From NCBI RefSeq assembly GCF_964204645.1, contig NC_134035.1, positions 12,556,451-12,620,450 on the forward strand: 64,000 nucleotides of DNA, in the 5' to 3' direction. The position numbers and the translations under genes were made by a program. The stretch comes from Tubulanus polymorphus (taxonomy: Eukaryota > Animalia > Nemertea). This document shows positions 1-64,000 of this stretch, in pieces. The notes beneath the pieces were generated by a model. The model ran no database searches, was not told the origin of the DNA, and was given only the letters and a program-made list of their open reading frames with translations. How positions within the stretch are numbered: position 1 is the stretch's first letter; each line of letters begins with the position of its first letter.

Positions 1-374
1 TCTCTCTATTTTTTTTCGCAGAATGAAAAACACCAGACATTTTCGTCGTTAGTGTCGGTACGACTGGTAAGTGTTAGATTTTCACTCGCACTACAAACAC
101 GCTGAATAAACATCGCACTTTTTAAATGCCGCCGCCGCCGCCGCGTTCCGCGAGAATAATCACCAAACGTCGAATACGGATTAATCTTTATAGACATCAC
201 CGAAAACTGAGTTTTTTCCTATTCGGATATCATTTATATTAACCAATGCAAAATGCATATTGGCTTAGACTCAACTTAAGACCTGTCTAAACAAGACCAT
301 TATCCAACTTAAGCCAGGACTCAGAACTATACTTTAAGGGCCAGTTTTATAGACTGTGTTTTTATTAACCAGGT

Positions 375-512
375 GCTGGTTGCATAGTCATGGCTTAGAC
401 TTAACACTAGTCTAAGACCCCAACTTAGTTCTATAGCCAATCTAACAATTAAAGACCGGTCTTATGATTTAAGACCACTTTTGGACTTAATTCATGACTG
501 CGCAACTGGCCC
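375..512. mobile_element. Short MITE of an abundant family (PIF/Harbinger-like termini)
   Basis: Inverted termini (ggttgcatagtcatg ... catgactgcgcaactgg) around a core ttaagacc/gttctatagccaatctaacaa. Related copies lie at ~590-750, ~9500-9605, ~21440-21595, ~25930-26100, ~30942-31072, ~40633-40745 and ~53905-54000. The superfamily is inferred. Confidence 0.6.
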
Positions 513-1082
513 CTAGGCCTTATTAAAATCGGATTGGATTACCTTTCGGTTAAGTTGAGACCAGTCTGTAAAACCGACAACTAGAATTTTTAGAAGAGAA
601 ATGGGCACCAAGACTGGTGAAAGCCGATGGTCAAGTTAAACTTCAGTCCAAATGAGGTCTCAAATCTCAAGACTAGTCTTAAGTTGTAAGATTGGCCATG
701 GTACCAAAATGCTCTTTGGTCGTAAATCTAAGCCGTGACTGAACTGACTGTAGGGTTTATTCAGTCTGAATTATTATCGCATCAATCGCGATTTTTTCAA
801 GTCGATTCCTGACGAGTGTGAATTTCATTTCATGTTTAGACCGCAGACACAATTTCACATCTCGACTCAGCTCGTTATAAATCACGTCTCGTTTAAATCA
901 CCGTCTGAGACGGTATTTATAGGCGCGAAATACCATTGAAAAAAATGCATCATCGATCACACATTTTCGACGGAATCGTAGAAAAATCATTCCGTTCGAC
1001 AAAAAATGATCGTTAAATGTTGCGTATTTTGTAGTTTTATGGTTCGTGCAGCTGTCGCATATTTTTTTCTATCTATTTTCAG

Positions 1083-4000
1083 CGTTGGGTGGATGAATAT
1101 TTGCATTGGAATCCGGCTCAGTTCGGTAACGTAACGTCCATTCACATTCCCGCCTACGATATCTGGATACCAGATTTAGTGATCAGTAATCAGTGAGTAT
1201 CGATCATAGCAGTTCGACGGATATTTCGGTTTATTCTGAATTCTAAAATCAAACTGCTGCCCGATAGTGACCTAATTTCTAAGGTTCAGAATTGTCGGAG
1301 TAAACGTTTTGAGAATATACGACGACATTCGCAGAAACCTGCTCGTAGCGATCATTCTATCGCGACAACTTGAACCTACGCAAAGAAAATACAAATGAAA
1401 ACGCCGCATTTCACCTAAGATTTCTCCATGCTTTATATACACAAGCCTTAAGCAGTTATTTCTCCTCTAAGCCGAGATAAACAGTGAATAAAACTCGCTA
1501 TCATCGAAATCTACGAATGAAACGAGCAGAACGAACCAACCCACAATGCCGATGATATCTATAATATATTGTTCCGATAGATTCGACATTTATCGGAATC
1601 TTTTCTTCAGACAAACAGTTATCTACATGCTATTTGAAAAAAATAAGAAAAATATGACTTTACTACAGAATGGAATGGTGAGAACGGGGACTAAGAAATG
1701 AAATTGACTTATAATCAATTGTGGAATTGTTCACGAAAGAAGAAAAACCCACATGAAGAAAGAAACTACGATTAGTGTATTGTCGCTTTGACTCAATTCT
1801 GAGCCATTTCAAAAATAATAATCTTTATTTACATTGAAATTATAACATAATATAACACTCGAGTTGAAACTCGAGTAGATTTTTCTTCATCTTGTGGGTT
1901 TTTCTTCTATTGAATTAAACAGTTATTCTTCTCGCATAATTCGTCGTAAAATCTTGCATTATATCGTTTACACTCAGATCAGTTTATCCGCCATTTCCAT
2001 TCTAAAAAAAGATTCGCCGTCATTATAAACAAGACGGTGGCCGCGTGTTCCGTCGACAAGACAAACAACATCAACTACTAACACTTCATAACGACAATAA
2101 ACCATTTTACAGTTGCTAGCCGCCATTTTGTTAGGGTACTTTTGTCCCGTATTGTTGGGTCATTTTTTTCTCTTTTTTAAAAACTATCCGTGATGCGTGT
2201 TGTATCATATTTCATCTGTCCATGGATGGATTTTGACAACTTCAGCAACATTCAAACCGCGTAAATCTCTAGTTTTCAGTTATGTAAAAATCATTTCTCA
2301 AATTTACAACAATGCGACATGAGAGCGATATAAAAATCGGTGGTCAGTTTTTGCCGTGCGCATAGAAATCAAGGGTACTGAAATTTGAAGTTCGTTATTT
2401 TCAGAAATAATTTTCTAAAAAATCCAAGCATTTCAAGAACTGTGCGCATAAATGCCCCCTTTCAGGTGAACTTTGAAATTTTAAGATATCTTGCCTAGTT
2501 TTTTTCCTATGGCACTTTAACTGCAGCGCGTGTATTGTCATTCCGAGATTCGGCGCTGTTTTCTTTGCGTGTATTTCAGTATATGGGTGTTATTTTTTCA
2601 TTTTTACTACACTTGTCTCTACGGAAAATGGTTTTAATTGTTGGTACGAGTATCAGGTTTTAATATTACGTCATTTATGCAATATAATAGATCGAAGACA
2701 TTAGAGATGTTGGAGTTTAAGGGATTTTTTTACCAGTTTTAGCAGCGAGACTGAACGGCATTTTGATCACGTATTCGAAGTTGTGCGCGGGAAGAGAATA
2801 TATGGGCCTATATTGAGATGGAAGAAGAAAAGAAATATAACACTCAAAATCGAGTATGATGACCATTTAAATCAGTAGTCTATCAATAAATTTACATAAA
2901 AACTACTGAAATTAGATGGATGGAGAAGTGGTCAAAAAGCTGGACAAATGGGTTGGGGCAAATATCCAGCTACTTTCTATGAATACTTTCTATTAAGTAC
3001 ACACAAGATTGATTAGATTGGGAAGAAAATATAGGAAAACGTTTTCTTGCTTTGGTGGTGACATATCAAGTATCAAGTCCTAATGTCAGACACAGGTGAT
3101 AAAAAGTAAAAAGTGACATCTACCATCACAAGAACGCAAGAAGTGTGTGGATTGCATTTACAACAAATGAGTGATATTTTGGTTTTTCTTGGGTGCATGT
3201 ACGTAAGCCTCTGCCTGCTGTAAAAGCGGCTACCAATACAGCCATTACGAACTAGCGCCGGAGAACGGAATACAGTATTAATGCCGTAATATTAAAACCT
3301 GATACTCGTACCAACAATTAAAACCATTTTCCGTAGAGACAAGTGTCGTGAAATGAAGAAATAACACCCATATACTGAAATACACGCAAAGAAAACAGCG
3401 CCGAATCTCGGAATGACAATACACGCGCTGCAGTTAAAGTGCCATAGGAAAAAAACTAGGCAAGATATCTTAAAATTTCAAAGTTCACCTGAAAGGGGGC
3501 ATTTATGCGCACAGTTCTTGAAATGCTTGGATTTTTTAGAAAATTATTTCTGAAAATAACGAACTTCAAAGTTCAGTACCCTTGATTTCTATGCGCACGG
3601 CAAAAACTGACCACCGATTTTTATATCGCTCTCATGTCGCATTGTTGTAAATTTGAGAAATGATTTTTACATAACTGAATACTAGAGATTCACGCGGTTT
3701 GAATGTTGCTGAAATTGTCAAAATCCATCCATGGACAGATGAAATATGATACAACACGCATCACGGATAGTTTTTAAAAAAGAGAAAAAAATGACCCAAC
3801 AATACGGGACAAAAGTACCCTAACAAAATGGCGGCTAGCAACTGTAAAATGGTTTATTAAAATCTACGTGCTTCAACCCGCCGAATATAGCAGCATTAAT
3901 GCAACATCGTTACTGTTTAAGAACCATTTCAGCTGCTATTAACAAAAACGATTAATTCTTATTACTCGCAAATATGGCTGCACTCGTGCACTCCGACTCG

Positions 4001-6985
4001 ACTTGTGTTTAATAACATTGTCATCGATGGGGAATTACTGTAATCTCGCTAAGAACCAGGACAGAACCAGGACAGATTTAGCTGTGACATTTATTGATTT
4101 GATTTGAATCTAATTGATATTGTATATACATTTGAATGCTCAGCCCGGCAAGTAAGACGAAAAGTAGGCTTAAATGAAATCTAATTTCTTATTCGTTGAT
4201 TGGACCGAAACAGGCTCAGTCTCGGTAATCACCACCTAAATGGCCTAAGAATCTTATTGAATGAGCAACGTAGCAAACCTCGCCAAACACGGAGAGCGTG
4301 GAACCGAGTTGAGCGAAGTCTGAGTTAAGATGGTCTAATCGATCAGTCTTACATCTAAGCAACTCGATTCAGTTGCACAATAAAATTCGACCCTAAAGCA
4401 TTGAATATGAACTGATCTAACTCTGGTTAACTCTAATTCACAACTGTGGAACTGGGTTCTGAGTTCAGAGTTAACTATTACAGCTGTGGAACTGAATCCT
4501 GAGTTCAGAGTTAACTCTAACTCATAAACGTGGGACCGGATTCTGGAGATTTAAGATCCAGAATATAAAGGATTGAGAAATTCGTAATCTGAAAATTATC
4601 ACCGAGAAGTTCCTGTTCTACGTAAGCATCAGAATAACTGACTAAGTATATCGTTGTCTTCCTGTGGTTGTGAGTACGTCTAGGTCGTCGTTTATGTATG
4701 GATGCACTAACGTGGTCAATCTACGTGTTAGATGTCCACAGTTCGGGATAGTCACCGAGGCAATTTACCGGTAATCCCCACAGGACGGATAAAACCGAAC
4801 ACTTCCTTCCTGCTGCAACGGATTCTAGCGACAAATTAGAAATGCGACGAGCGACGGTGAAAGTTTTCTCTTTGCCGTATCGTATCTGAAGCCAGAGGCT
4901 GCGCGCATCTGTAGACAGTTCGTTCGCTAATCCCGTCACGATAATGAATTCTAAAGATCGCATCGGAAAAAAGACGCCTGGAAAGCTATGACTGTTGTAC
5001 GCTCAGCTATCTCACTCCCGGAAAGCTGTGACCGCTGTACGCTCAGGTATCTCTCTCCCGGAAAGCTATGACTGCTGTACGTTCAGCTATCTCACTCCCG
5101 GAAAGCTATGACTGCTGTACGTTCAGCTATCTCACTCCTGGAAAGCTATGACCGCTGTTCGTTCAGCTATCTCACTCCTGGAAAGCTATGACCGCTGTTC
5201 GTTCAGCTATCTCACTCCTGGAAAGCTATGACCGCTGTACGCTCAGCTATCTCACTCCTGGAAAGCTATGACTGCTGTACGCTCAGCCCCCCTCTCTCCC
5301 TCGGTCCCTAACGATGCTGTTCGTTCCCTACGCTCGTTAAAAATGTCCATAAACCGCTAAATCTTTGAACGGATTTGTCGCGTAGGAATCAATTATTTCT
5401 CAGCGTCAGAAAAGGATACCTGATAACTACCTACCGTAATCTATACGATGGGATTGAGAATAGCCCTGACACTCTGACAAATCAATCAATTTATTCAATT
5501 AAATTCTTCATTGCTCCGTTACGTAGCTCTAAATACATCGTTAGATGATACAATCGACAAAAAGAGCGGTGAACTGAAAGCTTTTTTTAAAGAATGATCA
5601 TAGAGACAATGATCAATGATCATGATAACAATAACGATTGAATATGTACACACATTGAGGTTATGGTATTTCAGTTCGGTAGTTTCCTATACAAACAGAC
5701 ATAATGCCAGTACGATTCTTTCGAACTCGATGTTTAACGGTTTAACTGTTTAAATATCTATATATTTCTACTGTTATTTTCAGCGCCGATGATACTTTCA
5801 GCGGATTTTTGAACACCTATGCAGTCATCCAGTCTTCCGGCGACGTACTGTGGATGTTTCCGGCCGTCGTGAAAATCTACTGCAGCCTCGACGTGCGCCA
5901 TTTTCCGTTCGACCAGCAACACTGCGATATCGTGTTCATATCGTGGACGTACAACGGGTTCCAGTTGGATATCTACTACAATAAAAGCTACAAAAACACG
6001 GTGTACTACACGTCGGAAAACCAGGAGTGGTACGTCAACAAGATCACCGAGGATCGACACGAGAAGAAATACGCGTGTTGCGACGAACCGTACCCCGATG
6101 TTACGTTCACCATACACATGAGTCGACGATCTTTGTTTTACGTGTTCAATCTCATATTCCCGTGTATGTTGATCTACGTCGTGTCGATGTTGGGTTTCTT
6201 TCTGCCGATCGAGTCCGGCGAAAAAGTGAACCTCGAGATCACGATTCTGTTGGCGTTGGTCGTGTTTTTGATGATAATCGGCGAAACGTTGCCGCCGACC
6301 CCTGACGCTATTCCATTACTAGGTAGATACAAAAAAAAACGTTTTCCCTTTCTGGACGCCGTCATGCTGTTATCGCACTTAATTTGTGGAAAAGGCTCAT
6401 TGCGTTAGATACAGCGTTTGATGATTTTGTTTTCTATTTTCAGGTATGTTGTTCGGCACGACGATGTTGATGGTTTCGGTCGCATTGATAATGGGCGTTA
6501 TCGTTACGAACATACATTTAAGGCGTTATTCCGATCAAGAAGTCCCGGCGTTCGTGCGTAGAATATTCCTGCGATGTAAATGCCATCGCAAATCGAAAGT
6601 AAAAGTGCGCACTAGCATGCCGAACAGGGACACAATAGAACTGGACGCGCTGGCGTCTAACGGCACGGAGACCGAGGCGTTAGCCCCGAATACACCGCGT
6701 AGTCGCATGAACGGCACTCTGAAGCGGGATGTGACCGGTCATAGGTTAGCGTACGCGTCGCGGGAGGGCAGTATCACGGACATTGATCAAGAGGTCGTCC
6801 TACCGCTGAGGTCGAGTATCGCCACGCATTGTAAATGTCACGGACCGGAAGGTTGGACGGCCTGCGCTAAGTTCCTCGATCGGTTGTTTTTCTGGATGTT
6901 TTTCACGGCCAGTGTGCTGGCGTTCTTTTTCATTTTCTACCAGGTACCCATACACGTTTTCAGAGACCCGAAACCGCCGTCTTGA
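1083..6985 (+). CDS. Nicotinic acetylcholine receptor alpha-type subunit (alpha9/alpha10-like Cys-loop receptor), 3' part; 5' exons lie upstream of the window
   Basis: Exons 1083-1192 (110 bp, RWVDEYLHWNPAQFGNVTSIHIPAYDIWIPDLVISN), 5784-6322 and 6444-6985 have GT-AG boundaries and compatible phases. Cys-loop CSLDVRHFPFDQQHC, loop B SWTY, vicinal cysteines YACCDEPY, M1, M2 (ESGEKVNLEITILLALVVF), M3 and M4 (LDRLFFWMF) are all present. Confidence 0.95.
2096..3858. mobile_element. Foldback / non-autonomous DNA transposon with ~575-bp near-perfect inverted arms, in an nAChR intron
   Basis: 2096-2670 is the reverse complement of 3285-3858 with only a few mismatches (aataaaccattttacagttgctagcc... 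/ ...ggctagcaactgtaaaatggtttatt). The spacer is ~610 bp with no long ORF. Confidence 0.9.
4978..5287. repeat. Minisatellite, 40-bp unit, ~7.7 copies
   Basis: The unit ggaaagctatgactgctgtacgctcagctatctcactcc(c/t) is repeated head to tail with no spacers. Confidence 0.95.
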
Positions 6986-9360
6986 AACTATTGAACAGGC
7001 GTGAAATCCTGTGAATGAATTGATAAATTACCTGGCACGCTATGTCGGGTATATAGCTTTACGTCGTCAGTAAAGTAGCGGACAGATTTTGGACACGAGT
7101 CGAGAACTGTATTGAACGTACGTACAACGCGTTTATGAACGCTGAGCCAAGCCGTGTATCTTTATAACAATCTCCTTAAGATCTGAACTTTTAATCGCCA
7201 GTTTTTTTCGGAGACATTTTTATCGTTATACGTACATTCTAAAAATGAATTCGCCGATTGAGCGAACCAATCTATATCGTTTAAATCATTCGCTAAACCT
7301 CGCAAACAAACGCGACTTTGTTTGTAGTCTTTTTTTTCTATAACGATCAAGCAATAATAAGATATAAGATCTATATACTGTAAAAACAACGATATCCATA
7401 CAATCACAGTTAGAACGTGAATTGATTTAACAATTCTTTTAGATTCCTTCGTGAAATACACGTTCCATTCATTCATTAACTAGATACTATCTACATGATT
7501 TAAGCCGAATGTCTGGTACGTACAGATTGATGAGCCCGCTTTATTAAGGGATCGATGCCCAACCTGGGTTCAGGTCTGGATCCCCTCGATTGGGTTGTGT
7601 ATCATTTGTGTATATACGATTTTTATTAGCAATTTTAAAAAAAAGCTGGTAAAATTGTAGAGTCACAGAAAAGAGATGTTTTAAAATATGTTTGTTTTTT
7701 GGATTTCGGAGTGTTTTAGTAACATCAGGCGGTCAATGTTTGGCTATTTCAATGTTCAAGGGACGTACTCCGAATATCCATCGCCAAAACCAAAAATCCG
7801 CAGTCTTTATGAGCCTTTGCCTAAACACATAGCAAGAATTAATGGACTAGACCACTAGCAGACACGACCCCGTTGCAAAGTCAAGTCAACTCCGACCACA
7901 GAATATTCTTAAATGTAAAGATTGGTCTAAGTTTTTCAAATGGCAATAGAATCAAGATTGGTCTTAAAACTATACATTAGCGACGGCGCCCGGGTGCTAT
8001 TATCAATACTGTAGCATGTAGCCGACAAATGTCATCGTCTGAAATGAGGGTTTGAAAATTGTCTATTGCGGAAATTCTTCATGTCGATTCAGAGCTTAGT
8101 GTTTACATTGTCATTATGAATTGGTCCCACTTTCTGTAGTGTATACTTTGTGTTCTGTGTCGTGCGACCAAAGCGACATCTATGATAAAATATACATATA
8201 TGTAAATGAGGTCGATATACTAGATACATCCTCCCTCGACAGGGAATCCAACCTGATGACACTGACTTGGCCACGGAACGAAAACCTGCCTGTCTAACCA
8301 TCAGGTTCGAATCCCTGCCGAGGAAGGATGATGCATGTTCATTGATAAAGTTACTGATGTACAAATTTACTGTGTAAATATTGCGGCGAATTTCGATAAA
8401 TAAAATTATATGTATAGTGTTAAAATCTACTTCGTTCTAATTTCGTTTAATCAGTGGACGAAACCTGTTCGCAATAAAAGTGGCCTCAGTCGGAACACCT
8501 TATTAGTCAATGAAATTAAGAATCTACATGGTGGTCATCAACAGAGAGACTGGTCATTGAAAATGGTTGTATTTTGCTGGTGCTATTGTCACGTGCATCA
8601 CAGACTATCGTACTAGCATCGCTCCGACAGCAGACAGTTGGTAATCGATGTATCAAATTTAGAAAATCAATTAATAAAATCAGGATTTACTGCGCTGAGT
8701 TGAAATTCAATTATCTATTTGTATACTGAAAATATTTCACGAATACAAGATTCGGTTCGCCAGTGATTTCGTCATGTACGATTATATCAAAATTTGAAAA
8801 TCGCGTACGAAACGGCTCTTTTGAAGAAATTTGCGTTCGAGAATCTAATAAATAGGAAAAATAATGCGGACACCTAGAAACATGGCACTTAAGGGAACTG
8901 TGAAAAGGCTGATTATCATACGATTCTAAATACATCGCCAGTACATAGAAATAAAGTACATGTATTTATTACATTAGTACTCAGACGGCTGTGTATGAGT
9001 ATACGACACAATTATATTGATTATACTGGTCATTAATTGTAAACACAATGACCGCGTGTGTGTGGCGACCGGTGATGTGTGTCGTACTGCCAGCGAGCCC
9101 GGACAGTACTCACACACAAAACATGCCACCACAAAAACACCATTTACAGTACTAGTCACCCATACATTAAACTTGACAACGTGAAAGTGTCCATTTTCGC
9201 ACCGGAATAACAGGGATTTTAAAATATCCGAATCAAAGATGGAATAATCTTTTATTTATACGGAGTCGTTTCGTTTTCGGATATTATACGGCGTTTGTTT
9301 GGAACGTGTTGATCTCGTGCGGACGAAATTAATCAGAAATCAACATCGGCGACGACAAAA

Positions 9361-12300
9361 ATGATGATTACCGCGAGGAAAACTATTAGTTCACGTCTTA
9401 TCCTGTTCGCGTTTCTTGTACTGATAAGTTATTTATCGCTCTTCCAGCAGTATGATTTCAAGTTTCTTCGCAAACTCAAGGTATCGTTAAACAGATGTTT
9501 AGACACTTAGATCTTTAGACTTGTCTTAAGTTGTTGAGATTGGTTGTAGAGCTCAGACTGGTCTCAAGTTAATACATTGGTTATAGAACTAAGATGGTCT
9601 TATAGCCTATGTTTGTTTGTTGTTTGTTTTTGCCTGATGTCGTTCTAATCTAGGATTCCCCCTATTTGACTGTTCTTGGTCATTTTATCTTAGAATAGGA
9701 GTCTTCCTTCTTGTTATTTATTTGATGGTAGATTTGATCTCATGCATTTTGATTTGATGTCCCTTGCAAACCACACCTGGCAGGCACGATAAGTAAAATG
9801 TTTGATTTGAAATCGGAAATCGAAGTACAGATGGTCGTGTCATCGGCATTCTATAAGCCACAGCTGTGACTGACCCGTGGATCTAGTTCCACCGTGAGTT
9901 GGTGTTGTTGAAATCAGTTCATATTCAACGAGTCAAATTCAGAACACTGTGGAACTGGGTCCTGTTGTCTATTCCTCGTGACATTACCCAACACGGAGAT
10001 GACTAATCAAAACTTAGCCTAAATGTCTCAGTATTTTATTTTACAGGCCTCATATATGTCTCAAACTCCACGTGAATTGAAGCCCTGTCCATCACATTTT
10101 TCGCATTTAGGTAAGGCTATCGAGAAGATTACTTCGCTAATCAGAGGAAAAAAAAGAATAGAGATAATGAATTGATCACTATTTCTTTTCTTCCATATTT
10201 ATATATAGCCGAACTGGGTGAAATAAATCTATCGAAAAATCTGATAGACGCGCCGTCGATCGCTGATATCGAGAAGAACACAAACGGTCTGGACCCGGAC
10301 GGTCACGGCAGACCCAAACACTGCATCTCTAGACACAAAGTAGCCATTATTGTTCCGTATAACGCCGAGGACGACCTTCAACTGAGAACGTTCCTCGCTT
10401 ACATGCACCCGTTTTTACAATCGCAACCGATCGATTACAGGATATTCGTTATTGAACAGGTATGTATTTATTAACATAATTTACGGAACAGTCAGTGATA
10501 CATTGTTTAATGATTGATAAATCACGCGCTAGTGTGACGGTAGCGAGTCGATACTGTTAATATACTAGCACATCTTCGCCGAGGATCTATACTAGTCGCA
10601 TGCCACAGTTGGAATGTCGATCTGCGTGAAATCCTGACCGTCAAGTGCTGCCTCTAACGATTACGTTGGCGGTAAATTTGTGAACTAGCTTCTTACTCGC
10701 CTGCCACAGTAACGCTGTTGCACGGTTGAATTAGTTCAGAATTTCACCGCTAACGTCATCTTGTGAGGCAGCACTTGACAGTGGAGATTATTTTAACAAC
10801 ACTGATGGCGGGCCGAATAAGACTTGAAAACAATTCTCGACACTTGGGGAACTACAAAATTTACCTGACTACCTTTTTGAAATAAAATTGAAATAAAGAT
10901 GCGAATTTTCAATCATATTCCGCCAAGTGTGATAATAGAAATGAATGTACGACTGTAGAAAATTGATAAAAATTTCATCGATAATGAAATGCTATTTTGC
11001 ACTAGTTCCAGTCATAGAAATCGCTCATAGAATCGATTCAAACTTAACTACTCCAATTAGTTTTTCCATCATAAAGATTTCTTGAACTTTATTCCACGTT
11101 CATTTCATTTGTCTACGATTTACAGATGAAAGGAGCAGTCGTCAACAGGGGAATGATGATGAATATGGGATTCATAGAAGCGGATAAAACTCTACCCGGT
11201 TTCGAGTGTTACATATTCCACGATATAAATCTGCTGCCGCTAGATGGCAGAATCGAGTACGCCTGTTTCGACAAACCGCGTTACATGTCGTCAGTAGTTC
11301 ACGATGCCAATGGACGGTAAGATGAAGTAATTGTTTTTAACGCATATGAAGGAATGCGATCGATTCTAAAATGTGTTATTTCTTATTTTTAGAGTGTATT
11401 TTGATATGGAACACGGTGTAATTGCAATCAGAGCCGAGCAATTCCATGAACTCAACGGTTTTCCGACTGTTTACACTGATTCGTTGGACGAGGATTCAGA
11501 TATGCGCCTCAGGTAGGCTCGAGTCCCTGCGCAATTGGGATAAGACCTTGCACCAATTGTGCTGCTGAATTTCCTACCACCCCCTCCCCCACAACCACCA
11601 CCAACCCTTACGTGAAATTGCCTCCCTCTACCAGCTTTCATAGCTAAACGTGGCAGCAAAACATATATCAACATCTAAATGAACATTTCGTTTCTTTCCA
11701 AATCTATGGTGGAATTTTCTGCATCTTTATTCTTGTTTAGCTCGTCCCATTGAAGATCGTTGTTCGTTTCTTTATATTTTCAGGGCGGCTAAATTTGGAA
11801 GTCGTTTCGAGCGGCCGGGGCAAGATTTCTCCCGATACAGATTGATCGGTGAACGAACCGAACCCGTGGATGATCGGAGTCCAGAAAGGTATAAAAGCTG
11901 ATACCAGTATTCTAGCTACGCGTATAAGTGTAATATGAGGTCCCGGGAGCTATGTTCCGGATGACCTAGGGGATTTAAACCTCTCAGTGAGCCGATAGTT
12001 CCACTAAAATAACTGATCGAGAACAACAAATTACTTGCCTGGACAATGCTTTATTCGCAAAGAGAACGAACGTTTACACTCATAGACAGATTCCTGATTC
12101 GGGCCCACTTACCAGGGGAGACTCATCACAAAAATCTAAAATTGTCTATTTTCAAAGGGTATAAATAACGAAACCATGTATAACTCCAGCAGAGAAAACC
12201 CTGGAACGACGCTAGCCAAATCCAAACTTACTTCCTTGATTCCTATATGTCCCTTTTAGATACGTTTAAAATTTTCAAAAAATTCTGACTATTCTTTTGA

Positions 12301-15300
12301 AAAGATTCATAAGATTGTTTATACGATGTGTGCCTCTTATAACATATTTACAGATATGAACTGCTTCATACAGCGACCGGAAGACTGGAGACTGATGGTA
12401 TTTTCGGTATACTGTACACAGTCGTCTCTAACCAATCTCTACAAACATTTACAAGAATCAAAGTGATAACTTCATGTACCGATGAACCTCCTAAATCAAG
12501 TATGTGCGCTATTATTTTAAATTTCAAATGATCATTTCGTCAATATGCATCGAGGTATCAATGATCGAAAACCTACAATATTAACGATATAGCTGTTATT
12601 GTTTTTGCCTTATTTCGTCTGGAATCCTTCAGGTCGTCTTCAGAGTTTTTTTTGGATAATAGATAAAAGGATTCCACCCGAAACGTAAGGAAAAAACAAT
12701 GGGGTGGCTCCACTAAGGATATATACCTGCATACGTCGCAAAAAAAAACAAAACCCGATTGAAATAGCGGTGTGAAATATCTAAAGACGTGAAGGAATTG
12801 GGTGGGTGGTTTAGATTAAGAGTCTATGAGAAACGACTAACATGGGCTAGTTGATGAAAAGTTGATTTACGTTTATTTGAACCAACTGTTGAGTAACAGT
12901 TAAATAACTGCTCAGCCTTGGTTCTCAGCTAATAGAGCATCGGCCTGTGTCTGCCTTCGTCAATATTCAAGTAATCATCCATTTAACTCATAAATGTTTT
13001 GTCTTCTTGACAGCTGAAAAATTCTATATCCCTCTGAAGCCGCCGTCGTGGACTGAAGTGGTCAATGGTGTTAATGGTCTGGATGCAGATGGATATGGAC
13101 GGGCGAAATATTGTACAGTTAAACACAGAGTAGCGATTGTAGTGCCGTATAGAAACAGAGAAAAACAACTGAGAACTTTCCTCGCTCATATTCATCCGTT
13201 TCTACAGAAACAACCTATCGAATATCGAATATTTATCGTTGAACAGGTAGGTGAATAGCTCGAGCAGTTTTATCATTTATCTACCAGCAGCGAATAAGCT
13301 GTAAATTCAGATTTTAAGGGTTGAAATCCTGCCTGGAAGGTGTAGTTTGAGTCGTGTGTTTAAGCTGTATAACCACTGAACTAGCAAGTAACCTAATCGT
13401 TGGTGGTAAGCTTTTTTAATCGGATGGGCTTATACCGAGAATGTGGTTTGTGAAAATATCCGATCGTGATACTAGTGATTAGGATTAGTTCATGGTCTAC
13501 TGGTTAGCACGCTTGCTTTGTATGTACAGCATCCAGGTTCGAACCCGTTTTTACTCGGAAGTTACGATATTTGTTTTTTCTTTTTCAAGAACAAAGGAAA
13601 CAGTTTCAATCGAGGAATGCTGATGAATATCGGATTTGCTGAAGCGAGTAAATCGTACGATTTTACGTGTTTCATATTTCACGATGTCGACCTGTTGCCT
13701 ATTGATAGTAGAAATCTGTATATATGTAACAGTGACCCGACTCATGTGTCTGTCGCAATCAACATCTTTAACTACACGTATGTATAAATATCAAGTCCTA
13801 TATTAACAACTGTTACAGACAGTGTCTCACTACTGCCTAGAGCTCCAGAAGACCCCTTCCAATCCAGACTAACCGGCCTAAAGTTCCAAGACTCCGTCAA
13901 ACCCTACACTACTACCTACAAGTTCCGCAGTTATACTAGCAACTTCCACAAAAAAGGTTTCTTCTACCACTCCAAGACTTCTCCCAAACCCTCGACTGCC
14001 CCTACAGCTCCAAGACTTCTCCCAAACCCTCGACTGCCCCTACAGCTCCAAGACTTCTCCCAAACCCTCGACTGCCCCTACAGCTCCAAGACTTCTCCCA
14101 AACCCTCGACTGCCCCTACAGCTCCAAGACTTCTCCCAAACCGTCGACTGCCCCTACAGCTCCAAGACTTCTCCCAAACCCTCGACTACTCCTACAGCTC
14201 AAAGACCAAAACCTTAGACTCCTACAATTTCCGGAATGTCGAATGATGATGCTTTCATATGTATATAATGTGGTTTTCCATTGATAATCTAGATTACCGT
14301 TTGCTGAGATTTACGGGGGCGTGAATTCCTTCAAAAAGGAACATTTTGAGCAAGTGAATGGATTTTCAAACAAATACTGGGGCTGGGGAGGTGAAGATGA
14401 CGATCTAAGATACAGGTACTAAATGATAACGAATTTCTATGTTTCGAGTAGAAGCGTTGATAACCATTGAATATTCATATCTGACGATGGTTCGACGCTT
14501 TCTATCTGTATCTACATTCATCTCTCGTTCATGATATTTTCACACAGAGTATTACGTAATGGTTTCAAGTTGAGAAGACCCCCCGCGGAGATAGCCCGGT
14601 ACGACATGATAAAACATAAGAACAACCCCGACGTCAACCAGCGCAGGTCAGTATAACGTCCATTGTCGATGAATTGTGACGTTCGTCCAAGTTATTTACA
14701 AATCACAATGAACTAATAGAACATGGTCTTTTTTTATCATAACTTTACCGACTACGATTTTTCAAACATTTTTACATTTTTTTACTGAGGATAAATTCTA
14801 GAAATATGATGCATCCGTAAATTTATCAGTGAAATTATAGTACGAAAGATCAATACTATCATTTTTATTGTTTATTTGATTATTCATCATTGAATTTATG
14901 GTGTATTTATTCTTTTATTTGTATATTGTAGGCACGAATTGTTGTATTCGGGAAACCTTCGAGAACGAACTGATGGACTCAACACACTCAAATATACAAT
15001 CACAAACCGCGAAAACCTTGAACTATTCACCTTGATCAAAGTAGAAATACACGAAGACATTCAGAAGAATAAAACCAAAAATGCACCGAATGTTACTCAG
15101 AAAGCTAAGAAAAATGTTACTCAGAAAGCTAAAGTGGAAGTAACGGAACTTGCTACCGAACCCAAAGCCGATGAGGTGTCTGTAAAAGATGAAAAGCAGA
15201 AAACCACCAAAGCGGTTAAAACAAACGAGTTAAAAAATGTTATTAACAAGAAAATGGCAGAACATGTAAAAAACGTTAAACCGACAGGAGAAATAATAGA

Positions 15301-16597
15301 AAATACCCGGGATAATAAGAAAATGGTAAGCGCGATAACTGATAGGAATGAGACACCAAAACGTAGGAAAAACATTGAAGTGAAAAGTAAGACGCCTCTA
15401 AAATCTACGAAAGTAACAAAACATGTTAAACACAAGAAGATGGATGATACGGCTGAAATAAAGAAAGAGGTTGTAAGAGATAGTAAAGAAATGCAGAAAG
15501 TTGCTGTACAAGATGCAACTGATAGTATAGACAAGAAAACTGATACTACGACAAAATCCAACGATAGAATAGAAACGACAAAATATGGAAACCAAGTTAA
15601 AAAAATCGTTATTGAAAACGGCGGACCGTTGAAAATTCTTACGGACAAGACATCAACATCTAGAACGAGAATTGATGCGAAAAAGGAGGTTTCTACTGAA
15701 ACTGTAGGTTCTATAGAAACCGAGTTGAATAAACAGATGTCTAAACATAACGAGATTGGGAAAAAGGAAGCTTCGATAAACATAGAAAATGCGAAAACAA
15801 CTGAAGTTACTGGGAAAATTGAGAAAGCTAGGAATAATATACCTTCGAAATACGTAGAAAACAGAAATACGAAAAAAGTCGAGTTGAAGAAAGAGGTTAC
15901 TGATGATAAAGAGAATGTCGACGCAAAGAAACATAGAAAGCAAGTTAATCTACAGGGAAATGTATCTGAAAACAAAATGGATGAGAGAAAACAGCCATCG
16001 GAAAAATTGGAAAAACCTGCGCTTGAGAATAGAATGCAAACTGGTTCTGTTAACAAAGGAGCAGGCAATGAGACGAAGGGAAATCAGCCTGCGAAAACCA
16101 TAGGTAAAGAGCCAGCTAAGGATAGAATGGTTTTAAACAAAGAGTCTCCTGAAAATGGAAAGATCGAAAAAACGAAACCTACGAAACGCACAATAAACAC
16201 TAAGTCTAAAATTCCAGATGAAAATGTTATTGTAAATAAGAAGGCGGTTAAGAAAGAAGAGGGAAAGGATACACGGGAAAAGATGGTAAGGAATCGAACA
16301 GATTCGAAGAATGTCAAAGAAGAGAAACCTTCAAAAACTGCAGAAACCGTGAGGCCTAAAAACACAAGTGAAAATAAAATGAAGGAAACGGCTAAAAAGC
16401 TGAGAAATGAAAAACAAGAGCCTTCAAAAGATGTGAACGAATCGACTCCTAAGAATACGAAGGAAGTCGAAGTGAAGAAAGTTGTGGAGGACGCGTCGAA
16501 AAATAAAACTGACGCAAATCGTGAAAATGCAAAGATCGTTGAAAGAGTTACAAAAACGAAAAATACTGCAGACGAAAATGTGGAAAAGAAACACTGA
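9361..16597 (+). CDS. Tandem-domain GT7 glycosyltransferase (beta-1,4-N-acetylgalactosaminyltransferase, bre-4-like): TM anchor, degenerate GT7, intact GT7, long charged tail; ~1101 aa
   Basis: Exons 9361-9480, 10047-10110, 10209-10459, 11126-11316, 11393-11512, 11784-11888, 12354-12499, 13014-13246, 13590-13777, 14293-14415, 14548-14646 and 14932-16597 are all GT-AG and phase-compatible, totalling 3306 nt. Exon 1 encodes the signal-anchor LILFAFLVLISYLSLF. Domain 2 has VPYRNR, FNRG, FHDVD, WGWGGEDDD, MIKH and DGLNTL. Confidence 0.88.
10630..10788. mobile_element. Small hairpin/MITE-like inverted repeat in a GT7 intron
   Basis: gtcaagtgctgcctc...gttggcggtaaattt pairs imperfectly with aatttcaccgctaac...gaggcagcacttgac. 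Confidence 0.6.
13970..14206. repeat. Minisatellite, 38-bp unit, ~6 copies (intronic)
   Basis: The unit ctccaagacttctcccaaaccctcgactgcccctacag is repeated in tandem. Confidence 0.95.
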
Positions 16598-18854
16598 AAG
16601 ATAAAAATGACGTTGAAATTAAGAAGACAGTCGGAAAGTAAGCAACATTCGATGAACACGGACAAATTAACACGGAAAGGTTTAGAAGATATTTTAGCGA
16701 TGAATGACACTTTTAAAAGTGAAGGGGGTTGACCGAAAACAGTAAATGGTGCTTGTAATTTCGATCGAAGATATTGTCGTATATTTTTACACGAATTTCG
16801 TGATTTGAACTCATTTTAAATGAATTATCGCCGCATATTGGTGGCAGTTTTAATCGATGTTTTATGCTATGTACAATAATTGTCTAAATCATTTCATACA
16901 ATGTATGACGAATATACATTCTAATATTTCATATTAAGTTGTTGCGTTTTTCTCACGATACATTCTTGTTATGGTCGGGTTTGACCTTTGTTTTTGTTTT
17001 ATGAGGTAATGCGTGTCGTTCGCGTGGAATTAACTGATCATCGTGTTTTACGGGTGTCGGGTAGGAGGAGTGTATGTCGGGTCATTAGTGTCCGATCGCA
17101 TCTATGCGATGGTCAACTCACAATTAATACCGCTGTTCTTATCCGCGAGTGTAACGATAAACAACCGACATCGGTAGCGTTACTACCGAGCAGCACGCAA
17201 CGAGTCATGTCGCGAGTCCCATATGAACAAGAAAATAACACACTAATGCCGACTATCATCCAAGGCCAGGAATGTATCTGAGAGGTAGTTTTGGGGGTCT
17301 TATTGTCAAGAGAGAGATCCATAAAATCCCGGACAGGCCCATAAAATACCCCTCCCCCTGCTTCGCTCCCGACAGGTGCGGTGGGTCTGTAAGGGACACT
17401 CAATCAAAGAGAAAGTCAAACGAAACTACCAACCAAACAAATAACAGGGTTAATCCCTATTTCAAGATCAAAACCTGAACTCGGAGATTGTGCCTTTCGG
17501 GTGGATTTCTTCATATATATCTAACTCCTGATGGATGAAGCTGCGTGTGGACTTCTTGCTCTATCCGAGCAATACCCTTCCTTTTCTTTCAGATCCCCGA
17601 CATACAAATTTCTCTTGCTCCGCCTCTGAAAGGGTTTATTCTAGGTCAGCTAGCGGTCGGTCAACTACCCGAACGTATGTGACAACGAGTTAAATATTCA
17701 TATGAATTTTTACAAAAAAAAACGTCAGGAATTAACTTGAGGTCTTGCATTGGCGTCACTGCAACTAACGATTAAGAAGTGAAATCACGTACAGACATGA
17801 TTAGAACAGTAAAATTGCGCGCACTCACAGGGGATTGAACCCGTCGCCAATGGTGTAGAACTAGTTCACTTGACGTTTGACTTAACTGATGTACCAGTCT
17901 GCGCTAGACACCCTTGACCAAAGGTCACCGACTGGGCATGATGAATAGATGTTTCAATAACTAAAAACTCACTATTAACATATAAAAAGATTGAAAACCA
18001 AATTCATTTTCATTGCAGAACAAAAATTTGAATCTGAAAAAATGACGTTTTGGACTTTTGGTATATATATATATATATATACGTTCGAACATTATCTTCA
18101 CGACTCTTACACAAGAATTCCTCTTACGTTATTCTCATTGTGATTTTTCTGCACACGGAGCTCGTTAATGATTAAATGTCGTCGCAGGCTACATTATTCC
18201 CGTAACTAGAAGAGGGAACTGTCACTTGACGAGCTTTTCAAACATGTATGGCGCTATTTACAGGACGCCGACAACGAAACCTAAATAATTCATTTCTCGT
18301 TTATTTTGCTGTTGTCTTCATGTCGTATTTTTATTCGCTCGATTCCGCCACGGGATCAGAGGCCGATATTCTGCGTATGTTGTTAATTGCCACCTACAAG
18401 TTTTATCCGAGGTTTTACGAATAGAGGCACCACCACTCACTAGCAATCCCGATCGCTGATTGGTCTTCGGGCTTCTTATCTGTCGGATTTCACGTACGGA
18501 TTCGTCAGAATTTAGAAAGCAAAGAAACAAGGACCAGAGAAGGAAAGGAAGACCAGGTTAGTTTCATCATGAACTCGTTTTAGAGTCCATGGTTTCATCA
18601 ATGTATTCGTTCATTGTTTATGCAATTTAATATAGTTTCCGACGAGTTTTTCTAAATGTTTTTGAATAGGAATTAGGTCGGTATGGAGTAGTTTAAGTAT
18701 CGTTTACTGGTCTCTCGTCAATCTGATCGAATACAGTTAATTCTGAAGGTTTTTTAAAATATTTTTTTGAACGGGAATCGGATCAGCGATCACGAAATCA
18801 TGGATCATGGAATGGTTTTAACTATCGGTCACTGAGATCGGTCACGATGAGATA

Positions 18855-18980
18855 TTTGGGTTCGAATCCCGGTGATGTTGACAGAATTCCGAGGTCGAAG
18901 GCTTCTCCTGCCTTAATTAAAAAATTAATCGAAAAAATTGCACCTGCTAATAATACCCTGAGTGCGTCTCAGCGGGTTGA
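18855..18980 (+). mobile_element. tRNA-derived SINE fragment
   Basis: B-box-like ggttcgaatccc is followed by a body resembling 57825-57950 (ggttcgaataccgg...gtcgaagg...ctgctgataatacac). No complete cloverleaf is present. Confidence 0.45.
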
Positions 18981-19973
18981 AAAAAAAATGAATAGAATTA
19001 ACGTCATAAGACTTTTCATAGGGCTTCGATAGAAGATGTACAACCACATAGGCCCAGTCTATACCTAAACTAAAACAAGACAACGCGCATATAGATGTTC
19101 TGTTCGTGACGTCATAGTTTGTTTGACTGCCTGAAAAACAAAATTGTGAGTTAAAAATATCGGGAATCTGTCGTGTAAATCTCGCATTGTATTGACGGTC
19201 AATATGACGTCGGTCAAGTGATGACAGCACATGGCCGCACTCTACTTAATGACTTTGGCCTTCATACAGAAATTACGAAAATAGAAGTTTAAAAAAACGT
19301 TTTGAAAAAACGAAACATTTGGGATTTACTATTTTCCGTTCGTTGTAGATTATGCTTTATTGATTCAGTTCATTTATTGAACCAAAAAACCGTGTAATTG
19401 GGAGATAGATCACGTTAACGGATATTAGAAAAAACATAGTTTCTCGGACGTTCAAACATCCATTACGGGACGTAAATATACTTTCAAATGATGATCTGGT
19501 CTTCTGGGATTCGAACCTAATCGACCGGTTGGGCGTAATATGCAATTTACTCATTTGCGGAACCTATTCGCATTACGCATGTTCTATTCGCATGTTCTAA
19601 AAAATTCTGTAATCTGAGTCGAGTTGCAAAATCGTTACTCAATTTCAAAAATTGTGGTCATAAATTGCCACATAGGCGAGTGGGCTGGTCGTAAATGTAA
19701 ACTTGACAACGCGTCTGGCTCTTGGGTATTTCCTGTAAACTCTAGATGATCCCGTAATATGCCGATCGCTGAACTACCGAGACAATCATCCGAAAAAATC
19801 ATCCGCAAATTTGTTCTTAATAACTTCTTTCCGCGCGAGAGCAACACAATCGAAAAGACAAAAACTGCTCTTATTTATTGTAGTCGGATTTATTTTCTAT
19901 TCTCGTATTACTAGATTGTTCTCTTCGTTATTCTAGACAACGACGGCAACAAGTAACACAAGAAGAAGAAATT

Positions 19974-26282
<6,309 letters not shown>

Positions 26283-26469
26283 TCCTCGAACTTGATATTG
26301 CACAATTTGATTAATCCTGATGAGATTTTAAGCGGTCTTTTTGTTCATTCAATTTTTCTAAACATAAAACCTCACAAAAACGATGTTTGATAAATGATTA
26401 TGTCTTTATTGTGGTTCTCTCTAATCGTTCACTGTAAAAACTAAGAACATATCTTGAACACTACTTAGA

Positions 26470-26660
26470 ACATTTTCAGTTGAGTAGAGTTTTGGAACAC
26501 TTAAATCATGGAACACCTGTGGGAACATTACGAGAACTCCTTTTGGGAACATACTCTTAGAACTCTGGAACACCAGTGGGAACACTGCAAGAACACCTTT
26601 TGGGAACACACTTGTAGAACTCCGGAACGCCTGAGGGAACATTGCAAAACTCAACACATT
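26470..26660. repeat. Subterminal repeats of the EnSpm element
   Basis: Multiple (g)gaaca(c/t) motifs, with inverted counterparts (gtgttc/tgttc) at ~36015-36165. Confidence 0.75.
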
Positions 26661-26742
26661 CCCGGCAGAAAAACCAAAAAGATGAGATTAATCTTGAAAT
26701 CCAAAATTTTATTATTTTGAATTAAAATTGTCAAAAAGGAAG

Positions 26743-27121
26743 TATCAAAATTCTTAACCAATGTATTTGGCCACAATAAGCGTAAATCAAATACATACAC
26801 GCTCTTTTTAAGAGAATGCTGCCTTTTAATAGCTGCATTAGCACATGTCATTCACATGGTAAAATATATATCTGACTATCTCAGTCAGCATCACTAAAAA
26901 ACATAATAAAATGTATCTGGTTTCTTTGTGCACAAACTCCATTGAATCAAAATCCTTAACCAATGTATTTGGCCACAATAAGCGTAAATCAAATACATAC
27001 ACGCTCTTTTTAAGAGAATGCTGCCTTTAAATAGCTGCATTAGTACATGTCATTCACATGGTAAAATATATATCTGACCATCTCAGTCTGCATCACTAAA
27101 AAACATAATATAATATATCTG
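26743..27121. repeat. Direct duplication of ~175 bp within the transposon 3' region
   Basis: atcaaaat(t/c)cttaaccaatgtatttggccacaataagcg...catcactaaaaaacataata occurs twice, at ~26743-26917 and ~26946-27121. Confidence 0.9.
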
Positions 27122-27419
27122 AACAGTTCAGCCTTAAGCGTGAAATAAAAACACAATCAAAGAAGAGCATATATAGTTCAAGCAAATTCAAAATTCTGCC
27201 GATTTTCCAGGTTTATTTCTTTTCTGAATGCGCATTTTCTAGTTCATCTAAATGATAATATCTCCACTCATCCAAGCCAAAGTGGCTAACTTTTCAATCA
27301 TTGATTCATATCTTTGAGAAAAATCACTTAGAAAATCCCTTACATATCCCCTGAAATGAAATTCCTAACAGTTACCGCCTATACAGAAATGTAGTTTTAT
27401 AGCATACAGTTTTAGTGAA

Positions 27420-27640
27420 AAATTATTATTGAAGATGAAATTTGACCCTGAAATTAAAGATCGCCTAAGTGGAGCAAATGTTGTGGCCTTTTAAAGTGAG
27501 TAGGGTCAGGATGAATGAATTAATGAATGCCTCGTAGAATCACACTGACCCTTCTCACTTTAAAAGGCCACAAAATCTGCTCCACCAAACTGATCTTTTA
27601 AATCTCACTGTCAGATTTCAATTCTAATATTGTATTTTTA
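27420..27640. mobile_element. Hairpin MITE-like inverted repeat inside the EnSpm element
   Basis: gtggagcaaatgttgtggccttttaaagtgagtagggtcag pairs with ctgacccttctcactttaaaaggccacaaaatctgctccac. Confidence 0.7.
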
Positions 27641-27701
27641 CTCAAACTACTCATTAGTTTACCAAGGCTGGATTTTCCAGGAATTCAACTACATGTATTA
27701 T

Positions 27702-30700
27702 TTAACTACATGTAAAATGGCTGAATAATTTGGCCGTTCTATTGCCTTTACGACAATTTTCTTGAAATAGAACTGCCTGAAAGAATGATAGGGACTCCTT
27801 GAAAGGTCTCGGATAGTTCAGGTCAAAAATGTAGTACAATACCAGTGTTGCCAGTAATGCTAACTTGATTCCGGATAGATCTTTGTAGGTGGTACAATCG
27901 ATAAGCACTGTTCCGATAGAAAGAAAATATTGCGCATACGATACCCCATCACCAACCACAACAATACTTGGGAATGCTGAATTTTCTGAATTGCTGGTCT
28001 TTCCAAAGTCCACTTCCTAAAAATACCAATACTGTAACCATAAAAACATTGTATGAGATTTTGACTATCCTTAAATTCAAGTCAGAGAAATGTTTTAAAT
28101 ACCAGAAATATTTTAAGTACCAGATATTTTCATAATTAGCTCAAGCTTAGGCAAATGAACTTACGTCAACAACGGAAATTATACAACGTGAATAATTGTA
28201 GCTTGTTTCCTTGTGTACAAACTCAATCAAAGCAATCTGATGCTGATCCTCCTAGAATGATAAATACGTAGGTTTAGAATACATATACTGTATAGGCGCG
28301 TTTAGACGACATTATTTAGATGGGTCTAAATTAGGACAGAACTAAATCTGTGTGTGTGCCGTGGAGAGAAACTGGTACTAGGAGCCGGTCTAAATCGTAC
28401 TCTGCAATATCAATTCAATTGTATCGTCAGCAATTACTTATCAAGCCTATTAATATAGTTTTAAGATTTCATATAATTTCTTTACTACCTAAAATTAATG
28501 TGTACGCTAACGGATTATTATTTATCTTAAAATCTCAGCGTATGTTGATAGTTGAATAGATATCCCTATAAATTGTTCTGGAAAATACCTAGAATCTATT
28601 ATAGGTTGATGTGTCCAGATATATGGTACACTGCGTCAAAATTGTTCAAATAAAAAACTGCCAGGGAATCATAAATCTATGATCATTTACATAAATTTTG
28701 GGGTAAAATACTCATGGCGACATCCTGTGGGCCCAGTGCGGACCGATTTAGACCGGTCTAACTAGTTGTCGTGTGAACGCAGCTATATAGATTTAGCCAT
28801 GTGTTGAAACATGGACAAAATGTTGAAGCTAACAGATGAAAATAGCAGGATTACATTATCCAAGCAGAACTCTTCAAAGTGTACTTCGTAATTTAAAAAA
28901 TCAACATCAATCGGGCTAGGCGACTTACGCTAATATCTCCATTCATCATAGCCAAAGTGGCTAACTTTTCTAACATTGATTCATATCTCTGAGAAAAATT
29001 ATGTAGAAAGTCCCTTGCATATCCCATCAAATGAAATTCCTCGAAAATCTAAAAATATCCAAAACAAACTTTACAACCAAATAAATCTTATTTGATGTGG
29101 AAATTTCAAAATCAAAGATATTTGCACTCACATAATCTAAATGTTGAAAAAATTTATACTTTTGCATGAAGAAAAGTATATCGCCTGAATTTCTTATTTC
29201 CTGTCGACGCTGCGCTAGTGTGGCCTTCATCAGTTTGAATATCTTTGGTCGGTCCAACAATCGCTTTTCTCCTAACATAGCAAGGTCAGCTTGGTCTAAG
29301 AGATTAAAGAAAAGAGGCATCTGAACTCAATTCACATTAATACATTTCATATACTTTGGAATCATTCTTACCACTTTTTGAGACTTCAGAAGGACTCAGG
29401 TCTTCAGCTAAAACACCAACGGGCGACGGAGACTCCTGACTCAAAGCACCGCAAACTAAAAGAGACTCGTCTGTTTTAATATCATACCATAATCTGAATA
29501 GAATTTCGTCAATCATATATACAACTAAACCATTATTTCAGATAACTACCTGACGCTTTAACAGCTTCGCAAGAACTCCAGTCTTCGTTTAAAAAACCAA
29601 CAGGTGACGGAGACTTCTGACTCAAACCACGGCAAGCTAAAAGAGACTCATCTAATTAGATGCGGTAATTGGATTGGAATTTTATCAGGAACAACAACGA
29701 ACTATTCATTTTATAACTACCTGATGCTTTAACAGCTTCGCAAGAACTCCAGCCTTCGTTTAAAAAACCAACAGGTGACGGAGACTCCCGACTCATACCA
29801 CAACGACCTAAAAGAGACTCATCTAATTAGATGCGGTAATTTGATTGGAATTTTATCAGGAACAACAACGAACTATTCATTTTATAAATACCTGACGATT
29901 TAAGAGCTTCGCAAGAACTCCAGTCTTCGTTTAAAAAAACAATAGGTGACGGAGACTCCCGACTCAAACCACAACGACCTAAAAGAGACTCATCTAATTA
30001 GATGCGGTAATTTGATTGGAATTTTATCAGGAACAACAACGAACTATTCATTTTATAACTACCTGATGCTTTAACAGCTTTGCAAGAACTCCAGTCTTCG
30101 TTTAAAAAACCAACAGGTGACGGAGACTCCCGACTCAAACCACAACGACCTAAAAGAGACTCATCTAATTAGATGCGGTAATTTGATTGGAATTTTATCA
30201 GGAACAACAACGAACTATTCATTTTATAAATACCTGACGCTTTAACAGCTGTGAAAGAACTCCGGTCTTCGTCTAAACCACCAACAGGCGACGACGGAGA
30301 CTCCCGACTCAAACCACGGCAAGCTAAAACAGATTCATCTGTTTTAATATCATACCATATTTCATTAATAATACATACATGTACGACTAAACTATTATTT
30401 CATAAAATTACCTGAAACCTTAACTGCCTTCCTGTAACTACTGCTAGCTGACGTATTATCTCTCTTCTTTCTGTAGTGCCGAATGTGTCTCACTTTCATA
30501 CTTAACGATTTCTTAAAAGCCACCTTAATCAAACAAAATCTAAGCACAATAGGACAGGTGCTAAGAAGACCTAGTTTGGTCATATGATAGACCCTTCTAT
30601 TTCACATTCTCATATGAAATATGAAAGATCTACATGGAATATTATATCAGGTAATATCAAAATTGTGCATTTTCAGAAACCAAGATGGTCACCAGGCGGC

Positions 30701-32206
30701 CATATTGGATGATATGATGACCTTGTTTGGTCATATGATAGACCATTTCATTTCACATTTCAGAAACCAAGATGGCCGCCAATCAGCCATCTTGGATCCA
30801 ATTAATACAAATATAAAACTCCTCCGAGATGTTTTGGTCATACACAATATATGTGAATTTGAAGCCGATTGGCCAAAAACTGTGGTCTGTAGAGCGTTCA
30901 CAAGAAATATGACACACGCACGCCAGACCACACTAAGACCCAGGGCCGGTTGCATAGTCACGGCTTAGACTTAAGACCAACTAAGTTCTATAGCCAATCT
31001 AACAACCTAAGATCACTTCTAAAATTTAAGACAACTTTTGGACTTAAATCAAAACTGTGCAACCAACCACAGGGACTAACCGAATGGCCTTCGGCCAAGT
31101 GGGCTAAAAATTATAACATATATACCGGTATTTAGTCTTTTTCCTTAAAAACATTTCAGGATTTTGCTTCGATGAATCCAACTTGAGATATGAACTATCA
31201 CTTTTCATTGAAATTCCAAGTTTTAGATTAATATGCAAATAGTTAAAGGTTATAATATAATATAATGTAATTATAATATCATATAATGATTACTTACCCA
31301 AGGCTTTGTAACTTTACCAGCTGAGATTCTGGCCAAATTGGGATATCTTTTTATGAGTTCTTGGCATGCCTCTGTATATTGTCTTGATGTCGAGATTCCC
31401 TCGGGTCTCTTGAGTAAACCGTATGCCATTTGAGTCACACATTCATCCCAAACGGCGGCAGCAGCTGATGCAGAGGCTGATAGCTTATCCACCACATCAG
31501 CGCTTAGTTTTGGTAATTCCTTTAAATATTGGATTTTACAGGCTTGCTACATGACCAATTCTAAATTTGAGGGTTATTCGAGGGATTTGAGGGGCTGTAG
31601 GAACCCTGTTATAATTGATAGTATATAAAAGATATACTCACAATTGATGCCGATTCCTCCGAATCAATGAAATCAGACCTTTCTGAGCTGATGTCAGTAT
31701 CAGTTGACGAAGATAAATCAGGTTGAAGAGTACTCTTATGGACGTCTAATAAAAGTTATAATTGAATTATTATTAGTTAAAACAACTACTACAAGTTTGT
31801 GATAATTTGATGATTCACCATTTCTAAGAATATATACGCCTATATACTCACCATAATTGATCAGAGTTTCACCAGACTTTAATATGAGGAGAGTCGTATC
31901 AGTTTGTGAAATCACCTCAAACACCTCTTCGTCGAAGATCTCAGTTCCATCGCTGGTGTACACTGACGGTGGATCATCTTCACTTGAAGATAACCATTTC
32001 GTAGCTAAACAACCAAAAATATTGTTATACAAGATTAAATAAACCAGTATATTTACATGAACTTGAACTTGAACTACATAATACCAAATATCGACTTACA
32101 TACCTTTATCTTTTAACATTTTTAGTGATGACGCGATCAAGAAAACTTTGTTTCCTGCTGAATTTATGCACCGATGAAGTGTGGTTTTGTTGTCGACCGA
32201 ACACAT
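27702..32206 (-). CDS. EnSpm accessory protein (ORF2, SAMD3-like C-terminus) with N-terminal CIDE-N-like domain; 15 exons, ~672 aa
   Basis: Exons 32206-32104, 32004-31852, 31745-31642, 31546-31298, 30523-30412, 30338-30234, 30164-30063, 29993-29892, 29822-29721, 29651-29550, 29470-29372, 29295-29132, 29048-28929, 28251-28165 and 28016-27702 are phase-compatible and stop-free (2019 nt). The motifs LIKRYPNL, LMKATLAQRRQEI and YYIFDLNYP...FFQ resemble the ORF2 proteins of animal EnSpm elements. A further micro-exon near 28860-28890 is possible. Confidence 0.78.
28295..28783. mobile_element. Harbinger-like MITE in an ORF2 intron
   Basis: Imperfect TIRs ggcgcgtttagacgac / gtcgtgtgaacgcagc with tata flanks. 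A similar element lies at ~41156-41610. Confidence 0.55.
29372..30338 (-). repeat. Tandem array of exon+intron units (171-bp period), six exons
   Basis: Most units are a 102-bp phase 1-1 exon (DESLLGRCGLSRESPSPVGFLNEDWSSCEAVKAS) plus a 69-bp GT-AG intron. The outer exons are 105 and 99 bp. Confidence 0.9.
30560..31110. mobile_element. Non-autonomous repeat (Helitron/Helentron-like end) with a nested MITE, in an ORF2 intron
   Basis: caagatggccgcc...gccatcttg motifs and a terminal hairpin ggccttcggcc followed by gtgggctaaaa. It is interrupted by the MITE at ~30942-31072. The class is inferred. Confidence 0.45.
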
Positions 32207-32338
32207 ATTTTAATAAAGCTGACACTGTCAGTGTGAGATTGAAAACCTTGCTTTTTCAAACGGACAGTTTACCTAAGCAATAAGAAATATTTCCACAAAA
32301 ATTCTAGCATTAAAGGAGTAGTCAGATAGTTGGATATA

Positions 32339-32499
32339 CATGGAACCTCGTTATAACATCAGATATAACGATTTATCGGTTATTACAAACTGTTCAAAAT
32401 GGGATAATTTGACCTCCTATAATTTTTCATACTGGATTCAAAATATATCAGTTATAATGAACATATTTTCTGGTCTCATGAAGTAACGAGGTTCCACTG
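32339..32499. mobile_element. Tigger/pogo-like MITE
   Basis: TA-ca(g)tggaacctcgtta ... taacgaggttccactg-TA termini. Confidence 0.7.
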
Positions 32500-32567
32500 T
32501 AGTTTCTGACAGACACACCACATCCAGTGACCTAGCCTTCTATAAAATCTATAAAAACAACAGCAGT

Positions 32568-35099
32568 TTACAACATTACGAGAGGACTATAGCAAAGTAA
32601 AACATATCTCTTATAACCAAAGCATTTTTGGGGCAGTACCCAAGGGAATTGGAGATCCTGAACAGACAAGATCTTATTTCTACTACAAGAGTGATCCTCT
32701 CGAAGCTCATAAGCATTGAGAGTGTAATCATACCTCTCGACTAAAAACCTATCAAGTAGCAAGTATTTCTCTTCCTGAACAACTACAATCTTAGTAATCT
32801 TACAAAATACGGGATATTCATCTTCATCGAATTCTAAAAGGAGAATGTTGTCAGGCATGTAAATATGACCATGTACGACGATCTTTGGGCTTATCATCAA
32901 AGGACCTATCTGCAATCTATGTGTTTCACGTACTAAATATGTCATTATATCATTGAAATGGTCTTCGTCTTCATGCATTATGTGCCCAAATTTTATGTCA
33001 TCTTCGTCATTTAAGAAACGCATCGATCTTTGCCCATCCGTCCCGAGTTGCTGAAGACAAAGCCACTGCTGGTGCTTTGTCGCAATAACTAGAGCAATAT
33101 TCTTAAAATTGTTCCATTTCATCTTTTTGAAAAAACCATGTTTCCCTTCGAAGCGCATACACCAATGTGTGCGCAGAGGACCATATTTTCGCATCTGATC
33201 CCCAAAATGTACCATATAGTGCAATTTGGGCGTATAGCTCTCATCGGGATAAATCTCTACGAATTTTCTGTTGTGTACTGCAACCAATATATCTATAAAT
33301 GCAATAGTTTCATCAGATATAATAGGGGATAAACTCAGAATAGTTATCTTTTGAAGACGTATCCAGTTACTCCAATACTCATCTCTATCATCTAGTATGT
33401 TCATAGCGTTCAAAATGAATGGCAAATGATACATTAATATCCGCATAGATTCAGACGTTTGATTTAGTTTTCCATTACCAAAAAGAGTTTTTCTATCTAT
33501 GGGTTGAGGTCTATCTTTCATTTCAAGTTCAGAATAGCTGTAATTTGCTATGCAGTTGTTTAGAACACTAACATTCATGTTTTTATCAGATACCATATGT
33601 CGAAGACATAATTTGGTCTCATAATTGCAAATTCCTTCCAGTAGTACATGCATGACATCCATAGGAAAACACTTCGTTATCTGGAAATCATTGATACCTT
33701 GCAACACAGAATCATTATTTATCCCATACTCACTACTCATTAGAAGCCTATCAGCCCTACTAAGTTCTTTCAGGTAATTACACCTCTCTCTATGTTCAAC
33801 TTCTTCTCGCATCATGCAGTCAGAGGGACAGAATATAGCATTCATGTCATTCTTATGAATATCACAAAGTCTGCAAGGCTTGCTGGCTCCACCAACCCCT
33901 TCTTTAAAGCCAGCAATTTCATTTGCTGCAGGCGTATCTCCAGTGAATGCCAATAAAGTCCCATTAGTACGATATATGCCGGAGGGTAAGATGAATGTGT
34001 ACCCATCATAGAGAGTGTTTAGATCATCAACAAAATTTTTAAGAAGCTTTTGAAGCCTGTCCCTGTGACCAACAATATACTTTCTCAGTGTAACAGCTAC
34101 AAGATGAATTACTGGCAATTTTGATCGTAATTCAGGTGGAATGTTGCATACAACTACATAGAATATGATTATTTTATGCAATTTGGCATGAGTTCCAATC
34201 GGATTGGCTAGCTCGAAATCATCACAGTATGCAAGAAGGCAAAGTGCATTCGGGTTTTTTTTGAACAGAGGATGGTTTTTGAAATAAGTACCATCGCACA
34301 TGTCTCGCATGTATTGATCTTCACTAGCATGACTTATATTGGCACAATTCTTTACTTGAGGTATACTCAAAATTGATTTAAGAGTTTCTAATAATGGTAT
34401 AAAATAGCCAAGAGCAGGGACTTTCTTGAAAATATATCTACCTTTAACCTTGACCTTTTTGAAATAATGACCTAACACTATTTCCACAGGTTCAACCAAA
34501 GAGAAATTATCTCTAAAGAACTTGTTCTGCATATAAGTACTTTGAAGCCCAGCAAATACATCCTGCTTTTCAGCAAAGTAATGAGTAATCAAATTCTTTT
34601 GTTCTTCATTCAGTCCAGGAACTAATCTAAGAATATTATCACGAGTACACTCAGAAACAATTTCAGTAAACTGGCTGACTGTTTCAAGCATCTCACAGGT
34701 TGCTCTTGCACTTATTTTATGGCCAGCTCTCATTTTTAGAATGAATTGCCCAGCACTCATTTTCAGTTGGTCAACTGCTGCAACATTGAGTTCATTTTGA
34801 TTTTGTTGAATATCATGTTCCACTAGGCCTAAGTCAGGTCTAGGATCATCATTTAGGCCTATTTGGAGATTTTGCGGTTCTGGTAGGTCTATGTCATCGG
34901 GTTCATGGTCAACTTCTTCCCTATGGGCATGGTGGCGTTTAAAATGACTACGATATGAAAAATAATTATGATAGGTGGCACCACAGGCATCACACGTTAT
35001 TTTGAAATGTGGATCATTTCTATGTTTTCTTAAGATGTGATTTTTAAAATCATCATTGCTTATTGAAAAAAAGTTACATAAGTTACAAGTATAGACCAT
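32568..35099 (-). CDS. EnSpm/CACTA transposase, 843 aa, with two N-terminal C2H2 zinc fingers
   Basis: Uninterrupted ORF. Zinc fingers CNLC..HILRKH and CDAC..HFKRHH; conserved blocks YCDDFE.NPIG, GDTPA, PCRLC, PMDVMHVLLEG, TPKLHYMVH and GPLRTHWCMRFEGKH. It lies between CACTG TIRs. Confidence 0.95.
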   Translation of the reverse strand: MVYTCNLCNFFSISNDDFKNHILRKHRNDPHFKITCDACGATYHNYFSYRSHFKRHHAHREEVDHEPDDIDLPEPQNLQIGLNDDPRPDLGLVEHDIQQNQNELNVAAVDQLKMSAGQFILKMRAGHKISARATCEMLETVSQFTEIVSECTRDNILRLVPGLNEEQKNLITHYFAEKQDVFAGLQSTYMQNKFFRDNFSLVEPVEIVLGHYFKKVKVKGRYIFKKVPALGYFIPLLETLKSILSIPQVKNCANISHASEDQYMRDMCDGTYFKNHPLFKKNPNALCLLAYCDDFELANPIGTHAKLHKIIIFYVVVCNIPPELRSKLPVIHLVAVTLRKYIVGHRDRLQKLLKNFVDDLNTLYDGYTFILPSGIYRTNGTLLAFTGDTPAANEIAGFKEGVGGASKPCRLCDIHKNDMNAIFCPSDCMMREEVEHRERCNYLKELSRADRLLMSSEYGINNDSVLQGINDFQITKCFPMDVMHVLLEGICNYETKLCLRHMVSDKNMNVSVLNNCIANYSYSELEMKDRPQPIDRKTLFGNGKLNQTSESMRILMYHLPFILNAMNILDDRDEYWSNWIRLQKITILSLSPIISDETIAFIDILVAVHNRKFVEIYPDESYTPKLHYMVHFGDQMRKYGPLRTHWCMRFEGKHGFFKKMKWNNFKNIALVIATKHQQWLCLQQLGTDGQRSMRFLNDEDDIKFGHIMHEDEDHFNDIMTYLVRETHRLQIGPLMISPKIVVHGHIYMPDNILLLEFDEDEYPVFCKITKIVVVQEEKYLLLDRFLVERYDYTLNAYELREDHSCSRNKILSVQDLQFPWVLPQKCFGYKRYVLLCYSPLVML

Positions 35100-37615
35100 A
35101 CTTACTCTCTACTGTACTGATTCTACAACGATAATGTTGTATTTATGACTTGATATTCGATCAAATAATAGGCACAAATATTCTGGATCAGGTTGCACTG
35201 TCCTATGTTAAAAAAGCATATGGTAAAGTGGCTATCAATCACTTCATCGCTGACGTCAAAATTCAAATAAGAGCAAATTTCCAGTATGCGCGTAAAACTA
35301 GTAATATCTTGGAATGCAATATATCGTTGCATGGGCATGGCTGAACGGCAAAGAAACTGAAAAGAAAAATAACACAGTTTCAGTATATCATCATGCCAAT
35401 AAAATGCACCGCAGCTTTTATCTTTTTATTTAGGCCTACAGAGATGTAAACTATCATACCCGTAAAGGCCTCGAATTATAATTTCTTAAGGCAATGAATG
35501 TGGAATTTTGGCGACTGTTCGTTTTTAGCAGACAGCTTAAGCTCAACGACCTTGAGAAAAGTCAAATCAATCAAATTCACTTTCTTGAGCGAGATTGTAG
35601 CTTTAGTTCATAGGTTCGATCCCTGCCCTGATTAACAGCGCGGAGTCACCGAGGAAAATATTTTTTGGTATAAAACTTTAATTCACAAGGCAGCGGCCGC
35701 TAATAATTGTCTGAAAAAATGTGGCTTCACTTAGCTCGCAGTTATGGTGGAGGCCTCCGCCAAAAGATTTTCTGCCGCATTCATTCATTGCATTTATGGC
35801 GCATCGTGGCGCGTATTAGGCCTACGCCGGCTGTGAAATGCACTGTTTGTTTAGGCCTACATGATCTGACATAATTACTTCCAATGAATGCCGATTAATA
35901 TTATAAGATCAAGAATACAAAAGCTTACTAAAGATGATTCTCCACAGTCAGCGAGGTGCAGTGAAGCGTGCTAGAACGCTTTGAAAAGTCACGTACGCTC
36001 TAGTGGAGTGATCGGTGTGTTCTTGCCGTTCCATAGCCGTTCTCAGCGTTCATCAGAACGAGCTTTTGCACTTAAATCAGCTTAGAACACTCGATGATGT
36101 TCCAAATTCATTAAAAAGTGTTCGGGAACACCTTATTTCAGTGTTCTCAGTATGTTCACTGCGTTCTTAGTTTTTACAGTGTTGTACGGCGAAACCCGAG
36201 CTCACAGCATCGTTCAGCAGTTGAAAGACCGGAGATAATGTACTTTCTTAGAATTAATATAGATCCAATATTCTGCATCATCTATTATACAGAAACTTTA
36301 AAACTAGACACTGATAACTCGATAAAGGATAGGAATACGTAATAATCATTCTATCATGAAGCCCCTATGTTATATGGTATTTTAAAGAATGCCATCATTG
36401 CAAAAAGGCTACGAAATGATACATAGTAACTAAAGACTAGCTAGACAAAAAATAAGAAAATGATGAAAATTATCGAAGGCTGGTTTTTCGAGACGATTGA
36501 AATATCAGCTGCGATTGATAACTTGAATGATTTATGAATAAGTACATTTCAGAATGATAAATTTCGTTTAACCGGGCGCAAGGTATTTCATGATATGACT
36601 AGATACCGAAACCAAGTGAAAATAGTATAAGAACAAAATCCTAATAATGTGAACAAGGCCCGTAACGGTTTTAGTTTAGCCGATAACGATAGGTTTGCGT
36701 TTGTGAATTGATGGCTTCCCTTTCCCTCGTCGACGATGGTGACGCTGGAACATAAATAGAAATATGAATTACAAATTACAACGCAGAATTCCCACTATAG
36801 AATGGATCCTAAAGATTCTAGGGTTCGTATATATTCAGACACACAGTTCCCCTATTAAAAGGGATAAAACCCTTTCCCAGGATTATCGACAAATAATTGC
36901 GCCTTTGTTTCACCGAAAGCAGAGGTCTCATAAATCCCTTAAGTTCTGGTTCCGAATGAGAAAGAAACGAATATTTCCCGTCAGAAAATACACGAAGAAA
37001 CGGATGTTAGATAACACAGCATGAATATGAGATTTGAACATCGATCTACCTGGGATCAGATACGTACCCGGCGACCTCTCTGTTGAGGTACATTGCATCT
37101 TATATTGACCACCAGAGGGTGCTTGCAGACATATTTTTTGTAATACTTCCGGCGCGTGCCGATTACGACCGGAACGTACCGAACGCGACACTTGACAATG
37201 CGACGAATGTTGAAGCGGCATCGTTTACCCAATTTTCCTGCAAACACAAGTTAAAATGTGAAAACGTCTTTAAACGGGTTATCGTTAGAACACTGATCAA
37301 ATTTTGGCTGCTTCAGTGATCATTATTTGAACGATTACGTATTTAAAATGAAAGTAAGATATCATAATCATGGCATACCAAAACCACTCCGAGTCCGTGT
37401 TGTAGCCATTTTATGAAATACCACAATGAGAAAAAAAAAACGATTCTGAAATGTTTCCTCGAGGGACGTGCTCGACGGAACAGTTATCTTCATCTTGTAT
37501 CCCTGATGATGACTATTAGGATACAGTCGTCGAACAGTCGAATAAACTACACTAGCTCAAGCGAACAAACAACATGACGGACTCCTTTTTATTCCTAGTG
37601 CGGGGTTGTATATCA

Positions 37616-38502
37616 TTAGTTCTTACCGCGTTTCCTGAGTTTTCCATTTTTGCCGCGAAGAAGTTTCAATAAGCGCCTCAGACCGTGTTTGGCCTTTCTT
37701 CCTCTCCTGCCCTGTCGTCCTCGCTTGAGGAACGGGTTGACTGGTTTGCGGTGATATCGGCGTCTATGAGCTGGGCGGCGGCGCTTCGGATGGTTTTTCA
37801 ATAGCGGATGCTTTTTTAGCAAAGGATGCTTTTTCAACGATGGATGCTGTTTCAGTAATGGATGCTGTTTCAATAATGGATGCTGTTTCAGTAATGGGTG
37901 CTTGTGACCACCAGACTTCCCTGCAACTTTCGCCCTATTTATAACCGGTGGTTTGATGCCGTGTTTTATCAAATGCGCTTTAGCCGGAGCTACTTTCTTC
38001 GCGGCAGGTTTGATTCCTGTTACGCTAATAGTTTGAACGAGCATCATCGCCACCAGTACGACCGCTAACGACACCAGCCGTATCCAGCTGCTACTAATAG
38101 CCTGCTATACGAAAACAATGCGTCGAATGACTTCATAGAAGGAACAGATTTGAAACAAGAAAAATCGTACGAATATAAGGAGAGTTGTCGCTTTAGATCA
38201 AACTACGTATTTCTAGTAGACAGCCAGCGACAAGTAAGATATTAACAAAACTGATTTAACATTCTATTAATTGCTCGATGAAAATACTTTCGTTTACTAT
38301 ATGATAGATATTTCACGACAAATCAATTGAACCGAATCAAATACCATGCTCCATTAATTTTCTTACAAGATTAAAAAGGAAAATCATACGAAACATTGCA
38401 TTACGTTAGAACAAAGATATTATTATCTATAAGAATCAATCTTAAACCTTTGCTACGAATAGCATTAAAAGTGATACCTATATATGAATAACCTACCATC
38501 AT
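37616..38502 (-). CDS. Secreted highly cationic His/Lys/Arg-rich protein with HPLLK(Q/K) repeats, ~163 aa
   Basis: The main exon 38101-37616 follows a cag acceptor (AISSSWIRLVSLAVVLVAMMLVQTISVTG-IKPAAKK...). The start comes from a micro-exon, either ATGATG|gtaggt at 38502-38497 or ATG|gtattt at 38347-38345. A hydrophobic signal peptide precedes a mature region with no Asp or Glu. Confidence 0.75.
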
Positions 38503-39989
38503 GACCTGACTCTCTGACTAGCGTTTAGTAAGATGTATATGTTATATCTATGGTAATACACTTGCCTTTTTATGTCTAATTAACAAGCTGTTACAGTCAT
38601 TTGTTACCAGCTGACTACATTTTGTCATCAACACGATTTAGAAGATGACGCATTAACGGCAAAGAAAGATCGGCAGATTCTTAAAGGACACCGTGTGACC
38701 TACGCGTTGTAACAGCAGTTTTTAATCGACTAATAGTCGTGTTAATTTAATGAAATTCGTAGGCGTTAACATTAAAAGCAAACGATGAATCATATTTCAA
38801 GGTTTTTTGGATGCAAGAAAAAAGTTCTGGCAAAACGCATTGGCTCAATATTTTTATTGGCTCATTTTAGGGTTGTTAGAGTCAACCTTTGGCCGTTCTG
38901 CGCGTCTGTTTAAAAAAGAAATCAGATGACCATCCATTCAGTAGTAAGCTTATATCTACGTTCACCAGTCGTTTCTATCTAGAGTTGGTCGGTCTCTGCG
39001 CGGTCTCTAAAAACAATTTAAGTCCATAGTCCAGGGGAGTGAATGTCCAAGCCTGGTTTAAAGCTATACCGCCGCCACTCAAAGCCTCACACCGAATTAA
39101 CCAGTCACGAGAACTATGAAATCACTTAACTGGAAATATTGTGGGGTCTTAAATCATTGACTCATTTAAACTCAGATTTTACTCTAACTCACTACTGTGA
39201 CACTGGGTCGGTTTTTACTAACTCGGTACTCTGTTTGTAAACTACAAACACCAGTCTATAAATGAGTCTATGAATATAAGTCTATATGAACTACAACTAC
39301 AACTACAAATAATCAGGGGATTTACAAATTTCGATGGTCTGATATGTAATTCACTTACAATATGGTGCAGTCGAGTCGAACAGCAGCTCAAAATTCAATA
39401 TCTTAATCGATACTTGATCCGTCGTTGACATGTATATCTATGAACGCGCGACACAAAGCGCAGTTTCGAGTTCGCTAATTAAATTAACAGTTTGATATTT
39501 GTTGTAGAGAGAGTATTTTTTGGAAAGAGTCGGTCGTGTGACCGAGAATTCCAACTGATTGGACGGTCGCGTGATTTCATTCGACAAAGTGAACCAATCT
39601 CCTGCCTGCCAATCCTCGCTTACTGAGAACAATCGGTGCCGACTTACGACAAATAAAAGATGCCCGACACCGAAAGATAATCGAGATGAATTCGTGCTGC
39701 TGAGAATGGAATTTCAATTTATCGCCAGTGATTGGCAAGATACTGTATAATTTCCTGTGTGCGTTGCCGACTTTTTATTCAAAGTTCCAGCGTCAGCCAA
39801 GGACAAGATATTGCAATCGATTTTTTTGAAAGAGCGATCGAAAAGGTGGTCGTTGACTTTTTACGATACGAACGACTTTTAGTGAAACGTAATAAATAAA
39901 AATAGTAAAATATGAAATGTTTTAAATGGTTTTGAAGCCGCTATAATTCAAGTGTGGGTTTATTTTCACTGGAATTTGTTCCACAGTTG

Positions 39990-40230
39990 ACTGTGGGTTT
40001 ATTAGACTCTGAATCCAGTTCCACAGTTTTGCGGGATTGATTAGACTCTGGATCCAGTTCCACAGTTGTACGGGTTCGATTAGACTCTGAATCCAGTTCC
40101 ACAGTTGTGCGGGTTTGATTAGACTCTGAATCCAGTTCCACAGTTGTGCGGGTTTGATTAGACTCTGAATCCAGTTCCACAGTTGTGCGGGTTTGATTAG
40201 ACTCTGAATCCACAGTTGTGCGGGTTTGAT
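39990..40230. repeat. Minisatellite, 39-bp unit, ~6 copies, matching a MITE terminus
   Basis: Unit gactctgaatccagttccacagttgtgcgggtttgatta. Confidence 0.95.
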
Positions 40231-42881
40231 GAGACAGCGGGTCCGTAGATTCGAAAGTGCTGAAATGAAAGATCATCGCCTGATTCTATGTATGTGAAAA
40301 CACTCGTTTATTTCGTTAATCGTTGTTACTGATTGTTTCGCTAACTCAGATAACAATTGCGTAAAGGTTTTCTGGAGGAATCAAAGCCACGAGTTGAATG
40401 TGAAACGTCGATTCACACGGGGACAGTTTATAGTCGCGGAAATCAGGCCATTTTCCGCGTGGTTGCATAAACTTTGAGGTGTGCTGATTCGGCAGACGGT
40501 TAATCGGCGATTAGGGACAGTGGACGAACCTCAGAAGTCTTTCTCGAATTCCCAGTCGAATTCAATCGCAACTTTGGATTATTCCGCGGATGTAACGGCT
40601 TTACTTACAGTGCAGATCAATGATACCTACAAGGGCCGCCGGTTCCATAGACATGCATTAGACTTCGGACCAGTCCAATACAAACTTAGTTCTATATAGA
40701 CAATCTAACTACGTAAGACCAGTCTTATGATCGAAGACTTAAGTCTCGAATATCAAATCGAAAAAAAATGATGGAAAAATATTCATCCTATTTAGGATCA
40801 TTAGAATTAAGAAATTGAAAATTAATGCGAATTTACTAATTTCGCTTTGAATCTAGGCAAATATGAAAATGAAAAAATGTCGTATTTTGATAAATATAAA
40901 GCTCTTTTCGTGAGATACGCCGTTTTCTAAAGTAACTTTGTACGTGTACGGAGTGTCAGATTTTACGTTTTCTACGTTGCATCAATCACGCAGCGGGCAC
41001 CAGTCTAACGTGCCACTACAGACAGTGTGTACGGTATACCCCCGACGCATTGTGACTCGAACAAAAGGTGTTGAATTGATCGATTACAGTAAACTGTGAA
41101 CCGTCTACGAGCTGGTGTTGTTTAAAACTATGTCTTCATTCAGACGAGAAACAAGCCGCGTTCACACTTTATACATAACTGATTTATAACGGACCAATTT
41201 AGACCGACTAAAAAGACCGATCCAGGTTAAACCCCAGATCCAGATCTAAATTTTAGAACGAATCCTTTTCTGTTTGTGAATAGAATCTTTGCTATTCAAA
41301 TTGTCTGTCATTCACAGTGTTGCGAGCGTCAAGTCGTGGTCTAGCTCATCCTCGCTTGCCAGGGGTCAGGAATAGCTCCCAAACTCGCTTCAACCAGCCA
41401 CGCGATTGCATGACGTCATATAACGACTTGCAAAGATATCCCCTTGTTCGTTAAAATGTTCGCTGATTGGTCCATTTAAACGAGAAATTTAACAGAAGGC
41501 TAATGTCGTTTGTTACAAGCGCTATGATTAGCCCGACTGGATTCTGGTCGGCTTTTAGGTGAATATGGGTCTAGCTGTGAAGACAGTGCATTAAGAACAC
41601 GTGAACGCGCATCATTGATTTGGTCCGCGTTCTACATTGGTCCGTTCCCGGTAAAGGCTCTCGTCTAGGCCGCTAGTTGCCGCTAATCGCCGATGAGCCT
41701 AGTTGCATCGGTAGGCGCCGCGTTGCTTGTCGACATAAGCCAGTCTTTAGAACGGACTAACTAACGATAGCACGAATGCGTAGTACAAGTTGTTCAGTTC
41801 ATGCGTCCATCATCAGTGACATGATATTTCAAACGATGCTCATCCCAGACACTTCGAGGGCAGGAAGTTTGCCAACTTGTAACTCCACTCAAAAACGCGC
41901 AAATTAGGATCCATATTAACAGTTTTCTAGTAATGAACTCTAATTTTAACCCTATATAGTCAAACCAGATAACCGTGAAACTAACTGGGCGAATTGAAGA
42001 ATATAGAATGCGAATACAATCTCCAGTCCTTATTGGTCTCGATATAAGACAATCGACTGATGTCTGATATAGATGAATTAAGCTCCCACACTGTATTTTC
42101 ATTTTGTCTTCGAGCCGAGGAAAACACATCATCCCCACCGTCACAATATAGACACGAATTCCTTCATAAATAACGAAAAAACTTCATTATTGGTTCTGAC
42201 GCCTATCTGAAAGAAAGTTTGCGAGTTCGATATGAACGCGGGCTGGTGAACGGGCGGGAGGCGACGCAGTCTGATTATTATTATCATTATTATTATTATG
42301 GTTACTATTAAGAGACCCAGGGATCCAATACTCTCGTATTAGGCGTGAAAAGGCGGGCGACGGAAATGAACTGAGTCGGGTTCCATATTCCCTGCCAGGA
42401 TGGTTTCCTGTTCCGCGATTAACTCGCGTGAGATTGGCCAACATATTAAACAACCAATGATTTCTATTTGGGTGGATATAATTCATCTGGTCACGCCACA
42501 GCACTATACGCGGCCAATCTATCTCGCGTAAGCCCACTTAATTTCGTTTTCGATCGACTGGCCCACATACTTCTTCGACCACTTTTTCAACATACATGTA
42601 TACAGTCGACTCAACTTGTGCTTCGGATCTCACGAATTCACGAATGAGATAAGAGAATTACCTGATAATATTAACATAGATATGAACGTGCAATTCAATT
42701 CACGTGACACTTGGACAGTAACTTGTAGAAGTCACAAACTGATCCACAAAAAATGAACATGGCTATAAGGCGTCTCAGACAAATCTAGATTTTTTCGTGA
42801 ATAAGATAAAATCCCACTATTTACAGATTAAAAGAATTTAAAAACCAGAATTTATTTATTATATCTAAAATATTTAAAAGA

Positions 42882-42921
42882 CACGACGTTTCGATCTCAC
42901 CCTAGAGATCATCGTCAGGTG
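42882..42921 (-). ncRNA. Minimal hammerhead ribozyme motif (second sequence family)
   Basis: The minus strand reads CAC-CTGACGA-T-GATCTC-TAGGGT-GAGATC-GAAAC-GTC-GTG. Confidence 0.65.
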
Positions 42922-43950
42922 AAACGTGAAACTTTTTCGTGAAACTTTTACTGGATGTTCTATGAATCAAAATACTGCCCCGTAATTGGAGCCGATAGAA
43001 GTTGCTATATAAGATTCCCTTCAGTTTGAAAGTGAAGGATGCTGCTAGGCAGAAAACCCGTTATCGCTGCTTTGCAGCTATATTTATCATTTTCGTTTTA
43101 AATACTTTATCATTTCTACTACAGCATTCGTCTGTATTTTTGTATTCGAATTTGATAAATGTTTCTGCTCCGTTCCTTTATGTAAGCGGCAATAATTTTG
43201 TTAGTTTAAGACTGCGCGGAATTACTTCAATCTCCGCCCATCTGCTGCGCAACTATCGAGATTAGAGAAATGAAATATTGAAAGTACCGTTTACTTCGAC
43301 TGAAACTTCGCCGATCTATTATACCTGCGCAGACGCCGGCAAGTCACTTATAAACTTACGTTCGAGTCGTGTTCGGGATAGAGCGACGGCACGGGCAGTA
43401 TCATAAAAATAAAATATCATTTCCTATTAGATGGATATGCATGGAGAGTTTTAGAGATTAGCCGATGTTTACCGAGGGAATGCTCCGAGTCGCTTTGAAA
43501 GCGTCCTGTTTGTTTATAGAGAATCTGCTATAAAAACGATGTTGTAACTGATTGTTTAAAGTAATCGGCAAGTCTTCCGTTGTTGACATAAGATTCCGGC
43601 GTTTAGATTTTCTCCGCGTACTGTCGCGATTATTTCTGTATTTCCCGTTCAGTGTTCACCCGACGCGACCGACTGTATCGTCTTCTCCACAGAGGATGCG
43701 TCCTATGCGCGCCTTCACTCATGAATACGATGACGCAATCGGCCGACTCTGACGCATAATCGAAGCTGTGAATATGAATATGAATAAGGACATTCTCTAT
43801 AGCATGAAAAAGAAATTGCGAAAAAAGATATTCGGGATTCGATTTGCGGAGTGTATTTAGCGCCGTTTGTTCGAGTGGATGCGTCGTTTGTGTTTGACAT
43901 CGCAGAAACTCAGAAACACCAGGGGCCCTAACCCCTGTAGACGACGTATA

Positions 43951-44542
43951 CAGTTTAGTTTAGTTTAGTTTATTGCTCCAAAAAAGATATACAATTTTTC
44001 CGAGCATAACAAAATAGTATGAATAGTATAAATATAAAAGCTGGCAAATTTATACATATTAATAGCCCTACCTATAACAACCGTGTAGCAGTCGTAATGT
44101 ATTTAGATAGACTGTAATACAGGTTTTCATTACTGAGCAATTGCTTGAATTTATAATGATTTGCGCCAATTCTATATCTGTTAGGTATATACAAAATTCT
44201 AAAAGCGTTGAAAAATTCGCACTTCAGTATGAAATGATATTCGTCCCCAATAGTATTCTCGTTACATTTATTACAAACTCGTTCGTTCCGTGGTTTGTTT
44301 TCATATATACCAGTCTCTATTGGTAATGTATGGTTGGAACATCTAAATCTACATAGTGAGATTCTTAAACTTCGTGGTAGTGATGAAAGATATTTTTCTT
44401 GTCCCCAATCAGTTTTAAATATTCTATACGTATCTAATTTAGAGGATAGTACCATCGATCCATGCCATGTCTGTTTATATTGATCTTCTAATCTAAGTTT
44501 TACGAGTTCCCAATACAATATGTATACGTTCATCGTGTTCAA
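43951..44542 (-). mobile_element. 5'-truncated LINE (CR1/L2 group) 3' end
   Basis: The ORF2 C-terminus reads KLDTYRIFK..QEKYL..RFRCSNHTLPIETG..ERVCNKC..IGDEYHFILKC. The 3' end has AATAAA followed by an (AAACT)n tail. Confidence 0.9.
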
Positions 44543-47500
44543 GTCGTTAGTGGAGTCTATTTAGATCCCGTATAAAACTCTTAAACCCATTCAGTAATAT
44601 TGAAAGCTAAGAAAATTCGGAGCTTTTAATTAGATCGATGTTTTAACTATTTAGTTAATTCAGATAGATTTTACGCACTCGATTTTTCTCTTATTTTGAG
44701 TTTGGTCGAAATGAGGCAAAACATGACCAGTGCCAAGTGAAGTGTATGTCGGGATTGAAACGATAAGGACAATATTGATTTTAATATGATTACAATACGG
44801 ATATATAGAACATGATATATTTTGAATAAGAAATTGATAATAACGTGAATGATTAATTGATTCCATCCTTTGTATCAATTTCTTTTCGGTTTATGTTTCC
44901 TTTTTTCGGCTGCGCTCGTCCGGCAGGCCGAAAATCAGTCCGTCATATTATGCAATCTTCTCAGGAAATCATTTATATCAAATTTCATATTAATATTAAT
45001 ATCTATAACGATATTACGATGCGATAATAAAAATTGGCCTCTTCTTCGTCGAGCTGAGTCTATAGGGGTCATTGCGTCATTCGTTTCGCCGCTCAGCGGT
45101 GATTTATGCAAATTTATTGCCATCGAATTACGTTCATACAAGCGCAGGAATTGTCCTTAATTAAATCATTGTGTGAACTATGCTCGGTTTATGATACGGT
45201 CACGCCTGTAGCGTCGGAGGATACTTTCATAATTTCATTATAAACTCCTATATCCAGTCACAGGAACCTGATTCCGGATATTTGAGCCGATCTGTTTCCC
45301 ACGATCTGCGCGCTCCGACCGCGCGGTTATAATTCATAGCATCGCCAGCATATTTAATATGTCTATCTAATTAACAATTGATTAGTTAAGACTCTGATAA
45401 GTGGACGAGGGCGATGCGAGAACGGGTCGCCCCGACTTCGTAATCACTGCCCGTAGCCTCATTTACTAGTGATAATACAATCGATCTGTTGCGTGGTGGT
45501 CAAGAAATGGACAATATATAGTCGTAACTACTTTGGGGTAATGCACACAAACGTCATCTCGGAACCTCAAGCGTGAATGCCTTACTGTCGAAGAAACCTA
45601 GGTTGACCGCGAATTTACGTCCGATACGTGACGCTGAAGAACCACATGAATGTGACATTGGTTCTACATTGCCAAATCTCTATCAGTTCAAAATACACGT
45701 TAAACACTCGACCACTATAAACCCCAATCAGTCGCTTACTGGTTACGGGATTGATGCCAGATTATTTACATGAACCACAAACCGATATTTCCAATTATGT
45801 ATATATGTACTTTCGAAAGAAGAATTACGTTAATTCGACCGATCATCAAACTACCCGTATCTCCATTGACGAGACAATATATCCGTGGTGTGACGATAAT
45901 ATTACGAAAATCCTGACTGAAAAATAAAATATATAACTACATTAGCTCGACTAGGAAACATTTTTAGACTTTATCTTTTTGAGTCTTATATTGTGGGATT
46001 TTCGTAATAGTAAAATATACGTATATCTGTACTTCGATTTTGAAATCAAACTCCCTGTTTCTATCTATGTTGCTGGTGGGATTGTAAAGGTCATAACATC
46101 GGATCGAATCAATCAAATAAAAGGTAGAACGCTTTAGAAACCCTCGCTCCTTATAATACGACGCGCACGAGCTGATCGATTTATCCTTAGCCGATAAATA
46201 AAAAAGTGACGATGTAATGTCTGGGGGCCTATAGACGCAGGGTTTTACAGTCAGTCCTATGATTATACCTACTGAGCAAGTATCGTCAATAGTGAATTAT
46301 TTATGGCTGTGGTTGAGAACTGAAGGAATTGCTGAAGACTCTGTCTTACACATTGTCCAGTTTAACCAGTAAGTGAGAGATAGCGCTGATCCGTATGTAA
46401 GTGCTGACAGTGATTCTGGGTCACTTGAATTTTTGTGAATAGCTAGATTAAGCCCACTTTGCCGGTCGAGTATTAAAACAACGAATTACAGAAATTTGTT
46501 TTCTGAGATGCATATCATGTTGTAATAATGGGTTTTTGGGTACCTGTATTGACCTTCATGATCTGAAAGATGGTTTATTTCAGATCATGAAAGCCCATTG
46601 CACAAAATGTTTTTTTTTTCGTTACCCTGAATTAATGTTTTCATTCAGACCATTTCGGAAGAAAACATTCCCGAATCCCTACAAAATGAATGTATGTATA
46701 TCAACAAATCAAGTTGTGTGGGATATAATCAAATTTGTTAGAATGGTTTTATAACTTTACACATGGTCTTCTCTAATCAGAGCTGTGGCCGTGAAACTTA
46801 CTTCAGGACTCGGTTCCGATTAGTAAATTGATAAAGACCTGAATTATAGTAAATTACAAACTATTTCAAATAGGGAATCGACTAAAACTCACAACGACTG
46901 TGAAACTGGGTTCTGATTCTGGCAATGATAACACCTGATAACACAATAAGTCGAGAACACAATAACAACGTGTATAAGATGAATATGAGAGAAATCCCGC
47001 ATTAATTCAGCCAAAGATGAACAGATCGTGGGAAAACATGCGATATGAATTACTCTGTTGTCAGAACGCCTAATGATGGCTGATAGTCTTTACGCAAATA
47101 TATGTACACTTTACTGTGGAACTTTTCATCCTTGGCTGAATCCATCGTGGGATATCCCTTGTATAAACCCGGGTAACACGTACTCCGACCATACATTCAC
47201 ATACAGAAGACGTTATCATCATCGGAAACAAGGACAAATAAACCGACAATTATTGCAAAAAAGATTATCGTACCGTCGCACCTGTCGTGTTCTGTCGACC
47301 CAACAAACTACATAATTCCCGACCAGCGACAAGCGTCTTAAAATCTGCCCGGTCGATAGGAGTAACGTGGAGCGTAATTAAACAATACGTCTCTATACGA
47401 CATGTCCGGGATGAATCAGCGCCACAAACTCTCTGTCATCGCGCGGATTTTTTTCTACGATTGGATAAGAAAAAAGTTGTCGAAAACAGTCACGAAGTGT

Positions 47501-47689
47501 CGGATTGATTTAGTGTCCTGTGAGAGTCGGATGCGACCGCGTAGCATTTCCGTTGTTTGCTATAGTGATCGCAAAAATACCTGATTCCACACTTTATTGA
47601 GCACCACTTGGTTGTTACCTTGTTTCGCGTCGACTCGATAATGTCCGATGACCAGAATTCCGATATTCTAATATAAAAATTCCACGCTG

Positions 47690-47890
47690 CGAATTAGAAA
47701 AAAAAAATCCGAAAAAATGTTACCGTAAGCTAGCGCAGTTTATTCGACGTATCGACTATATCCTCTTAATAGTCATCTTCAGGAATACTAATAGCTTCAG
47801 GTAATCCTGAAGATGACTTTATCGGGGTAAAGTTGAAACGTTGAATGAAGCACTAGCTCAAGGAAACTTTTCGAACGTTTTTCATTATCT
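47690..47890. mobile_element. Degenerate inverted pair of Penelope-type hammerhead repeats
   Basis: Minus copy at 47741-47786 (GAAAC mutated to GATAC) and plus copy at 47803-47846 (cctgaagatgacttt...aaagttgaaacgttgaat). Same family as 60322-60533. Confidence 0.65.
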
Positions 47891-48839
47891 GCGTGGAATA
47901 TGATATTAACAAATTACAAGGTATCTTGTCAATTTAAAACTTAATCTAAAATCCCATTCTTCCGCAACAAAGATTTTCTAAACGTTGATCTAAAACATAA
48001 GAAAGTTTTAAGAATTGGCAATGGATAGACAACCAAGCTGCGCAATTGGTATCAGCTTATTGCATGTCTGCGGAAAAGTGAGGTAATGATTTTTAAGTAT
48101 CTGAAATGCAGCAGACTCCGCCCAAGGCGGATCCGATCAACTCAGAGATCGTTTTACTCGGATGTTTGTTGATATGTATTGGTTACACTTGAAATAGAAT
48201 ATTTAACACCTAATTTCGACAAAGATCAAATCAGACAAAATTTCACGGCCCCGAACGGTCCGGCATAAAATGTGGTAACAACAGTTTTTTTTTAAATTCC
48301 AATACATTATTACGAAAGACTTTTGATTTTGATCTTCTTAATCGGCAGACCTGAAGCATCGGCGCCATTTTCGGAGGAGCATTTAGAATGATTGCTTGAA
48401 CGTCAAAGAGACAGGCGAGTGAATGTATCTTTCAGCATTTTTTATATTTGACCGTTAGGAATAGGTTATGAATACCGGTTCCCCATCTTGGGCTATTATA
48501 TTACGAGTAACTGCCCATTTTCTAGCCTCCTAAGGAGTCAATAAACTGTGTTTATTAAAGGACCAGTCATGTGATGTAATTTACACTAGTTGGTATGAAC
48601 CGATTTACAGATATTAGTTGCGCCGAATAAAAATAGGTTTCTGTAGTCGTATTGTCGTTATGGAATCGCCATTTTCCGAGTAGGAACAGAATTGCATCGT
48701 TTGACAGCGGCATCAGAGGCTGCGTCAGTTATAACGATAATCATATAGTATTATTGACTCTAAAAAATAACCTTATTATGTTCGCGTTTCTGTCGTATTT
48801 CTTGCTCTTTCATTCAAAGACTTCAAAGTTCGAAATAGT

Positions 48840-49240
48840 TTTGAATCCAGTTCCACAGTTGGGTACATTTAATTTGACTAGACCTAGACCTAGACCCAAC
48901 TCGACAGTTGTGTGGGTTTGATTTGACTATAGATCCAGTTCCACAGTTGTGTGGATATAATTTGACTCTGGACCTGGACCCAAATGCACAGTTGTGTGGG
49001 TTTGATTTGACTATAGATCCAGTTCCACAGTTGTGCGGATTTAATTTGACTCTGGACGGACCTGTTCCCAGTTTCACAGTAGTGAGGGTTTGATATAGCT
49101 GTGGACCTAGACCCAATTTCACAGTTGCGTGGGTTTGCGTGGATTTGATTCTGAACCCAGTTCCACAGTTGTATGACTTAAATTCGACTCTCGATCTCCT
49201 TCGACAGGTGCGTGGGATTCATTCTACCCTGGAACCCAAT
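48840..49240. repeat. Degenerate ~40-bp tandem array of the ccagttccacagttgtg family
   Basis: Repeated ccagttccacagttgtg(t/c)gg(g/a)ttt(g/a)atttgact units. Confidence 0.85.
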
Positions 49241-50934
49241 TCAGTTTAATCATAGGTTATATCCGTTAAAATGATTTCAGCAGATTTAGTCACATTGTCC
49301 ATTGAGTGAAATGCAATTATTCGCCTCCGAAAATGAATACGTGCAATATTGTATTCATCGATAAGCAACGTTTTTTTCGTCTGGAATAATAGATAGTTCA
49401 CATCTATAATAATCTATTAGCTGAATCGTTTATCTGATTTGTATGTTATCATTTATGAATTAATGATATCTAGATATATTGCTTTATACTTCAGTTAATA
49501 GATATAGAATTATGGTCTGTATTGGCGTTGGCGAATTTCGTAATCTGTACTGTACAAAAAACAACCTACCACGACCAACTCTATACAGTTCTCGAGATAA
49601 GTTTGACCGTGGAGTTAGAATTAGTTCATTCCCTACACGCGATTCAGATTTCACCAGGGAACTGTGAGACTGGGTTCTGCATCTTATGTTTTGGTGGCTG
49701 CGTAGCCTGTTGGAGTACTCAAAAAAAGAAAATGTCTCCACAAAAATAGGTATTTGCTAAGGTGAAAATAGAAAATTTCAATATCGAGAATCGAACCGGG
49801 CTACGTAGAGAAATGCGGCTATAAGTGATCGATCAGGTTTGAAAGTTTGTCTTGTAGATTAAGAAGCACGTTGTCAGTATGGCGACCAGTCAGCTGTGTG
49901 CTGACCAGTCAGATAGTCGAAACTTCATGAAAAATAAGCCACCGATCAGAAAAAAATGACCATATGAGAAATATGGGGAATAAACTGGCGCAGTGAGTTC
50001 AAACGATCAAGCATATCGTGGGGTAACATGCCATGGATGGCTGCACCTTACGGCGGCTCCTCGACTGGGGCGATCGCTATAACCTGTTGGGTTCAACCTA
50101 CGAGCAATTAGATAATTGCTCGTAGATCCAACTAATCACGATCTATAGTGTAATGACCAGTACCGTGCCACATTCAACCCGTCGCCCAGCGAGCAAGCTA
50201 AAAGATGCATATTTGATTCAATTGAAATTGAAAAGTATAGAAATACGTCGATTCTATCCCCGAAAGCCGAACAGATCAATGACCGATTCGGAGCCGTTTC
50301 TCATAGTTTGAATTCTGTTGTCTTTTTTCCAATGTTTTATATTTGATCGATTTACCTTTTTAAAGAGAGAATTCATATTTCAGATATCACGGTTGCATAA
50401 GATAAGCAAATTGTATTGCAGTTTACTCAAGTTTCACAAAAGACTACCGCCCTACAAAATATGATTCGCAAATCATTTCTATATCGTCGCAATCTACGAA
50501 ATGCTTTCAACTCGCCCACGACGAACAGGACGCAGAGAGACAGCACTAGCAAATATAGGCTTAATTGAAAACGGTGACATTTCGACTTTGATTGGCCAGA
50601 GACGTGCGGCCCATGCGCAGTTGATACAGAATGGAGGCGTGGTGTGAAAGAGTGGTTAGATACAGAGTCGCATTGCACTCAGATCGGCTGCGTGATTACA
50701 AGTAGCAAGTCGGAAGAGAACAAACGCCTGACGCAGACACACAAACACTAGCAGCGGTTTATATCATCGTCATAAACTTTACTCTAACTCTCAAGACAAC
50801 AGCGAGAAGAAACCGTTTCAAATCTTAGCAACTTAATTCTTCGAGAAACTGGTGGTAAAAACGTAACCGACGAAAGCCATTTACGAGGACTATCCAAAGA
50901 ATCTGTGATAACGAAAAAACAACAACAACAGAAC

Positions 50935-50992
50935 ATGTTACCTTCGAAATTCCGACTAGCTTTAGCTGTAACGACCATTTTATATCTATCAG
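50935..50992 (+). CDS. Probable first coding exon (signal peptide) of a secreted or membrane protein; downstream exons not identified in the window
   Basis: aacATG start, MLPSKFRLALAVTTILYLS, then a phase-1 donor CAG|gtaggt, preceded by an A-rich leader. Confidence 0.45.
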
Positions 50993-53900
50993 GTAGGTGT
51001 ATATGTCATACTTTCTGAAATTCGTTTTGTAAAAATCTTTAACGAGATCGATTTTGATTGAAAAGCAACGTTATACAAAACCGTAAATACAAACTTGCTA
51101 TATGTTTTCATAACGATATGGACCCAGTTCGACATTTCATTGCTTGAAGTTTGACCGTAAGGTTCAAACAAAAATAGATTGAAGTCAATCTTTTTTTCAT
51201 CATGCTTTTGATCTTGAAATAGGAAAATGTCGCTCTTCTTTACCTAATCGATTGATTTTGATTTGTTCCCTTACAAACCCGGCACACCTGCCGGGGTCTT
51301 ACGTAACAAAGAATTTTGGGTTCAGCCAAGAACTGTCGAACCGAGTCATGAAGTTTGTAACTGAAGAAAAGGAAAATTGAGGTTTTTCGTCGTAAGATTT
51401 CGCAGGATAATTAAAACAGTCGATTGTCTATATCGAAATCGGTATATGTTAGAATTAATTACTACGTAATTATAAATGATTAGGTGCGGTATTATTGAGA
51501 TGGAGTGCGCATCTTTTCAGTTTATACTAATCGAGTATCGTAGCTCGAAGCCAAAATTCGTCGTCAGAAATTCTGAAACAATTAATGACTTTATTTCCAA
51601 TGTCATTATCGTAGAATTTCAAGAACAAATTGATTTTCATCTTTTCCGTCGTAATCTCGTTAGAGCCTGACGCATCATTTCACCCGTTTCATCGCCAGAT
51701 GAGATTCGACGAGATTTTCACGCATTCGAAATCCAGATTTTAGCCGGGGTATTTCGGCAATTTTAAATTGGTCTCTCAGGCAGATAACTAATGATTAACT
51801 AATAACTAATAACGTAGTGATTAATGATAAATGATTGACAATAACCATTGATGAAACATCCTGAATCGTGTCGCCAAGATAAAATCCCAGAATAAGAATT
51901 AAAAATGAAGTCCGAAATGTATCCTTGAGTTCGTAGTTTATTCAGCACTTTTACATTTCCATGGTATTCAGTATTCCTATTAGGATTTTGTCAAAAGTCG
52001 AAATAACCAACTAGCTCAAGGAAACATTTCAGACCTTATTTTTCTTTTTATACATCAGCTGACAATCGAGAAAAAAATACCGATTACTCGACCCGCCCTT
52101 AGAAAACTAGAACTAACTTTCAGAAAGAAACTTCGATGCGAAAAAGTTTTTTTCTTTTCATAAAATGCACGAATCGGCGATGATTTTACAGTCAGTTATT
52201 ACGGATGCATTAGTATTAGGTTGTCTCGCCTGTAACCGCTGTTGAATACCAGTGATTGAACGCAACACCTCACACCCCTTGACGTCACTCTGTATCAATC
52301 AGCGCTCGTTTAACGATGTTCCGATATCAAAGCATTGCTTTGTATTTGCATTGATATTTCCAGTCATCAAATTCGTGCTTTCGTTGCTAGAAACTTTTCG
52401 TAAAAGTGTGGCATGAACTCGTGGGCGGCATTTTCCAAAATATATGTTCGGAGGTCATTTCGTTAATGGCGCATATAAGAACACGGGGATGCCGCCTAAA
52501 TTGAACATTAGCAACTGTAAATAATTCAACGCTTTCATATCTATCGCAACTAAAGCTGAGAAATTATTTTGCTTTTATCGATATTAACAAGAAAAAAAGC
52601 GTCGCTCACATAAATACGCGTTTGCGTATTCGTAAGTGAATTGCGGTAATTCCAGACTGTTGGAAACCAGTGTATATTACGGAAGTCCGGAATTAACAGA
52701 GAAATAAACAGCATTTTACCATCGTTTTATAGAGCGATACAATGTACATATACATGCAACAACATTCGACGTATAATTGCCTATTAATTGACGCACGTTT
52801 ACTGAAAACCTCTGTCGAAAAAGAGCCCTTTCAATTTCGTTACGGCGGCAGCGATGTAAGTGGGTGCACTTAATCTTCGAGCCGTCTTACTGGTTTTTAT
52901 TAAGATCTTGTCACCGGCTCTTCTCATTCTATCAAGTCGCTATATAGCGCGTAAGAGAGTTTGTGCTCTGCGTATTGTAATAGAGGATTTATGAGATTTA
53001 TGTAGTTGAAATGAGTAACTACTCGTCTGTGATGCCTGAGTGAGGGTTAAATGTATACATGGGTATATGACTGAATTCCGTGACTGTTCACTGTATCTAT
53101 GAATATCAAACAATTCGTCCGTCTTTGACGTAAGAACTTGTAGGTTTTATGTAGAATTTAATACCACACCTGCCTACTGAAAACTGTCACAGCGCAAAAC
53201 GCTATTTTCAGCTTAAATTTCATCTCGTGCAAAGTTCGAAATATTCCTAAGGGATATGCAGGGATAATCCGGAAGATTCCCTTCTTCCCCGTGATGACTT
53301 GAACTTCGGAAAAAAAAGGTGTAAAGAATTCAGCGCTCAATTTGAACTCGAAAGCAGTTCCTTTTCCGGAACCTATTTTCCAACATCTTTTCACTCTGCT
53401 GGACGGGCGCGACGCGTCCCTATTTGATCTAGCTATGACATCGGGAAAATCTTTGTATCAATCTAGTAATCGTAGCGGGAACTGACGGTCTGTGGTCTGA
53501 CAACAGGTACTATACATCAAACGAACGTTAATACCTATCTCTCTGCATGGTAGCAATCCTTCTCATTGTCACGAACAGACCAGACTAGCTATCAGCATCT
53601 GTAATTATCTGACCAATTGACAAAAACATGTTGATTATATCCAACATGGCCGTAACAGCCATATATGCGTTCTTATCATTATTATAAGGTGTCGGGTACT
53701 TAGTGTCTGTGAAGCCGTTAATCTTCACTCGACTGCACTGATATCAATATCTCTTGACAATGATAAACGCCGCAGAAAGCTACAGCTACCATTTAAAAAA
53801 AATCATGTTAAACCACAGTCAAACTGGTAACATATTTTTCCTCCTCGATGAGTGGGTTTATTCGGTGATAGTGGGTTAACTCAATTCAACTACATCAACC

Positions 53901-55009
53901 CCGAGGCCCGGTTGTCCAAAAGTGGTCTTACATCCTAAGAATGGTATTAAGTTGTTAGATTGATTATAGAACAAAAATGGTCTTCGATGTGGAACTGGCA
54001 ATTGGGTCTAGTTTCACGAAAAGGGTCATTTCCTAATTTCTTCTCATCGGTTCATTTCATCATCGATTCAGGAGAGTCTTCTTTGTGACCCGGGGTTGAA
54101 GTTGAAAAAGGTCCCAGGTGTCTTTGGTCTACTTATGGTAATGAAAAGTTTAACTTTATACGGCGCATGTGCTGCGGCAACGAACAGACACTTTTAAAAC
54201 ACAGTTATCACAGGGTCTCGTTAGAATCATTTGTTTCCGACTCGTTTGGTTTCTGGGTGTCATGATAATCGTCTCTCGTCTGCGAAATTCACACTTTTCG
54301 ATCGGAAAGGACTGCGACCGTTTCGGCACGTTCTTCCCGGAGAATAGAATATTATGGTTGATTGGTCTGTGAACTGAATGAAACGTCATTCGCTCGGCTA
54401 AAACTCCTTCCATATCAACGACCTTCAATAAAATTCCAATTGGCCCTGGTGTACCAATTTGTTGAGTTTTTATTCGCGTCGTTGAACCAAATCAATTCGC
54501 CCCCAAACCGATAATCTTCTGAGACAATCGTTACAAGTAAAGTAAGGCTATAAAAGGCGTACAAGAGACAAGCTTTTATACAAATATAACATATTCATGG
54601 CATGTTACCGTTACGTCGTAAGGACGCCCTTTCAATATAGATGCAAACATATTTGATTATTTAACAATTAGTTAGAATTTGAGTTACTACCTCTCGGTAC
54701 TTGAAAGGGATGTTACATCAACAGTTAGTACATCGTCAATTTTGTTGTATAGGTCATTTTGTTAAACCATGATATGCGTTACATTCACAAAGGAAATGTA
54801 ATTCAGACTCTACTTCATTTTCATTACACAAACTACGGACAAACGGCAAACTTCTATACCTTCCTAATTCAGTTTCGTTTGCACCACGCGAGTAACGTGT
54901 ACATCATACAGAACACAAACATGCATACAGATTGCGGTAGTGTACTAGTTTTACAAAGTTTGATGAAATGGATATTGAATGACCTATTAAGTATCGCGGT
55001 TGACGTATG

Positions 55010-55465
55010 GTGTCTTTGTCGAAATAGGAAGATATAACCGTACCCCCGGAAGAGCGAATATGTAATCTATGTAATATGAGAGTCATTGGGGATGAGTACC
55101 ACTTTGTTCTAGAATGCCCTTTCCTTCAGAATCTTCGCACCCGGTTCATTAAACCATATTTTAGAATAAGACCAAGTGCCTTCAAACTGATACAATTATT
55201 AAATTCTAAGGGCAAACAGCTCTGTAACCTGTCTCGCTTTATACAGCAAGGATCAAAGTTTCTCTAACTCATATTAAATATGTACTGTTCAATGCCCGCC
55301 TTAAGCTATTGTTGATTGATAAGTATTCGTGTATTTCTTTTCATTTAAACCGTGTTTGTATGAATTCTGTAAACTGCATGGATACGTGTAAAATGTATGA
55401 ACCTGTTTTTTTTTGCTCTGTGCAAATGTAAATTTTGTGGAGCAATAAACTAATTGTAATAATTG
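55010..55465 (+). mobile_element. 5'-truncated LINE (CR1/L2 group) 3' end
   Basis: ERICNLCNMRVIGDEYHFVLECPFL...KLIQLL, ending in ggagcaataaacta like the 43951-44542 copy. Confidence 0.88.
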
Positions 55466-57864
55466 CAAGGTTTGGGCTTCACCGACTGTAACGCGTCTGA
55501 ATTTTACTGAGACACCTTATCACCTTACCTTACACCATGTGATTTTCTTAAAGTGTATGGTTGCTATGTACCTCTGAATCAATACAAGACGCATTTGTGA
55601 AGTAATTAGGGCGGTGGGCGTAATAACGATTAAAAGAGAATTCACGATTTCGATAAGAATTGATCGTATAACAAACCTAATCCAAGGATAAGGTTCTTAT
55701 TTCGTCTGGTAAAAATTGCTGTCTATCTAATTAAAGTCTAAATATATTCTCTATCTAAAATAAAACTCACACAGTTCGATACATTGTCTCAATCCTATCG
55801 TCAGACTGAATAAAGAAATCCCAGCATTTCATCAACATTGTGGGATTCTTATTTCATTTAAAAACTAAGGAAAACATCGTCAAATTCGTTATCTTATTTT
55901 CAACAAAATCTATATAAAGCAAGATATGCGTCGAAATCTAAAGAAAAATAACTAGAAACCATTATATCCGGGATGTAGTAATGAAAAACGTTAAAAAATC
56001 CCACAATTGTAACTGAACTAAAAGTTGATTAAAAATCGAATTATTTCGGGTGTTAACAAGCCGTTTCTTCATTACGACTTTTAGACCAAAGAAGGGCGGC
56101 ACCGAAATATTTACGTTTTCTATAAACTTTTGAGGGATTTTTATGAATGTAAGGAAGGTTTCCATTTTAATGAGTTAAGATTGAAATTCAAATGATTTAA
56201 AGCGGTTAATTGTAGCTTATCGTTTAAGCGCACGAGTTGCTTGTGTAAAAGTCGATTTAAATTCTATGGTCGCCTCGGTGAGTAGAACAGTAGTGTTGTA
56301 GTTATTAGCTTTAATTAATCATGATCAATGTCGAACTTTAATGAAGCGAAAACCACAGAGTTTTCATTAAAAACTAAATACCACTGATAAACGTTATAGT
56401 CGAACCGCGAGCACGAGGAGACGATTCGAGCCGGGTCAAGCTGGCTGGAGAACCAGACCACAGTCGAATTTAGCCTGGGCCTAATTTGAGAGCGCGTTCG
56501 CAGGTTAATCACTGACTCGTTGCTAAAATGCTAACAATACGAAGCTGTGGCAAGTGAGGTCAGTCACTTTCAGAGCCAATACACAGTCACACGCAAAATA
56601 ATTTGACCTGTGCTGAAATTTGACACGGGCCTGGTCCGATACTACTGATCGGGACAAATTTGGTCAGTGTCAGCCAGTGCATTGGCGTGAACGCAAATAG
56701 GACGTTTCAGCTGTCAATCACAATTAAGAGGTTTGTCGTCTTACTGTTGATTTGATAAATAATTACCGACAGTTAGTGAAAGTGCGCATCAATAATTGTT
56801 AACTAAAACCATGCCCAGCTCGAGTGAGAAATTCCGGTTACAAATCGAGCATTTTATTCATTTACAACCGAGTCGTAAAATCTACCGGAAATCGGCCATT
56901 CCGCGCGTACTTCCGGTCCACTCGAAGCTAACGTCGATACGCCAGTGACGTCACGCGGTTACTATGTACACGCATGTGGTTACTAACCGGACGCGTGTAG
57001 TAGACACCATCCACGATGATATGTATAGTGAGAAATTTTGACAAAAGCTTTTCATTATAAAATATTATAAGGCAGGGAGGCCATATTTAAAGCCTGACGG
57101 CACTCACTAAACGAACAAATCGAAATAGCTCGTCATTTATATCTAAATAGGTTTAAATTATTAACTTGTTATTGAACACTTGAAAACCTAGCGTATCTAA
57201 ATGTGGTAGTTTAATTAATTTGATTCATATGTATTTCACCCGATAAGGGGATGTGATCCCGCGAAAAACGTTTACTGGTTTCAATAAACTGTTTATACTC
57301 ATTAGAAAACGAGGTTTATATTGTTATCGCTTCAGGAGTTTTTCACGGATTCATGAATTCACAACGCACTCATCACACCCGCACCGCGCACCCAGGGAAT
57401 GTGCATTTTTCGAATCAATAATATCGATGCGAAACTGAAGAAAAACAATTTTGATTTTATGCTAATGTAATAATGCACGTTCAGTCATCGCGCTGACAAT
57501 GTCTCAATATTGTTTCCTATCTGTGTTTGACCTCCGACCCGATTTTCTTATCGTCTGTTGCGGGTAGTTTATACTCTCTCAACACGCCGCGATACCCGAC
57601 AACGAAAATATGACAACCTTTTTCGTGCGCGGTTCCAGTCTTAATTAGGAGTCGAATGCAACGCCGATCTCTGCTGTAACGCCTCGCTTATTAACCAATA
57701 CATCAGAAAACAGTTCATTTACCCCATAAATCTTTTCCCCGGTTTTGGTTGTTTGGTTTTTACGCACGTATTGAAATAACAAGCGCGACTGAGTGATTCA
57801 AAATGAGCCGTTTTCGTCAATGCTTAGGTTCGAATACCGGTGGTGTCAGAGTTTCTTAGTCGAA

Positions 57865-58290
57865 GGTGTATCTCCTTTTAATCGGGAAAAAGCCAGCTGA
57901 AAACTGCTGATAATACACTCTGAGTGAGTTTGAGGCATGTGAAACGTTATAATTCTAGATCCTGTACAGTTGATGTAATGTGAAAAAGTGGAATCTGATC
58001 GATCTGAATCCGAAGATGTAAGATTGACTATAGAACTAAGATGGTCTTAAACTGGTCTTCTTTCTTCACTGGTGTCCCTCCCTTTAATCAGGAAAGGCAC
58101 CTCAAAACTGCTGATAGTATACACCCTGCGTGGCGCTCAGCGGTTTGAGGGGTGTGAAACGCTAAAATTCTAAGGCCCTGAACAGTTTTGATATAATGTC
58201 CAAAAGTGGTCGTGAATGTGAACGATCTGAATCCGAAGATGTAAGATTGACTCTCAGAACTAAGATTGGTCTTAAACTGGTCTTCTTTCT
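57865..58290. repeat. Imperfect tandem duplication (~210 bp) of a SINE/MITE composite
   Basis: aaaactgctgata...gtgaaacg...gatctgaatccgaagatgtaagattgact...ggtcttaaactggtcttctttct occurs twice. Confidence 0.8.
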
Positions 58291-60321
58291 AAGCCACGAT
58301 CGCTACCCCCTACCTTTGTTTAAAATCTGACGTAAATCATTAGAAATTAACTGATTTCCACTCGGAGACATAAACCAGATACTGTGCAAATGGCCCAAGA
58401 AGGGTCGACTGACTTTCTAACCTAAGGTTTCGTAAGGTTTTATAAAAGGTTTATTTTCCAGGTAAGAAGCCTCATCGCATTATTGATAAGTTGACGACGT
58501 GACCTTTCGTATATTAAGAAGAGCAGGTTACGTGTACTTTGAGCGAGTAATTTCGCGTTAACGACAATTATGAGTTCAGAGGTAATAAACCTGTGGTGTA
58601 TTTTAATTACTCGGTGTGAGTGCTTTGTTTAGTTTTCACGGATCGCTCCTAGCCGACGGCGTCTGTATTATTTGTCACGCGTTAAGTTCTAATGTAAATA
58701 TAAAAGGCAATCGAAAGATCGACAGCTTAATATCGAGTCAACGTTTCGTCGAGAATGTTTGCATTTTCCGTTTAATGACGGAGACGAAGCGACGATGATG
58801 AAATCAATCGGCAATCAGACGATCTTCGAGTGGTCGCGTGTAACCGCATTCGATGCCAAGTGGATGCGCGCTATGTCCGTCAAACAGATCTTATATACCT
58901 AATTGGAGGCGTGAATCGACATTTTAAGAGTTCATATCTCGTCGAAAAAGATGCAATTCAAAAAGATTCTGAAATATTTTCAACACAATTCTAAAATCAA
59001 TGAATATCAGGAGGGCCAGCGTCCAGAGTGGTCGCTTCAGTTTGATCGAAGAATCATTTTATTTCAACTACTCAAATGGAGTGTCAAAACCTACGTTCAA
59101 ATTGAAACTGGGTCCAGCATATCATTCACCGACATATTACAAATGATAACCCGGGATAATTGTAATTTTGAAATTGTTCTTTTTTTAATCGGATATGGAA
59201 TTACAGATATAGATGTATGGTCGGTCGGAAATTACAGAAGCTTTTCCACTAATGAAACACTATATTTCGCTTTTGGGCGTCATTTTGGCCTTCAGACGCA
59301 AACGGAATAAAGTAAATAATTAACAGCGATTCCTATTGACGGCCAAAAATTACAGTTCTATCTATAAATTACGAACCGCGGAAATTAAACCTTATAACTA
59401 CGTAATATTCTCTTCTACCGATTGAAAAATAAATATTCATCTTCAGAATCGAGTTGCGTAAAGTCAAACGATGATGTGGCACGCGTGGGTGAATACGAAA
59501 AGGTCGCACTACATTCCGGCGCCGTGATTTAGCGTTATGACAGATCACGTGGCCCGGCGCTTGCTCGCCATACATCGACGGGATTCATTAGGGCTGGATG
59601 ATGATTCCGCGTAGAGATCATTCTCAAATCGATGAATAGATTTCTCATCGTATAAAGCGAGAATTTTAACGTCGATCTCAATTAGTTTAAAAGATCTCAT
59701 TGTCGCGAGTGAAATTCGCGATTTCTTGCGCAAAACGTTGATTCGATTTTGAAATAGGAACGATTTCTTTGTACACGCTAAACGTAAAGGCAGTTTCGCA
59801 CTTTCTACTTGTAAAATTCTATTTGCTAATTTGTATAATAAATGAATCTTTAGTAAAGAAGCGACGCAGCGCGCGAGTTACTCTTCATCCGGGGGATTCG
59901 AAACATTACTCGAATTCCATTAAAATAACGTAAAATTTGACATAAAATATATCATATATAGGTTTTTTAAAAAGTAAGATTTATTACGGTATAATTTTTT
60001 ATTCAAATTACAAGAATTCATGAATTAAGATAAATGTAATTTTCTGCCAAGAAAGTGCTAATTAAAACCGACAGTACATTCGTGATCGCGGCAGTCTCTA
60101 CTGTGCTGGATATTTCGCTTTTAAGAATATTCTCTAAACCGATTAAATTGAGATCTATCAGCGCGATAACTAATTAACATAAAAACGCATAGTTCATTAT
60201 ACGATTAAAACTTTAATCGGGTACAACAAGAATGAATTGTCGCGTGTATGATACGCATTATACGTCACCATTACAACTCTGAAGTCACGATAGGTAAAAC
60301 ACAATATCCGTGTTGACGCGA

Positions 60322-60533
60322 TGAGGAGAGAATCCCACAATGATAATAAAAAGTCCGAAAATGAAACTTCGAGATAGTAGTTTATTCAACGTTTCGACTA
60401 TATCCTAATAGTCATCTTCAGGAATAATTATTCCTGAAGATGACTATTAGGATATAGTCGAAACGTTGAATAAACTACTATCTCGAAGTTTCATTTTCGG
60501 ACTTTTTATTATCATTGTGGGATTCTCTCCTCA
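60322..60533. mobile_element. Perfect 212-bp palindrome of Penelope-type pseudo-LTR sequence containing two opposed hammerhead motifs
   Basis: Spacer-less palindrome centred at 60427/60428. Each strand reads TTATTC-CTGAAGA-T-GACTAT-TAGGAT-ATAGTC-GAAAC-GTT-GAATAA. A 13-bp direct repeat aactctgaagtca lies at ~60275 and ~60533. Confidence 0.85.
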
Positions 60534-61847
60534 ACTCTGAAGTCATTTTGAGGACCAGCATTTGCGACTTTTGCAACCATCCAACCCCTCCCCCCGTGAT
60601 ATTGACCTTTGACCTTTCTCCCGTTTTTGGTAAGCGCCATTCATAACGTTTCTACTATTTACAAGGTGCTTAAGCCTATCCTACATATAAATCCCTTGTT
60701 TCTCATCACACGTATAACGCATATACACGTGAAATATATAGATTCTGAGCGCAAAGACGTCGAGCGGTACTCGCAATTAAACTACTGGCTCTAAATCGTT
60801 TCATTGTCCATGATTAAACTATTTCTAACGAATGAATTTCGTAGTTTTCCTGTAAAACGTTGTTGAATGATTCATCGATCATTGATGACGTCGCATCCGT
60901 CGTTGTCCATTTACGGATTGCATCTAGTCGAAACATGTTCGGTATCGTGTTGTCTTAAGAAATTCACCAGATATCTTGGTTTTGTCGATCGGCGACGAGC
61001 GAACGAGCGAGCGAGAGAGCGAGTCGGCGCTGTCGTTTCCCGAAGGCGATTTTACTAGATTCAAACACGAGGGAATGAGAATACGCCGAGTATTGCACAG
61101 ATGTGATGATACCCGAGGCCCTGAAATCCGTCATCGTTGAGGCGCGATTCAATATTCTTAAATTTAACGCACACGCAACACATTCCAAACCCGACGGTCA
61201 AATACGAAACGGGTACGTTGCTGCAGTCAATATTGAAAAGAGATTTCTCTATCGAAATGTGTTGTTCTTTAACTAATACTGCACTAGTAAAATATTCAAA
61301 TCCTCAGTAATCTCGTTGAAGCTTGTGGACAGGACCAAAGAAAAAAAATCAAAAACCATCGAAATCTGACGGGATTGATTTCGTGGATTATCGAATCTTT
61401 AAATCAACTATTGCATAACTGCCGATGCCAAATTATCTCTTATTGAGCTAATTCTTCGAAACTTTACGTTTTAAAACGTTGTTTTTAATTGATGTTTAAC
61501 CGAATGACAATTTTTCATCCACGAATTTCAACATGATATAACAGTCATAGTTATAATGGTAATATAGCACTCGCTTTTCAATTCAAAAAGCCTTTTACTC
61601 CGTGAACTGCTTCAAAAGCATTTAACACAAAATAGAAATTTAAGAAAAACAGTGGCGAAATTAACACCAAAGTGATGTCGTCATGCTAGTGTTAAGTGCG
61701 CGCTGCAGAACGCGTTGGGGAAGTTGTTCGTATAAGCCACGGTTGTGCGGGGAAACCGAGGTGCTCTAGAGGCCGAGAACATTGATGATGAAAATCAAGG
61801 TTTCGCATGGCTAAATTCACACCGATCGTATGTTTATGTTTATACGT

Positions 61848-62014
<167 letters not shown>

Positions 62015-63829
62015 AACAAAAGCAGCCGAAACAGTTTCAATTACGAAATAGGAAAAAATAGAATCCGATACGAACCGGACTGATAGAAAAACCTGTTAGG
62101 TGCGCCGGCGCACGGAAATGAAACGACATGACGAATTCCTAATGAATTTTTGCTTTCTAAAATGACACTTCACACAGACCACGTTTCGCTGAAGGACGTT
62201 TATAAACCGCCGTCACTTAATGAAGTTCCGGTTTAGGTAAGGTGTACATTTATCGATATATGCGGAGAGTGAGGAAGGACGAACTGGTTAGAAGAATACC
62301 GGTTTTCTGATCTCACTCTGTCTGAGATTTGTTAGCGGTTTCGATATATCTTATTAAGTGAATTGATTTGTAAGCAGCTTGATGTCTAGCGGTCTACGCA
62401 AAGACGGCCGACTAACGTCTTAAGCCGGATCCGCACTAACAAAGTCACACGGCGGACTAACGTATACAAGCCGGACTCGTACTCCGGACTCGATCATCCG
62501 GACTAACGTCTAAAAACCGGACCCGGACTCAAAGTATGACTGACACATATATCCCCCAAGTTAGTCTACCTGAAAATTCATCGAAGTTTATCATGGTCGT
62601 GTGGTTTCTGTTTAAAGCGGGCGGCAGAAAACCCGTTATTATTTATGGGGTTAAGAAACTCGTAATCCCGGCGCGTCGTACAGTTCGGTTTTGATATCGT
62701 TGTGGCGCGGTTTATCGGTTTAACAGTTGTCTAGAGCTGTCGCGATCGACGGAAAGATGAACCATGACTCCGTATGACAGCCGGCAATGCGCGCAACTAA
62801 TATAAAATTCAAACGCTGGACGCGGCTACTTTTTATTGTCGCTGTCGTATCGCGTACGTGGCGCGAGGAGTCACAGCCCTCTCAGAGAGTTGTTAACTAA
62901 ACGAGAAAACTAACTAGAAAGTTCATTGACGCTTTGAGCAATAGCACATATTATATATTGTTTAGGATTATGAATAATACGACGATATGAATTACCGGTA
63001 CATTATATCAAGTCGGATCCTGTTACATTTTTCTTCGTTAGCTTTTATTTCAATATCATGTAACATTTGAAAATGAATATCAATTTCACGGATCAACGTA
63101 AGTTATTTGCGTGCTGAATATATCGATAATTGAATTGAATTGGCCGGCAACCAGTCTAGCCCCGATATATTGATGATGTAGTGCACATCATCTCAAAAGT
63201 AATTGTCTAAATTTGTAAAAAAGAAAGAAAGAAAAGAGTCGTGAAATATAATTGATTACAAAATGAACGCCAAAATCCATAAATGTAACTTTGGGTCTGT
63301 TTTTACGAAATGGTTTGACTAAGTTTGAATAATTTTTGAATGAATTCCAGAATCGTTTCAGTCGGTCAAACATGGAAATGTCTTTGTGAAATCTAATCGA
63401 TCTAAATCGTTCTGAAATTACTCATTGCAGTCAATATACGTTATACGATATACGATTTACGATATACGACATACGACGTAGAACAAAGGCAGCGCGACAC
63501 ATCTTATTATCACACGATTTGTCTTCGTCGTCGTTTCAACAAATGACTTTACTTAAGCGTTATCGTCGGTTCATATTTAATTCACGACCGACATTCTTTT
63601 CATGTACAGATTATCATTTTGTCTGGTTACGAATGATTGCGTTGTGCGCGCCCACCAGTCTAGACGCGGATAGTTGAGTTCTTGTACCCCCTCATTTAGC
63701 AAGCACCTGCCCAGCATTCCCGATTTAGTATTGTCTTGTTTCTCATTTATAACTTCTTCCATTTCCACATCAGTTAAATCTTACCAGGTTTGTGGACCGA
63801 GTTCTGCAATTCTGTATGTTTAATTTGTC

Positions 63830-64000
63830 TCTGGGTCCAGTTCCACAGTTATGAGTTTAATTTGACTCTGGATCCAGTTCCACAGTTGTGTGAGTTTAAT
63901 TTCGCTCTAGACCCAGTTCCACCAGATACGTGGGTTTGATTTGACTCTGGATCCATTTCCACAGTTGTGTGAGTTTAATTTGACTGTGGATCGAGTTCCA
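63830..64000. repeat. ~40-bp tandem array of the ccagttccacagttgtg family, running off the window end
   Basis: Repeated ccagttccacagttgtg...tttaatttgactctggat units. Confidence 0.9.

Follow-up and report, generated by a model that had tools for sequence, protein, structure and literature searches.

Can one glycosyltransferase chain carry both an intact catalytic domain and a catalytically dead copy of it, and for what purpose would the dead copy be kept? This question is raised by a locus of the ribbon worm Tubulanus polymorphus (Nemertea), on the + strand at ~12,565,811-12,573,047 of G000:C11, in which two sets of GT7 exons lie in tandem. Positions given below are those of the window, i.e., the whole stretch of 64,000 nucleotides that was analysed. 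The preferred reading, to which a probability of roughly 0.55 is given, is a predicted single membrane-anchored chain with the order anchor, stem, domain 1 (D1), linker, domain 2 (D2) and tail, in which D1 would be a lineage-specific duplicate that has lost catalysis and acts as a structural partner of the live D2.

Pseudo-glycosyltransferase domains such as those of CHPF, EXT1/2 and EXTL3 are old, and the route by which they became inactive partners can therefore not be retraced. The Tubulanus duplication is confined to one lineage and belongs to the GT-A family that is understood best; the dead copy has a live one beside it, and the genome also contains close paralogues with a single domain. 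Should the fusion prove real, one could study in a simple system what a dead glycosyltransferase domain contributes (folding, stability or acceptor holding) and whether B4GALT dimerisation matters for function. If the two exon sets are alternative cassettes instead, the locus would illustrate the alternative splicing of a whole domain in a glycosyltransferase. As the case comes from one species and from DNA sequence alone, its impact is limited.

The gene model and the joining of the two exon sets

Between positions 9361 and 16597, 12 exons with GT-AG boundaries at every junction join into a single open frame of 1101 codons, with the predicted order signal-anchor, stem, D1 (E3-E7), short Cys linker, D2 (E8-E12) and tail. 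All exons are on the + strand. E1 (9361..9480; amino acids 1-40) contains the start codon, a short cytoplasmic tail and the sole transmembrane signal-anchor, and ends in a phase 0 GT donor. In a 19-aa hydropathy scan of the predicted 1101 amino acids, this anchor is the only hydrophobic segment (aa 7-31, maximum 2.05), and one N-terminal signal-anchor suggests a type II Golgi-type membrane protein. The absence of a stop and of a second anchor across the D1-D2 join, as originally proposed, thus holds. E2 (10047..10110) encodes the stem and the D1 Cys134-equivalent, followed by 7 codons and a phase-1 donor. D1 is encoded by E3 (10209..10459), E4 (11126..11316), E5 (11393..11512), E6 (11784..11888) and E7 (12354..12499); the last of these completes D1 and adds the short linker. 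Intron 7 (12500..13013, 514 nt) separates this exon set from that of D2, which consists of E8 (13014..13246), E9 (13590..13777), E10 (14293..14415), E11 (14548..14646) and E12 (14932..16597). The exon phases are 1,0,2,2,2 in D1 and again 1,0,2,2,2 in D2. The in-frame 12499|13014 join, the exon coordinates, the GT-AG sites and the phases of the original prediction were all reproduced. Its gene end at 15070 had to be revised: no stop is found there, and the 567-codon open frame of E12 continues past the end of D2 into a K/E/T/N-rich tail of 511 aa and closes at 16595-16597 with a stop, so the earlier extent had left out the tail 3' of D2. No tRNA was found by ARAGORN in the high-copy intronic repeats.

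The second domain had been described as intact, and this is borne out. Residue numbers are those of bovine B4GALT1, fixed by alignment to B4GALT1 chains, and Pfam was scanned exon by exon with cut-offs of 27 bits for Glyco_transf_7N (PF13733) and 23 bits for Glyco_transf_7C (PF02709). D2 exceeds both, with 70.9 bits (E8) and 67.0 bits (E9) for the former and 64.6 bits (E10) for the latter; E9 also matches B4GALT1 structures (E 4.6e-18). All catalytic and binding motifs are present: PYRNR in E8 (R189/R191), DVD in E9 (D252-x-D254), WGWGGEDDD in E10 (the W314 lid and E317-D318) and MIKH in E11 (M344/H347). From Cys176 to His347, D2 aligns to bovine and human B4GALT1 without indels and with each checked motif in place, and 58 of the 60 family-conserved positions are retained. 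For the first disulfide, the Cys176-equivalent has its partner 41 residues upstream, encoded at the 3' end of E7. D2 therefore looks like a fully competent GT7 and would be a normal inverting, Mn-dependent transferase of the B4GALT/BRE-4 type. The Ile at the Tyr289 position in E10 suggests the invertebrate beta4-GalNAc-transferase type, an assignment drawn from that one position.

The evidence that the two exon sets belong together comes from the DNA. Independent sequence of the locus was found in DNA contigs (X1-X3), while one possible RNA run contained none of it. One of the DNA contigs, from another individual, covers E7, intron 7 and E8, and the adjacency of these exons is thus not an assembly artefact. 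The 3' ends of E7 and E2 are alike, both consisting of a Cys, 7 codons and a phase-1 donor. This likeness also permits another reading, which is rather unlikely but is the strongest of the alternatives, namely that the locus works by cassettes: in one transcript, which terminates in E7 or beyond it, E1-E2 would be spliced to the D1 exons, and in the other directly to E8. Two single-domain type II proteins with a common anchor would result, with the dead D1 acting in trans as do CHPF or Cosmc, and no fusion would exist. Since phase 1 is found at the ends of E2 and E7 and at the starts of E3 and E8, the skip from E2 to E8 (10110|13014) is also in frame, keeps the same Cys-to-Cys spacing and yields an ordinary single-domain enzyme; in addition, read-through of E7 would run for 10 codons up to a stop at 12529, within the first 30 nt of intron 7. 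However, five exons with good splice sites would have to be skipped en bloc, AATAAA and ATTAAA are absent from intron 7, and the Cys, 7 codons and phase-1 donor at the end of E7 are useful only if spliced to E8. These points argue against the cassettes.

Catalytic residues of domain 1

D1 is a GT7 domain over its whole length: E3 and E4 score 71.1 and 40.4 bits with Glyco_transf_7N, and D1 is 43% identical to D2 over 249 aa (E 2e-73), with zero stops or frameshifts. The open frame, the splice sites and the Cys pairs had been said to be kept, and all are, including every cysteine and the second Cys pair in E4. Two matches to each Pfam family had been expected; this held for Glyco_transf_7N, whereas Glyco_transf_7C is clear in D2 only, as E5 scores 18.7 bits against the 23-bit cut-off, with the reservation that exon-by-exon scanning lowers scores.

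The motif changes quoted earlier are all in the sequence, with PYNAE for PYRNR in E3, DIN for DVD in E4, TDSLDEDSD for WGWGGEDDD in E5 and LIGE for MIKH, at the Met344 and His347 positions, in E6. They comprise R189N, R191E, F226V, V253I, D254N, G313D, W314S, G315L, D319S and H347E. D1 keeps 43 of the 60 family-conserved columns, and its losses fall in donor, metal and lid residues, while fold-core residues are retained. The retained residues include Asp252, Glu317, Asp318 (the catalytic base), Asp320 and Arg334. The Mn site is formed by Asp254, Met344 and His347 (PMC7565966), and Trp314 is the lid residue (PMC6198961). D1 thus lacks what an active GT7 requires, i.e., the DxD metal ligand, the UDP-binding arginines, the Trp lid and the C-terminal His.

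It is improbable that D1 is still an enzyme with a non-canonical chemistry, such as the use of another donor or metal independence. Asp252, Glu317, Asp318 and Asp320 would be at hand for this, and the Glu in place of His347 could still bind metal, but both UDP-binding arginines, Phe226, Asp254, Trp314, Gly313/315 and Gly291 have all been replaced, each at a position with 95-100% invariance in the family alignment, and for Glyco_transf_7C the cut-off is not reached.

Origin of the two domains and maintenance of domain 1

D1 and D2 have their four internal introns at the same positions and in the same phases. The original prediction took this as a sign of intragenic duplication; the sharing itself is confirmed, but it is not proof, because paralogues on the C1 contig of the same genome are interrupted at the same positions, making these a family-wide feature. 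In the tree, D1 and D2 are sisters (UFboot 91, SH-aLRT 74) nested in a Tubulanus-only clade (93/80). This sister grouping within a Tubulanus-specific clade has moderate support, and the AU test does not reject the alternative (p 0.355). The branch lengths are 1.33 for D1 and 0.40 for D2. D1 would have arisen by duplication within the Tubulanus lineage; its UDP-binding arginines, metal ligands and Trp lid would have been lost afterwards, and it would have evolved about three times faster than D2.

Tandem GT7 genes, such as the C1 cluster, occur in the same genome, and some tandem database models, e.g., the moth-like P0024, resemble fused neighbours. The nearest kin of P0024, whose first domain is degenerate, are single-domain moth proteins adjoining on one contig; it was rejected as a relative and is probably a fused gene model unrelated to the Tubulanus gene. 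Even with such precedents, it is very improbable that two neighbouring tandem-duplicated genes were wrongly joined here and that D2 has its own start. In a scan of the 514-nt intron 7, no ATG-started ORF longer than 18 aa, no transmembrane segment and no AATAAA or ATTAAA were found, so D2 is not a separate gene starting there. This gap also carries 12 SNPs in its 514 nt in the second individual, a density that is intron-like, and D2 by itself would have neither an anchor nor its first disulfide partner.

Within the single chain, D1 was proposed to be a maintained pseudo-enzyme, and long-term purifying selection is indicated by pN/pS, neutral simulations and SNP density, all from a single species represented by one genome and one extra individual. 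The pN is 0.37 and the pS 0.79, with synonymous sites saturated. In neutral simulations, the fraction of stop-free copies was 0.0025 at 60% identity and 0/2000 at 55% or below. In the second individual, the SNP density is 0.37% in the D1 exons vs 1.4% in introns, i.e., about 4-fold lower (Fisher p 0.014), and the test becomes only marginal (p 0.058) when clustered SNPs are collapsed. All 10 of the listed indels in this individual are intronic and none are exonic. One SNP in E6, at 11802 in another individual, is nonsynonymous (S>R). Unit C of the C1 cluster, a pseudogene of the same genome, contains a stop and deletions though it is far less diverged. An exhaustive homology search with E3 found no D1 orthologues in other species. 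One could also regard the D1 exons as remnants in decay, lying in a long intron of a D2 gene with a single domain, and cite for this the lost catalytic motifs and a D1 branch 3.3x that of D2. This notion is hardly tenable given zero stops or frameshifts and 10/10 intact D1 splice dinucleotides at 43% identity, a stop-free fraction of at most 0.0025 under neutrality, a pN far below pS, lowered exonic polymorphism and the absence of exonic indels. It is supported, as far as sequence data reach, that D1 is a pseudo-enzyme domain, because its fold, disulfides and reading frame have stayed under selection after the loss of catalytic residues.

Parallels, the proposed role of domain 1 and the tail

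The gene shares its type II anchor, stem and GT-A catalytic domain with B4GALT1-6, C. elegans BRE-4 and the insect beta4GalNAcT (CAZy GT7). It differs from the B4GALT/BRE-4 enzymes in having an extra, catalytically stripped GT7 located after the stem and ahead of the live domain, and a 511-aa lysine-rich tail after the latter. The premise that B4GALT/bre-4 enzymes are single-domain proteins is correct for solved and characterised enzymes but was overstated, as tandem GT7 proteins are predicted in a copepod and a jellyfish. The copepod protein (P0001, Tigriopus, 550 aa) and the jellyfish protein (P0003, Sanderia malayensis, 704 aa) each have two GT7 domains; in P0003, as in the Tubulanus gene, there is just one anchor, and its second domain is preceded by a Cys-Pro stem remnant. 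Both are unverified gene models, and they differ from the Tubulanus gene in that DVD and WGWG(G/A)EDDD are kept in both domains. Since the domains within each protein are sister pairs, these are independent duplications. A literature search on tandem GT7 and pseudo-glycosyltransferase domains found no description of the D1-D2 architecture.

Dead domains kept beside live ones are known from other systems. The inactive domains of CHPF stabilise the corresponding CHSY domains, and these include a non-catalytic GT7-like domain without the DxD, xED and His motifs (PMC13389171). In that complex (PMC13389171), the dead and the live domains belong to different chains, both of which combine GT31-like, cystatin-like and GT7-like domains and which are joined via coiled coils and cystatin domains, whereas the Tubulanus GT7 pair would be in cis. 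The Tubulanus gene does not belong with CHSY/CHPF, the exon-wise Pfam scan having found GT7 families only and no GT31 or cystatin domain. The multi-domain heparan sulfate synthases EXT1-EXT2 and EXTL3 also keep one inactive domain per chain (summarised in PMC13389171), but they differ in fold and family (GT47 and GT64), and their two domains are different ones and not a duplicate. In the B4GALT1 homodimer (PDB 6FWU, PMC6198961), two GT7 domains are in contact, and the Glu-Arg salt bridge of this contact is conserved GT7-wide (Glu313-Arg330, human numbering; PMC6198961). D1 has the two residues, as the Glu317 and Arg334 equivalents, and so does D2, while the hydrophobic residues of the dimer interface are partly lost in D1 (V275S, Y282G). 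The homodimer differs in being reversible and built from two identical active chains, and a D1:D2 packing is conjectured from sequence.

A structural role for D1 is considered most likely. D1 would serve as a non-catalytic partner within the same chain, folding against the live D2 and stabilising or positioning it, and the pair would correspond, in cis, to the B4GALT1 homodimer or to the support that the dead CHPF domains give to the live ones of CHSY. A more tentative proposal is that a B4GALT-type enzyme internalised its own dimer partner, with a cis-fused, catalysis-stripped GT7 becoming an obligatory scaffold or a glycan-holding module. If true, this would be a single-chain counterpart of CHSY-CHPF, recent enough for its origin to be traceable, and together with the lysine-rich luminal tail of 511 aa it could represent an undescribed type of secretory-pathway glycosyltransferase in nemerteans. 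The tail matches zero Pfam families, and no second copy was found in the Tubulanus polymorphus genome, where its sequence is unique. It is of low complexity (K 20.5%, E 11.4%, T 10.6% and N 9.4%), would be disordered and contains 10 N-glycosylation sequons.

Exon structure and domain content

An exon model built from a read-through of 9000-15400 and translation of all frames has 12 exons (E1-E12) on the + strand, GT-AG introns throughout and 1101 codons in one unbroken frame. E1 (9361-9480) encodes the start and signal-anchor and E2 (10047-10110) the stem, followed by a first B4GALT-like GT7 domain (D1) in E3 (10209-10459), E4 (11126-11316), E5 (11393-11512), E6 (11784-11888) and E7 (12354-12499), and a second (D2) in E8 (13014-13246), E9 (13590-13777), E10 (14293-14415), E11 (14548-14646) and E12 (14932-16597). 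The in-frame join 12499|13014 of the original prediction was reproduced. Both exon sets have entry phases 1, 0, 2, 2 and 2, and their four internal introns coincide in alignment position. The gene was previously placed as ending at 15070, but there is no stop there, and E12 is open until 16595-16597.

Beyond that earlier end, E12 encodes, in the same frame as D2, an extra 511-residue low-complexity tail (15062-16597, + strand), composed mainly of K (20.5%), E (11.4%), T (10.6%) and N (9.4%) and containing ten N-glycosylation sequons. This lysine-rich tail matched no Pfam family, and no second copy was found in the genome. In a type II protein, the tail would be luminal. In this A-rich stretch, the remaining two + strand frames carry ORFs of at most 71 codons. 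Two antisense ORFs opposite the tail (15121-16068 and 16084-16710, - strand; 315 and 208 aa, F/L/S-rich) are most likely not genes but a mirror image of the purine-rich composition of the sense strand. As the other + frames are short and the minus-strand ORFs mirror-like, the + strand frame is read as coding.

Because the model is spliced, Pfam and homology searches were run on single exons. Glyco_transf_7N was matched in both sets (E3 71.1 bits, E4 40.4, E8 70.9, E9 67.0), and Glyco_transf_7C was matched in D2 (E10, 64.6 bits), whereas E5 of D1 scored 18.7 bits against a 23-bit cut-off; of the two matches per family that had been expected, both were found for 7N, but 7C is clear in D2 only. 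B4GALT1 crystal structures were matched by D2 exons (E 4.6e-18 and 6.6e-12). A local alignment of D1 with D2 spans 249 residues at 43% identity and contains five gap positions.

Evidence for a probable single polypeptide

D1 and D2 are likely part of one predicted polypeptide, with a probability of roughly two in three. In intron 7 (514 nt), ATG-started ORFs do not exceed 18 codons, and neither a hydrophobic segment nor an AATAAA or ATTAAA hexamer is present. D2 therefore has no nearby start or anchor of its own, in line with the proposed absence of a second TM anchor. In X1, a DNA run from a second individual, 12017-13233 is covered by a single contig, indicating that the adjacency of E7 and E8 is real, and intron 7 has an intron-like SNP density (12 in 514 nt).

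The first conserved disulfide of B4GALT1 is formed between a stem Cys and Cys176 (bovine numbering). The D1 stem Cys is encoded in E2, and the only candidate for D2 is a Cys encoded near the E7 donor site, which lies 41 residues before the Cys176-equivalent (42 in the bovine enzyme). As the sole candidate disulfide partner for D2, this Cys supports the lack of a separate D2 start. E2 and E7 share the 3' layout 'Cys, seven codons, one base, GT', and from this spacing only, the residues being dissimilar, E7 likely consists of a former terminal exon to which a copy of the 3' part of E2 was joined. Such a fusion would turn a whole-gene tandem duplicate into an in-frame fusion.

The main alternative, that D1 and D2 are cassettes used as alternative domains rather than fused, is considered unlikely. 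E2 ends in phase 1, so that splicing of E2 to E8 would yield an ordinary single-domain enzyme with identical Cys spacing, and an E1-E7 form could end via read-through after 10 more codons and a stop. The fused polypeptide is the preferred reading.

Loss of catalytic residues and constraint in D1

For residue scoring, 48 GT7 domains were anchored on D2, columns conserved at >=85% were scored (n=60), and D2 columns were converted to bovine B4GALT1 numbering via a constant offset of +142. D2 keeps 58/60 conserved columns and, with its B4GALT1 structure matches, appears intact, as predicted. D1 keeps 43/60 and has lost the main catalytic motifs, also as predicted; its replacements, donor, metal and lid residues among them, are R189N, R191E, F226V, V253I, D254N, H272Y, G291H, G313D, W314S, G315L, D319S and H347E, with M344L in addition. 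The high-affinity Mn site is built from Asp254, His347 and Met344 (PMC7565966), and Trp314 is the lid residue required for binding donor and acceptor (PMC6198961). All three in-domain cysteines and the upstream stem Cys are still present in D1, confirming the retention of structural Cys, and the hydrophobic core positions are kept, as are Asp252, Glu317, Asp318, Asp320 and Arg334. Judged from sequence, this pattern indicates a pseudo-enzyme rather than random decay; that D1, with these replacements and retained residues, is still an enzyme with residual unusual chemistry is very improbable.

Between D1 and D2, pN is 0.37 and pS 0.79 (Nei-Gojobori counts), with synonymous sites saturated and replacement sites far below saturation. 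When neutral substitution was simulated from the coding sequence of D2, 1% of copies remained free of stops at 70% protein identity and 0.25% at 60%, and none of 2000 did so at either 55% or 43%; the simulation is conservative, as indels and ten splice dinucleotides were ignored. In the X1 contigs, 40 SNPs are listed across 9340-12965, of which three are exonic (two synonymous and one S>R, from a reading of the codons). SNP density is 0.37% in D1 exons versus 1.4% in introns (Fisher p 0.014), a difference that becomes marginal when clustered SNPs are collapsed (p 0.058), and all ten listed X1 indels are intronic. The maximum-likelihood branch of D1 is longer (1.33) than that of D2 (0.40), indicating faster, though still constrained, evolution of D1. 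With pN below pS, the simulation, the exonic SNP deficit and the intronic indels, the proposal that D1 is maintained and not neutral holds, and a dead yet maintained D1 is well supported in this one species. The constraint shows that D1 is translated in some form, whether fused or separate. The genome also holds a four-unit tandem GT7 cluster on another contig, C1 (G000:C1:12250708-12265562, L001+L002), of which unit C carries a stop and deletions despite its closeness to sibling units. Unit C is thus a genuine pseudogene, providing an internal control for the appearance of decay in T. polymorphus.

Origin and relatives of the tandem domains

About ten GT7 loci are present in the genome of this palaeonemertean. 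In the tree, D1 pairs with D2 as its sister (UFboot 91, SH-aLRT 74), and both fall, together with the C1 cluster, in a clade of Tubulanus sequences only (93/80); an alternative tree grouping D2 with the cluster was not rejected (AU p 0.355). The shared introns had been taken to indicate intragenic duplication. Their positions and phases are indeed shared and would fit duplication, but the C1 paralogues break at the same positions, which leaves no proof of an intragenic origin. Within C1, units A, B and D are close relatives of one another (dS 0.38-0.60), and tblastn matches in the cluster end at the WGWGGEDDD exon. XP_074646912.1, the RefSeq model of unit D (218 aa), is without TM anchor and C-terminal third, and the cluster copies may represent truncated or secreted variants.

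An exhaustive protein search with E3 gave 1484 relatives (E up to 0.001), and within the best 150 of these, two matched stretches occur in three full-length models (P0001, P0003 and P0024). P0001 (Tigriopus) has two GT7 domains like the T. polymorphus gene, but both are intact; P0003, from the jellyfish Sanderia malayensis, combines a single anchor with two intact GT7 domains. In view of these predicted tandem models, the statement that B4GALT/bre-4 enzymes are single-domain is too broad. The two domains of P0001 and of P0003 form sister pairs in each, indicating independent duplications. P0024 was rejected, as its nearest kin are moth single-domain proteins that are neighbours on one contig, which makes fusion of two genes in the model probable; P0038, a fourth two-stretch match, is a short fragment (147 aa). 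Neither a D1 orthologue nor a dead N-terminal plus live C-terminal GT7 combination was found among the best 150 of the 1484 relatives. The tandem layout as such is already in databases.

The nearest functional precedents for D1 are CHSY-CHPF and EXT1/EXT2/EXTL3, and the role proposed for D1 would follow by analogy. In CHSY-CHPF, the motif-less GT31-like and GT7-like domains of CHPF are non-catalytic and lend stability to those of CHSY (PMC13389171). A Glu-Arg salt bridge that is conserved throughout GT7 occurs in the B4GALT1 homodimer (PMC6198961); both residues are present in D1 and D2, whereas two hydrophobic dimer-interface positions are not conserved in D1.

Intron 9 carries a 38-nt minisatellite (13970-14206; 6.2 copies, 97% identity), and very high-copy repeats are located in intron 1 (9740-9939) and intron 8 (13340-13539), with summed contig depths of 4,287 and 37,191, respectively, versus about 45 elsewhere. 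Contigs break at both repeats and run on into unrelated sequence; ARAGORN called no tRNA in either, and they are probably SINE-like elements. In the upstream neighbour gene on the same strand (5809-6985, +), open frames resemble, judged from the sequence, the transmembrane region of a Cys-loop ligand-gated ion channel.

Follow-up and report, generated by a model that had tools for sequence, protein, structure and literature searches.

An intact EnSpm/CACTA-type element with two genes

We analysed a 64,000-nucleotide stretch of the genome of the nemertean Tubulanus polymorphus (the window; all coordinates are positions within it). Between 26430 and 36181 lies an intact 9.75-kb transposon of the EnSpm/CACTA type, and ORF2 is its second gene. 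The element is bounded by perfectly matching 19-bp terminal inverted repeats (TIRs) that start with CACTG (26430-26448 on the plus strand and 36163-36181 on the minus strand). It is flanked by a TT target site duplication (TSD; 26428-26429 on the left and 36182-36183 on the right), a two-base match that is expected by chance about 1 time in 10. In runs X2 and X3, contigs from other copies part from the window sequence at 36182. GAAC-core motifs are clustered just inside both ends. The left array (26430-26660, plus strand) contributes to 16 GAAC in the first 300 bp, versus 1.3 per 300 bp across the window, and the right motifs (35950-36181, minus strand) include 9 GAAC in the last 230 bp.

The first gene, ORF1 (32568-35099, minus strand), is an intronless frame for a transposase of 843 amino acids with two N-terminal C2H2-like fingers. 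By motif, we assigned D293, D388, and E651 as candidate catalytic residues. Between D388 and E651 lie a CxxC (409-412) and an H627xxxH631, and the transposase of a metagenomic relative (L008, see below) has both. No Pfam transposase family passes its threshold for ORF1 (DUF4218 reached E = 0.036), and assigning the element to EnSpm itself, as against a sister lineage, is tentative. EnSpm/CACTA elements (the CMCT clade) are defined by CA..TG (CAC..GTG) termini with TIRs and by a TSD of 2-5 bp (PMC12730594; here and below, papers are cited for the accessible part of their text). The termini, the TIRs, the 2-bp TSD, and the CxxC/HxxxH of the window element fit the definition in that paper. Subterminal repeats in arrays and an additional accessory gene, which are also typical of these elements, are both present.

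Upstream of ORF1 is a 572-nt intron (35357-35928, minus strand) whose joint, 35356/35929, is present in run X2; the exon upstream of this intron is within the right subterminal region. The 361-nt spacer between ORF1 and ORF2 contains a MITE-like inverted-repeat insert flanked by TA (32337-32501), which is kept in a spliced contig and whose arms are matched by contigs from other loci.

We also note some features outside the element. At 2096-3858 is a 1.76-kb element, probably non-autonomous, whose 508-bp inverted arms are 99% complementary. The frame at 37616-38104 (minus strand) encodes 162 Lys/Arg/His-rich amino acids with 6-residue repeats and a hydrophobic start; no Pfam family passes for it, and it is possibly an exon of a secreted protein. 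Another 162-amino-acid frame (44072-44560, minus strand) has a weak match to zf-RVT (E = 0.086) and is likely the end of a non-LTR retrotransposon.

ORF2 is a spliced gene

ORF2 is also on the minus strand and starts 361 nt past the stop codon of ORF1, with seven ATGs in the intervening spacer. Exon 1 runs from the ATG at 32206 to 32104 (103 nt, donor GTATGT), and exon 2 from 32004 to 31852 (153 nt, acceptor ending in TTTAG, donor GTGAGT). Intron 1, between them (32005-32103), is 99 nt long. Joined, the two exons give 85 codons without a stop, and both of their introns are in phase 1. The original prediction had joined these exons from the sequence alone, and the joint is real: one contig of 3,960 nt from run X2 connects 32104 to 32004 and 31852 to 31745, with GT..AG ends, and 5 of the 9 RefSeq models that we examined (P0001, P0003, P0004, P0005, and P0011) start with the joined sequence. 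The library type of run X2 is unrecorded, and we infer that it contains RNA because the joints are shaped like introns. Further contigs from X2 cover the rest of the gene, and all 14 of the listed ORF2 joints fit GT..AG. The unspliced form is present in runs X1, X3, and X4. Together the 15 exons give an open frame of 633 amino acids, which differs from RefSeq P0005 at five positions.

The 3,960-nt contig starts at 35356, takes in the transposase frame, reaches 32104, and continues at 32004 with the later introns spliced, so that the whole transposase frame, the 361-nt spacer, and ORF2 exons lie on one contig (35356-32104, minus strand, for the part up to intron 1). This is not proof of a single transcript. 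A splice from the first exon to ORF2 across the transposase, as in maize, is possible because there is a candidate acceptor at 32272 with no ATG between it and the start of ORF2; this joint is absent from those listed.

When exon 2 was used as the query, it matched two of 310 candidates, both of which are 100% identical RefSeq models from T. polymorphus. The clusters of these two proteins comprise 12 sequences from at least 5 RefSeq loci, which are near-identical copies, and one of these loci is probably the window locus. The RefSeq isoforms P0002, P0008, and P0009 begin differently: they join the N-terminus of the transposase (34442) to an acceptor inside exon 1 of ORF2 (around 32155, minus strand), which swaps the first strand of the N-terminal domain for a lysine-rich stretch. 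The donor and the acceptor exist and are in phase, and the joint is absent among the listed joints of the runs.

The N-terminus of ORF2 is a CIDE-N domain

The N-terminus of ORF2 had been predicted to resemble CIDE-N, the domain of the apoptotic nuclease DFF40 (CAD), its inhibitor DFF45 (ICAD), and the CIDE proteins. Both profile and structural comparisons bear this out. The joined model P0001 matches Pfam's CIDE-N (PF02017) at 34.7 bits (E = 1.9e-8; the gathering cut-off is 23.5 bits), and full-length P0003 at 31.7 bits; exon 2 alone scores just below the cut-off (22.6 bits, E = 1.1e-4). In the window copy, the match is restricted to residues 20-81. The competing candidate, PB1, has no Pfam match up to E = 10 and is a lower-ranked beta-grasp neighbor structurally.

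A profile built from six relatives, leaving out the window protein, scores the 85 amino acids at 29.4 bits, while the best shuffled sequence reached 10.0 bits (2,000 shuffles, of which 1,874 were scored). The relatives' profile scores are 44-55 bits for CIDE-A, Drep2, CIDE-B, and FSP27, 31-37 bits for ICAD/DFF45, and 22-27 bits for CAD/DFF40. With the sequence of the protein alone as the query, similarity to solved CIDE-N domains is weak (E = 0.29-0.77). With a profile of seven members of the family, 13 CIDE-N-type sequences in the PDB are found at E = 7e-14 to 7e-4, and all others are at E ≥ 0.3.

In the model of full-length ORF2, residues 6-82 are folded (pLDDT 76-87). The strands at 9-14, 20-25, 48-50, and 73-75 and the helices at 28-39 and 60-68 form an alpha/beta roll. 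Exon 1 provides strands 1 and 2 and the start of helix 1, with the basic face; intron 1 interrupts helix 1; and exon 2 provides the C-terminal half of the domain, with the DGT loop and the acidic face. With the 638-residue protein as the query for Foldseek, the best seven rows are all CIDE-N (the best E is 1.1e-3, so none is below 0.001). In the VIA comparison, the six best rows are CIDE-N domains, with Z = 9.8-11.4 (FSP27 is at Z = 11.4, with an rmsd of 2.5 over 81 aligned residues), and the next is a PB1 domain at Z = 7.8. A shallower model that lacks strand 1 gives the same ranking, with Z at most 7.0. An Atlas search with residues 1-90 returned beta-grasp families at 0.84 or less, which we treat as a lead only.

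The window copy is a divergent member of the CIDE-N family. The EDGT loop is described as a signature of CIDE-N (PMC2426694); the loop is SDGT in the window copy and EDGT, SDGT, NDGT, or EDGS in the relatives. Leu82 replaces a tryptophan that is conserved in the relatives and in host proteins. The charge is two-faced, with a net +5 over residues 9-40 and -9 over residues 41-68, and -5 for the domain as a whole. By eye, K13, R22, D56, and E64 of Drep2 are kept as R12, K20, D53, and E61, while K23 and E61 are lost (V21 and F58 in the window), so two of three basic and two of three acidic positions remain. A prediction of a two-copy complex of residues 1-88, made with no folded controls, scored 0.00, against a mark of 0.32; this result counts neither way.

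DFFB/CAD/DFF40, Drep2/Drep4, and CIDE-A/B/FSP27 share the fold (Z = 9.8-11.4) with ORF2, whose net charges suggest the same two-faced pattern. Unlike these proteins, ORF2 has no nuclease or CIDE-C domain, its intron phases are different, and its patches are only partly conserved. CIDE-N is the sole Pfam domain that passes in the 638-residue P0003: there is no Pfam match to the C-terminal nuclease domain of DFF40/CAD, nor to DFF-C or CIDE-C behind the CIDE-N domain.

This divergence raises the possibility that the domain of the window element is decaying or neutral cargo, which folds but has no needed job. It is the weakest scorer (31-35 bits against Pfam, versus 51-53 for full-length relatives), it lacks the conserved tryptophan and one residue of each patch, and some RefSeq isoforms replace its first strand. 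On the other hand, the frame is open across 15 exons, the domain is modeled as folded, and it persists across phyla. Also, the fast change is not special to CIDE-N, because ORF2 as a whole is on a long branch (1.76, computed from the core alone). We consider decay to be improbable.

The rest of the ORF2 protein

Disordered linkers separate the three folded parts of ORF2. These are the CIDE-N domain (residues 6-82), an all-helical basic domain (residues 120-231), and, at the C-terminus, a domain that spans residues 405-638. Exon 3 (31642-31745, minus strand, as are all of the exons) encodes a Ser/Asp-rich linker. Exon 4 (31298-31519) and exon 5 (30412-30523) encode the central helical domain (pLDDT 83-97 over 121-220), including its long basic helix on exon 5; this domain is the most conserved part of ORF2 across the relatives. 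Exons 6-11 (29372-30323) are six exons of 84-90 nt, each phase 1 at both ends, for a linker that is predicted to be disordered (pLDDT below 50 for 229-402). The C-terminal domain is on exons 12-14 (29295-29132, 29048-28929, and 28251-28165), and its conserved end is on exon 15, which contains the stop codon (27702-28016; pLDDT about 90). The joints of exon 3 and of exons 12-14 are present in run X2, with an open frame.

Most of exons 6-11 lie within 171-bp tandem units (repeat families D2 and D7; 29372-30354, minus strand). Each unit contains an intron and one 87-nt exon that is phase 1 at both ends, and run X2 shows every one of them spliced. The linker of ORF2 grew by the duplication of whole exon-intron units. 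We also found an 88% identical duplicate of exon 13 in the 3' region (27256-27366 versus 28931-29041), which is an alternative last exon in some RefSeq models, and a very high-depth repeat in intron 4 (30940-31063), to which the sequences at 369-506 and 53914-53984 are related.

The central and C-terminal domains match no named family among Pfam, PDB sequence profiles, or Atlas neighbors (the N-terminal domain filled the fold searches). The integrase-binding domain of LEDGF was rejected as a candidate for these parts, as its rows against the PDB profiles were weak (E = 0.04 or worse). A BEN-like or HTH character is a possible reading of the pattern of the central domain. Residues 120-231 are more likely than CIDE-N to bind DNA.

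Relatives with CIDE-N and a relative with SAM

A search of 1.84 billion representative proteins with P0003 gave 19 matches, two of which are the Tubulanus family itself. Among the other 17 relatives, CIDE-N is above the cut-off in five, from Solemya velum, Lottia gigantea, Saccoglossus kowalevskii, Lingula anatina, and a JGI metagenome record. (The source look-up covered 10 of the 17, and several of the remaining relatives appear to be cut short at the N-terminus.) Some of the mollusc, brachiopod, and hemichordate CIDE-N proteins could be domesticated genes. Another of the matches, P0025, was dropped as driven by repeats. Another group (P0013 and P0035-P0040) contains a DGT-like stretch and has no score against Pfam's CIDE-N or the relatives' profile, so it was not counted.

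In the oyster Saccostrea, the longer cluster mate P0031 has a SAM domain above the cut-off directly before the same core. Mytilus P0030 aligns to P0031 and has no Pfam match to SAM. These two SAM-type relatives share the central helical and C-terminal domains with the window's ORF2, but in Saccostrea SAM takes the place of CIDE-N, and they form a branch of their own (support 98/96). CIDE-N is therefore not a family-wide feature of these proteins. The link that had been drawn between CACTA transposons and the DFF/CIDE family stands for one sublineage of animal ORF2 proteins, and does not extend to the family. In a tree of 16 ORF2 cores, the six CIDE-N rows are grouped weakly (46/13). Relatives from fish that are fronted by PB1 or are SAMD3-like did not appear among the matches.

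Other architectures were seen as well. P0017/P0032, from the wasp Chelonus insularis, is an ORF2 relative in which the central helical domain occurs twice and whose N-terminal domain is unassigned. P0020 and P0024 have the central helical domain after an unrelated long N-terminus and lack the C-terminal domain; it is possible that these are domesticated host genes.

A scan of metagenomes identified 14 ORF2 loci. CIDE-N exons are present in four of them (L006, L008, L011, and L013), and three of these four are above the cut-off. L008 contains a full transposase, which is 31% identical to the window transposase over 838 amino acids, followed by an ORF2 with CIDE-N in the same direction. Intron 1 of L008 and of L011 is in phase 1 and interrupts the same helix 1 codon as its counterpart in the window, and L006 and L013 show a matching acceptor. 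L008 is the only one of the 14 loci with a transposase beside ORF2; most of the other loci include only a short stretch of upstream DNA. We searched for TIRs around L008 and found none. Scans of viral contigs with the transposase and with two ORF2 alignments found no relative.

A putative self-associating helper protein

One of the closest known systems is En/Spm from maize. Like the window element, it has CAC..GTG termini, a short TSD, arrays of subterminal motifs, a non-coding first exon, and, behind a long transposase frame near the 5' end, a second protein that is encoded on several exons and in the same orientation (PMC2613891). The window element differs in its 2-bp TSD and in that its second protein starts with CIDE-N. 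The second protein of maize, TnpA, binds the subterminal repeats and is required with TnpD for transposition (PMC2613891). TnpA from Arabidopsis binds clustered terminal motifs (10.64898/2026.08.24.746577), and is also predicted to dimerise and to associate with TnpD (PMC13547354). Plant TnpA is marked by a tandem pair of tri-helical HTH motifs that bind subterminal motifs; the central domain of ORF2 is modeled as all-helical. ORF2 is an analogue of TnpA at most, because TnpA-like proteins are reported from flowering plants only (10.64898/2026.08.24.746577, as far as its accessible text goes).

We think it probable that ORF2 combines a captured DFFA-type self-association module with a TnpA-like DNA-binding helper that stacks on the ends of the element. 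ORF2 would be the functional counterpart of maize TnpA, with residues 120-231 reading the subterminal GAAC motifs. CIDE-N domains stack basic patch to acidic patch to form dimers and helical filaments (PMC6292858; PMC8891305). Similar acidic-to-basic contacts in ORF2 could produce head-to-tail stacking and cooperative binding, and may help to bring both ends and the transposase together. Both the oligomerisation of ORF2 and its binding to the GAAC-rich ends are predictions, and the patches are partly kept in the window copy.

Our main argument that the slot would serve self-association is the swap for SAM. SAM domains often polymerise head-to-tail. A relative with SAM in this position makes it more plausible that the slot takes interchangeable self-association modules than that it has a special tie to apoptosis. 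Such a tie would exist if the domain were a decoy or adaptor for the host's DFF40/DFF45, binding the basic face of DFF40 and either dampening DNA fragmentation or tying the element to it. SAM has no DFF partner, so its use by a relative speaks against this. The acidic face is the stronger one (net -9 over 41-68, and -5 for the domain), as in the inhibitor DFF45 (PMC6292858), but ORF2 lacks the inhibitory DFF-C domain, and it has retained the basic face, a feature that is strongly preserved in the relatives. There is a precedent for CIDE-N on a selfish element: betabaculoviruses encode CIDE_N proteins (ORF38 of MyunGV#8 and its homologues) for which such a role was proposed (PMC5245865). However, the viral proteins are mostly 91-111 amino acids and free-standing, while the domain in the window is spliced and is fused to a conserved transposon protein of 550 residues. 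Overall, a decoy seems fairly unlikely to us.

Alternatively, CIDE-N might serve to dock onto the transposase that the element encodes, or onto chromatin (histones), rather than mainly to form a self-polymer. The CIDE-N domain of Drep4 binds histones H1, H2A, and H2B (PMC8891305), and TnpA-TnpD complexes are predicted in plants (PMC13547354). But Pfam shows no CIDE-N domain in the transposase that could act as a partner, and apart from the histone case, the contacts of CIDE-N that are described in the accessible text of the cited papers are CIDE-to-CIDE. We give docking only a very slim chance, and prefer self-association.

Origin of the domain

Intron phases and profile scores suggest that the domain was likely captured from a host gene of the DFFA type. 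In vertebrate Dffa, the domain is on exons 1 and 2, with phases 1-1, while the phases are 0-0 in Cide and 0-1 in Dffb; in amphioxus Dffa, an intron of phase 1 interrupts the domain, and in Dffa from a sea anemone the domain has no intron (PMC2426694). The phases in the window and in L008 are 1-1, which is the pattern of vertebrate Dffa and unlike Cide or Dffb. We take the first intron of human DFFA to be at the very same codon as intron 1 of ORF2. The absence of an in-domain intron from the sea-anemone gene fits capture from a bilaterian host gene. A single transfer from a host would have brought CIDE-N and its intron into the element, and the domain would then have spread with the sublineage.

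ORF2 resembles DFFA (ICAD/DFF45) in having an N-terminal CIDE-N domain on two exons with phases 1-1, and by eye, the first strand of amphioxus Dffa resembles that of the ORF2 relatives (PMC2426694). The VDDxxYF signature of Dffa is partly kept in the window's ORF2, as IFDEEVF. Unlike DFFA, ORF2 lacks DFF-C, has a transposon core, and is multi-copy and inside TIRs.

The transfer could also have gone the other way, with CIDE-N arising in the helpers of animal EnSpm elements and its domestication leading to DFFA, DFFB, and the CIDE proteins, much as the related Transib lineage was the source of RAG1 (PMC12730594). CIDE-N is reported to occur from the cnidarians on, and the accessible text names no older source (PMC2426694); transposon-borne forms are present in at least 4 phyla. 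However, in contrast to the sea-anemone gene, the transposon copies have the in-domain intron, with phases like those of Dffa from amphioxus and vertebrates, and no pre-bilaterian transposon copy was seen among the relatives found. We regard this origin as very improbable. If it were true, then apoptotic DFF40/DFF45 and the lipid-droplet proteins of the CIDE family would, like RAG, go back to the domestication of a CMCT transposon, as the second such case, and part of the extra CIDE-N genes of invertebrates such as Hydra would be active elements.

Implications

We found no published link between CIDE-N and transposons in the literature that we searched (Repbase Reports and most subscription papers were outside its scope), including the accessible text of PMC3417536, PMC7642931, and PMC5753468. 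In a study of Hydra, CIDE-N and transposase domains both appear in the list of expanded domains, with 10 and 7 CIDE-N genes in two Hydra species versus 1-3 in five other cnidarians (PMC7642931). Some of these Hydra genes could be transposon-borne. The term "CIDE" is absent from the accessible text of a 2026 preprint that compares the structures of 962 Spm proteins, although its figures or supplements may label the domain (10.64898/2026.08.24.746577). The UniRef name of the Lottia protein is "CIDE-N domain-containing protein", with no mention of a transposon.

CIDE-N heads the helper gene in one sublineage of animal EnSpm-type elements, which is apparently unpublished in the literature searched. 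We know of no tested function for the second proteins of animal EnSpm elements. That one sublineage has CIDE-N in the slot where another has SAM points to a testable role for these proteins, as a polymerising scaffold, and the window element is a usable test system because it is intact, multi-copy, and expressed (the RNA being inferred from the joints). The finding also raises the question of the direction in which CIDE-N was transferred between hosts and elements. Finally, it is a warning that invertebrate genes annotated as "CIDE-N domain-containing" can be transposon genes instead of apoptosis genes.
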